Shown: piece by piece, positions 1 to 64,000 of the stretch
Numbering within the stretch: the stretch's first letter is position 1
How the letters are laid out: every line of letters begins with the position of its first letter
NCBI GenBank assembly: GCA_964016885.1
Contig: OZ024740.1
Coordinates: forward strand, 116,498,001-116,562,000
DNA from: Eledone cirrhosa
Taxonomy: Eukaryota
Length of the DNA: 64,000 nt
Direction: 5' to 3'
Notes under the pieces: generated by a model
The model's database searches: none
What the model was told of the DNA's origin: nothing
The model's input: only the letters and a program-made list of their open reading frames with translations
Position numbers and translations under genes: made by a program

Positions 1-378
1 TTATATACTAATAGTTTTACAAGTGACTTTGACAAATTTCATTTAAAAATACTATCTAGAATCTTTATCACATTATTTTTTGCATCTGTTTTTTCCATAC
101 TTACATGGGTTGGACGAAACTTTTTGAGACAGATTTTTTTTGTAGCTGGATGCTCTTCTAGATTCCAACTGATAATTTATTCTATGTAGGGTATATACTG
201 CTACCATTCATTGAACTGTTACATGGCAGGATGTATTATGGAGGACATAAACATCACTGCTTGCTTTTTTTAGCTAGTGTTAATATGAAGATGTTAGTTG
301 CATCTCCCTCTCTCTCTCACATCTGTATGTAGTTGATGGACAAAAGAAAAGAGTACTCAAAACCAAAGTAGAGTTTAA

Positions 379-495
379 ATATTCATTTATTATGGCTTAA
401 ATAGTGAATCTTGTTACTCTGGAATTTCACCTGTGTGCGCGCAAGTGAAACTCCAGAGTAACAGGACTCACTATTTAGCCATAATAAATGAATAT
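379..495. repeat. Imperfect palindrome of about 117 bp
   Basis: Two roughly 56-nt arms differing by a handful of substitutions and one indel. Confidence 0.9.
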
Positions 496-1097
496 ATACA
501 TACGCACTGATATACAACAGGCTTTCTTACAGTTTCTGTCTATTAAATTCATTCATAAAGCATTTTTTTTGCCCAAATTTATCAAATGTGCCACACGGAG
601 AGACTCAACCCAATAGGACATTTCTTCACCACACAGCCATCGCTCTTTCTTACTATAAATAATTCTCTAAACTAATAGATTTTTTCAGATGCATGCACAT
701 GCTTATTCACATGCATAATCCTCACATACATGTGCAAATGGCTTAATGAATAAATAACGACACCATTTGTTAATGAGCTGTCAGTTTGTATCTATTGCAT
801 TGATGAAACCTTTAAGAACTACTTGCTTTCCAGTCAGATGACCACCAAACATATTTTTGTTCTTTCCATTGAATTACAGCAGTAGGTCAATGGGATCATA
901 TTTAAAAAGATAAAATTGTCTAACCACAGTAATAAAAGCTATATATCAGCATCATCATCATCCTTTTTGTGTCCATTTCATTCAATGCTAGCATAAGTTA
1001 TTTTTTAGGCTGTATTCTATGGCTGTATTTTCCTTCCAGATGCAAACCCTTACTTTTTTCCCCAAGGAAAACATACTAATTTATGTGTATCAAACAA

Positions 1098-1300
1098 TTA
1101 ACCCTTTAGCATACACATTACTCTATATATACTATTGTATTTTCATGGTAAAGGCTTTACCTCACATCATATCGAATCTGAGATTTTGAAAGTATTTATT
1201 TTGAGAACAATACCTTAGCATCAGTTTGAGCGACCAGTTACAGCTAGTTTCAACAGAAAAAGGTAGAGAATTTTGGCCGGTTTGAACATTAAAGGGTTAA
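1098..1300 (+). mobile_element. piggyBac-like MITE family 1 (TTAA TSD, CCCTTTAGCAT termini, about 200 bp)
   Basis: ttaa-ccctttagcat...aaaggg-ttaa. Further copies lie at 7388-7578, about 16130-16336, 29274-29500, 53327-53521 and 54506-54711 (inverted). Confidence 0.8.
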
Positions 1301-2085
1301 ACCATGGGACTTTTGTTTATGTGGGACAAATGTAAATACACATATACAATGGGCTTTGTATATTGGTTGACCTCAAGCTGTAGTAGACACCTGATTAAAG
1401 TGCTACATGGTGGGTTAGAACTTGAAAAATCATGGTTCTGAAGTGAACTTCTTAAATACACTGCAATTTTGCAATAACATACATACTAAATTCATCCGCC
1501 AAAACTAAGGGTTGCCCCTCTTGTCAAGCCCCACGTGGGTTTTGATAACGGTCAGTCCTTGGCTTGGCACTGAACTAAAAGCCTGTTCGATCATCATACC
1601 AAAAGCTTAACATTATTTGTGCCATGCTTTGACGCATAGATTTATAGCCTTTTCCATTCTGAGTTCAAATCCCGCCGAGGTCAACTTTGCCTTTCATCGT
1701 TACGGGGTTGATAAAATAAAGTACCAGTAATGTACTGGGTAATTGCTGGTCTTGTGCCAAAGGTAGAAACAATTATTTGTCTAAGCAGACAGTACTTGAT
1801 TTAGGAGTTGCAGAAACCCAATGCTGGATTTTACCAACCTTCCAGGGGTCCAGGTATAATTTTCAATCATATTTTATTTGTTTGACCCGAATTACTTGGT
1901 CGTTTCTATGGCTGTGCGGATAATGGTTTAACCATCATCTCAGTGTGTTTGGCCTTTTAACTTATGTTGTTGCTCTAGTTCACTAGCTTCTATGGAGCGC
2001 TTGCCACACATCTCGGAAATTGTTTTTCGCTAATTTCCAATAGCCGAAATACGATTCTCGCTAATTTATATATATATAAATATAT

Positions 2086-2715
2086 ATCATCATCATCAAC
2101 GTTTAACGTCCGTGTTCCACGCTTGCATGGGTTTGGACGGGGGTAGTCCCACTTGAGGCAAGAGTGATTGTCTTGCTCGCATAGGACTGTCTGGCAGGTT
2201 TTCTACAGTTGGATGCCCTTCCTAACACCAACCACATTTACAGTGTGGGTCTGGGAGGTTTTTACCGTGTTGCCTACACGGCCACATTACAACGTGGACT
2301 GTGTGTTTTTTTGTCGTGACACCTACACGATCTCATTTGTTTCGGCCTCGATGGCGCGGCACCAACATAACTTTACATAGAACGGGGTGGTGTGGATGGG
2401 GTGGGGGTGGTGGTGGTGGGACGGGGTGTATTTTGTTAGAGATGCCTACTGGCTGGAGTAGGTTTTACTATATATTTAGGTAATGCGGGTCTTCTCTGTT
2501 ACTGAGTACCGCCAAAGGTCTCGGTCCAGTGACATTGTCTTGGAGAGGTGTAAGTGTGTGATGTCGGAGTTTATCAGCTCGTCCCAGGTTTTTCTAGGTC
2601 TGCCTATTCCGTGACTACCGTCTATCTTTATTGCCCTGCACTTTGTTATACAGCTATCGACTTTCATGCGCATCACGTGTCCATACCAACGTAGCCTTCT
2701 CTCGAGTAAACAACA
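2086..2715 (-). mobile_element. RTE LINE 3' end (second subfamily)
   Basis: Reads RRLRWYGHVMRMKVDSCITKCR...GRPRKTW, followed by a 3' UTR and GAT tail. It is near-identical to 56195-56733. Confidence 0.88.
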
Positions 2716-3052
2716 TCATATATATATATATACTAAAATTCTGCGATTGCTTGCTTACTTGTCTGTAATGGGGAAAATACTTTGAAAGGAAGTTGACCCT
2801 GAAATGGGGATACAAATGGAATAAAACAAGTTTTGTGTAAAGGACGGATTCCCGAGATATGGGGTTTTTCCAGGTACCTTCATAAACAGAGAAGGATAGA
2901 GAAAAAGAGATAGTGGTTGTGAGAGAGTAAATTGAGAGGGAGAGGAGAAGGAGAATGGGAGAGAGAGAGCTGATGGTGTTGTGTGTATATATATATGTGA
3001 GTGTATGTGTCTATGACCAGTGTATATAGATCACAGATGCCCACATATATAT

Positions 3053-3105
<53 letters not shown>

Positions 3106-3431
3106 CACATACACACGTATATATCTGGGCCTTCCAGTTTCATTTCACATATACATGTGTGTGTATATTTTAATTATTTAAAAATTATTTTTAAGTGAAC
3201 ATGATTTTAAAAGATATTTTGAAGTGAACATGACCCAACAGGTCTCGAGTGGTCTAGTATATATTTATGTACACACACATCCATATGGTGTATATAGACA
3301 GTTTTACAATGATAGTACATTTGAAAATCAAATCAAACCACATATTGAAATATATATTTATAGGTATATGGTTTAATTTTATTTTCAAGCATTTCTTCAT
3401 ATTAAACGTATTTATATATAACATTGTATAT

Positions 3432-4622
3432 ATTAGAAAGAAAGGATCTCAAAGTCAACATGACAAAGACTAAGGTCCTTGTAAGTAGACGAGAAAACAG
3501 AACCCAGATCCCCTCAGGGAAATGGCCTTGCTCAGTATGTAGGAAAGGTGTAGGTAGGAACTCCATTCTCTGCCCCAAATGCAAACAATGGGTACACAAG
3601 AGATGTAGCGGGATCTCAGGAAGCTTAATTAAGAATGTAGGCTTCACATGCAGCAGCTGTACTGGGACAGCAAGCAGCAAACAGCCACAGGAAACAAGTA
3701 CCACCAATCTCTGGGAGGGCTCTGTAGAAACAGTAGACAGCTTCTGCTACCTAGGTGACCGAATTAGCAGCGGAGGTGGGTGTTCAGAAAGTACAATAAC
3801 TAGGGTAAGAACGGGATGGAAGAAGTTTAGGGAACTACTACCACTGCTTGCTGCAAAAGGCTTCTCCCTCAGAATGAAAGGCAGACTGTATGATGCGTGT
3901 ATCCGAACAGCGATGTTGCATGGTAGTGAGACCTGGGCGCTGAAGGTGGAAGACTTACGTAGATTAGAGAGAAACGAAGCCTGCATGCTCCGATGGATGA
4001 GTAACAGTAATATACGTGAACGACAAAGCATAAATGAATTGAGAGAGAGACTGAGCATAAGAGGAATCAAATGCTGTGTGCAGGAGAGGCGGTTGCGCTG
4101 GTATGGACATGTGATGCGTATGAAGGATGACAGCTGCATAAAAAGGTGCAGAGCACTAGAAGTCGATGGAAACTGCGGAGTGGGGAGACCCAAGATGACC
4201 TGGGATGAGGTGATAAAAGCCGACCTTACCCAATTACACCTCTCAAAGGCAATGACACACGACCGTGACTTCTGGTGTCCTGCAGTAATACAGGGTACCC
4301 GACCTCCCATGGGTACAAGCTGAAGCATATAGACAATATGCCCCCACACCCCCCACCGCAAGGTGGTCGTGGAGGTGCCACGGCAAAAAAGCACCCAGCC
4401 CACACTGTAAAGTGGGCGTGTAGGCGCCACGAAAAAGCACCCAGCACTCACTGTAAATGAGGTTGGTGTTAGGAAGGGCATCCAGCTGTAGAAATCAAGC
4501 CAAATCAGTTCCTGTATGAGCAAGGCATGGTCAGCCGACCAGACACTGCCCACAACAGGACAACCCGTCTAACCCATGCTAGCGTGGAAGAACGGACGTA
4601 AAACGGTGATGATGATGATGAC
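3432..4622 (+). mobile_element. RTE-clade LINE, 5'-truncated, with open ORF C-terminus, PHD-like finger, structured 3' UTR and (GAT)n tail
   Basis: ORF 3424-4323 contains VDSFCYLG, LHGSETW, RRLRWYGHVMR and GRPKMTW. The element ends ...ggacgtaaaacggtgatgatgatg. Confidence 0.92.
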
Positions 4623-5206
4623 GATATTACCTTAAATCTGATTCTTTTCACTTTTATTGAGCTCTCTCACTAATCACTTTGTACAAAAAGTACTTTCAGT
4701 TTAGCTATGAAATATATATCCATATTACTATATATATATTTATGACTTACTGCTTCTGGTTGTCCATGGAATCCAATGATGACCATATTCTCCATTTGTG
4801 GATCCTTTGCTGACTGTACATATCACATATGTGAATTTTAAAGTTATTTTCCCTGTCTAAGAGGTAACTTTGACAGGTTTCATAAAGCTGGAGTTAACAA
4901 TGTCTGGCTTCTTACTCCTCATAGTAATTTTTGAAGCAATATTTTATGGCTGGATGCTCTTCCTAACATCAACCGTTTTAGTCACTTCTTATGACATACA
5001 AGGATATGGTGTACCTATTCTAAATTGGAGATACGCAAGACTATATATGCTAGCGTGGAAAATGGACGTTAAACGATGATATTGATGATGATGAGGATAA
5101 ATGTAAATATTTAGTTGGAGAGGTCAAGTTTTACTCTGTGTGCATGCTTCTTTTCTCATATCCCCATCCATCAGTAAGACTCACTGAAAAGGCAGTTATA
5201 GTATAA

Positions 5207-6450
5207 GTCCCTCAGCCGAAAGGAAGTAGTCACAGTTCTAGGACAGCATTCTTCACCATATGAGATGTCATCTGGTGTACCACAGGGATCTGTTCTTGGT
5301 CCTCTTTTGTTTGTGGCATATATTAATGACATAGATGCCAACTTACAGAATGCCACGGTACTAAAATATGCAGATGACATCAAGCTGTACCTTGAAATCA
5401 AAAGGACTGATCCTGAAATTTACAACTCTTTCCTACAATCAGACCTGGACACAATGCAGCAATGGATCACAGACTGGCAACTGAAGCTGGCTGTGGACAA
5501 GTGTACCACCATGCATTTTGGAAGGAAAAATCCAGCGTCCACATACTCCCTCCACAACACTGACATCAAAAAGTCCTCTTGTGAACGTGACCTGGGCATT
5601 ACTGTCAGCAACGATTTGCGTTGGACAAAGCATGTCTCTAAGATTGTCAAGAAGGCCGAGGGTGTCTTGGCATCACTCAGCAAGACCTTTGTTAGCCGCT
5701 CTCCAGCCATCTATTTAAAACTGTATACAGCTATGGTGCGACCACACTTGGAATTCGCATCATCAGTCTGGAACCCCTATCTTGCTCGGAACATTGACCT
5801 CCTGGAAACTGTTCAGAGACGTGCAACCAAGCGCATACCCTCCATCAGACACCTACCATACTCTGAATGCCTTGCTTCCCTGGGCATGGATTCATTGAAG
5901 CTCCGACGTCTGGCAGTGGACTTGGTGAATACCCACAAAGTTTTTAACCATCTCGCCAACTGCAACCCTGAGCGCCTCTTTGATCTCCATGTATCTAACA
6001 CACGTGGACATGCCTACAAGATAAGAAAACAGCACAGCTCCCATGACTTTCGCAGACATTTTTTCACGCTCAGAGTTGCTGAAACATGGAACAAACTGCC
6101 TGCGTCAATTGTTAGCTGCCGAGACACTGCATCCTTTAAGACACTCATGCTTCCCGAAATACGCCAAAACTACACCTGATGTGCCCCTTCCATACACATG
6201 CACACATGTGTGCACTGTTCATTTTACTGATGTTTGTGCATTGCCCTATGTACTGTACATGCACTTTTTTGATGGGTTGTGGTGCACCTGGGCACTGTGC
6301 ACAATATTTCATTATTGTTATTATTATATCATGACTCATACACTGTTTATTTTCCTGACATTTGTACATTATTCTATGTACTATACATGCACCTTTGATG
6401 AGTTGTAGTGCACCTGAGCACTGTACACAATAATTTCATTATTATTATTA
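5207..6450 (+). mobile_element. CR1-group LINE, 5'-truncated, open RT ORF 5265-6179, doubled 3' tail
   Basis: SGVPQGSVLGPLLF, YADD and TRGH...RHFF..RV...WNKLP motifs, a 3' stem-loop and an (ATT)n tail. Confidence 0.92.
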
Positions 6451-9400
6451 ATCAGGAATTATTATTTTATTAGTCATTGTATTGTATCATTTATTAGGTT
6501 TAAACTTTATTTCGCTATAGACAAAGAGAGAATATGCGTTACTACACCAGGTTTCATAAAATATGTTTGAATGACTGAATAACCAGAGTTATATATATAT
6601 ATATAATATGATGGGTTGTGTACACACATTTTTCATAGTCCCTATATATATATATGATATAGGTCTAATGTGTATCTTTGAGAGAGAGAGAGATTGTTCA
6701 ACAGTTTTCAATTTAGGGAAAGACATTTGAGGAATTAAATAGCACTATCTTACATTATTCTTGTGTAAATAATATGCTGGGTTTCTCTATTGTCTGTTAA
6801 GTTGGCAGTTGTTTAAATAGAAGTCTTTGTCAGTTGATTCTTTGTATACTAAACAATCACTTTTACATTTTCACTTCTCACTGTTTAGTGTTACTAAAAG
6901 AACTGACACAGTGGTGTTATAAATTACATGGGATAGTATATTTGACATTATTCTTTGTTTCTCTATTGATTACACCTGATGACTGAGCTGTTATTTGATA
7001 AGTTGTGCTGTCATTAATTTCCCAATGAATTCTTTTCAGATTCGACTCAATTTCTTTTTTAACTAATGTTCTAAACAAGACACAATAGTGGTTTTTAAAA
7101 AAATAGAAACGCAAACAAACATAGAAAAGAGTGAATCAATGGTAGGTTAACAGTTGATTATTGATTAATCAGTTCAAATAAAAATACCTAAATGTTGTTG
7201 CTACTGCCTAGATTGATGACACTAGGCTAATTGATCAAAATATTACTTCAATGTCTCTATTGTAATGCAAAGGTGTCCTCATATTAATATTCAAGTTTGC
7301 CTTTATTCTATAAACTGCTCTGAGTTTGTTTAGATTTAGCTGCAGCATTTAACCTTATAGCTAGGGCTGGCACTACCATTAGGCCAATTAACCCTTTAGC
7401 ATTATACTATTGTATTTTCATGGTAAAGGCCTTATCTCACATAATATTGAATCTATGAGATTTTGATGTTATTTATTTTGAGAACAATACCGTAACATCA
7501 ATAAGAGCAGCCGATTTTAACAGAAAGAGGTGAGAGAATTCTGGCCAGATACAGCTGGTTAAAAAGCTAATGGGTTAAGCAGCTGTCTATGTTACACAAC
7601 ATAGACACACATTACTGAATCTTAAAGGATCATTTTTTTACAATTATATAATTTTATAATTAAATTAAATATGTAATAGTTTCTTTGAGAAATAAATTAA
7701 TCACTAAATATATTTCCCAAATATCCAAGGTAGTGGAGAGGGTCACATGATTTGGTGTGGGTGAGTGTGGACTGTATAGTAGAGAATAGAGGCTTTAGTT
7801 TTCATAGTGTGGTTAGAGCAAGAAGTGTCAAAAACTAGATTTGTTAGCTTACCTAATTGCAAGTTGAAATTATTTTATTTGGGAGAATGGGCACACATGG
7901 AGAGCTAACCAAGGGTGCTACATACCCACACCTTTAAACATTTTTTTAAATATTTCATGACATGAAATTAATAAACAAATAAATATCACACGACATGTCA
8001 CCAGTCATGTATGCAGAGCTGTCAAATTTTAATATACTTTAGTCAAAATATTATGTAAAAATTGATTAGAATTGACTTAATTTTGTTTATTGGCAAGACA
8101 CAGTTTGGAAACATCTGCTGTACATGGTCATGCAATTTGTTAGAAATATCAACCAAATCTTTCAAATCACACACCCTACCATCGTAGAAAAGGACGCATT
8201 CGATAATGAAGTATGGTATACATTATGTCTGAAAAAAAGGATGGTCATAGCCCTCCTTGACCAGGCTAATGAGGGGTATATCAATAATGAAAAGATTGTT
8301 TTTTGCTAGGTTTTATTTAACTTATTTGATACCAAACTACGGGAAACCACCCCTGGTTCTACAATACAAAGCTCTGTTTAATTTAAAGTGTTTATATTCA
8401 TATATAAATTCCTGCGATTCTGTCCAAACACGTAAAGAAAGAGGAGTAGTGTGACTACCCCATACTACTCCTCTTTCGTTACGTCCGCTTGTATTTGTGT
8501 GTAAAAGGAAGGAAAGATAGTGGAAAAAACTACGCTGTGTATGAATGTATGTGTTTGTGTGAATGTATGTCTGTGTGTATTTTTGTAAGTGTGTCAGTGT
8601 TTGCTCGTTTATATTTATATACTCATACATATAAATGTATGCATATGCGCATACGCGTCAACGTATGGAAAACAATTCTAGTTTATCTAAAAACCTTCCA
8701 TCATAATTTTATGTAAGAACTTTTATGTTCCAAACACGATCTTAACGAAAAAGCTAACTAAACCTCTCCAAATTTTCTTCAGTCATGACATAACTGAAGT
8801 AGCATACTCTAGCCAATTAGTTCCCAAACTTATTGGGTCATGGAACTCTTATACAATTTAAAAAAAAAAAAACATTTTACAGACAACCCCAGCACACCAA
8901 TTTTAATAAGTTTTAAATGAAACAGAAATTATTTGAGAGGGAATTTATTGATAAAAAAAACCCAATAATTTGTGGAACCTTGGGTTTCTCAGAACCCATT
9001 TTAGGAAACACTATTCTACATAGTTACTCAAACTGCTAGAAATAGCAACCAAATCTTCCACCCTGTTATAACTGGATAATGCAGTCTGGGATATATACAC
9101 TATGTCTGAAAAAATAATGAAGGGGTAGTCATATGCTCGAATGTATTTGATTGTAGCTCTACTGGACTAATTTTAATTTTATTTACACTTAAGTATATTG
9201 AGAGTACCTCACTTTTCTTGATTTTTGTGTGTATCTCATCAACACAATACACACACTTACATTGAAGCATATTCACACTCTCATTAACATGTACTCATTC
9301 ATTCACCATTAGACTGTATCGTATTCCGATATACACAGTTCAATTATCTTTCAATTTTAAATTTGGCGTTGGTGAAGTTTACTTTCCATTCCTCTGAGGC

Positions 9401-9539
9401 AAAAAAAAAAAGAAATACTAGTGATATTTTGTGAAGGTTTAAGATAAATTAGATAAACATATATGTTGTGTGTGAGTGTGTGTGAACTTTTATGGTTGTT
9501 AATTGATAAATTATATACTCGCACACATGTAGCCTCATA

Positions 9540-9747
9540 AAAGTGGCATGATTTTCCTCGTCCTTTCGTTGTTTGGCTTCTGTAATCAGCCGATACCTGT
9601 CCCGTCAATTCAATAGGTCCATTTCTCATATCTCCTTCCTCCTTCTCATTTCAAGCCTTGCACTTTTGTTCAACAATTCTCAGCCGACTTCTATTTTTCT
9701 TTTCTTCTGTCAATTCATTGCCTCCTTCTTCGCCTCGTCTTTACTCG
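9540..9747 (+). promoter_or_regulatory. Candidate promoter / first non-coding exon, possibly of RMDN1
   Basis: Non-repetitive pyrimidine-rich stretch that retains CpGs and ends in a consensus donor (G|GTGAGT at 9747/9748). The link to RMDN1 is an inference. Confidence 0.35.
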
Positions 9748-10798
9748 GTGAGTTCATGCACTTGACCGTCCTGTTATTTTTTTAAACAATTTATTTCCTC
9801 ATTTTGTTAGCAAACATATTTGTATTTTTTTTTAGTGTTATTTTTTTCTCTTCTCTTTTCAGTTAAGGTTTTATTTTGTTCTGGTTACAGGACTACTATT
9901 AAGTGCATTGTGTATCTCAAAGTGGCATAAATGAATCGAAATGATCCCCGACTGGGAAATGAAATCAGCCCATCGGAAGCCTATTTATTGATCTAAGGTG
10001 TTAGCAATATATCTTTTAAATAATTCAATTTTCTTCAAATAGATTAAAGTCGTTCACCAACGGCACGGCGATTTTTAAGGAGCGCAACCAAGCTTAAAAA
10101 TTAGAAATGAAAACTTTTTGTAAAAAAAAAAAATTAATAATATTTTTTACGATATTGTTGATACATTAAATTTAAAGTTCGCATCCGTGTGCTTCACAAT
10201 TAAGTCAATTCCATTTCATCCACACAAAGCAAACTTTTTTTGTGATGGTTGTTGAAACATTACATTTTCATAGCTAAGTGTGTACGAGTAATGTGTACTT
10301 TTATTGTTTCACATCATCCAAGTTTCATATTAACAATCTTTAAGTATGCACCACCCTTCCCCTCTCTTTAAGTTTTATGTTGATATCTTATTGTTTGGGA
10401 TGTCTTACAGACTTTTCAAGGATGTAGTTATAGAAACAGTTAATTGTTTTACAAAAGCAAGGGCTAAATTCACTTTAATTTACGTTAATAATGTAACAGT
10501 TGCTTGTGGATATAGACTTGTGAACACAACCGGCGCGAGAGATAAAGATTTTAGTAATCTAACAAAATTTAAAGACAATTCAATTTTCTTTTCCACTTTT
10601 ACATTTACGCTTACCTAATCACAAACTTCTTAATACTATCAGGACTAAATTATGTTTAAACACTCATCCTCCTCTCTGGAAACTAATTGGTACCATTTAC
10701 TGTATTTATAGTACCATATAACGGCAAACGCAAATAAAACCACAGGAAAAATCTTCGGAACTAAAATATTTTCAGTGGCTTTTCTTATATCTTTAAAA

Positions 10799-11000
10799 TA
10801 CAGGGTGAGCATAGTTTTTTTCCTGATTATGAAATATCATATTTTGGATACTATTTGAGATTTTACTTTTTCATGGTTTTAATTTATAAATATGTGAATG
10901 ATATATGCTACAAGTGTGCCAAAAACTGCTTTTCTATTTGGTTTATGATTTGCTTAATAAAAGTTTATAATCTGGGAAATACTTTTATGCTCACCCTGTA
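10799..11000. mobile_element. Tc1/mariner-type MITE
   Basis: TA TSD and perfect TIRs CAGGGTGAGCATA...TATGCTCACCCTG. Confidence 0.85.
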
Positions 11001-11596
11001 TAAGTTTCCACTGTTTTATGTAAATTTTCTTTTCCTGCTGGATTCGATATAACATTTCTTAACTTTCGATGACTCCTGTTAATTATCTATGGCTTTTGGA
11101 AAGAGAACAGTTGAAAAAACTCACCTGTTATATGCAACAAGTCACAGCGTACTTTTGATAAATGAATGAATGAAAGTGAAGAGTTGTGTATTACAATAAA
11201 AAAAATATCTGAAAGAAAAGATGAAATCTCTCCACATTAGACGTCAGTTATACAGCTATATGTTGCTTAACTCCAGGCACCCTTCGCATTCACATTGAGC
11301 AGATCTATAACCATTCTGCCTTCAAGGCATTATGTATCTGGAGCCACATCATCCAACATCATCCTCCTTTTTTTAAAGACAGTCGGCATGATTTGAGAGA
11401 AATTTGACATCTATTTCTAGTAGGTCGAGCGACTACTTAATGATTTTAAAAGATACACTCTCCGTCAGAATTTATCATTGCAATAATTCCATAGAAAATG
11501 GCCTACTATGATTGTGATTAAAAAGAGAACAGTGTTTTGTTTTGTATATATTGTATTCTCCAACTGATAAAGTCGTCCCAGCCACTTTTTTCTATA

Positions 11597-12437
11597 TAAT
11601 ATAATGAAATTATTGTGTAAAGTGCTCAGGTGCACTACAACTCGTCAAAGGTGCATAATACACAAATGTCAGGGAAGTGAATAGTGTATGAGTCATGATA
11701 TACATGTATGTGTATGGAGGGGGAACATTAGGTATAGTGTTGGCGAATCTCGGGAAGCATGGAGGCCTTAAAGGATGCAGTGTCTCGACAGCTAACAACC
11801 GATGCAGGTAGTTTATTCCATGCTTCAGCAACTCTGAGCGTGAAAAAATGTTTCCGAAAGTCATGGGAACTGTACTGTTTTCTGACACATGGAAATCAAA
11901 AAGGTACTCAGGGTTGTTGTTGGCAAGATGGTTAACAATGTTGTGGGTGTTTACCAAGTCAGTTGCCAGGCGTCGGAGCTTCACTATATCCATGCCCAGG
12001 GAAGCAAGGCGCTCAGAGTATGGTAGATGCCTGATGGAGGGTATTCGCTTGGTTGCACGTCTCTGAACAGTTTCCAGGCGGTCAATGTTCTGAGCAAGAT
12101 AGGGGTTCCAGACTGGTGATGCAAATTCTAAGTGTGGCCGCACCATAGCCATGTACAGCCTTAAATAGATAGCTGGAGAGCGGCTGACAAAGGTCTTGCT
12201 GAGTGATGCTAAGACACCCTCGGCCCTCTTGACAATTTTAGAGACGTGCTTCGTCCAACGCAAACCGCTGCTGACCGTAATGCCCAGGTCACGTTCACAA
12301 GAAGACTTCTTGATATTAGTGCTGTGGAGGAAGTATGTGGACGCTGGGTTTTTACTCCCAAAATGCATGGTGGTGCACTTGTCCACAGTTAGCTTGAGTT
12401 GCCAGTCTAAGATCCATTGTTGCATTGTGTCCAGGTC
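11597..12437 (-). mobile_element. CR1-group LINE 3' part (same family)
   Basis: ORF 11610-12425 is highly similar to 5265-6179. Confidence 0.92.
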
Positions 12438-12829
12438 ATGTGAGGAGATACATGTATTCTTGGTAATTTACTAAAGGCTAGATTTTGTTTACGTAACATG
12501 AACTCACTTTGAAATCGTTATTCTCACTTTAAACTGATATACCCTTACTTAGAATTAATTACAATTACTGAATTTTTTTTTTTGTGTGTCACAGAAATAT
12601 TCAATCCTTTACATTAGTGTACATTTTCACTGTTTATTTTCAAGCATCATTTATCTCATTCAAGCAAGTACTCTTTCATACATTGTTTAGGCTGAGGTCA
12701 GCCGTAACTGAGGAGACCACATCATGTTTTCAAAAGTAGTGTTTCAAAGACTACATTAATTCATTGGTAAATCTATAGACCCACCACCACCACCACCGAT
12801 TTCAGAAGGAAATAATTTTTCCTCGATTT

Positions 12830-14430
12830 TCCTGCTGGATGGCAGGAGGACACCTTGGTTTAATCAACAGGTCAAACATGCCATCCGAGCTAAAAAGGAG
12901 GCCTATAAAACTTTGCAAGGAAATAAGTCCTTCTTGCACTTGCGGTACAAGAGTCATGAAGAATCACAGCAGAGACAGTAAAGACGGCCAAAGTTAAGAC
13001 ATGGGAGGACTTTGGGGTTAAGCTGGAATCCGGATTCGGATCAGCAAATAAAGTGTTCGGACAGACCATCCGCCGACTTCATAATAAGAAGTCCTCTTCC
13101 GCACCTACTATCAGGAACGAGCTCAAATGTGGCAAGGCCGTTGGGGAAGATGAAATCCAGGCCTGGTATGTTAAAATCGTTAAGTAGAGAAGGTATTCTC
13201 TTGCTGACTCGTGTGTGCCAGGTGGCCTTGATCTCTGGAAAGGCACCTAAGCAATGGCAATCAGAAGTGATAATCCCAATTTTTCAAAAAGGGAGACAAG
13301 GGATTGTTCCAATTAAAGAGAGATCTCCTTGTTAAGCCTCCCCGGTAAAGTCAATGTTAAGTATCTTGCAAAGCGATGCAGGGATATTGTCGAGTCCAAG
13401 CTAACTGACGAACAGTGTGGTTTTCGCCCCAGATGCAGCACAGCTGACTGAATAGTCACACTACACCTGGTCTTCAAGAAATTGTGGGAGTATTGCCAAG
13501 AAATATATACTTGTTTTGTAGACCTCAAAAAAGCATATGACCATGTTCCTCAGCACCTGCTGTGGAAGGTTCTGCATGAGTATGGGATTGATGAGGGTCA
13601 GCTTCTTGCTTCCCTGATGTCTATACGAATGCCCGAGTATTTGTATAAATGGTGATAAATTGAAACCATTCAATGAGGGAGTCAGACTCCACCAAGAGTG
13701 CATATGGCCACCTCACCAGTGGATTGGCAGTATCAGTAGAGGGTCAGATGCCATGCTTTGCAGCAAGAGTTACAGCCTTTTATGGTCCGAGTTCAAATCC
13801 CGCCGAGGTTAACTTTGCCTTTCATCCTTACGGGGTCGATAAAATAAAGTACCAGTCACTAACTGAGGTCGATTTAATCGACTTCCCCTTCCCCCAGAGT
13901 TGCTGGCATTGTGCCTATGTAAGAAACCATTATTTTCATGAACAGGGTTGACATGCTCAACCAGGTTGGAAGTGGTATCATGACTGGCAGGTGTAAAATC
14001 AGTCAGCTGGAATTTGCAGAAGGTGATCTAAGACTTTCACTTGATAGGTTTGATGCCGAGTGCTGCATGGCTGGAATGAAAATCAGTGCTGTGAAAACAG
14101 ATGCTCATCCTCTCAAGGAAGCCTGTGCAGTACACTCTACATGTAAATAGAGTTCCACTGAAGCAGGTAGAGAAGTTCAGGTATCTTGGGGCCATGTTCA
14201 TGAGTGATGGAAAGCAGGAGGCTGAATTAAGTGCAAAATTGCAGGAGATGTGCAGTAATGTACCCCCTCCTGCATTTGGTAATCAGAATAAGGGAAGTTG
14301 GTGTATAAGCCAAACTCATTATCTTCAGTTCGGTATTCTTGCCAACCTTTACCTATGGTCATGAATCTTGGGTGTTGACCGAAAGAATACAATAGTGAGT
14401 ACATGTGGCCGAAATGGGTTTCTCCAAATT
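12830..14430 (+). mobile_element. Degenerate RTE LINE (Expander/Rex3-like), interrupted by a SINE at about 13715-13935
   Basis: Remnants include IPIFQKG, EQCGFRP, CFVDLKKAYD and QVEKFRYLG, with many stops and frameshifts. Confidence 0.82.
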
Positions 14431-14713
14431 CAATGTTTTCTTTCAGAAAACAGCAGAATATGGTTTAAGGGAGACTTGGCTACTATTTCTAACAAGACTA
14501 GTGATTTCTTACAGGCTCCCTCATCAGATTTTTACTTATCTATGGGTGTGAATAATTTCTGACTGTAATTATCATATATCCACCTTAAATTAACTATCAC
14601 CATTGTCATACTGTTAATTATCGCTAATTATTATTTTTTTATCAGTTATGGAATGTTGGAAGTTTAATTTGGGATTGGTTAAATCTGATTCCTGAAGTCT
14701 TTACAATTTGGTT

Positions 14714-14882
14714 CCCCAACATTGAATAAATAACCCTCTACTCTATTCACCCTGGTATTGAATAAATCTCTCTTCTCCATTCACCCTAACAGTGTATAAA
14801 TCCTATCTTCCTTATTCATCCTGGTATTGAGTAAATCCCTTTCTTCTCCATTCAACTGGGCAATGTATAATCCTATCTTCTT
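14714..14882. repeat. Minisatellite, about 34-35 bp unit, about 5 copies
   Basis: Units like ccctggtattgaataaatc.c.cttctccattca. Confidence 0.8.
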
Positions 14883-17647
14883 TATGGGTTTCTACACTGT
14901 TTCTGCCTACCAATTTTTATTCACAAGCTATTTCTCAATCTGGGGTGATGGTGATGGTAACATATACTTGCCCAAAGTGTTGCAGTGGGGTATAACTTGA
15001 AATTATGTAGTTGCAAATCCCTGTGCCCATTGTTTTGATATTTGGTTGTTTTAAAATGTTGATAATAATCTAAAAAAATGTCCACCATAATTTTATGTAA
15101 GAACCTTTATATTTCAAGCACTAACTGAATAATGAGAAAATTAATTATATTACTAAAATTCTTAGAAATTCTTGATTATTTGAAAATCACAGGCAGTGTT
15201 TTCATGAGAAATATGGTAATGAAAGGGTTAAACATAGACAGTGTCTTTCATTAGAAATATGATAACAAAAAGGTTAAAAACACAGGCAGCCTTTCATTAG
15301 AAATATGGTAATGAAAGTTGTAATATTTGAGTTGTTTTTATTTATCATCACCATACTAATGTGATAAGAATTCAGTTACTAGTTTGTGTAACTAGTTTCT
15401 TTTGTGACATTATTATATAATATACCAAGTATAATATTCAAAGTCAAATAATTTAATCCCTCTGTAAAGTGTTTATCCTTCAATTGATAGCCAAGCCCCC
15501 CAAAACAACTAGTAATCAAAATAAATAGCATTGACCACCTGACCAATATGTTGTATCACATGATATAGTAAGCAAGTAAATCATGGAAAACCTGCATTGC
15601 TATTATATAAATGTTTCTCTTCATTTTTTATATATTGCATTCACACTTAACCCTTTAGTTACAGTGTTTCTAATGAAAAATGCTGCCTATAATTTTCAAA
15701 TCATTTTCAAATAAGTAACCATTTAGAAAGGTTTTTTGGCAGATGGAAGGTTTTTAGATAAATATACACAGCATTCTATCATAGAACAAGAGCAGTTTCA
15801 GGAGTTTTATCATCAAAATGTTTATGAATTGTTTGATTACTGGCATATTCTTGTAAACCTATGTAGGTTATACTATAATTTGGGTAAACTTTGGCCAGGC
15901 ATGCTCACTAGTGGATATTGGATATTATTTCCTTTGTATAGCTGTATTTGCACTGCATAGGATACAGCCATCTTTCATTGGTACTACAATAAACAATGGT
16001 TCCACATTGTGGAATTATCCACTTTCTCAATTTTAACAAACATTCAATTTCTACTTATTGCATGAAATGGTGCACATCTCACGTTTATATCACTGTTGAC
16101 TGTGCTATTTTTAGGTTTACATTATTATATTTAGCATTTACATTATTATATATATATATACTACTGTATTTTCACATAATTATCTCACATAATATTGAAT
16201 CTACGAGATTTTGATGTTATTTATTTTGAGAACAATACCTTGATGTAGGTATGAGCAGCCAGTTACAGCCGGTTTGAACAGAAAGAGGTGAAAGAGTTCT
16301 GGCTGGATATGGCCAGTTTAAATGCTAAAGGGTTAAGTTATATAAAGCTTGAAGACCACTTGTTAAAAAATTACACTAGAATGTCTCACAAAGCTTGAAA
16401 ACATAAATGTCTTTTAATTATTTGAAGCCCATATAGACTGTAGCTTGTTTCGTCTATGCCTGAATCCAGCCCTCGTTGACTGATAATTTTAAAGTTTTTG
16501 AATACTCCAGGAAATTATTTAGTAATTGAATCATCTTTTAATGCTAGGAAAGTATTCATGTAGTTAATTTTAATCATACAAATGAAGGAACTGTCTTGTG
16601 ATTCAATAAATAATTGCCAGTCATAGATTTGCTCACAAATATCTTATGAATGTCAAAAACCATGGCTTTACATGGTTGGGTAATTGTTTCAGAATTTACT
16701 AATTTGATTTTATCGAATATTGCTTTATTAACTTTTGATGTCCTGGGCCACATGAAACCACATTTGCAAGACATTTGTGAAAAGCACAAAACAGCACTAT
16801 GACTGCATCGTGTTAAAAATTGAAGTCTTGCAATCAGTCCACTAGCATTGATACTATAAACATTTGAATTAACGAAGCAGTTTTTACATATTTTCTGCTA
16901 AACCATTGCATGAAGTTCAGAATTAATGAACTCTTTCATTACCATATTTGTAATGAAAACGCTGCCTATGGTTTTCAAATTATTTTGAGAATAATCAAGA
17001 ATTTGAAGGGATTTAGTAAAAGAACTAATTTAGTCATTATTAATTTTGTGTCTGAAACATAACTTAACAAAGGTTCTTACATGAAATTATGATGGAAGGC
17101 TTTTAGATAAATATAAACAGCTTTGTATCAGAGAACCAGAGTTTGGTATCAAAATGGTTAAATTATATGTTGCTCCAAAATTAATGAATGATGTGACTTC
17201 CTCAACCTTTCCTTGTGTTGTTGCTTTAGTTGATCATCACCCTAGGTGTAAAATATAGATTCATTACTGATTGACAGTGCTTTTGAATGTAACTTATTGT
17301 AATTGCTCTTTACATTGGTATAGGCAGAAGTATCATTAGTCCTTTTGTTACCATATTTCTAATGAAAGACACTGCCGGTGATTTTCAAATCATTTTTGAA
17401 ATATTCAACAAGCTGGTGTTCTTATATAAAATTATGATGGAAGGTTTTTAGTTAAATACAAACACTTTAAAATATACAGCTTCATATCATAGAACCAGTA
17501 GGTCCATGCTGTTTGGTATCAAAAGAGTTAAAATTGCACAAACTGTGGCTTCCACACACACAAAATCTCTGATTTTTTTAGTAGTACATTTTCCCTTTCA
17601 GCAGACATGTGCAATCAGAAAAGATATGATATTAGAAACCACATATA

Positions 17648-17980
17648 TCATCATCATCATTTTACATCTGCTTTTCTCTGCTTGCAAGGGTGGGACGGGA
17701 ACTGATTCTGGCTTGATTTCTACAGCTGGATGCCCTTCCTAACACCAACCTCATTTACAGTGAGTGCTGGGTGCTTTTTTTCCGTGGCGCCTACACGGCC
17801 ACTTTACAGTGGAATGATATGGACCCCAGTCCTATCATCTCATTCTACAGCTGAGTAAACTGGAGCAATGTGAAATAAAGTATCTTGCTCAAGGAAACAA
17901 CACATCACCCGGTGCGAGAATTGAACTCACAACCTTTCGATTGCGAGCCCAATGCTCTAACCACTAAGCCATGTACCTCC
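17648..17980 (-). mobile_element. Same SINE family
   Basis: Reverse-complement match to 33207-33539. Confidence 0.85.
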
Positions 17981-19888
17981 ATTTATAACAGACATTTTTT
18001 TATATAGTTATTAATTTTTGATTACATAATCATATTGATATTTACATTATAAGTAGATTGCTTTTCAACTAGATAATATCTGTAGTAACACTATAAACCT
18101 TCTAAGTGTGTTATTGGGTAACTGCGACAATTATATTATTGCTGTGTGACTTACTTTCTCCGTGAATTGATCCACTATTGCACTATCAGTATTATACTTA
18201 ACAAAATTATGTTTTTGTATCTTTTTAGATAAGTAATGTCGGCAAATGAGGAATTTTTATCTTGGAGGTGAAGTAGACTGGAACGTACTCTTCTCCTACC
18301 CTAAATTTGTTTGTTGAATGAAATAGCATTTTGATAAGTCCTTTGCACTCACATAAGTTAATTCATCATTTAGTGTATAGTAAATTTCATAATAGACTTC
18401 TCCTATAATATATATAGTAGAATCATCCTTTTTCTACTGTCAGCAGTGTATTGAGTCAATTCTTCCAAGTGTGTGTGACATTACAGCTGACAAAGTTGTG
18501 ATAGTAATGGAAGGGTGGTAGGATATCATTGTTACCAGTATAATGCATTTATGCAAAATCTAATAATGTGGTCCCTTTGTAAAATGTTTATACAAAACAA
18601 AGCTAAAGTTACAAGAAGCTTTCCTTAACTGAATAAGCAAGCCCCTTGCATTGATCTGGCAACCATATTAATAACACGCATTAATTGAGCATTACTTGAA
18701 TCACCTGATATAGCAATCATGTCAGTTGTATAAAACATGCCATGTTACTATATGAATCGTCATTTAACATTGGATTTTTTCCATGGTGGTATGAGTTGGA
18801 TGGGTCACCACAGACAGTTGGTAGTTATTGTCTTCTCACTGATGAGCTAGGTGATGGGAGGAGCACATCTCTTATGTTCTGGTTTTTGTACTTGGCTGTC
18901 CTTCTTATCATTAACTCCTCCCCAGAGTGTACTGGGTACATTTTATTGTGATACCCAACATTAATGTTATATCTATTATGCTATTAGTTTTATTTAGTGC
19001 TGGTAGCACACTAACATATTTTGATATCACTGAAATTTAAAGTGTAATTCTTACCTCAGTAGCCATCAACTTCGTTTGTTTATAAAAGTATATTTGAAAA
19101 TGGTTTTTATCTTTTATCAACTTGAACTTTGTATATAATATATTTATTTATCAATTATCCTATTTTCTCTCTTTATAATCTCAATAAATAAATAAAATTC
19201 AATTTTAGACTTTAATCAAGAGGTGGAATGTAACCCCTGACCAATCAATATGAGGAACGACTATTCTCACACTGTCTAGCTATTTTCAACTTAGCAAATG
19301 TAGTTTATTGACTTGATTTACTTCAATGGCAAAGACAGCAAATTGACAGTCTTTAGCGCATTGATAATGTCTCCGTTTTTATTCTGGCTCACTGTACTTT
19401 GAGTTCAAATTCTGACTAGATCAACCTTTTGAGGTTGATAAAGTATCAGTGCACTACTGGGGTTGACCCCCCCCCCCCCTGTCTCTCTTGATTACTTTCT
19501 CTCACTCTGTGTTCTGATCTGAAGAAAGATGGCCTCTGCCAGGTGTAAAATACTCAAGACAACGCCCCTATGATTCCATCAAGAGTTAGCCCCACCCCCT
19601 CCAAAAAAAAAAACGTTTGATATAGTTAAAGAATTAAAGATTTTGTGTGTTTTTTTTAAAATATAATGTTTCAAAGTAATTGAATGTTAAACAGATTGAT
19701 ATTTCTGCTTTTGAGGACTAAGAAAACATTCAGTTAAAGATACAGTCATTATGCATATCTATTATACAACTTAACTATCCAGCTAAACTCCCTCAAACTT
19801 GCTACAAACGTTAGACTCCAATATTTGATTTTTCATGGTGATCATATATCACATTGTATTCACAAAGTCTTTGTTTATTCTCCAGCAC

Positions 19889-20175
19889 AAAATACTTCAG
19901 ATTTGAGTAGTTATCTTCCACTATAAATACTTCAGATTGGAACTGTTGGCCGTCTATTAAAGATACTTCAGATTTGAGCTGTTATTGATCTTCTGCAATA
20001 ACTACTTCAGATTTGAGCTGTTGTTGATTAATCATCATTTAACATCCATTTCCCCTCTCTATGATAAATATTTCAGATTTGAGCTGTTGTTGATCCTTTA
20101 TTATAAATACATCAAATTTGAGCTGTTGTTGATCCTTTATTATAAATATTTTAAATTTGAGCTGTTGTTGATTTG
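19889..20175. repeat. Minisatellite, about 36-39 bp unit, 7 copies
   Basis: Core sequence aaatacttcagatttgagctgttgttgat. Confidence 0.9.
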
Positions 20176-20564
20176 CTTTAGAATACTGCTTTAAATCAGT
20201 CTCATTGAATCCCTGTCAACATGGGAAAAACTAGCATAAAGATGATAATAATATCTAATTTAATGGAAATAAAATAAAAAGCAGTATGGTTATTAGCATA
20301 TCAGTATCATATGAAATAATATGTGTATTTAGAAGAAAATTTGAATATATTCATTATCATTCTCCAAACCATGCCAGCATGAAAAATGGATGTAAGATGA
20401 TTATGATGATAATGATTGTTAATGTGTTGTTTTGAAAGGCACTTCTATTGGTGCTCATTAAAAACAAATTATTGATTTTCAAATTAACCAAAAGATTAGT
20501 TTGATTATGAGTCATTGCAATTCTCAGTTTAAATGATGCATCATAGAAATATTTCTTTCATCCC

Positions 20565-20913
20565 TCATATCATCATCATCATCATCATCATTTTACGTCC
20601 GCTTTTCCCTGCTTGCAAGGGTGGGACAGGAACTGATTCTGGCTTGATTTCTACAGCTGGATGCCCTTCCTAACACCAACCTCATTTACAGTGAGTACTG
20701 GGTGCTTTTTCTTCCGTGGCACCTCCACGACCACTTTGCAGTGGAATGATAGGGACCCCAGTCCCTATCATCTCATTTCTACAGCTGAGTAAACTGGAGC
20801 AATGTGAAATAAAGTGTCTTGCTCAAGGAAACAACACATCACCTGGTCTGAGAATTGAACTCACAACCTTTCGATTCCAAGCCCAATGCTCTAACCACTA
20901 AGCCATATGCCTC
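20565..20913 (-). mobile_element. Same SINE family
   Basis: Reverse-complement match to 33207-33539. Confidence 0.85.
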
Positions 20914-20966
20914 ATAATAATTGAATAAATCTCCAGTGTAGCATTTTAATATGCATCACGAATCCA

Positions 20967-21003
<37 letters not shown>

Positions 21004-21747
21004 AGTGATTTAATAATATAATTAACTTTTCTCATTATTAAGCTGGTGTTTAGAATATAACATAAAATTATAATAGAATATTTTTAGATGAATATAAACC
21101 CTTTAAAATAAACAGCTTTGTATAGTAGGACCAAGGGTAGTTAGGTATGAAAAGGGATAACTCTTTAGATACTAGAATGTACTAGTACACCTTTACTCTC
21201 CTATTTATATTAGTTTCATTTGTCAAGCACTGGTCCAGATTATATATAGAAATTTTATTAAAATATCTCTTTTATGTTTTTAAAAAAAATTTATTTCATG
21301 AAGTTGTCATCGTTTAATGTCCATCTTCCCTGCTAGTAAAAGTGCAAAAATGAATTCTGGTCTAGAGTAGAAAAATACTAAAAACAGCACTGGCACTAAA
21401 CAAGTTATTATATGATTGAAAATATTTGATAAAGTCAATGAAAGATATTGTTAAAATGCCTTTCATATAGGGGTGGTGTATTGGTGGAATTGTTAGTGTT
21501 AGATGCTTTCCTGTATCTGTTCTAGCTCAGTACATTGTGTGTGTTTATATTCCACTTAGGGATATGAATCCTACCAATTGCCAACCTTAATTACCTGACT
21601 ATGGGATCACCATCATCATTATCATCATACATCCATTTTACTTTCTAGAAATGGTTGGACTAACTGATTATGAAAACTGAGTATAAGAGGAATCAAATGT
21701 AGTGTGCAAGTGAGAAAACTGTGCTGGTCTTGCAATGTGATGCATAT

Positions 21748-21952
21748 AATAATAATGAAATTATTGTGCAAAGTGCTCAGGTGCACTACAACTCGTCAAA
21801 GGTGCATGTATAGTACATAGAATAATATACAAATGTCAGGGAAGTGAATAGTGTATGAGTCATGATATACATGTGTGTATGTGTATGGAGGGGGAACATT
21901 AGGTGTAGTGTTAGCGAATCTCGGGAAGCATGGAGGTTTTAAAGGATGCAGA
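21748..21952 (-). mobile_element. CR1 3' tail fragment
   Basis: Matches the 3' UTR of the CR1 copies. Further tails lie at 29860-30066 (+), 40450-40503 (-) and 48903-48990 (-). Confidence 0.85.
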
Positions 21953-22807
21953 TGATGATTGTTGAAAACATTCCAAGAGGTACCAGTGGAAGGAAACTGC
22001 AGAAGGAAAACCTGGACTGAAGTGGTGAGAGTGGATCTCAAAATGTTGAACCTCACAGAGGAGATAATGAAGGAATGAAACAAGGTGATGGAAGCTGTAT
22101 TGGGAAGGACCCATCCAGCCTGTGTAAGTGTGGCAGAATGGATGTAAAAGGAAGAATGAGTGAAGGAAGATTATGGTTGTCTCTTACTACAGATGAATGA
22201 TGATGATACACAATTATCCTATTCTGAATCATATAAATGGACATATTATATGAAACAAATATACATAACAAATATTTTATTAAGAACATATAAATAAATA
22301 AATGGTGGGTTTTCACATCTTTGAAACATCTAATGAGCCCTCCTGACCCTTTGTTTGACAGGTTTTCTATAGCTGGATGTCCTTGCTATCACCAACTATT
22401 TTAGCAAGTGCATTTTATTGTGGCACTGCACTAGGGAGGCTGTTGAGGTTTTGACATCTGAAGACCCCCCCCCTCTATTTGGCAGGATTTCTATGGCTGG
22501 ATGACTTTCCAACCACCAATCATTTTACAGTGTATACTGGATGTGTTTATCCAGTAGATCACCTATACTAGAGAGGGTGTCATGCCTTTAAACCACCTGT
22601 ACTGAGTATATTTTTATGGCACCAGCACTAGAGTTGAGAAATGAAGTCTATTTGATTTGATTGCTCTCCTGATTGGTAGGTAATCAGATTATAGGTTGGT
22701 TTCTGGAAATATATATATATATACACACACACACTATATATGTATATATTATACTCTATGTATTGAGTACCTTACTTACTGTGGTTACCCCCGATTGAAC
22801 CCAGGAT

Positions 22808-22846
<39 letters not shown>

Positions 22847-24567
22847 CATACACATATAGACACACACACACATATATATATATAATCAGCAAACAGCTTT
22901 GTTCTGTAAAACAATGGGTTATGTACTAGTATATAGAATGTCCTTTTGATCATTAAAAAATTAAATAATTTTGGTTGCACTTCAAAATTGCATAAAGTTC
23001 ATTTGAAAAAAAAAAAAAAAAAAAACAAAAACAGAGAATGGGATAGATAAATTTCCTACACATTAGATATTCTGTAACATGGTTCTGCTAGTACTTACTA
23101 GGATGTGAAATATGTAATATCCTTATGGTTGTTAACTTATCAAGTGACTTTGAGAGAATAGTATAGATCAGTGGTTCTCAAAGACCCAGGTCACATCCTC
23201 TCTTTGCGATCCCATTTTCCTCAATCCCTTTCATTTTGATTTATCATCTGGTAATGTTTTTAACAATATCCTATTACAGTATTAATTGTTAAGACAATAA
23301 ACTATATTAATGTTTTTTTACCTTATATTTGGGTATCGGCGGTGAATTGGCAGAGTCATTAGAACATAAGATAAAATGCTTAATGTTATTCATTCCAGCT
23401 CTCTGCTCTCCGAGTTCAAATCCTGCGGAGGTCAACTTTGCCTTTCATCCTTTCGAGGTTGATAAAAAAAAGTTCCCGTCTAGTACTGGGGTCGATTCTT
23501 CTTCTATATCTCTTTCTCATTTCCTCTTTCTCATTTTCTATCTTTCTCTGTAAGAAATCTGTTGTACTCTGGCCTGGAGAGGGATGAGCTCCACCAGGCT
23601 TAAAATGCCCAAGAAACGCTGTATGTCAATAAAATGCCCATACGACTCTATCAGGAGTCACGAGACCATACATACATAGTTGGGTATATTGTTTCATATA
23701 TATATGAAATAGGTGTATTCCTGATGTATATCGGGAGGTGACCACAGTTAAAAACGGTACACTGTATTTTAGTAGGATACAAGCATCTCTAATTTATTAT
23801 AGAAATGACTTCTACAAGACTACTAGTCCTGTAGATGTCATTTCTATAATAAATTACAGATATATAAACATACATATAAAGAATAGTGTCCCAGTTTGGA
23901 TTCCTTCTCTGTCTAACATTTTGTTAGTCAAAGAAGAATTCCTCTCTTGGCTAAAATTTATATTCGTCCCCTGGGAGCAAAGTGTGTTTTACTTGAGAAT
24001 CACTGGGACAGACAGACTTTCATATATTCATCAAGTCTTAGATTTTCTGTATCTAACATGGTTCTGATAGTATTTACTAGTATGTGAACTGCCTTTATAA
24101 TGTCCTTTTCTACACAGACTAATCAAATTACTTCAGATGCACTTAAAAACTGTATAAAGTTAATTTCTATTTATTTATCTTTTCTTGTGTCTCATGACTC
24201 ATTGACTCCTTGGGGTATGTTTTTACATTCTTTTTTACTTTCTTTCCCTTATATTTTAATTTTTAAAAAATATTTTTCTTTCCCCTCTAACTTTTATTGT
24301 ATTAAAAAAAAAAATTATTACAAATTAGGAGCTGGTAAGATCATTATAAAATAAGAAACAGCAACATAAACAATATCAAATTTAGAATACCAATTATAGA
24401 ATAATGTAACAAAGTAGCTAATTAATAACAAAATAGAAAAATACAACAAATTATAATCAAATTATGACACAATTCTTTTTTATTTTCATTTTCTAGACTG
24501 TCATCAAGTTGACATTTTTAATGGTATTCTTTTTGTTTCTTTTCTTTTTATTTCCTGTACATTTTAG

Positions 24568-24679
24568 GTTTCATCAACAGTGAGGAAACATTTCTATATC
24601 CAGGCAGGACTATTTACACCAGTAACACTGCTTGCTATCAGCATGGCTTCAGAAAGTGAAGAAACTACTACACCAGCAG
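24568..24679 (+). CDS. RMDN1: RMDN1 coding exon (first confidently placed; ATG at 24643, frame open back to the acceptor)
   Basis: Polypyrimidine tract with ttttag acceptor and G|gtaaga donor. Reads VSSTVRKHFYIQAGLFTPVTLLAISMASESEETTTPA. The phase-1 end joins exon 30084 in frame. Confidence 0.7.
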
Positions 24680-24829
24680 GTAAGACATCTTTCTCTCATT
24701 TTATTGAAAAGGAGATGGAATGCTTAAAAGTGTTTAGATCTCGATAAGATGCATGTGTAATCCAGTTTGATTGATAGTTATAGCTGAACTCTTTCAACTT
24801 TGCTGCCAATGACATTAATACATGAACCA

Positions 24830-25160
24830 ACAGGTGGAACAACTTCATCACTAACAAAGAAGTCCGTCAATGAACCCATCAACAACGTGTGTCTAACATC
24901 ATGTGCAAGCATTGACTTGACTGGTTGTAACACGTCACATGACTCCTAAGTGAGAGATATGCTAATCAGGTCCTGTATTGGTACCTCCATGGAACGAGGT
25001 GAAGAGGACGTCTCAAGATGAACTGGCAGCAGACAATCAACAGGGACCTGAAACCAGTCAACAAAAGTTGGAACGATGCATTGATAGATGCAACTGACTG
25101 TGGTCATTGGAGCACTTTGGCTGCTTCATGTGTCTCAAGATGTAGGAGCTTCTAAATCTA
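24830..25160 (+). mobile_element. Old RTE-type LINE 3' fragment
   Basis: Degenerate RGR(P)KMNW...DL...W C-terminal pattern. Confidence 0.55.
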
Positions 25161-26271
25161 TGTCTAACAATGGAGCCTGTATATAGTTATTCAGCCTGTT
25201 AAAAATAGCAGCCAAATTTCATCATATCACACCCTTCCATATAAAAAAAAGGATACATTAGATATTGTAGTCCTGGATACATTGCTGAAACTTTCATCAG
25301 AGCTGACCTGGAACTAAACAACATGAAATGTTATATAATGTCTCTTTGCTTCATCTAATAACTTCTAGTTAGGTAAGAATGCAATACTTTCATCTTAAAA
25401 GGAGTGTTGACTTTACAGAAATTGTAGATCACTGCATCACTGTTGTACTTGTATAATTTCATTTGAAAAAGTGTCAAATTTACTAACATCAAGAACAGAA
25501 AAGATTATGAAAATATAATGTATGGTTCCATCTTCCTCCCTATTGCTCCCTCCCCAGAGCTGAGAGGGCTCTACAGTTGGGACTATGACCAACAACCTTT
25601 CCGGTGATTGTGCCATGAAAATACACCTGGTACACTCCATATGGTTGGTTGGTAACAGGAAGGGCACCTCACTGAAATCCATGCCTATAAGGGTCAAGAG
25701 AACCACTTAGCTGTGTCAAAGACTCAACAACCTCTCTAGTGTTGGTGATCTACATAATAAATGCACCCAGTACACGTAAAGTGGTGGGTGATAGGAAGGT
25801 CATCGACCTGTAGAAAGCTTCCCAAACAAAAGGTTGGGAGGACCTTTTAGTTATGTCAAGGATTTGACACCCTCCCTATTGTTGGTGATCTACACAATAA
25901 AAGCTCCCAGTACATGCTATATAAACTTCTCTACACTCAATAATTGTTTCTACTTTTGGCACAAGGCCAGCAATTATCCAGTACATTACTGGTACTTTAT
26001 TTTATCGACCCCATAAGGATGAAAGGCAAAGTTAACCTCGGCGGGATTTGAACTCAGAATGGCAAGGGCCGTAACTCTATGCGTCAAAGCATGGCGTCCA
26101 ACCCTCTACCGATACTGCCAATTCAACGCCCAATAATGACTGTACATAAGTGAGATACAGACCTCCTTGGCCTGTCTGGGACGTCAGTGGCCCTGCTTCA
26201 GTACTAACTTGGTCTATGTAGACCCATCCAACCTTTACTAGCGGTGAAAGCGGATGTTAAATGATGATGGT

Positions 26272-26880
26272 CCATTTTACTGTATGGAGTTGAATCTATT
26301 ATCAAATAGATTAGAAACCTTTGAGATGTGGGCATATAGAAGACTTGAAAATATGGACAGAACACAAAACCATTGATGAAGTATCAAAAAAAGGAAGTAA
26401 AATTTATTAGACACCATCGAAGGGAGAGAACTAAAATATTTTGGACAGAATTTGATAAAAAATAGTTTAACACATTTCATACCAAGCTGCTCTAAACCAC
26501 ATCGAGTTCTAGGAAACAAAACCAATCTTTTTTAAGGTTTCCTATTGAAATAAATAAAAAAAAACAACCTTCAACATAATTTTATACAAGAACCATTTGT
26601 TTCAAAAACTATTTTAATAATGAAATAATAAATAATTTTATTAAATCACTCTAAAACCTCCATCATTTAAATGAAAAATCGTGTTTTTCATTAGAAATAT
26701 GGTAATAAAAGGGTTAAAGCAAAATGAATGGGAAAAGAAGAGAAAGTCAAGATTTATGTGTGGATGGATAATATCAAGAATTGGATAAACTTAAAATTCA
26801 GTGTAAGGACAGCAGAAGAAAGACAGATGGCAATCCATGGTATTGAACTTGCTGTGAGTAGCTGATAACTGATGATGATA
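26272..26880 (+). mobile_element. Old RTE (BovB-like) 3' fragment interrupted by a TTAA MITE
   Basis: ILLYGVES, LETFEMWAYRR, LKYFG and WMDNIKNW remnants, plus a GAT tail. Confidence 0.6.
26478..26717. mobile_element. piggyBac-like MITE family 2 (terminus ccc(t)tttgttaccatatttctaatgaaa)
   Basis: Ends ...gaaatatggtaataaaagggttaa. Related copies are near 15030-15320, 15648-15810, 16925-17160, 17340-17532, 21020-21160, 27100-27260 and 31285-31523. Confidence 0.65.
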
Positions 26881-27701
26881 GTTTCACTCAGATTGGTAAA
26901 ATGATATCAGTAGTGTGCCTAATAAAGTATTCTGAAATAAAGTATTTTATTCTTTATATATAAGGTAATCATTTTAAAGAAAAAAAAACCCAAACAAAAC
27001 AAACTCAACCCATTAAGATGTCTTCAGGACATTGAGCTCTCCTGGGTCTATCATATTAGAAAATGAGTAAATCTCACATATCTTAGTTTAGTGGTTTGCT
27101 ATAACCCTTTTGTCACCATATTTCTAATGACATACTCTGTGTTTGAATGAATTAATGAAGAATTTGAAGGGCTTTACTAAAATTCTTATTTCATTATTAA
27201 TATGGTATTTGTGACATAACTTAACCAAAGGTTATTAGATAAAATTATGTTGTAAGATATCAATTTAAATGGGAACACTTTAAAATTGTTGGTGTTGATC
27301 CATAGAATGGGAGTCAGTTTTGTGTGGCTTGGTATCCAACTGAAATATTTGCCTAAGATTTTAAGTGTCAAAAATTTGCTAGTGTGGAAAAATGGACTTA
27401 AAATGATGATGTTGATGATATATATACTTATGCACATACACACACACACACCTCATTTTGACACAAGAAAAATAATTTCTAGAGAGCAAGTACCAAGATC
27501 TTGATTCATAGTTAGTGAAAATGTTCACATTTTCACAGCTGGGAGTTATTGGTATGACAATATATACAGTTTACAGCTCTATTATCAAGCTATGGAATCC
27601 TTTATTTGGTTGCTTGACTTGTTAGAAAAAGCAGACCTCATGTCACACACCAACACCTTAAAAAATGTGAAGGACCTATTAGATAATGTAGTTCTAGATA
27701 T

Positions 27702-27995
27702 ATAGTTGTCCTCTGGTATTCATGGGGGCTACGTTCCTAGAGCACTCGTGAAGAGTGAAAACCAGTGGATACTGGACGAGGTCCATAAAAATGCCTATAA
27801 ACGTCAAAACATAACGTAAAATATAGGTCGGCAAATCCGGTATATTGTTATTGATAATTTAACATTAAAAAGCATGAAAAAATATATATTGCCACAAGAA
27901 AAGCCATAAAAAAATTGCGGAAGATATTTACGATTCAGCGAATATGTGGTGGTTTCCATGAATAACTGGGACCGCGAATGCTGGGGAAAAACTGT
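27702..27995. mobile_element. Tigger/pogo-like MITE remnant inserted in an older repeat
   Basis: Degenerate TIRs: tagttgtcctctggtattcatgggg...ccgcgaatgctggggaaaaactg. Confidence 0.5.
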
Positions 27996-30083
27996 GTTGT
28001 GTCTGAATAAAATATGTGATGATCATAGTTGGAATGCCTTTGATCATATGCTTACTGAATGAGAAATGACCTGAAGCAATGAAAACAAAAACAAACAAAA
28101 AAACTCCAACAGCTCTATTATTTAATCCTAGACTAGTGGGAAAATACAAGCTGATAACACAAGGTAGGAGCCAGAAATTAGTTTGTTTTGGAAATAGTGT
28201 TTTGCAGCAGAAAAAACAAACAAACTGATATCCTACTCCTCTGTCTGTAATAAATACAGGGAGGCCAAAAAAAAGGTATACATATATTTATTAGAATGCT
28301 GTTGAAGTGTGTATGCATTTTTGGGGAACACACCGTACTTGCAATTTATTTCATATTTTGTGGTCATGATATACTTTATATGTTTCCCTGATAACTATTG
28401 CTTGATATGACAGGTAAAGTTTTAAATGTTTTCTTAGTTTTTTTTGTATTCTGTCAGACAGGATATCCAAATGTTGATGTCTTTTGTAGATTAATAGCAT
28501 AATTTTGAAATATTTTAACAGTTGCTATTTGCTAACATTGATTGTCTAACGTTCTTTTCCAAAATATCCTATCAATAACCTAAGTTTGTGAATGTTTTAA
28601 TTGATTTTCAAGGAATGTTGAAGGCAAGTGAGACTTGCAGCTTAAGTTTACTAAAAAGAAAAAAAAAAAAAGAAATGCATAAATTTTACAATTACAACAC
28701 TTCAAGAGCAAACACTAGACAAGCTAGAAATAAAATTCAAAATAGTAATTTCTAAAAGAAGTTGAACATATTCTTTATATTTGAGTATCTAAAAGGTGGT
28801 GGATTGGTAGAACTGATAGAGCCATTGCAGTATTTGTTCTGGCTCTTTATATTCTGAATTCAAATCCTGCTGAGGTCAACTTTGCCTTTCATCCTTCTGG
28901 AATCGATAAAATGAAGTTCCAGTCAAGTAGTGGGGTTGATTTAATTAACTTTGCCCTTCCCCCAAATTTGTTGACCTTGTGACTAAATTAGAAATCAATA
29001 TTCAAGCTTCTAGTAATCTACTGACTAAAGAGTTGCATTTTTGCCCCCTATCATTTGTGCAACACTTGTTTCTCACGAAGACACTTAACTCTCAATGGCT
29101 CAGTTTATTTTAACTGTACATAAGTATGGCTGTATTTTTGGTGGGGTTTACAATTTACTGCTGCTGTTAGCATGGTACAGTATAAATAATTGTCAAGTGT
29201 TTTGTTAGCATCATTGTTATTGTGGACTGGATCTGGAATAGACCATTATTTCCATGAAAAAGTAAAAGATGTCTTAACCCTTTAGCATTTGCATTACTTT
29301 ATGTTTGCTAATGTATTTTCACGGTAAAGGCTTTACTTCGTAATTATTTCACATAATATTGAATCTATGAGATTTTGATATTATTTATTTTGAGAACAAT
29401 ACCTAAACATCAGCATAAGTGGCCAGTTACAGCTGGTTTGAATAAAAAGAGGTAAGAGAATTCTGGCTGGATACGGCCGGTTTAAATGCTAAAGGGTTAA
29501 CCTACAAGACTCGCTTCCCTTTAACGTTCCTTGAAAATCAATAAAAACATTCATAAACTTAGGTTATTGATAGGATTTTTTGAAAAAGAACTAAATCTTC
29601 AAGATTAGACAATCAGCAGTATGAAGAGTAGGATAAACTTTAACAAATTAAATCACCTTCCTGTAGTGGTGGTAAATAAAAAATGTATGAAAGGAAAGAA
29701 GTTAAGCTTGAGAAGGAGACTGTATTTCAATTAGATTAGCGGTTCACTAACCAGAGTCTTCGTCTGATCCAGAGTGAAAAAAATGTCTAAGAATGACTGA
29801 TTATGAGTAATAGATCAAGACTTTCAACCTCATGAAAAATAAAACTCTCGATACTACAAAAACTGAAGCACTTCCATGCTTCCTGAAATTTGCTGACACT
29901 GCACCTGATATTCCCCCTTCATACACACACACATGAGTTTGTGTGTATATCATGACTCATAACTGTTCACTTTCCTGACACTTGTACATTATTCTATGTA
30001 CTATACATGCACCTTTGATGAGATGTAGTGCACCTGAACACTGTACACAATAATTTTCATTATTATTTTTTAAATATTTTCAG

Positions 30084-30349
30084 CCAGCAGTGAAATTTTA
30101 AATTTTAAAGAAATTTTTGAGAAAGCTGATCAACTTCATACAGCATATGAGACTTGTAAATTATATGATCTTCTGAAACCATATCAAAACTGTGAAGATG
30201 ACCAATTGTTGTGGCGCCTATCTCGAGCAGCCTATGATAAAGCAAAGAGAGAACACAACAAGGATGCACGGAAAACATTCATGTATGAATCTTATGGTTA
30301 TGCTAAAAGAGCTCTTGCATTAAATGACAAGAACTATGCATGTCACAAG
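30084..30349 (+). CDS. RMDN1: RMDN1 coding exon (266 nt)
   Basis: ttttcag acceptor and gtaaat donor. Encodes ...EIFEKADQLHTAYETCKLYDLLKPYQNCEDDQLLWRLSRAAYDKAK...YAKRALALNDKNYACHK, matching the RMD/FAM82 motifs LLWRLxRA and AKRAL...HKWYA. Confidence 0.93.
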
Positions 30350-31039
30350 GTAAATAATTGTTATTATTTAGAGATAAATTAATGGGTTATGTGGTGACAG
30401 ACAGAGTGGAATGTTAGACTGTCTAACAGAATTTAGTTTTGTCTTCTGTGTTCTTAGTTCACATCCTCCACATTTTACCAGTGGTATGCTGGAATATATT
30501 CAGTTAATTCTGTATACTTTGTAAAGTGCTTGACTCTTCAGTCACATCAAGGACGTGACAACCACTCTAGTCCTGGTGCCATGATAAAATGCTTCAATAC
30601 ACTTGTAACTTGGTTGGTATTAGGATAGGCATCCATCTATAAAAACCATATAAAAAAAATGGTACATGTCACAAATATCTGATCTTCTGATTTTGTCTAA
30701 AAGGAGAGTAACTGTGGTTAAATACTGACTTGGGCCATAATGACCTGTTAAATCCATGCCAACATTGAAAGCAGAGGTAAAATTATGAGGATTAACTATA
30801 CCTTCTCCTACAAACATTTGTCCTTTCTTCATTGGTAAGAATTCCTTATTTGATGATAAAAGAAAGGCCTAATAGTAGTTGTTGAATGTTAAGCCATTAT
30901 TACTTAATGTTGCTTTGTAAATGGAATATATTAAAAAAGGGTTTTCTGAATATACTTTTTTCATAAGCATAAAATATCTCCAAAGAAATACATTAGTAAT
31001 TTATTTATTTTCAATAACTTTTTGGAATCTTACTTTTAG

Positions 31040-31129
31040 TGGTATGCCATTCTTCTTGATGAAATTGGCCAATATGAAGGTTTGAAAATCCGAATTTCAA
31101 ATGCTTATTTAATCAAAGAACATCTATTA
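31040..31129 (+). CDS. RMDN1: RMDN1 coding exon (90 nt)
   Basis: ttttag acceptor and gtgagt donor. Encodes WYAILLDEIGQYEGLKIRISNAYLIKEHLL. Confidence 0.93.
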
Positions 31130-31949
31130 GTGAGTATTTTTTTTTTTTTTTTTTTTTTATTATAATATGGCGATATCTTTATGTCTGTTGTTTTGTCACA
31201 AATTGTGAAAAGTTGAATTAATGACATTTTTTCTAAATAATAAATATTTATGCACAGCATATATTACAAAATCTGAGACAAATTTAACCTATTTGATAGT
31301 AAACAACCTGAAACTGCCCCTAGTTCTATGTTACATGACTATTTTTTTCAAAGTGTTTATACTTATCTAATAACATAATTTTATGTAAGATTTTCCCCAA
31401 ATACTAGCTTGATAATAAGAAAGTTGATTATATTATAAAATCCCACCAAATTCTTGATTTTCAAAATTATTTGGAAATCATAAGTAGTGTCTTTCATTAA
31501 AAATATGGTAACAGAGGGGTTAATATCAGTTTGTAAGTCTCAGTGTGAAAAACAAACAAAAGTGAAAAACATTCTGTTACTCTCTTCATACACTGAAAAA
31601 TATAAGAGATTGCCTTTACATGTTTCAAAGTTAGTTGGCTGATCATCATAAGACATACACCCTAATCATTCCATTGGCGAATTGCTTAAGTTTAGGTAAC
31701 TGATTATTTTTTATTGCTTGATTGATTATAATAAATGACTGTGTGTATCTGGTTTAGAATGGGTACTCTGTATTTCTCCAAATCTTTAAGAGGTGCCTAA
31801 AGGGGTTGGTGCCAATATGAGCATCAAGCTGTAAAACTTTGCCTCAAAAAGGATCCCATATCATAGGGCTTGCAAGGCTAGCCACTGTTTTAACAGGAAA
31901 AATAACCTTAAAAATGCTTTTATGATAAATTCATCCTTCGTTTCTTATG

Positions 31950-32320
31950 AATCTATTGACAGATAAGACAAGAAAATCTGGCTTCCAGGTCAAAGTTCTT
32001 GCCATAGAGGTTGGAGTCAGAGGCTTTGTAGGTAAATCTGCTTACAGTCTCTAGGAAGAACAGGACCAAAGCCTTAAAAACAATAGCAGACGCAGTGGAG
32101 AGGAGTTCTGGCTGGATCTGGTTGAAAACAATCTCCATATGGTTTAAGTGCACAATAAGTCTCATCCAAGTGGTTAAAAGACATCAGCAAAAGGGCACCT
32201 AGGAGTCATGACTTTGATATTAGCCTTATCTTAGAATGTAAAGAGTTAAGAGCTGAAATACTTGCAAGAGGATGGCTTCTTTTCTGAAGACCTGCTGTCT
32301 AGCTCTCTTGAGAGTTTCTT
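31950..32320 (+). mobile_element. Hero-clade (RLE) non-LTR retrotransposon 3' remnant
   Basis: GFQVKVLAIEVGVRGFVGKS and ALKTIADAVERSSGWIWLK resemble the Hero C-terminal motifs EVGCRGF and S.W.W.K. Confidence 0.7.
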
Positions 32321-32571
32321 ACTACCTACTGAACAATCAACTGGATAAGCTATCGTAACAGATATGACCAGCTGTGATTCTTATTAAAGTAGATTATGTT
32401 TCACAGATTAATTCTAAAGAATTTCATTGATATTTATGGTTTCAATTTTTAGTGAGCAGTTTAATATGAAATCAATATTGAGTTGGTTTAATGAATCTAC
32501 TTTTTCTAGTATTCAGCATTGGTTGGTATTAAAAGTAGAAATTAATAATCTTTTTTAATATTTATTTCCAG

Positions 32572-32627
32572 AAAGCTGTTGAATATAATCCCAATGATGC
32601 AACGTGTTGGCATTCGTTAGGTTATTG
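32572..32627 (+). CDS. RMDN1: RMDN1 coding exon (56 nt)
   Basis: ttccag acceptor and gtaagt donor. Encodes KAVEYNPNDATCWHSLGY(W), a TPR-like segment. Confidence 0.93.
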
Positions 32628-33206
32628 GTAAGTAGTACTTTATTCTTTGTTTATCTCATAATGTTCATTAGGTTATTGGTAAATAGTACTTTATTCTTTG
32701 TTTATCTCATAATGTTCGTTTTTTAATTATCATATCAATATGAGATCACAGATATTCCATCCATGACGACCTTGTATTTTTGTACATCTCTGAGTACATG
32801 GTAGTGTCAATGCATTTTAAAGATGTTAGGATATTTGGCTTCTATTTATAGCAGGTCAAATAGATTTCTTGCTGGATTGAATCTTTTGGATGTTATTTCA
32901 AATGGCTACAACCAGAAATTTGAATTGTGTGTCCAACTCTACTACTACTGCTACTATGCATTACTTGCCTTCATCATCTTAATTTAGATGTGCAATAGTA
33001 AAAAGTAAAGTGTTGAATAGTAAAAAGTAAAGTGTTGAACACAGCTGTAGAATGATTTCACTTCTTAACTATACATTTTGTTCAAGATTTGTTATCTCTA
33101 GTTTTCTCTAGTTTCATTCTAAGTCAATCATATCATCAACTCTACTACTTAATTTTCAAGCCTGGTTCTTTATCAATCTCTTTTTGTCAAAATTCTAAGT
33201 TATGGG

Positions 33207-33539
33207 ACACATGGCTTAGTGGTTAGAGCATTGGCCTTGCAATCGAAAGGTTGTGAGTTCAATTCTCAGACCGGGTGATGTGTTGTTTCCTTGAGCAAGA
33301 CACTTTATTTCACATTGCTCCAGTTTACTCAGCTGTAGAAATGAGATGATAGGACTGGGGTCCCTATCATTCCACTGCAAAGTGGTCGTGGAGGTGCCAC
33401 GGAAAAAATGCACCCGGCACTCACTGTAAATGAGGTTGGTGTTAGGAAGGGAATCCAGCTGTAGAAATCAAGCCAGAATCAGTTCCCATCCCACCCTTGC
33501 AAGCAGGGAAAAGCGGACGTAAAATGATGATGATGATGA
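33207..33539 (+). mobile_element. tRNA-derived SINE with CORE-like centre and RTE-derived tail
   Basis: A box (tggcttagtgg), B box (gagttcaattc), ccttgagcaagacactt, and a tail shared with the RTE 3' UTR. Confidence 0.85.
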
Positions 33540-34049
33540 AACACAGAAATGGATGCACACATGCACACACATGTATATCATAGGTCATAAAGGAAACAGA
33601 AAACTCAGAAAAGACAGGTACATGGACAGTTCTTGCTTGTTGGCTGTCTTCTGGGAATCATAGTTTCAAATGCTTCAAAAAGACAAGACTATTTTTCCCA
33701 GTGTAACAATAGTGTCTAAAGGAAGATAGCTATTCAGGAAGAAAACACAATGGTTGTTAGACAAGAAAATACAAAATATCTACAAACAGATATGGGACAG
33801 GATAATTGCTACAATTGAAAGCAACACACAAATGTGGGTAGGTAACAGTAAGAGGAATAGGGAAATTAATACAAGTTAGTGTGAACATTTGCCCTGGGAC
33901 CAATAATAATAGACTAGAAGAAACAGCAGAGTGAACAGACCAAGTTAGTGGTCAAATTACAAAAGAATGAGAAAGAAGTAGGGCAGGAATGGAAACAAAG
34001 AGAGAGAGAAAGAAAGAGATAGATAGATAGACAAACAAACAGAGGGAAA

Positions 34050-34086
<37 letters not shown>

Positions 34087-34330
34087 ATAATAATAAATTT
34101 GAAGACTAAAATCCAAAGAGGGCTCGATAAGGATAAATATATATCAAATATATAAGAACCGTAGAGCAAATATTTATTAAAATAACAGATAAAACTTTAT
34201 TAGAAATAGATAGTAACTTAACCACTACCATGCTAGTTGATACATCGATGTACATTGATAAATTGATCCTCTTAAATGATCGTAAAACAATGAACTAACT
34301 CTTTACCTACACCCGACTTCTGTTTTTATT

Positions 34331-34363
<33 letters not shown>

Positions 34364-34584
34364 AATATATAAATATATATGACAGACTTTTGCATAGTTT
34401 CTATCTGCCAAATTTCACTCACAAGGTATTGGTCAACCTGATGCTATAGAAGGTGTTATTCAGTATGATAGAACTCAGAGCCACATGGTTGCAAACTGAA
34501 CTCTTTAACCACATGGCCATGTATGATGACTTATTCAATTAAATGATTAATTTATTTCATTTTTAATGTTTATTTATTTGTCAG

Positions 34585-34672
34585 GTGTTTCATGTTTGCT
34601 GATATGCCCTGGTATCAACAGAAGGTAGCTAGTGCACTGTTTGCTGCCCCACCTACATCAACCTATGCAGAA
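34585..34672 (+). CDS. RMDN1: RMDN1 coding exon (88 nt)
   Basis: tgtcag acceptor and gtaagt donor. Encodes (W)CFMFADMPWYQQKVASALFAAPPTSTYAE, the RMD signature region. Confidence 0.95.
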
Positions 34673-34712
34673 GTAAGTTGGTAGCTATTTTCTCTTTCAT
34701 TATCATTATTAC

Positions 34713-35205
34713 CTACGGTCTGAGTTCAAATCCCGCTGAGGTTAACTTTGCTTTCATCCTTACGGGGTCGATAAAATAAAGCACCAGTAATGTACTGGGG
34801 TTGATTTAATCGACTTTCCCTTCCCCCCAAATTACTGGACTTGTGCCTATACTAGAAATCATTATTACAATTCGAGGTTGACTTTGCCTTTCATCCTTAC
34901 AGGGTCGATAAAATAAAGTACCAGTAATGCACTGGGTAATTGCTGGCCTTGTGCCTAAAGTAGAAACAATTATTACAATTAGCGTAAGGCAGTGGATTGG
35001 CAGTATCGGTGGAGTGTCAGACATCATGCTTTGCAGCATAGAGTTATGGCCCTTTATGTTCTGAGTTCAAATCACGTTGAGCTTAACTTTGCCTTTCATC
35101 CTTACAGGGTCGATAAAATAAAGCACCAGTAATGTACTGGGTATTTGCTGGCCTTGTGCCAAAAGTAGAAACAATTATCAAAAATAATTGTTTCTACTTT
35201 TGGCA
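34713..35205 (+). mobile_element. Tandem cluster of a second tRNA-SINE family (core actttgcctttcatccttacggggtcgataaaataaagtaccag, possibly Meta/MESC-type)
   Basis: Three partial or whole copies in tandem. Other copies are at about 1620-1778, 13715-13935, 23330-23500, 25940-26130 (-), 28795-29000, 40291-40440 (-), 40553-40760, 42510-42690, 47980-48085 (-) and 57040-57575 (-). Confidence 0.8.
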
Positions 35206-35388
35206 CAGTCCTCACTTACTAAATAATGAATATGTTAATTATTTTCATGAAAAAATAAGAAATATTTTTCTCAGCCTGTTTATCCTGTTTCATTTTTTTG
35301 CTACATTTATTTCCTTTTTAAAGCAGGTTTATGTTTCTTCACATGGTATATTCTTATTTCCTATTTCAAACCTCTTTTTTATTTTTAG

Positions 35389-35419
35389 GCCAAGAAGTAT
35401 TTTCTAAAGGCAGAAGAAA
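35389..35419 (+). CDS. RMDN1: RMDN1 coding micro-exon (31 nt)
   Basis: ttttag acceptor and gtaagt donor. Encodes AKKYFLKAEE, and its phases fit both neighbouring exons. Confidence 0.9.
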
Positions 35420-37455
35420 GTAAGTATATCAAAAATGTTAAAGATGTTTTATGAGACACTGTGATTATATAGAGTAGTGGTAGAATGATTACTTGACTCA
35501 CTCTGCTTTATTTAAATTTAAAAAAAAGTACAATTATTACATTACAATTGTGAAGATTGCATTCAGAAAGTTGTCTGTCAATAAATTGCTATTGATTCAA
35601 ACAAATATCAGATTTTGAACGATAGATCAACCTTTTCTGAGGATATGACTAACAAATATATATGAAGTTGGAGCACTTTCTATAACTTCATTCAACAAAA
35701 ACAAATGAAAATGAAATTTAGATTAATAAAAACAAAAAAAAAAATACCACAGAAAAAATTATAAGTGTTTTAAACAAAACAAAAAACAACAAAAAATATT
35801 TATATAAGGCGCAGATATAGCTGTGTGGTTAAAAAATGTGCATTGCAACCATGTGTATTTGGATTTGGTCTACTTTAGAGTGAAATTTGATTGATGGTAA
35901 TTGCAGAAACTTAAGTCATTTGTATGTGTGTGTCCTTGCCTGTCTTTATGCTGACATCACTTTAGTGTAGCTTAGTAGTTTGACAGATAAAAGTCAATAA
36001 AATAAGTACCAGATTTAAAAATAAATATTGAGGTTGGCCACTCTGAAGACTGAAATTAGTAAAAGAATAAAAGAAGAATCCTCTATATAACGACTCAAGC
36101 TCCTAGAATTAGCAGCCAGATCTCCTTCAAAATTCACTTTACTGTCTTAAAATGGATGAATATACTAGATAAATTTAAGTATTGAACTATGTCAGAAAAG
36201 AAGACTGGGGCTTTATTACATCCACAGATGTGGTCTGTAGCTCTCAGCAGATTGTCTTATGGTTTGCTTATGTATCCTGGTTTATTGTGTGTACCTTGGT
36301 TTGCTGTTTTTGTATCCCAGTTTTTAGAATAGATGCACTGTATCCCTGCAGGTTGTAAGAAGCAGCAAAAAGGATTGGCATCAAGGAAGGGTATTTGGCT
36401 GTAAAACATTGTCTCAAAACATCCTGTTTAACCCATGCCAGCATGGAAAAGTGGATGTAAAAGTGATGACAATGATGATAAAATTCCTTACATTATAGGT
36501 TTCTATCTTCACCTTCTTGATATATGCACCAACTAGTATTTCTTTGAACCCATTACTTATCTTCAGATCTTTGAATTTTTCTTACCTTCCTTCTCCAGAT
36601 TTCCTTGTATCTCTAATCCTGTATAGTTCTTATTCTAATGTCCCTAACTATTAGTCATCATCATCATCATCCTTTGCATGGGTCGGTACAGACCAAGTCA
36701 GTATTATATTGGGGATGGTTTCTCATTCAAATATACTGCAGTTTATTGTGGCACCAGTACTAGTAAGGTTGCCTTGTCTTTGATGTGTATGAAGAGTCCT
36801 CTCTACATTATATATATATTTACATGTTCTCTTATATATATATCTGTAAGGTGGTCGTGTAGGTGACACAACAAAAAACGCTTAGCCTATATTGTAAAGT
36901 GATCATTTTGGTGCCATGATAAAAAGCACCCAGTCCACACTATAGATGTGGTTGGCATTAGGAAGTGAATTTGAATTTAGCTACAGAAACCAAGCTGAAA
37001 CAGTTTTGTATGAGCAAGACATAGTCACCTGATCTGATTTGCCTCAAATAACCCATGCTAGCGTGGAAAAAGGACGTTAAAATGGTGTTGTAAGTTAATT
37101 TCATGAGCAGGCTGTACCATTGAACAACAGGTGCAAATTGATATGGAGATACATATGATTAACAAATATACATTTATCCCCCCCCCCCCTCTGTCTCTCT
37201 ATATATATATGTGTGTGTGTGTGTGTACATGTATGCAGAGAGGATAATGTCAAAACTACAATAGATTTTTAAAAAATCAACCAAAGATGTATCATAAAAT
37301 GTAATATCTTGTTTTTACTTTGACAAATATATGTTACTTGTTAAGTGAAATCAGATCTTACAAACTGAACACCTGGTGGTATTTTATATCACCTAACATA
37401 TGACAGTGCATGACAATTAGGTGTAACACACCACACACCACACACCACACACACA

Positions 37456-37527
37456 CTCTCACTCACTCACTCACTCACTCACTCACTCACTCACTCACTC
37501 ACTCACTCACTCACTCACTCACTCACT
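37456..37527. repeat. (CACT)n microsatellite; many (TA)n/(CA)n/(GA)n tracts elsewhere
   Basis: Seen directly. Other tracts are at 3045-3115, 20968-21001, 22808-22882, 48374-48465 and 58105-58162. Confidence 0.95.
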
Positions 37528-38027
37528 CTCCCCCTCTCCTCTCTCCTCTCTCTCTCATTACATTTCCTATGTGGCAGGTTCATTGGTGTAGCAGTACATT
37601 CAGACAGTGTTGTTGGGATGAAACCTAAGACATAGCATTGACTATCATATGTAACAGTTAAAACAGATATGAACTTTGACATTAAGCTGGTTAATGGATG
37701 CAATTGGATATTCCGGAGTTCTAATGGGGAAAATAATTCACTTTTTGAGATGCCATCAAAACAATATCATCATCATCATCATTGTTTAACATCCACTTTC
37801 CATGCTAGCATGGGTTCATCATCATCATCATTTTACGTCCTCATTTCTTTGCTTGCAAGGGTGTGGCGGATCCTCTTCAGCACAGCATCTCTCCATTTGT
37901 CACGGTCCTTTGTCTTCATGTTTTTCATGGTCTTCCTGTACTGCGTCTTCCTTCCACTGGGATTACTTGGCACATTTTTACCCAGCGGTCATCTTCCATG
38001 ACCGCTGGGTGAAGAATTGCCAAGTAA

Positions 38028-38068
<41 letters not shown>

Positions 38069-38747
38069 TACCCCCTCTAACTTCTGATCTTGAATTTCAA
38101 TTTAATTGACTGCTCTCTTTTCCAAAATTTTGATTAAAAAGCATTATTAAGTCTTAATGTCCTGCACCACATCAAACTGCATTAGCAAAACATTCCTGAA
38201 AAATATAAAACTACTATGACAGCATCACATGACAAATTTAAGTCATTACTGTAATACTGTACATTGTCACAATGGTCTGTCCAGAAATAAAGATGCTATA
38301 AACTTTTGTATTAACAAACTCATTAGTTATTTTCTACTAAATCATTACAGGACATTAAAAGTTAATATTATTGGAATGGTGGAGAATAGCAAAATTGTAA
38401 GGCACTGAAATGTTTCACAACATTGAATCACCTTCATATTCTGAGTTGATGACTTTGCCTTTTATCCCACCCAGGTTGATAAAATATCAGTTAAGTAGTA
38501 GAGGGTTGCTTTAATCACCTACAATTCACCTCTAATGGTTGTGGCCTATATATTATCATTATCATTTTTCTAAGAAATGAGACTTACAGAAATGAAAGTT
38601 CACATCAAATGCTTAATAATATTTTGTATAATAGTGAATGAAATAAATATTATCATAGTTGATTCAATATCAACTCTTTCTTTCCTCTTCATTCCTCTAC
38701 AAGTATAATAATAATTGTTTCTACTTTTGGCACAAGACCAGCAATTA

Positions 38748-40288
38748 GAATAATAATAATGAAATATTGTGTACAGTGCTCAGGTGCACTACAACCCATC
38801 AAAAGTGTATGTATAGTACATAGAGTAATGTACAAATGTCAGGAAAATGAACAGTGCATGAGTCATGATATACACGTGTGCATGTGTATGGAAGGGGGAC
38901 ATCAGGTGTAGTTTTTGTGAATTTCGGGAAGCATGAGGGTTTTAAAGGATCCAGTGTCTCGGCAGCTAACAACTGACGCAGGCAGTTTGTTCCATGCTTC
39001 AGCAACTCTAAGCGTGACAAAATGTTTCCGAAAGTCATGGGAGCTGTGCTGTTTTCTGACTTTGTAGGCATGTCACGTGTGTTAGATACATGGAGATCAA
39101 AAAGGTGCTCAGGGTTGTTGTTGGCGAGATGGTTAATAACTTTGTGGGTGTTTACCAAGTCCATTGCCAGACGTCGGAGCTTCAATGAATCAATGCCCAG
39201 AGAAGCAAGGCGTTCAGAGTATGGTAGGTATGCACTTGGTTGCACGTCTCTGAACAGTTTCCAGGAGGTCAATGTTCTGAGCAAGATAGGCGTTCCAGAC
39301 TGATGATGCGAATTCCAAGTGTGGTCGTACCATAGCTGTATACAGCTTTAAATAGATGGCTGGAGAACGGCTAACAAAAGTCTTGCTGAGTGAACCAAGA
39401 CACCCTTGGCCTTCTTCACAATTTTAGAGATGTGCTTTGTCCAACGCAAATCGCTGCTGACAGTAATGCCCAGGTCACGTTCACAAGAGGAGTTCTTGAT
39501 ACCAGTGTTGTGGAGGGAGTATGTGGATGCTGGATTTTTCCTCCCAAAATGCATGGTGGTACACTTGTCCACAGCCAGCTTCAGTTGCCAGTCTGTGATC
39601 CATTGCTGCATTGTGTCCAGGTCTGATTGTAGGAAAGAGTTGTAGATTTCAGGATCTGTCCTTTTGATTTCAAGGTACAGCTTGATGTCATCTGCATATT
39701 TCAGTACCGTGGTATTCTTTAAGTTGGCATCTATGTCATTAATATATGCCACAAACAAAAGGGGACCAAGAACAGATCCCTGTGGTACACCAGATGAGAT
39801 CTCATATGGTGAAGAATGCTGTCCTAGAACCGTGACTACCTCTTTTCGGCTGAGAATGAAGGATTTCAACCAGTTAAAAAGATCATCCTTCACACCCATT
39901 GCAGAGAGTTTCACCATAAGTCTTTTGTGTGGCACAGAATTAAAAGCCTTAGCGAAGTCAAGGTAAACAACATCCACCCATGAGCCGCTGTCAGTGATCC
40001 GGGTAATGTCTTCAAGGAACTCGATAAGCTGATCATAGCAGCTGGAGTTAGGGATAAATCCAAATTGCGAGGGCCGGATGAGGCTGTGAGAGCTCCAGAA
40101 GTTCCAAAGTGTTTCTCTGACACAGGATTCCATCAGTCTGGCAATACAGCTAGTAAGACTGACTGGACGATAGTTGACAGGTGACGTGCGGTCGCCCTTT
40201 TTGAACAGGGGAATGACACTGGGAGTTTTCTACTGCTCCAGAGTAGCACCATTGTTGAGACGTATTGAAAGAAGAAAGAAAGCTGCTC
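38748..40288 (-). mobile_element. CR1-group LINE 3' part (same family), frameshifted, inserted into a SINE in an RMDN1 intron
   Basis: ORFs 39348-40133 and 38799-39284, with YLDFAKAF and YADD. Confidence 0.92.
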
Positions 40289-42181
40289 TGTGCATTACTG
40301 GTACTTTATTTTATCAACCCTGTAAGGATGAAAGGCAAAGCTAACCTTGGCGGGATTTGAACCCAGAATGTAAAGGGCCGCAACTCTATGCTGCAAAGCA
40401 TGGCGTCCGACCTCTACCGATACTGCCAATCCACCGCCCTACAAGTGTAATAATGATAATAATGAAAATTATTGTGTACAGTGCTCAGGTGCACTACAAC
40501 TCCTGACCTTTGCTTAAGAAAACATATCTGTAAATTTCATTTTGATCAGAAGGGCAGTGGATTGACAGAATCAGTGGGGTGTCGGAAACGTTTTATGGCA
40601 TATAGTTACGGCCCTTTGTGTTCTGAGGTCAAATCTCACCAAGTTTAGCTTTCCTTATGGGGTCGATGAAATAAAATACCAGAAACACACTGGGATCAAT
40701 TTAATCGACTTTCTCCTCCCTCCAAAATTGTTGGCCTTGTGCCTAAATCAGAAACTATTATAATTATGGTCATTTGTGTTGGGATATACATTTTGAATAT
40801 TAATATATCCATTTTTCTATGCTGCTATTGTTGGGCAAAACTGTTTGATGCAATGTTTTACAGCTGGATACCATTTTAGTTGCCTCTTATGACATGCAGG
40901 GATACAGTATACTTATTCTAAATGATACACATAGTTACAGATACACTTGGTTACGTATTTACACAGTTTACTTTTCTTCATCTTTTCATAAATATATATT
41001 TCTTTTTCTTTTTGAAACAGTTACATTTAGTTCTTTTAGTCCATTCATGTTTTAAAAGATTATTTGGACATATCTGTCATTTAAGATATAACAGAAAGCA
41101 AACTTTTTCATGACAAATTGCTGTTTGAAGCTGTTTTGAAAATTCTTTAGTTCAAAATAACTGCTATGTCAAGATGAGCAGTCTGTTGAGCATTTTAAAG
41201 CTATATTGTTCTCTCTCTCTTTCTCCCTCCTCCATCTGAAATATATTAGAACAAATGCCAGGTACTCATTCATGGTAAACATACTTTTGTAAAGCTTCAT
41301 GTATATCCATGTTGGTGTTAGGAAGGGCATCCAGCTGTAGAAAACCTGCCAGAGACAGTTCTGTACAAGCAAAACACGATCTCCTGACCAATCCCGCATC
41401 AAATGGAACAAAATCGTCTAACCCATGCTAGCATGGAAGATGGACGTTAAATGATGATGACTAGAGGTCCAGCTTTTATTAAATGCTATATTAAATTTAG
41501 TTAAGTGTGGTTTTAGGGTTAGTAGTAGTAGTAGTAGTAGCAGCAGTTGATATTGTTTAGCCACAGGTCGGCATACTAGTTGCCACTATCCTACCTTTTT
41601 TCTTCACAGACTATCTAGAACCACATTACTCTTTTTAAAACTGATTCCACAGAAGAATGTCTTTGGATATTGAAACAGAATGTGTGTCTTTAAGAGGTCT
41701 TTATCTTCTATTATAATTCCAACAACTAGGAGATTTTATCATCATCATTGCAACCACAGTTGAACGTTTCTGACAAAGTCTCTCCACTATTCATGATTTT
41801 CCATTGCGTCTGGCAACTGATCCCTACTGAGAGTTGTATTGTCTGAGAGTTGATTGATGAAGGTTTGAACAGGTCTTCCTCTACTATGTCTCCTGTGAAT
41901 TTGTCCCCACAATAGTAGCTTGTATATAACTTTCCCCTAAACACAGAATAGATCAAACAGAATAGATCAACTGTCTCACAAACATTGACAGTAGCACCCA
42001 CTTATGAACCTCTGCTTTATAGCACTGTTAAATAGGCTCCAATACTTGACTGCTACTTTATCAACTTCCAAAAGTAAGCCAGGGTGGTTTGTTTAGCTAT
42101 TGAGTTTATTTTGGTTTTAATGATATTTAAATATTTTCTTTTATTTAATTATTTATTGATTATTTTTTTTTTTTTTTGCAG

Positions 42182-42315
42182 CTGATCCTAATTTTTACAG
42201 TATGAATTTAGCTATGCTTGGCAAAACATTGGTACGCATGAATGAAAATGATGACGCTCGCATGTATCTGAACAAGGTTTCGAGTTATGCGATACGAACT
42301 GTTGATGACAAAAAG
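42182..42315 (+). CDS. RMDN1: RMDN1 coding exon (134 nt)
   Basis: poly-T gcag acceptor and gtaatg donor. Encodes (T)DPNFYSMNLAMLGKTLVRMNENDDARMYLNKVSSYAIRTVDDKK. Confidence 0.93.
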
Positions 42316-43390
42316 GTAATGGCTCTGCATGTTCATTTTAAAAAACTAAGTTAAATTAGTTGAAGCTAGTCAAAGTGCTGTGTTGTACCTTTAAGAGATG
42401 CACTTAACTCCTCCCTATGACCCAAGCTGTCTGGCTTTATATAGGTGTCTTGAAGCAATGTAGTTCTTTATTTCTTTATGGTAAGCAGTTTTAACGCAAA
42501 GTATTTATGTTATGTCGTTGGAGCCTCCGACATATACTTTGCGGTATTTGTTATGGCTCTGTACGGATTCTTCAAATCCTGATGAGGTCAATTTTGCCTT
42601 TAATTTTTCTCGTGTTGATAAAATAAAGTACTAGTTAATCGACTTTCCTCTTCTCCCAAATTGCTAGCCTTGTGTCAATGCTAGAAAGACTAATTGAATT
42701 CAAATCGATCCAAGGGAAACTACTCTTTTCATGAATCTTCCCTAAAGGTAAAATTTTCTACATCTTGTCTCAATAGGTTGTGGATATTATATTCTTTTAC
42801 AAAGTTAAAAGAAGAAATAGATACAGAATGTAAATATGTAGAGATAAATGCAGGAAATTGAGAGGGTAACTATATGGATTGGCAGAAATATATATAAATA
42901 ATCAGGAGTTATGAAAGATAAATTTTGAAGTACCCAGTAATATAACAGCTGTGCAATAAACACACAAGCTCTTTTACCAATTTAAGTGGGATCAGTGATA
43001 CTATCAAGCCAACTAGGCACACACTTCAGAGAGAGACATAATTAAACCGTGTATTATTAAATTAAATATATAATTTCCTGTAATCAATAAATTAATTACT
43101 AAACATCTTTGCCCTGTAGCAGTATTATGGAAATATCCAAATCAGTGGAGAGGGTCATGTGGTGTTATAACCTATAACATAATTTGGCATGGGTGAGTGT
43201 GGGCTGTGTAGTAGAAAATACGGGCTTAGTATTTTTTTTATTATGTATGTCAATTAAGAATTATTTTATTTGACAGAATTGGCTGTATATTGTATGACTA
43301 GCCTATTGCAGTCAAGTGATGGTCTTGAATCTAAAAATAATAATGAAAATATGAGATGAGAATAATAATTATATTTCTTTTTTCTTTCAG

Positions 43391-43438
43391 GCTCATGAAG
43401 AGGCTGCATCGTTGTTAAAAAAAATTGGAAATAAATAG
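43391..43438 (+). CDS. RMDN1: RMDN1 last coding exon
   Basis: tttcag acceptor. Encodes AHEEAASLLKKIGNK*, resembling the RMDN1 C-terminus (EAAxLL). Confidence 0.88.
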   Translation, partial: AHEEAASLLKKIGNK

Positions 43439-43915
43439 GCACATTTGTTTTAAACATAAAATCATCACATCAAATTCTTAGACTCTTATCATAATTATCA
43501 CACAAAATTTGAAACATTGGACTGCTAATTTCTTCAGATGTTATCAAGTCATTTTTACTGACTTGATGTCGAACAAATAGTCAAATTTACATCATACATT
43601 TTACATGTATATCGATACCAAATTGGTACTAAGGAAACATTAAATTCCTTTGAGACTTTATTATTATTATTTCAAGGCCAACCTGGTGTTGAGCAGATGT
43701 TTACTTTTCCCCCGCCCTACAAAAAAAAATTATTCCTACATCAAACGGAAATGAAATTAAAACTCTTTATTCCTCTTAATATTATCAAAAATATACAAAC
43801 AAACATGATTAAAATATTGTTAACAGGTAAGAATGTTGTTCACACCTTACTGGAATTGGAATTTCATATTTTACATGGAATTTGAATAATTTAAGTAAAG
43901 TGTTTACTTCTTCTG

Positions 43916-43921
43916 AATAAA
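43916..43921 (+). terminator. Candidate polyadenylation signal of RMDN1
   Basis: AATAAA about 480 nt after the stop codon, followed by T/GT-rich sequence. Confidence 0.4.
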
Positions 43922-44037
43922 TTATTTACCCAACTTCATAGTTTGATTGCAGATTATATCTTGTTATATTGATTTAATATCATGTTGTATTGATTTAATA
44001 TCTGATTGGCTCGTTTACGGCCTTTATTTGCAATTGA

Positions 44038-44381
44038 GGCACATGGCTTAGTGGTTAGAGCATTGGCCTTGCAATCGAAAGGTTGTGAGTTCAATTCTCA
44101 GACCGGGTGATGTGTTGTTTTCTTGAGCAAGACACTTTATTTCACATTGCTCCAGTTTACTCAGCTGTAGAAATGAGATGATAGGGACTGGAGTCCATAT
44201 CATTCCACTGCAAAGTGGTCATGGAGGTGCCATGGCAAAAAAGCACCCAGCACTCACTGTAAATGAGGTTGGTGTTAGGAAGGGCATCCAGCTGTAGAAA
44301 TCAAGCCAGAATCAGTTCCCGTCCCACCCTTGCATGCAGGGAAAAGCGGACGTAAACTGAAAATGATGAAAATGATGATGA
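44038..44381 (+). mobile_element. Same SINE family
   Basis: Near-identical to 33207-33539. Confidence 0.85.
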
Positions 44382-45344
44382 GGATAATTTAGTACCATGC
44401 TTTCACCAATGGTTTTAGATGCTCATGTAATCACAAGCAGATGCACTCTCTCCTTTCACCCAGCATAGCCTTAGTCATGATGTCTAAAACAAATTAAAAC
44501 TAAACAAAACTCAAAATATTCATGGCAGAAGTTATAGTTTAAATACAACAAAACACACGCAGGGTATATTGGCGAAGACGTATAAAAAAGCTGAAGTCAT
44601 AATCTAAACTATAATAAAGAAAGGTCTGCGGACTGCGTACAGTTTATTTCTTTTAATCCAGTGAGTAAAATAAGTTGGATTACTTTGAATAAATAATGAA
44701 TGAATATTACATAATTTATGTACTAAATTTCGTAAACATAAATAATTTCGTAAAAATAAATAATTTAAAATTGACCTCTTTTCATAGTTGCACTTCCGGT
44801 ATATCGTCGCCATCACCACCACTTCAACTACCATATATATATATAGAGAGAGTGTGATGAGAGAGATAGAGAGATTATGATTTTTTACACGACGCGTATG
44901 AGTGTGCACATACATACATCTATATGTATGAGTATATAATTATAATACACCCTCACGGACATAATTCACACAAATACACATACATTGACACATACTTTCA
45001 CACAAACATACATACATTCACACATACATTTACACAAACACACACACAGTTATGATAGCAGCGTTCGGTGAAATTGGAAATGAGAGGGTAAAAGAGGTAT
45101 AACGTTTTATTTATTTATTAACTCTTTTTTTTAAAAACTCAGTTGCTATAATGGTTACAGAACGAAAACACTAACAAATAAAATATATACAAAGGAAAGG
45201 GAAAGGAAAAAAAGAAAGAGAAAAAATACACAAGCAGGTAATACACACATCTTAGACCACAGAACAATATGCAGGCGAAAGATTGGAAAAGCCAGCTGCT
45301 ACCAGAGCAAAAGATAGCAATATAGCGAGGAGCACTGGGAAACC

Positions 45345-45790
45345 TCTCTAATAATTTTTGAGGCAGGCCAGCACACCCGCAGCGTTGCCTGGGGTGATGG
45401 CGAGGCTGATGTGCTGGAACAAGCAAGTGCCCTCACAAGCATCACCAGTTACCTCTGTTTGGTGAGCCGCCAGTGAAGATAAGAATCTTGCTGTCAGTAG
45501 CCCGACTCCCTCGAACGCCACAGGCTGGATAATGTAGTTAGCTGACAGTACACGGTATTTTAGGATTTTGTTCTGTTCAGCTGCGGATGCTGTAGCTCTC
45601 GCCCTTACCGCTGCATCCAGAATGTGGGAAGAAGCAAAAGAGTCACTAAACTGTGACATCCCAGCTAAGGCACCTGCCTCTTGACCAGGAGCACAGAGTA
45701 AGACCGACAAGTCTTTACCCTTCAATTCAGGAAAACCCAGACGGTTCCAAAATTGAGGCGATATTTGCCCGTGCCAAAGCTCTTGAGTGG
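45345..45790 (-). mobile_element. CRE-clade non-LTR retrotransposon remnant (restriction-like endonuclease domain)
   Basis: Translation across stops and a frameshift gives RALARANIASILEPSG...GLTLCSWSRGRCLSWDVT / DSFASSH...AEQNKILKY...PVAFE...LFQHISLAITPGNAAGVL. Confidence 0.75.
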
Positions 45791-45989
45791 TAATAGGACA
45801 GTGTGAGTATGTGTGCGCACGTAAGTTTGTCGGTGTTCTTAAATTAGAGACACGTGTGTGTGTGTGTCACTGTTTTTAAATTAGACATATATATGTGTAT
45901 CCCTTTCCTTCCTTTTACACACACATACATTCGCACAAACACACATACACATTGCGTGATGAACGGGTGGACAGAAATCCCTCAAATTT

Positions 45990-46735
45990 ATATACATGTG
46001 AATGGAGTTCTACTGAAGCAGTTAGAGAAGTTCAAGTATCTTGGAGCCGTGTTCATGAGTGATGGAATGCAGGAGGCTGAATTAAGTGCAAGAATTGCAA
46101 AAGCTGATGCAGTAATGCGCCAGCCTCAGCAATCAGAAGGGGGGAGGTCAGTGTAAAAGCCAAACTCGTCTTCCTGGTATTCCTGCCAACTCTTACCGAG
46201 GATCATGAATCTTGAGTAATGACCAAAAGAATACAATTGCAAATAAAAGTGGCAGAAATGGGATTAGTCGATAAAGTGCATAACTCAAAGACCAGAGAGC
46301 CACTACTTCTCTGAATTGAGAGATCACAACTCCGATATTATGACACACGACCGTGACCTCTGGCATCACGCAGTAATACAGAGTACCCGACCTCCCATGG
46401 GTACAAGCTGAAGCATATAGACAATATGCCCTCACACTGCAAAGTGGTCGTGGGGATGCCACGGCAAAAAAGCACCCAGCCCACACTGTAAAGTGGACGT
46501 GTAGGCGCCATGGAAAAAAGCACCCAGCACTCACTGTAAATGAGGTTGGTGTTAGGAAGGGCATCCAGCTGTAGAAATTAAGCCAAAATCAGTTCCTGTA
46601 TGAGCAAGGCATGGTCAGTTGACCAGACACTGCCCACAACAGGACAACCCGTCTAACCCATGTTAGCATGGAAGAACGGACATAAAACGATGATGATGGT
46701 TAGAATGTCTCAGTAAAGAATCGCTGGACACATAA
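45990..46735 (+). mobile_element. Expander-like RTE fragment split by a younger RTE tail
   Basis: KQLEKFKYLGAVFMSDG matches 14160-14240. The frame IERSQLRYY|..VRMSQ continues across the insertion. Confidence 0.75.
46339..46697 (+). mobile_element. RTE LINE 3' end (same subfamily as 3432-4622)
   Basis: Near-identical to 4252-4620. Confidence 0.88.
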
Positions 46736-46799
46736 TAATCACTTTACCCACAATAATTATTTATGTGTCCAGCGATTCTTTACTGAGACATTCTAACCA
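46697..46799. repeat. Perfect 39-bp inverted repeat with a 25-nt loop
   Basis: TGGTTAGAATGTCTCAGTAAAGAATCGCTGGACACATAA and its exact reverse complement at 46761-46799. Confidence 0.95.
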
Positions 46800-47479
46800 C
46801 ATGCTCATAATATTGGAGTTACAATAATTATTTTACTCACTACTATACCCACAATAATCATTTTACCCACCACTTTACCCACAATAATTATTTTACCTAC
46901 CATATAATTATTGCGGGTAAAGGGTTGGTAAAATGATTATGGTAGGTAAAATAATTAATGTGGGTAAAAAACGGACCCCCCCCCCTCAAATACAAAACGG
47001 ATTATTGTGGGTAAATGGTGGGTAAAATAATTATGGTGGGTAGTGGTAGATAAAATAATTATGGTGGGTAAAATAATATTTAAAGTAAAGTGGTGGGTAA
47101 AATGATTATTGTGGGTAGGTGGTGGTTAAAATGATTATTGTGGATAGTGGTAGGAAAAATAATTAATGTGGGTAAAATAATAATTGTGGGTAGGTAAAAT
47201 GATTTTGTGGGTAATGTGGTAGGTAAAGTGGCGGGTGAAATGAAGAAAGGGAGAAAGAGGGTAATAAGTGGAGTAAAGGGGGATAGGGAAAGAATGAGTT
47301 GGAAGAGGCAGAAGTGGAAGAAGGGGAGGAGAAACATCAAGGGAAGGAACGAGGGAAAAGAGGAGGGAAGACAGCAGGTTAAAGAAATAGGGAAAGAGAG
47401 GTTAAAAATTGGGAAAAAGTAGGGAAGAGGGGTAAAGAGGGATACGAAGTGTGGGAAAGAGGCGGAAAAGGGTGTAATG

Positions 47480-47952
47480 AGGGAGGATCAACACCACAAG
47501 GTCAACCACAAGATAAGGAGGTCACATAAAGTGATGTGTTTCTTTCACAAGAAATTTGAAGCAAAAGATACCAAGTAACCATGTAACTTCAATAGCTCTT
47601 CATCATCGACTCCGGGAGAAACTCTAGGACCAACCACCAATAAACACCCTGGTGGTCGGCAAACATAATCAACTGTCCGCCAGTCAGATTCTTAATCGAC
47701 ACAGAAGTAGAAGTCAGTGTCATCCCGGCATCTGTAAACGACCTCCGTTATAGAGAGGGGAGTCAGTGGTAGCTGCCAATGATTCTACAATCAAAGCTTA
47801 CAGATACCGTACTCTCTCCCTCCACAGAGGCTCACAGTAATATACATGGACATTCACCGTCGCTGATGCCCAAGAGCCTATCATTGGGGCAGACTTCCTT
47901 CGGGCTCACTCACTGCTGGACGATGATCAGGGGAGACGACTCGTAACGATAA
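47480..47952 (+). mobile_element. Ty3/Gypsy gag-protease remnant
   Basis: CFFHKKF...*PCNF (gag knuckle), FLIDTEVEVSVIP (decayed DTG motif), AANDSTIKAY and WTFTVADAQEPIIGADFL. Confidence 0.8.
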
Positions 47953-48288
47953 TTATACAATCAGACACGAACAAAAACAAATAATTGTTTCTACTTTTGG
48001 CACAAGGCCAGCAATTATCCCCATTGCATTACTGGTACTTTATTTTATCGACCCCGTAAGGATGAAAGGCAAAGTTAACCTCGGCAAAAAAAATAATGAC
48101 ATATGTTTAAACAAGGGAAGTAACTTTCAATCCTTTGAATCTGACGACGAGTATTCCAGTTGCTCTGTCAACAGAACAGCCTGCGAGTGAAATTAACTTG
48201 CAAATGACTGAGCGTTCCCCAAACACGTACACCTTTTAAAACAGTTTTCAGAGATATTCAGCATGACATAGTGTGAGATAGGGCTGGC

Positions 48289-48371
48289 GGTAAACGTCTA
48301 GAATAACGAACCGATGTAAGGGATGTAATTTGAAAAAAAAATTCTTTTCGAAATGAGTGAATGTAATGAAA

Positions 48372-48466
<95 letters not shown>

Positions 48467-48875
48467 ACATATTTCATAGGGTTTAATGAAAGAACATTTT
48501 AGAAATCAGTGTTTTTACGTTAGAAATTAGTGTTTAATGAAAGCAAAGAGTTACTTACAAATCATAACAAGAGTCACACATAAAATTGCTGAATACAAAT
48601 CACCAGGCGCCGAAACTTCGTCGATCCAAATGATGAAACTGCTCACACCCAGAACATCATACATTTGTTGAATACAAATCAACAGGTGCCCAAAGACTTT
48701 AGTCTTAAATAGGTTGTGCCACATGAATTCATGTATAAATGATTCGAACAGTTCGCTACTGGTCCCATATTTCCTTCTTTGCTTCTGCTTCGCACGCATC
48801 CACAAATTTTCGATGTTCTGGGGGTGAACATCAATTTACGTCACTGAAATCGGTTCGTTATTCTATATGTTTACC
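48289..48875 (-). mobile_element. Merlin (IS1016/ISXO2-like) non-autonomous DNA transposon
   Basis: 27-bp TIRs starting GG with 2 mismatches, an 8-bp TSD (gggctggc/aggctggc), and the transposase C-terminal remnant DVHPQNIENLWMRAKQKQRRKYGTSSELFESFIHEFMW. Confidence 0.85.
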
Positions 48876-49159
48876 AGGCTGGCCCTTTGACTTAATAAAA
48901 ATATGAAAATTATTGTGTACAACTAATGAAAAGGGTATGAGTCATGACACACACAGCCAAACACGTATGGAGGGAGAATATCAGGTATACGTACAACTCA
49001 TTTATTGCCAGCTGGGTGGACTGGAACAACATGAAATAAAGTGTATTGCTCATGGACACAACATGCCACCAGGAATTGAACTCACAAGTCAAACGCACTA
49101 ACCACGAAGCCACTCACCTTCATGACATATAACCATTCTGTCGAGGTTTAACTTTCCTT

Positions 49160-51300
49160 TCACCAGTGACCTGAGAGTAAGATCTAATTGGACCAAGAGA
49201 CAAGAGCCAGTCTGGAGAAGGAGAGGTACATAATTAACTACAGGAGAGGTACATAGTTAAGAATAAACCACTGTATTTAGCATTTGTAGATCTGAAGAAG
49301 GCCTTTGACAGCGTCCCACTCTTTAATCTGGTGGGTACTTAGAAAGATAAGTGTAGGCATATGGCTTGTGATGGCTGTGCAGGGCATATATAAAGGAGCG
49401 ACTAGCAAAGTGATAGTTGGTAATGAGTAGTGATGAATTTGAAGTGCAGGTGTATGTGTGTGTGGAGAGGGGGGGGGGTCCATTAGGACTCAGTCTTTAG
49501 TCCACTTTTATTTATCAATGCAATTTAGGCCTTCACTGAGGAGTTTAAAACTGGCACTCGATATACTGATGATCTATTCCTCATAGCTGAATCTGTAGGA
49601 GAGTTAGAGGTAAAATTTCAAGCCTGGAAGAAGAACCTAAAGCTAAAAGGCCTAAAAATAAACTTAGCAAAAATAAACTTAATAAGTAGGAAAGAGGACA
49701 TGAAGGTAATACCATCAGGGATATGTCAGAAAGGAGTGGGCAGAAATTTCATAAGGTGCATACAGTGTAATTTATGGAAACAAGATGTGGGATTGCAAGC
49801 AAGCTAACGGAAAAGATAGACTTTGTATTTGGCAGATGCACAGAAGTAAGTACCAAGAGCAATGTGAAACAAATACATTCAGTTTCTAGAGAGGCTTCTT
49901 AGAAGTAGTTGACAGCTTTTGATACCTAGGTGACCAAATTAGCAGTGGGGGATGATGCTCTGAATGTGTGATAGTTAGGATAAGAACAGTCTGGAAAAAG
50001 TGTCCTCTACAGATAACAAAGAGCTTTTCTCTCAGAGTAAAAGGTAGACTGTATAATGCCTGTGTGCAAACTGCAATGCTACCTGGCAGTAAAACATGGG
50101 CCTTTACAGCAGAAGATTTGTGGCAACTAGAAAGAAATGAGTTGAGTATGCTCCAATGGATGTGTAATAGTGTGCATGAGCGACATAATGTAAGCAGAGA
50201 AAAACTTAATATAAGAGGAATTGGATGTAGTGTGCAAGAGATAAGACTATTGGTATGGACATGTGATGCATATCAATGTTAGCAGCTGCATAAAGAAATG
50301 CAAAGAAACCCCAGTGACTGAGACCCTTGGAAGAGGCAGACTCAGGAAGACTAGGGACAAAGTTGTGAAGACCAACCTTAAAAAAACTAAACCTCACAAC
50401 GGAGATGATACAGGACTGCAAGGGTTGGCACTATGTTGTGCATATGAAGAATTGAACAACAGCATGACCTGACTTATCACCCCCCCCCCCCCTAGCAGTT
50501 ATCCCTACCATCAATACACCCCCCCATGCAATCCATGCCTCTCCAGTATTCACTCCTTAGCTGCTGCCCATCTAAAGCCCTTACATACCATCACTTAAGT
50601 AGCTGCTCTTTTCACCCCTATGTACCCCATCCATGTCACCTCCACTATCACTCTAGCTATTCTCTCCATCACTACACTCCCTCTTACCAGCAATAGTGAG
50701 GGCCGTCCCTCCACAACTATTTCTGCTTTGGTGTTCTCAGCACCACATCCCCTTCCCACTATGCTATCAAATGTCACCCCTTTCCTACTCATTACCTTGT
50801 CAAATCAGACCACACTTGTCACATCATATTTATCTCCCTTGTATCACTCCTCTCACAACAAAGCAGTGAGGGCTCTTCTATTGGGACAAGGACCATCAAC
50901 CTTTCTAACGTTGGTGCCACGAAAAAGCAGGAAGGGCACCCCACTGTAGAAACATGCCTAAAAAGAATTGAGAGGATCCTTCATTTGTGTCACCGCATGA
51001 CAACTTCTTTAGTGTTGATGATCTACATGATTAATGCACTCAGTATACACTGTAAAGTGGTTGGTGAAAGGAAGGGCATAGAAGTGTAGAAAGCTTGCCA
51101 AATAAAGGGTTGGGAGGATTCTTCAGTTGTGTCAAAGACATGACAACCCCTTTTGTGTATTCAGGAAAATGAGAGTGAGATGCTGACACTCCAGCTTATC
51201 AGAAAGGTCTGTAACCTTGCTTCTGTACTGATTTGATCTATGTAAACCCAACCAAACCTTGATAGCAGACGTTAAACAATGATGATAATGATGGTGATGA
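49160..51300 (+). mobile_element. Degenerate RTE LINE with tandem 3' UTR modules
   Basis: Frameshifted RT remnants (FVDLKKAFD, YTDDL, decayed PHD region, KGRLYNACV), a pyrimidine-rich 3' UTR and a GAT tail. Confidence 0.85.
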
Positions 51301-54300
51301 TAAACACATTAAAACAAAGTCTTTTTTAATCCACTTCTTTTTTCACCTCCTATAAAATCAGATCCCTCCTCATCTTTCTCCTAGCCTCTGACCACTGTTC
51401 CAAAGTTGAAAGCTTCAGTGCAGGTTTTCAACAAGTTGGGCACATAAGTCTCTAGTGATGGAAAAAGTGGAGAGCGTCACCTGTAGGAGTCGAACTCACA
51501 CTTGCCATATAACTATTATATGACCTATCATAACTGCAAAATAAACAAGTCCAAACAAATCTAAAACTATGAACCAAACACTGTCAAATTCCCTAATCAA
51601 TGACCTAAACTACTAAGTACACACCACAGAAAATATGTAGTAAAAAAAACTAACCATGCCCATAAGAACCGCCTCCAAAACACATTCCCACATTGGTATG
51701 GAAGTAACAAATGTCATTATGCTTTAGCTACCTTACATGGTTTCTGTTTAACCCCTTGACTGAATATTTATGAGATTCACTTCACAATCATGAGGTCCTA
51801 CGTTTGGTCCCACTGCTTGGTATCTTGCTCAAGTGCCCTTCACCATAACATTGAGTTTACCCTAGCCTTGTGAAGGAAAATTGAAGATAGAAGATGAGTG
51901 GAAGTTCATCAGATGGTTTGTACTTGAGCTGCAACCTTGTCCCATGTAATATTAACCTGATTCTACCTGAGGATTATGTTAAGGGAACATATGTCTATAA
52001 AATACTCAGTAATTTACTTGCTAAATAATAAGAAGCTAGTTTCACCTAATCTAACTGACTATTCATTATCAAAACTGTTGGTGATCTATTTTATAACAAA
52101 TTCTTTAGTATGAAAAAATCTTTTCTAATCCCGGCCACACACTCGATATGATCAGTCAATCTCATTATAAAGAATTTTTCTTTACAACAAATCTCTTTTT
52201 TATACCTCGTGAATTTCCTTATCACGGAATTTCACTGTATATATATATCAGACATTATGAAATTCTTTCTTCTTCTTTAAAGATAGTAGTGTCTGATTTA
52301 GGTGCTATTTCTAGCAAATCATACAACCACATAAGACTCTCTCACAGTCTTTTTACCTCCTATAATGCTTAATTAAGTTTCAGTGTGATTGTTCTTAGAA
52401 CCAGTAGACAGCAGATAAAATAATGCAAAACCCCTAAGAGTGATTTGAGTTGTAACATATGTGAGAACATAAGGACAGATACGTCTAATTACATGTTCAA
52501 AGTCTATTTATTTCTGTTTCTGATCTTAATTCAGACAATCTAATCTTTTCATATTGATAAAATAGCTACCAGATAAACAGACTTGGAAATGGGTTATAGC
52601 AGTTTAGTGTCTCATAATCTAGAAGGATCTCTAATGCTTTTGGCAACTGCCAACAATATTTTTCTAATATGTTGTTGTTTAACCTGAGGTCAGCTCTGAT
52701 CAAAATCATTCCTACAGTGACTACCCTGTCTTTTTATTTATGTGCCCTTCATGTTTTAAACAGTGTAATTTCAGGAGATTAGGTTGACCATTGTGCTAGC
52801 ATGTTATATTTTATTGATACTATTATAACATTTTCTTTTAATCTTCTACTAATCTCCCTTGGTTGGTTGTAGTCATACTGGGGCACTACTTTAAATGGCA
52901 TAATTGATTATATCCTTTTCAATATTTGTAGAATTTTATTAAAATTTACATATGTACTTATATTTTAAAATTTGGAGGTAAGTAACTGCATAGGCTCAAG
53001 AGGACAAGTGTTTCAGTCTTTGCAGCATTGATTTTCATTCCTGCCATGCAGCACACCTATCAAGTGCATGTTCTGATGAGTCGCTCTAGGTATAGCTGCT
53101 ACTTCCCCAAACTGAAAAATCATAGCTCCGATACTATGGATATGTGGAATAGTCAGAAAACATCAATTAATAGTGAAGGTACAGCAGTGTTCTTGAGTAA
53201 GATGCTTCATTTCACATGACTTTTCATGAAAGGACTAAGTCTCTCCGTCTTTAAAAAACCTGAGAAACCTCTTATGGGATGCAATCTCCTATGTGTGAGC
53301 TGTAAAATTTATTTTCATTTCATTTATTAACCCTTTAGCATTACTCTATATTTATTATTGTATTTTGATGGTAAACACTTTATCTGATATAATATTGAAT
53401 CTACAAGATTTTGAGAACAATACCTTAACATAAGTATGAGCAGCCGATTACAGCTGGTTTGAACAGAAAGAGGTGAGAAAATTCTGGCCAGATACACCTG
53501 GTTTAAATGCTAAAGGGTTAAGGTGATAGCAAATGTGAAATGAGCGAGAAGTATGCATTTATAAACAATTAAACATTTGTTTGCAATAAATGAATAAAAA
53601 CTACATGAACATTAGTGTTCATTAATTTATTAATATAAAGTTATTTTTTAACAATTTAAGATATTTTCATGTTTATGTCAATATCATTAAATGGAAGTGA
53701 AAAATGACGAAAACAATAACAATTTCAAAAACAATATATAAAATAATCTTTTTTTCAGATGTTTAATTTTCTTCACTTGGAAAGGAAAATATAAAAATTA
53801 ACACAACAGAAATACATGATCACTCTCACAAAACCTGGCTGTTCTTACAAGAGAACTTAGGAAAAATAAAAAGATTTTATACAGGTTACTTACAAAGAGA
53901 CAAAAATTAAAATATTTAAAATTTTTGCATAAGTGACATATTTTGGTTCATTGTTTCTTTTATAATTTCCAGAGATATTTTGAAAACAATCATTTTTTTG
54001 TGTTTTTTTTTCAATGTTTCTTCTTAACAATAACTATACAAACATAGCATGGTCTATTTTCAGTTGATTTTTATTATTTTCATTATTAAAAAATACATAT
54101 GGAATAGAAGAAATATGATTCTACTGTTAAATTTTACTTTTAATTATCGTTTTTACTATGAAATAAAGAATTAAAAAATAGTTTCTTCCCTCCTTCCTCA
54201 CAAAAATATAACAAATGGACCAATCAGAATGAAGCTCAAAAGGATAAGTAATACATATTGCCAGGGAGCATAACATAATGCTAATGACTCAATAACATTT

Positions 54301-56194
54301 ATAATACAGATTACTGGTGCATTAACAGTTTTGTTTTAATGCTATACTGTACAATAAAATATATCAATAATTTTTTAACCAACACTATCTTATGTATGCA
54401 TATATAAACCAAAAGCACACTGGGTCTTAAAACTGGCCCAAGCATTTCGATGACACTAACAGATTGCTGGCAGCTGAGAACCAGATGTATGTTTTCATTG
54501 CTCAGTTAACCCTTCAGCATTTAAACCGGTCAGAATTCTCTCACCTCTTTCTGTTCAAATTGGTCGTAACCAGCCACTCATACTGATGTTCAGGTATTTT
54601 TCTCAAAATAATTAATATCAAAATCTCACAGACTGAATATTAAGTGAGATAAAGTCTTTACTGTGAAAATACAGCAGTAAATATAGAGTAATGTAAATTT
54701 TAGAGGGTTAAAGCATGTTTCATTTTTGTGCAATGGTTATAACTTTAGTTTTTTGTGACATTTTCTCAGCTGTTTATTTTTTACTCAACCCAGCCAAAGA
54801 GGCCTACTGGTCATTGCCCAAATGCCTGTATGGCTAATTCACCATTGGTATAGACATATATAAGCATCATGTTTGCATATACAGAATCTTTGTGGACAGA
54901 AAAAAAGAAGGGATCAGCTGTTGATGAAATTCAAACACAGGTTTACAGCTAATCTTTTTTTTTTGTCCACAAAAATATTGTATATACAAGCAAGGAGTTT
55001 ATACCTGTCTATACATGAAATGGAAGCTAAAAATCCATATATTCTACAGTACAGAACAGCTTGTGTATTAAATCAGGGTAGTGAATAGGTTGAAATAGAT
55101 GTTAGGATGGAGTACAATGACACCTCCTTCTCACAAGTTTAGACAGTCAACTTCATAAAGTGTTAATAAACATTCAACTTCAAATACAGTAAATCAGAAA
55201 ATGTTGGTGGACATAGCAAGTCTCTTGTTTAGACATAGTTTGGACAGAGCTGAAAATCCAAATTCAAACTTATAACTGGAAACGTTTTCTTTTTTTTAAA
55301 TGCAAACCATTTTATTGTACAGTAAGAAAAAATATTTGTTTTTTAATAAACTAAACATGCTCACAATATCATCACTATTTTGACATTAAACATATTCTTT
55401 TTAAGCATAAGTTTGATGGGGTCTGCAATATAGCATCTCTCCATATGACTTGACCTTACATTATCACATCTGTAAGACTTAGCACTCTGAGATCTGACCA
55501 AGCCATAACAATATTTCTTTTTTCTCTCACAATGTAGCTCATTTATGGTTTGTTTATATGTACTTTTAATTGGCTGCTGTTTATGTCATGTCATTTTAAT
55601 AAATCTGTTGACATATTATTTCATATGTAAATAGAAAGAAAAAAAAAAACGTGACAGAAGTTTAAAACAAGCAGTAAAAGGAATTATTAAAAAAAAGAGG
55701 CTTTCTCATTTAAAAAAAAATCATTCATTTTAATGAATTCAATTGGTTTACAAATAGTAATTTTTAACTTTGGGTGTTAGACTCAAAGTCCGATTGTGTT
55801 CTTGAGTAATTTATTTCATTTCATGTTGCTTTTCAGGATAAGACTGGGGACTTTCTCAATAAAACACCTAAGAAACCTCATCATAATTTTTATGTCCACT
55901 TTTCCATGCTCACATGGTTTGGATGGGTCCTTTTCAGCACAGCATTGTTTCACACATCGCGTTCCTTCATCATCTCCTGTGTGAGTCTCAGTGACTTGAG
56001 ATCAGCTCCCCCCCCCTCCTGCCTAGTTTCTACCTCAGTTCATTCAGGCTCTTCTCACATTTACATTGCACATCCAACAAAGCACGATAGCTTTATTTCT
56101 CTCCAGCCTACACATGTCCTCTAATCAGTACCTATGTTGTAAACAGAGGAAGTAGCTCTCTAAACTTCTTCCATTCTATCTTTATTCTATGAGA

Positions 56195-56733
56195 TATAAT
56201 TGATGGAAGTTACGGAGTAGGTAGACCCAGAAAAACCTGGGACGACTTGATAAATTCTGACTTTACACACTTGCACCTCTCTAAGACAATGTCACTGGAC
56301 CGAGATCTTTGGCACCACGCAGTAATACAGAAGATCCGCCTTGCCTATGTACAAAGCAAAACCTACAGTCAGTAGGCACCTCTTAACCAAATATACACCC
56401 CTACTCCCACTCCCACCAACACCACCCTTTCTCTGTAAAGTTATGTTGGTACCACAACATCCAGTCCAAAATAAATGGTTGTGTAGGTGTCACAACAAAA
56501 AAACACAGTCCACGCTGTAATGCGGCTGTGTAGGTAACACGGTAAAAAGCTCCCAATCCACACTGTAAATGTGGTTGGTGTTAGGAAGGGCGTCCAGCCG
56601 TAGAAAACCTGCCAGACAGTCCTATACGAGCGAGACACGGTCACCCAACCAATCTTGCCTCAAGTGGGACAATTCCTGACTAATCCCATGCTAGCGTGGA
56701 AGATAGACGTTAAACGATGATGATGATGATGAT
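56195..56733 (+). mobile_element. RTE LINE 3' end (second subfamily)
   Basis: Matches the reverse complement of 2086-2620 and ends in a (GAT)n tail. Confidence 0.85.
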
Positions 56734-58105
56734 AACGTCACAGGAGGCCAGCCAAACCTCCATAGGTGTGAGCTCTATAGGTGTGAACTGAATTTTATTT
56801 TTTTGTTTGTTCAACTACAAGGGTACAGAATTTCAGGGAATGGGTATAGTAGATTGAATTAACCCTCATATTTACTGACCCTGACAGTATAGAATTATTA
56901 AACTTATTCAGTGGTACCTTCATTTTTTTAAATTCCATTTTTCCTAATCTTAGTACAAGAAAGTTTTGAATTTTTTTTTTTTTGCTTTTTCTATCAAAAA
57001 ATATTCAGTTGTATAAACTTTTAATAATTCTGAAAAGAATAACAATAATCGTTTCTAACATAAGCACATGGTCATAAGTTTTGACTCAGTACGTAACGTA
57101 CTATATGTTATCTACTCTGGAAGGTTGAAAGGAAAAGTTGGCATTGAAAAGTAATAATAGTAAGAACAATAATAATAATGGTTTCTGATTTAGGTACAAG
57201 GCCAACAATTTTTGGGAAAGTCGATTAAATCGACCCCAGTGTGTGTTACTGGTGCTTTATTTTATTGACCCTTGTAGGGATGAAAGGCAAAACTAACCTT
57301 GGTGGGATTTGAACTCTGCAAAGCATGTTGTCTGACACTCTACCCATGTTGCCAATCCATTGCACAATAATAATAATGATTTCTACTATAGGCACAAGGC
57401 CAGCAATATTGGGGGAGGGGAAAGTCGATTAAATCGACCCCAGTATTTACTGGTGCTTTATTTTATCAACCTCGTAAGGATGAAAGGCAAAGCTAACCTT
57501 GGCAGGATTTAAACTCAGAACGTAAAGGGTCATAACTCTATGCTGCAAAGCATGGTGTCTGACACACTACCAACAATAATAATAGACATCATCACACATG
57601 TGAAATTCATCTTAAGAATATTTTAAATTTATAAGTCAGTAAAATTTTTTTATCAAGCTTTATAAAACTTAAAATAAACTGATTTAGGTTATTTGACCAC
57701 TTTTGTACTGGATAAACAGGTTCCTACTATCATATTGGACTGGAGAAACAGGTTCCTACTATCAACTAAGATATTGCTTTGATAGTTTCAAAGCATTTGT
57801 TTATACTGCATAGTTGAAATACCCCATCTCACAGAATAAAAAAAGAAAAACTTGATTTTAACTTTTCTCAAATTTATGATTTTAGAAACTATAAGGTATA
57901 ATGGTTGGATGCATAATGGACTGGCTTACTGTTTGGCAGTCAATGTCAAATTTCTGCTACTTTTACTACAACTGCCATCCTCATTTAAAACAGGTGACAA
58001 AAAAAAAAGCACATGACCAGGATTCTTTGTAAAAATAAAACCTTATGTATATTTAACAAAGCATTATAGAGTAGACAATGTCTGAATGAACTAAGAACAA
58101 ACATA

Positions 58106-58162
<57 letters not shown>

Positions 58163-59730
58163 TCATATGAATGTTAGGTCATAATGGATTTTAGGTGAGG
58201 GCATCATATTATACTATGTACATTTGACTATCTTACTCAGTATTATTCACCTTAGATTATTTCTTTAGACAAATAATGGAAGCTGCAGTAGAGGTAGACC
58301 AAGGAAGACCTGGGTGGAGGTGATGAGAGTTGAGCTCAAATTACTGAAACTCACAGAGATGATGAAGGAACTCAACGAGTGGATATATGCTGTAATGAAA
58401 AGGACCCAACCCATGCGGGCATGGAAAACAGATGTAAAAAACAATGATGATGATGATATAAGATTAAAAGGAAACTGATTGACCAGAATTTATTCTTTGG
58501 GATATATATCAAGTTGTTCAAGTTTTGTGATATATTGGAAGATTATCACCACTTTTTATGTTTTTTTTTCCATTTTGGCATTACCTGCATGGTATTTTTT
58601 GAGGCAATGTTTTATAGTCAGATGCCCTTTCTTATGTCAAACTTTTCTGTCACTTTTTATGGTGTACATATTCTAAACATACACACACACACATAGATAA
58701 GTGGTGAAAGCTTGTGACATGCTGTGCAGGAGAACACATGTCTACTAGTGCAAGCATAATGAAACAGCTGTTAAAATAAAGGTGCTAGTGATGAATGCTG
58801 GGATGTATAACATACAATTGGGATTCTCACTCACTATACTTCCAGCTTCTATTTGTTGTTCAGTTCACTACTGTTTTGACTGAGTAATAAGGGAGGGCAT
58901 TTGATTTGTAGGTATCCAAGCCCTTCAACGTCATCCATTATCTTATCACTCATTATCATTAGCACTATCTCTCTTTCACCATCACCCCTCAACCTCAACA
59001 TTGGATCTGGCCATATTTGTGTCAATTTTCATTGATATTTTCCATCTTCACTTACTATCATTCATATCTGTTGATACTGAATACTTGCTATCATATTCTA
59101 TACTCTCAACCTCTACTGCTATATATCTTTCTCTATCCCCCGTGACGCCCTTATATGACACCTATCACTCCTTTACACTTCTCTCTTGCTATCCATCACT
59201 TGCTCTCTTCTATTATGACATACCACATGCTATCCCATTACATTGCTCATGCTGTTTTCTATTCAACCTTCTAGCCCCTACCAATAACCATTGTCTCCAT
59301 CCTATTTCTATTATCCAATCACCCTGTTTCCCCTCTTCCCTCCTAATGATCATACTCTTATCTCTTTAACTAATAGCCCCTCACTCCCATTTTAATCACT
59401 CCTAGTCACATCTACCTTGAAAAATAAAAAGGGGATAAAATTAAGTATAGAAGACTCTTTAGTTTTGTAGTGGGCAAGAAAACATTTTAGTGTTGTTGCC
59501 ATGATAAATCTGTCCAGTACCATCTGTTAAGTGGTTGGTGTTAAGAAGGGCATCCAGCTGTAGAAACAGTCAAAATGGGAACATACGAGATGTTGGAGGT
59601 CTCCAGCACATCTGAGAGGGCAGCAGTAATTTTGAAAAACTTTGAGTGTAATGACCAGCTCAACCTCTACTAGCATTGATGATATACAAATAAATATGTA
59701 TACACACATACATTTATGGATGTGTGTGTG

Positions 59731-59769
<39 letters not shown>

Positions 59770-59907
59770 CTTCCATATACTGTCCCGATTGTGTTGTTAT
59801 TTCTGTTTACCTTTTACATATACATTGTGTTTATTTATATATATATATATACGCAGTGTGTGTGTATAGGTATCCATGTATATATATAAGGATATACTAA
59901 ACTGTAT

Positions 59908-60215
59908 GACTAGCAGTCCTTTGTTCATATTTGACAACGAAGGAAGAACCCATGAGCACCATATAAGTGTAAGATGTTATTTTTGTAGGAAAAGAAATTT
60001 TTTTCTTCAAATTACAGACATAATTGTATATATTTGTATAAAAATAAATTGAAAAAGCTTAGAATTTGTGAGAAGAAAAAAAAAACGGGGTAACTAGTTT
60101 CAATATATGTTGATTGTTGACATACGGAAAATTTTGATTGCAAGAAAGATAAAAAGTGTTTCCTATAATTTACAGTTATATGCGTAAACATAAAAGGTGA
60201 TCCTTTATATTATTG
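59908..60215 (-). mobile_element. Helitron-like non-autonomous element
   Basis: On the minus strand, the hairpin tccttcgtt..aacaaagga is followed a few nt later by CTAG|T, as at Helitron 3' ends. Confidence 0.45.
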
Positions 60216-61615
60216 TCATAAACTAAAAACAAAAAACCCAACAGAAACAATTTGCTAGCGTCACTAATATATTGGGTATATTGAATTTTTCGCAGTTCAT
60301 TATTGTAGAAATGATATTGTGGGTAGAAAATCTGACATCATCTTGATTGATATTATTCATTATCAACATAAAACTGGAAAGCACAAGGTAAAAAAACCCG
60401 TTACGTTTAACGAGCGGGACTATACAATAATGAAAATATAAAAAAAATTTAAATCACTTTTTTAAAAAAGAATTTCAACAACATAATATTAATGTACATC
60501 ATGGAAAATGTATCTCTGCCAAATTTCATGAAAAGAAAAGGAAAAAAAAAAACTCTTAAGAAGGTTATGAAGAATCATAGTCGGGGCGGGGGTCACTAAA
60601 CTAGTTATTACCTTGATTAATGAAGGATCACCAATAAGATTAAGTTGTATTTAATATTTCATTTCGTTTCAGGTGTAATTTACTTTCACAATCAGTACCT
60701 TTCAGAGACAAATTAAACTTTGTAAAAAAAAACATAATTATGAAATTTTGTTTTCTTTTAAACGCTTCTCTTTACTTTTAATCTGCAGTTGGTATAAAAA
60801 AGTGAAAATGAAGTGCTACTCAAAGATCACCATATGCATACATATTTAAAGCTTTAAATTTGTTAAAAATAAATTTAAAAAAAGGGATCAATCCTATTTG
60901 CGTATTCCTTTAGATGTAAAATTTTCAAACAAAAAATTGAAAAGTACTGTGCTGCATGGAATTCGTAAATAGGACTTTACCTATTTTTTTTACAGAACTT
61001 TGAGGGAAGAGAGGAGGTTTGGGTTTGAGATACAATAAATACATACATATATATGATCTCCATTTGTTTGTTCAAGTTCAATTATCAGACCTTTATATAT
61101 CATCAATTAATACTGGGTATCCTGAACTTTACGGTCCAAATGTAAACATTTTCGAAACAAATTCTTGACGGTCCGATTTATTTTGGTTTTGGTGTATCCA
61201 CAAACTATAATTTCTAATTGCATTTATTTTGAATAGTATTATGTTGAAATAATACCTATCATATTGGGTATTTTTTCATTATCAGTACGTCAAAAATGAA
61301 AGCAAATTGACGACGGAATATCATAAATTGTATTAAATTTTATTGATATTTACTTCGTATTGTTCTCTTATTAATCGCTCTCGCTACAGGTGAAAATGGT
61401 AGATCAACAGGACTGCATCAATCCTAATCCCTAAACCTATTCCATAGTCCTAGGCAATAATATGTATCATACATTCTATAAAATGTTATTGAATATTATT
61501 GCCTACACGAATAACAAAATGAACAAGTGTATGAAGTATTTGTTTTGAAAAAACAAAAACAAAAAACAAAAAAAAACTTTTTTCGGATCATAAAGCTCAG
61601 GATCCACTTAATATC

Positions 61616-62602
61616 CTAAACCATGTAACGGAAGGCAGTATGTCCAGGATAAGGGATTGTTTGCGAATAGGTAGGGTAAATAACACGATAACTAAGAAAC
61701 CAACATATCACGGATATCATAGATGCGGCAACTTTCTCGGCAAGAGTATGGAACCGGTACACACTAGTGATTAGCAACAGAAATTCCCAGATAAGTGTAA
61801 ACAGAGTCAACACAATGATGACCACCTTAATATAAGGGGTTAACTTTTCGTTGGCTTCTTTAGATAGGGTGATCTCTTCAGGAGTTACTTTACGCATCTG
61901 CTGAAAATCTGGTTTCTGTAAAAGTTCACGTAATCTTCTCCAGTCTTTGAAAACCCTACATTCTTCTACGATAGTCAACAAATTGTGTGTCAGTAAGAAC
62001 ACATGGCCTGACACATCAAATGCAAGCCACACTTTACCGGCTTTTTTGCAATTAGATCTGGTGGTCAGGTTGATTTCCGTGCAGATACCTGTCGACCGAG
62101 CAATATGATCGAAAGTGGATGTGCAAACATACCACCAAAGTGTAGCAATAGCTAAGCGCAATAAGTGCTTTTTAACCATCTTCACGTTGCATCCTGTGTA
62201 CACGTAGCTGGTTAGCGATATCAAAATCGATAACAACACAAGAGTCCATCCCCAGCCGAATTGAACGAAGAATCGATTTAATAGGTTATCCTTGCGAGAG
62301 AAATACATTGGCGGTACAACAAACAAATCAGCTATCACAGAAGCTACAAACACACCAACGACATAGATACCGATTTTCACAGAGATGTCCATGAACAGAA
62401 CTTTGCGACACAACTTCATGATAACCATAAGTACAAAATGTCCTATATGTGTCGGTTGAGTTAAAACAGGCAACTTGCCGCCGGTAACACTTGCTTTCCT
62501 TTGAGTAGGGTTCCTAGTTTTCCGACTGGTACTCCTTTGCATTTGAGAGTTGTTAATTTCTCCTTTTGCGACAGCCATCTTTCCACGACTTTGTTCTGTC
62601 AT
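61616..62602 (-). CDS. FITM2: Fat storage-inducing transmembrane protein (FIT/Scs3 family, acyl-CoA diphosphatase), 328 aa, uninterrupted ORF
   Basis: Several hydrophobic segments plus the FIT motifs NLLNRFFVQFGWGWT, FDVSGHVFLL (catalytic His and FLL signature) and FHTLAEKV (second His). Confidence 0.92.
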   Translation of the reverse strand: MTEQSRGKMAVAKGEINNSQMQRSTSRKTRNPTQRKASVTGGKLPVLTQPTHIGHFVLMVIMKLCRKVLFMDISVKIGIYVVGVFVASVIADLFVVPPMYFSRKDNLLNRFFVQFGWGWTLVLLSILISLTSYVYTGCNVKMVKKHLLRLAIATLWWYVCTSTFDHIARSTGICTEINLTTRSNCKKAGKVWLAFDVSGHVFLLTHNLLTIVEECRVFKDWRRLRELLQKPDFQQMRKVTPEEITLSKEANEKLTPYIKVVIIVLTLFTLIWEFLLLITSVYRFHTLAEKVAASMISVICWFLSYRVIYPTYSQTIPYPGHTAFRYMV

Positions 62603-63256
62603 ACAAGAGTTATCTCCCCATCAACTATCTCTTCACATCTTTTTCTACCTCCAATTTATTTCCTATCTGTTGCATTAGAAACATTCGGCCTTAATTAATG
62701 ATAGAAATTATTATTCAAAGTATGAAAAGTTGTAGATGAGTGTGCAAATTCGATACTACACTTTACACCGGGTGTATATTAAACTGGATGTTTGTACAAG
62801 AATAGAAAATAGTGTACTGACAGTCTATCCAAATGATCGAAGTTGATGCAATATTTTCCAGTTTTTCGACACTCTCTCTTGGAAATTCAGCACAGCTAAA
62901 CGTGAACATTTAATTTTTTTTTATCAAATTTATTTTCTCATTTTTTTCTCGTTGATAAAATCATTTGATTTTATAAATGTTCGACATTCACCCGTAGGAT
63001 AATCTAATAATTTTATCAGCCCCCCCCCCCCCCTACACCAAAACAAAGTTAATTGATTAACAAAATTCGACAACGAAAAAGACCGAAGTAATTCGTTAAA
63101 CCCTCATAAGGAAAAGCGTCACCTACTCCTACACGGATTAACGTAATACGTTCATGTGTGTGACGAGTACTAAATCTTTGTTGATATTTTTTTTATTTTT
63201 CTCGTTCGTATTCATAAACTTACAATATACCAACGAGAAAAAAATATCAACACTAC

Positions 63257-63785
63257 ACAAGGGTCGACGCTACCATTAATGCCAACTAGGCCTTACTACT
63301 CTATATTTATCACGACTCTTATCGATTAGACGATATGAAAGAATGAGCTCACTATCATTAATGCCAACTAGGCCTTAATGATAGTGCCATTAGAGGACAG
63401 AGAGCATAATTGTAACTTAAAGGATCATAGTTTTATACAAATTTGTATAAAAAGATAAAAAATATAATAAATCGCATGTGATAGTATTGTGGAAATATCC
63501 AAAGTGATGGAGAGGGGCGTATGGTGTGATGACCTGACATATGATTTGACGTGAATCGGCGTGGACTGTGTAGTGGATAAGCGCAGGCTTAGTCATTTTC
63601 TTATATTTTGGTTAGAGAAGGAAGTGTCAAAAACTAGGTTAATCAGTTTACAAAACTGAATTGAATTTACCTTATTTGGGTGAATGGGGCGCATAAAAGG
63701 TAGAAGAGGGCTCATAACTGGGAAAAGGGGCTCACATTGTAGAGCTGGCCTAGGGCGTTGACTATTCAGGTACCGGCGACTCTGA
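63257..63785 (+). mobile_element. hAT-like non-autonomous element; related copies at about 7363-7920 and 42985-43240
   Basis: Shared blocks (ctaccatta.gccaa, aatatccaa...ggagaggg, ggttagag.aagaagtgtcaaaaactag) and degenerate CAGGG...CCCTG-like ends. Confidence 0.55.
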
Positions 63786-64000
63786 CCATGCATAATATTG
63801 TTGTCAAGTAATTTTATTTAATACGCAGGATAAACATTCATTTCGCTTCAAAATAATAATCCTAATGGTACTTTATTTTACAAAGCTGTTTATATAAAAC
63901 GAAACACTATTAAAGTGAACAAAGAAAGAAAAGAGGGAACTGAAAAGAAGAAAAGGTAAAAAAGAATCAATCAACGAGAGAGAGAGAGATTACACCCTAA

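Follow-up and report, generated by a model that had tools for sequence, protein, structure and literature searches.

A clustered A>G signature shared by a double-tailed CR1-like LINE subfamily of Eledone cirrhosa probably traces back to an ADAR-edited founder RNA

RNA edits are commonly seen as non-heritable, and the editing of repeats as a brake on those repeats. Write-back of edited RNA into DNA has already been reported, and its closest described example comes from L1 in cultured human cells, where ADAR-edited processed pseudogenes accounted for 3 of 235 insertions (PMC11702581, bioRxiv 2024). As in the case presented here, a LINE reverse transcriptase writes edited RNA to chromosomes and leaves clustered 3′ UTR changes of a single type. 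As that report describes them, the L1-made pseudogenes are somatic, induced and derived from passenger mRNAs, the duplex being formed by inverted Alu repeats, whereas here it would be the LINE's own tail that was edited, inherited and amplified as a subfamily. In this line, the A-to-G hypermutation of RAV-1, ALV and HIV-1 has been attributed to ADAR (work cited in PMC2790459), with sense-strand A>G clusters that pass through reverse transcription and a 5′ neighbour preference, both of them points of comparison for the case below; those are exogenous LTR viruses in infected cells, in contrast with a germline non-LTR subfamily. Deaminase marks fixed in genomic retroelements, and recognized as strand-biased clusters against a subfamily consensus, have likewise been described for APOBEC, which edits LTR retrotransposon DNA (PMC4866542), although the marks in that account are G>A changes made on the cDNA of vertebrate LTR elements and invertebrates served as the negative control. 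The filter of that work, which takes changes away from the subfamily consensus, would likely miss an edit that has turned consensus itself, and the same would probably hold for any consensus-based scan for editing scars, because in such cases the edit becomes the consensus. At the RNA level, the 3′ ends of chicken CR1 elements pair with nearby inverted 3′ fragments and are heavily edited (PMC5625713), repeats are hyper-edited in coleoids, and hyper-editing in octopus is very high (PMC9068888). Edited CR1 3′ ends and a depletion of 5′ G would be points in common with our case, but the editing described in the relevant passages of these two reports was seen in RNA, and no write-back to DNA is mentioned there.

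Our search of titles and abstract openings retrieved none describing an edited RNA that founded a LINE subfamily. Since write-back has been reported for L1 pseudogenes and retroviruses, what follows is a case study of seven sites and not a new mechanism, and the distinguishing point seems to be that the edited molecule founded an amplifying subfamily.

The double-tailed copy and its element

The stretch of DNA analysed, hereafter the window, comprises 64,000 nucleotides of the forward strand of contig OZ024740.1 of E. cirrhosa, and positions refer to it unless they are given as ref positions, which are those of the full-length copy L189. Between 5211 and 6450 (+ strand) lies a 5′-truncated member of a double-tailed CR1-like LINE subfamily, which belongs to its youngest grade (T4) and is 98-99.7% identical to 29 other loci. 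Its first part (5211..6179, +) encodes the 3′ portion of ORF2, with reverse transcriptase and C-terminus (open frame 5202-6179; RVT_1 E 8e-17), and the TGA stop codon maps at 6177-6179. Longer relatives among the fetched loci extend upstream of 5211, and the idea that this position was the fixed 5′ start of a non-autonomous element was rejected, as it is the truncation point of this copy.

The original prediction described two 3′ tails in tandem (6211-6325 and 6326-6450), and these are real. The inner one (tail 1; 6180..6310, +) corresponds to the 3′ UTR of the element itself and has lost 14 nt immediately upstream of 6210; it is followed by an inner (ATT)n array (6311..6325, +) that a later A>G at 6317 interrupts. 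Near its end, a terminal hairpin region (6281..6300, +), with a 5-bp stem and a 6-nt loop in the unedited form, carries G at 6281, 6291 and 6299; the hairpin was predicted in the homologous part of tail 2, and that of tail 1 may be a recognition site for the reverse transcriptase. The outer tail (tail 2; 6326..6450, +) is unedited and corresponds in sequence to the 3′ end of P, a single-tailed family of greater age; it terminates in (ATT)n, and its single lineage change is C>T at 6348.

The inner tail has G at 6238, 6243, 6255, 6281, 6291, 6299 and 6317, positions that are A in tail 2 as well as in the window's copies at 38.7 kb and 29.9 kb, and six of these seven positions are preceded by T, 6291 being the exception with a 5′ G; both observations of the original prediction are thereby confirmed. 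Its list of changes was incomplete, since A>G at 6183, 6210, 6261 and 6275 becomes visible when S*, the nearest single-tailed sister grade, is the comparator; against S* the sole substitution of another type in the inner tail is C>A at 6226. Five of the positions first listed (6238, 6243, 6255, 6281 and 6291) belong, together with 6210 and 6261, to the founding step of the subfamily, and 6299 and 6317 are later, as are A>G at 6183 and 6275 and the C>A at 6226. The two comparators in the window are a single-tailed A-type relative of grade Sc (38743..40285, -; 92% identical) and a short copy of the older family resembling tail 2 (29875..30070, +; 94%).

The full-length element measures about 5.3 kb. 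In L184, a T4 copy like that of the window, a 498-aa ORF1 frame with a Cys/His-rich N-terminal part and without any Pfam match at E 0.05 is accompanied by an open 957-aa ORF2, in which Exo_endo_phos (E 5e-15) precedes RVT_1 (E 4e-36) and other Pfam families are absent. In the CR1 group, ORF1 has a PHD-type zinc finger or an esterase. The 3′ ends consist of (ATT)n instead of poly(A), and the 5′ ends are many and varied, as in 5′ truncation. CR1-like thus appears a fair label, based on the original assignment and on the ORF2 with APE-type endonuclease and reverse transcriptase, the (ATT)n end and the 5′ truncation. In LINEs of the stringent type, the protein recognizes a 3′ tail with a stem-loop and a short tandem repeat (PMC3747384); the conserved outer tail fits that description, and unlike the tails described there the present one is doubled and derived from two families, its recognition being presumed.

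The G states as subfamily characters

In the 3.0 Gb assembly of E. cirrhosa, the best 40 matches to the window copy are 99-100% identical to it, and all 30 loci fetched from among them (98-100% identical) carry both tails and the G's. Exact genomic matches number 476 for the youngest G-type tail motif (with G at 6299) and 1,646 for a G-type motif of any grade (without it), and 785 and 193 for two A-type single-tail motifs and 3,350 for the tail-2 motif, all of them counts that may include duplicated segments. Contigs of sequencing run X19, which may come from the assembly's own sample, show no G>A at 6238, 6243, 6255, 6281 or 6291, and one contig of run X23, from another study, covers 5900-6422 including the double tail. 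An assembly artefact, which had been named as a possible objection, was rejected on the grounds of this recurrence and of the agreement with the contigs of both runs.

The window copy is therefore an ordinary daughter of a double-tailed CR1-like LINE subfamily. The original prediction saw in it the direct fossil of a freshly edited RNA, and this part of it failed, because the 30 loci share both tails and the G's, so that the G variants define a common subfamily. That this very copy records one hyper-edited RNA is now extremely improbable: the G's and their 5′ T context are real, yet the 476 and 1,646 exact matches and the 30 fetched loci speak against it. The proposal of an edited LINE RNA that later integrated thus falls for the window copy, but it probably holds one level up, at the passage from a single-tailed parent to the double-tailed subfamily.

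The A>G burst at the founding step

To follow this passage, 483 loci mapped to L189 were reduced by their shared 3′ flanks to 379 unique insertions, 343 of which were graded; the other 36 were set aside as tail-2-only, less than 90% identical, unassigned or recombinant (L125, L137, L138, L250, L035, L361 and two window copies), and the ORF1 repeat region (ref 1370-1600) and the ATT arrays were excluded from the counts. The single-tailed grades Sc, So and S* contain 24, 29 and 40 copies, and the double-tailed grades T0, T1, T2, T3B and T4 contain 43, 96, 28, 30 and 53. Private divergence, measured on rare variants only, falls from about 1% in the single-tailed grades to less than 0.1% in T3B and T4, so that the order of the grades is also an order of age. 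In the resulting ladder, grades are taken as ancestors and descendants, which makes a few of its reversals artefactual.

At each of the seven founding sites, A is found in 89-93 of the 93 single-tailed copies and G in 218-246 of the 250 G-tail copies, in a sample enriched for A states by targeted fetching; in the older P family, six of these sites are A. When the 40 S* copies are compared with the 43 T0 copies, the majority base is identical throughout ref 2888-5056, and then seven A>G changes appear within 82 nt, affecting 7 of the 27 A's of the tail, with no other substitution (an alignment-ambiguous T in a T run was disregarded). Over the last 2,121 nt of ORF2, none of 153 sites where A>G would be silent had changed, as against 7/27 in the tail (Fisher p 8e-7), a pattern that release from constraint does not yield by itself. 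That all seven founding changes would be A>G has a chance of 1e-4 at the lineage's own A>G share. Their clustering has p values from 2e-5 to 5e-4 with a 4-fold weight for the UTR; these are post hoc figures for only seven sites, examined after the original prediction had singled them out.

Further upstream (ref 1600-2887), S* and T0 show eight majority differences of mixed type, several of them polymorphic (4-9 copies per group), and the S* copy L303 shares three T0 states. An ORF2 tree of 66 long copies places the oldest G-tail copies and S* copies in one unresolved fork within the A-tail diversity; it requires 3 label changes, of which strongly supported branches force only 1, and it would fit a near-zero branch, being by itself no proof of one origin. 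A single origin is suggested instead by what the copies have in common, namely the G's, the junction with tail 2 and two C>A changes, present at ref 2135 in 6/6 and at ref 2294 in 5/6 T0 copies. At 6261 the G is shared with tail 2 and could stem from conversion.

Singleton mutations in the family are strand-symmetric (139 A>G and 140 T>C of 1,451). Against this background, the original prediction had admitted that T>C might prove equally frequent on the same strand, which is not what the lineage of the inner tail shows, with 11 A>G, 0 T>C and 2 other changes, or 11/13 A>G compared with 31/112 in the ORFs (Fisher p 1e-4). CpG decay and GC-biased conversion were rejected because the changes are A>G only and on one strand. 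In the ORFs, too, A>G is the most frequent change of the lineage (T>C 19, p 0.10), and among 141 changes of the two youngest grades there are 21 A>G and 12 T>C, an excess to be taken as a hint only.

Across the 343 copies (444,806 bases), private A>G clusters occur in two, and T>C clusters of at least four changes in none. The copy L226 (G000:C2:350960200-350965600) bears, in 73 nt close to where ORF1 meets ORF2 (ref 2116-2188), nine A>G changes together with one T>G, with 5′ A or T at all nine A>G sites, and it is the sort of single edited copy that had been envisaged for the window. The copy L106 (G000:C1:63382703-63385733), of the youngest grade and free of further private changes, carries four A>G within the 40 nt of ref 4916-4955, where ORF2 ends. 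Clusters of this size are not confined to A>G, three C>T clusters of four being present in old copies. With regard to sequence context, the 5′ neighbour preference of ADAR follows A=U>C>G (PMC2790459) and 5′ G is depleted in edited sites (PMC5625713). When the three A>G clusters are pooled, A or T stands 5′ of 17 of the 20 sites, compared with 151/311 private A>G (p 0.002), and 5′ G precedes 1/31 lineage A>G in the ORFs as against 54/283 (p 0.024); as far as these two sources describe the preference, the enrichment and the depletion match it. Within the tail, and for the founding seven only, the 5′ T enrichment is weak, at 5/10 vs 2/17 (p 0.065), and the disfavoured 5′ G is found at one founding site (6291) and one later site (6275). 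The deaminase domain A_deamin (PF02137), which is shared with ADAT/ADAD, is encoded at four places in the genome (best E 1e-61).

A duplex partner was looked for on several levels. The tail folds no better than shuffled sequences (z-scores from -0.6 to -1.2), no inverted repeat spanning it was found inside the element, and the flanks fetched for L226 and L106 contained no inverted partner. A duplex between both tails was rejected, its energy of -47.8 kcal/mol being no better than the -46.4 kcal/mol of unrelated windows of the element. In an S* copy, pairing predictions for the seven sites give three paired at ≥0.98, two unpaired and two intermediate. The original prediction located the editing around the 3′ stem-loop, which fits the position of 6281 and 6291, in or beside the terminal hairpin, and does not extend to the other founding sites or to the fold as a whole. 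The partner would likely have been an inverted 3′ fragment near the source locus, by analogy with the pairing described for chicken CR1 (PMC5625713).

Origin and later history of the two tails

Judged from the sequences compared, the founder was probably an ADAR-edited RNA that retrotransposed, acquired a further, unedited tail and went on to serve as a source element. Target-primed reverse transcription would have read the inosines of a full-length S* transcript as G, and an unedited second tail would have been gained in the same event, by template switch at the shared TAT, or soon after founding, for instance by a short insertion into the ATT array. This second tail would then have become the working 3′ end, and the edited inner tail would therefore have been carried along and amplified to some 1,600 copies. 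Freed from constraint, the inner tail would have retained more A>G from later rounds while the outer tail stayed conserved. If an edited RNA did found a successful subfamily, as is likely, the editing brake can leak and the leak can be amplified; moreover, the element offers a built-in test, in that an edited tail adjoins an unedited one, the grades form a dated series and there are copies whose ORFs are open. A broader and more tentative extension, possible at best, is that ADAR acts as a standing source of mutation: the 3′ tail of the founder would have been damaged, capture of the second tail would have rescued it, and edits including some coding A>G of ORF2 would have been amplified. Were this true, host defence would drive the birth of a retrotransposon subfamily, which here numbers about 1,600 copies in the germline.

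Strand-specific A>G of this kind would also be expected from a one-event burst of misincorporation without ADAR, whether the reverse transcriptase of the element or RNA polymerase was responsible, which we hold to be unlikely. The leading place of A>G among ORF lineage changes, the 21 A>G to 12 T>C in the youngest copies and the searches that found no duplex are all in its favour, but it would have to produce dense clusters (7/27 A's; 9 in 73 nt) next to kilobases in which no majority base differs, and the enrichment of 5′ A/T and depletion of 5′ G fit ADAR, as its preference is given in the sources cited (PMC5625713, PMC2790459). A somewhat smaller likelihood attaches to a slow process, in which the inner tail lost constraint after the capture of tail 2 and A>G accrued singly in rare, unsampled source copies. 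The changes at 6183, 6275, 6299 and 6317 did arise stepwise, A is kept in all single-tailed families, as constraint predicts, and double-tailed copies that are partly A exist (L157, L177, L324, L394). Nevertheless, some of the latter bear the later C>A at 6226 and so seem conversion tracts and not ancestors, silent changes would be expected in ORF2 and are 0 in about 470 silent sites over 2,121 nt, and the fact that all seven changes are A>G is left without explanation. Furthermore, the unedited double-tailed precursor, with an all-A tail 1 and a P-type tail 2, was absent from the 30 loci of a targeted search in which 40 of 1,195 candidates were scored. Import of a G-rich segment from a diverged family by recombination or gene conversion is quite improbable. 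Mosaic and collapsed copies are frequent in this family (L125, L135, L137, L324), yet letters specific to S* persist between the G's (T at 6231, the T run, the 3′ end), a diverged donor would be expected to add changes of other types, and a G-type single-tailed family was looked for and not found.

Returning to the preferred reading of an edited founder RNA, the steps after founding can be followed along the grades. The inner tail gained G at 6317 together with a second ATT repeat, then at 6299, 6275 and 6183, and T3B has one more A>G; the later events of other types are the C>A at 6226 and the 14-nt deletion. In tail 2, A>G at the site homologous to 6210 is present in 10/206 copies. Tail 2 matches along its whole length a sub-branch of the older single-tailed family (L423, L430), about half of 30 loci with the tail-2 motif being single-tailed copies of that family, and the junction lies at TAT within the ATT array. 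Its gain is compatible with a switch of template in the course of reverse transcription and also with a short insertion at a later time. Tail 2 follows the G tail in 36/40 copies of a sample drawn mainly from the older grades, where a 6-kb insertion has probably separated the two in one further copy, and in 70/70 copies of the young grades. The G tail forms the 3′ end in 3/40 of the former vs 0/70 of the latter (p 0.046), which indicates that the edited tail was not wholly dead.

Other observations concern the plasticity of the family. Six double-tailed copies (L157, L177, L324, L385, L390 and L394) have runs of A, often contiguous, at some founding sites, likely due to exchange with A-type copies, either through gene conversion or through template switching. 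At the step from T0 to T1, three A>G arise jointly within 5 nt of ORF2 (ref 2941, 2942 and 2945) and are a possible second inherited mini-cluster of editing, in coding sequence. The ATT array between the tails is an insertion hot spot, often interrupted by other elements, some of about 6 kb (L152/L344, L159, L162, L169, L179, L233, L237, L239), and L250 and L280 represent separate, independent tandem insertions. At G000:C28:124.78-126.35 Mb (L137-L150), a collapsed single-tail recombinant has the start of tail 1 fused to tail 2, its unit being repeated at least 14 times with the same flank (motif matches: 19 in C28 and 2 in C1185). In run X24, from organism I, a very abundant family matches almost exactly the end of ORF2 in its T2 form and the beginning of tail 1, with a loose end reading like tail 2 near L189:7101 (on L189:6825-7330, window:5900-6470; short contigs only); this family may have arisen by collapse from the edited lineage and be present in another organism through close relationship or transfer. 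Elsewhere in the window, a 305-aa open frame at 3406-4323 (+) with a PHD finger (E 8e-7) is presumably the 3′ part of an RTE-type LINE, and the segment at about 30130-30350 (+) resembles by eye a host coding exon ending in a GT donor.
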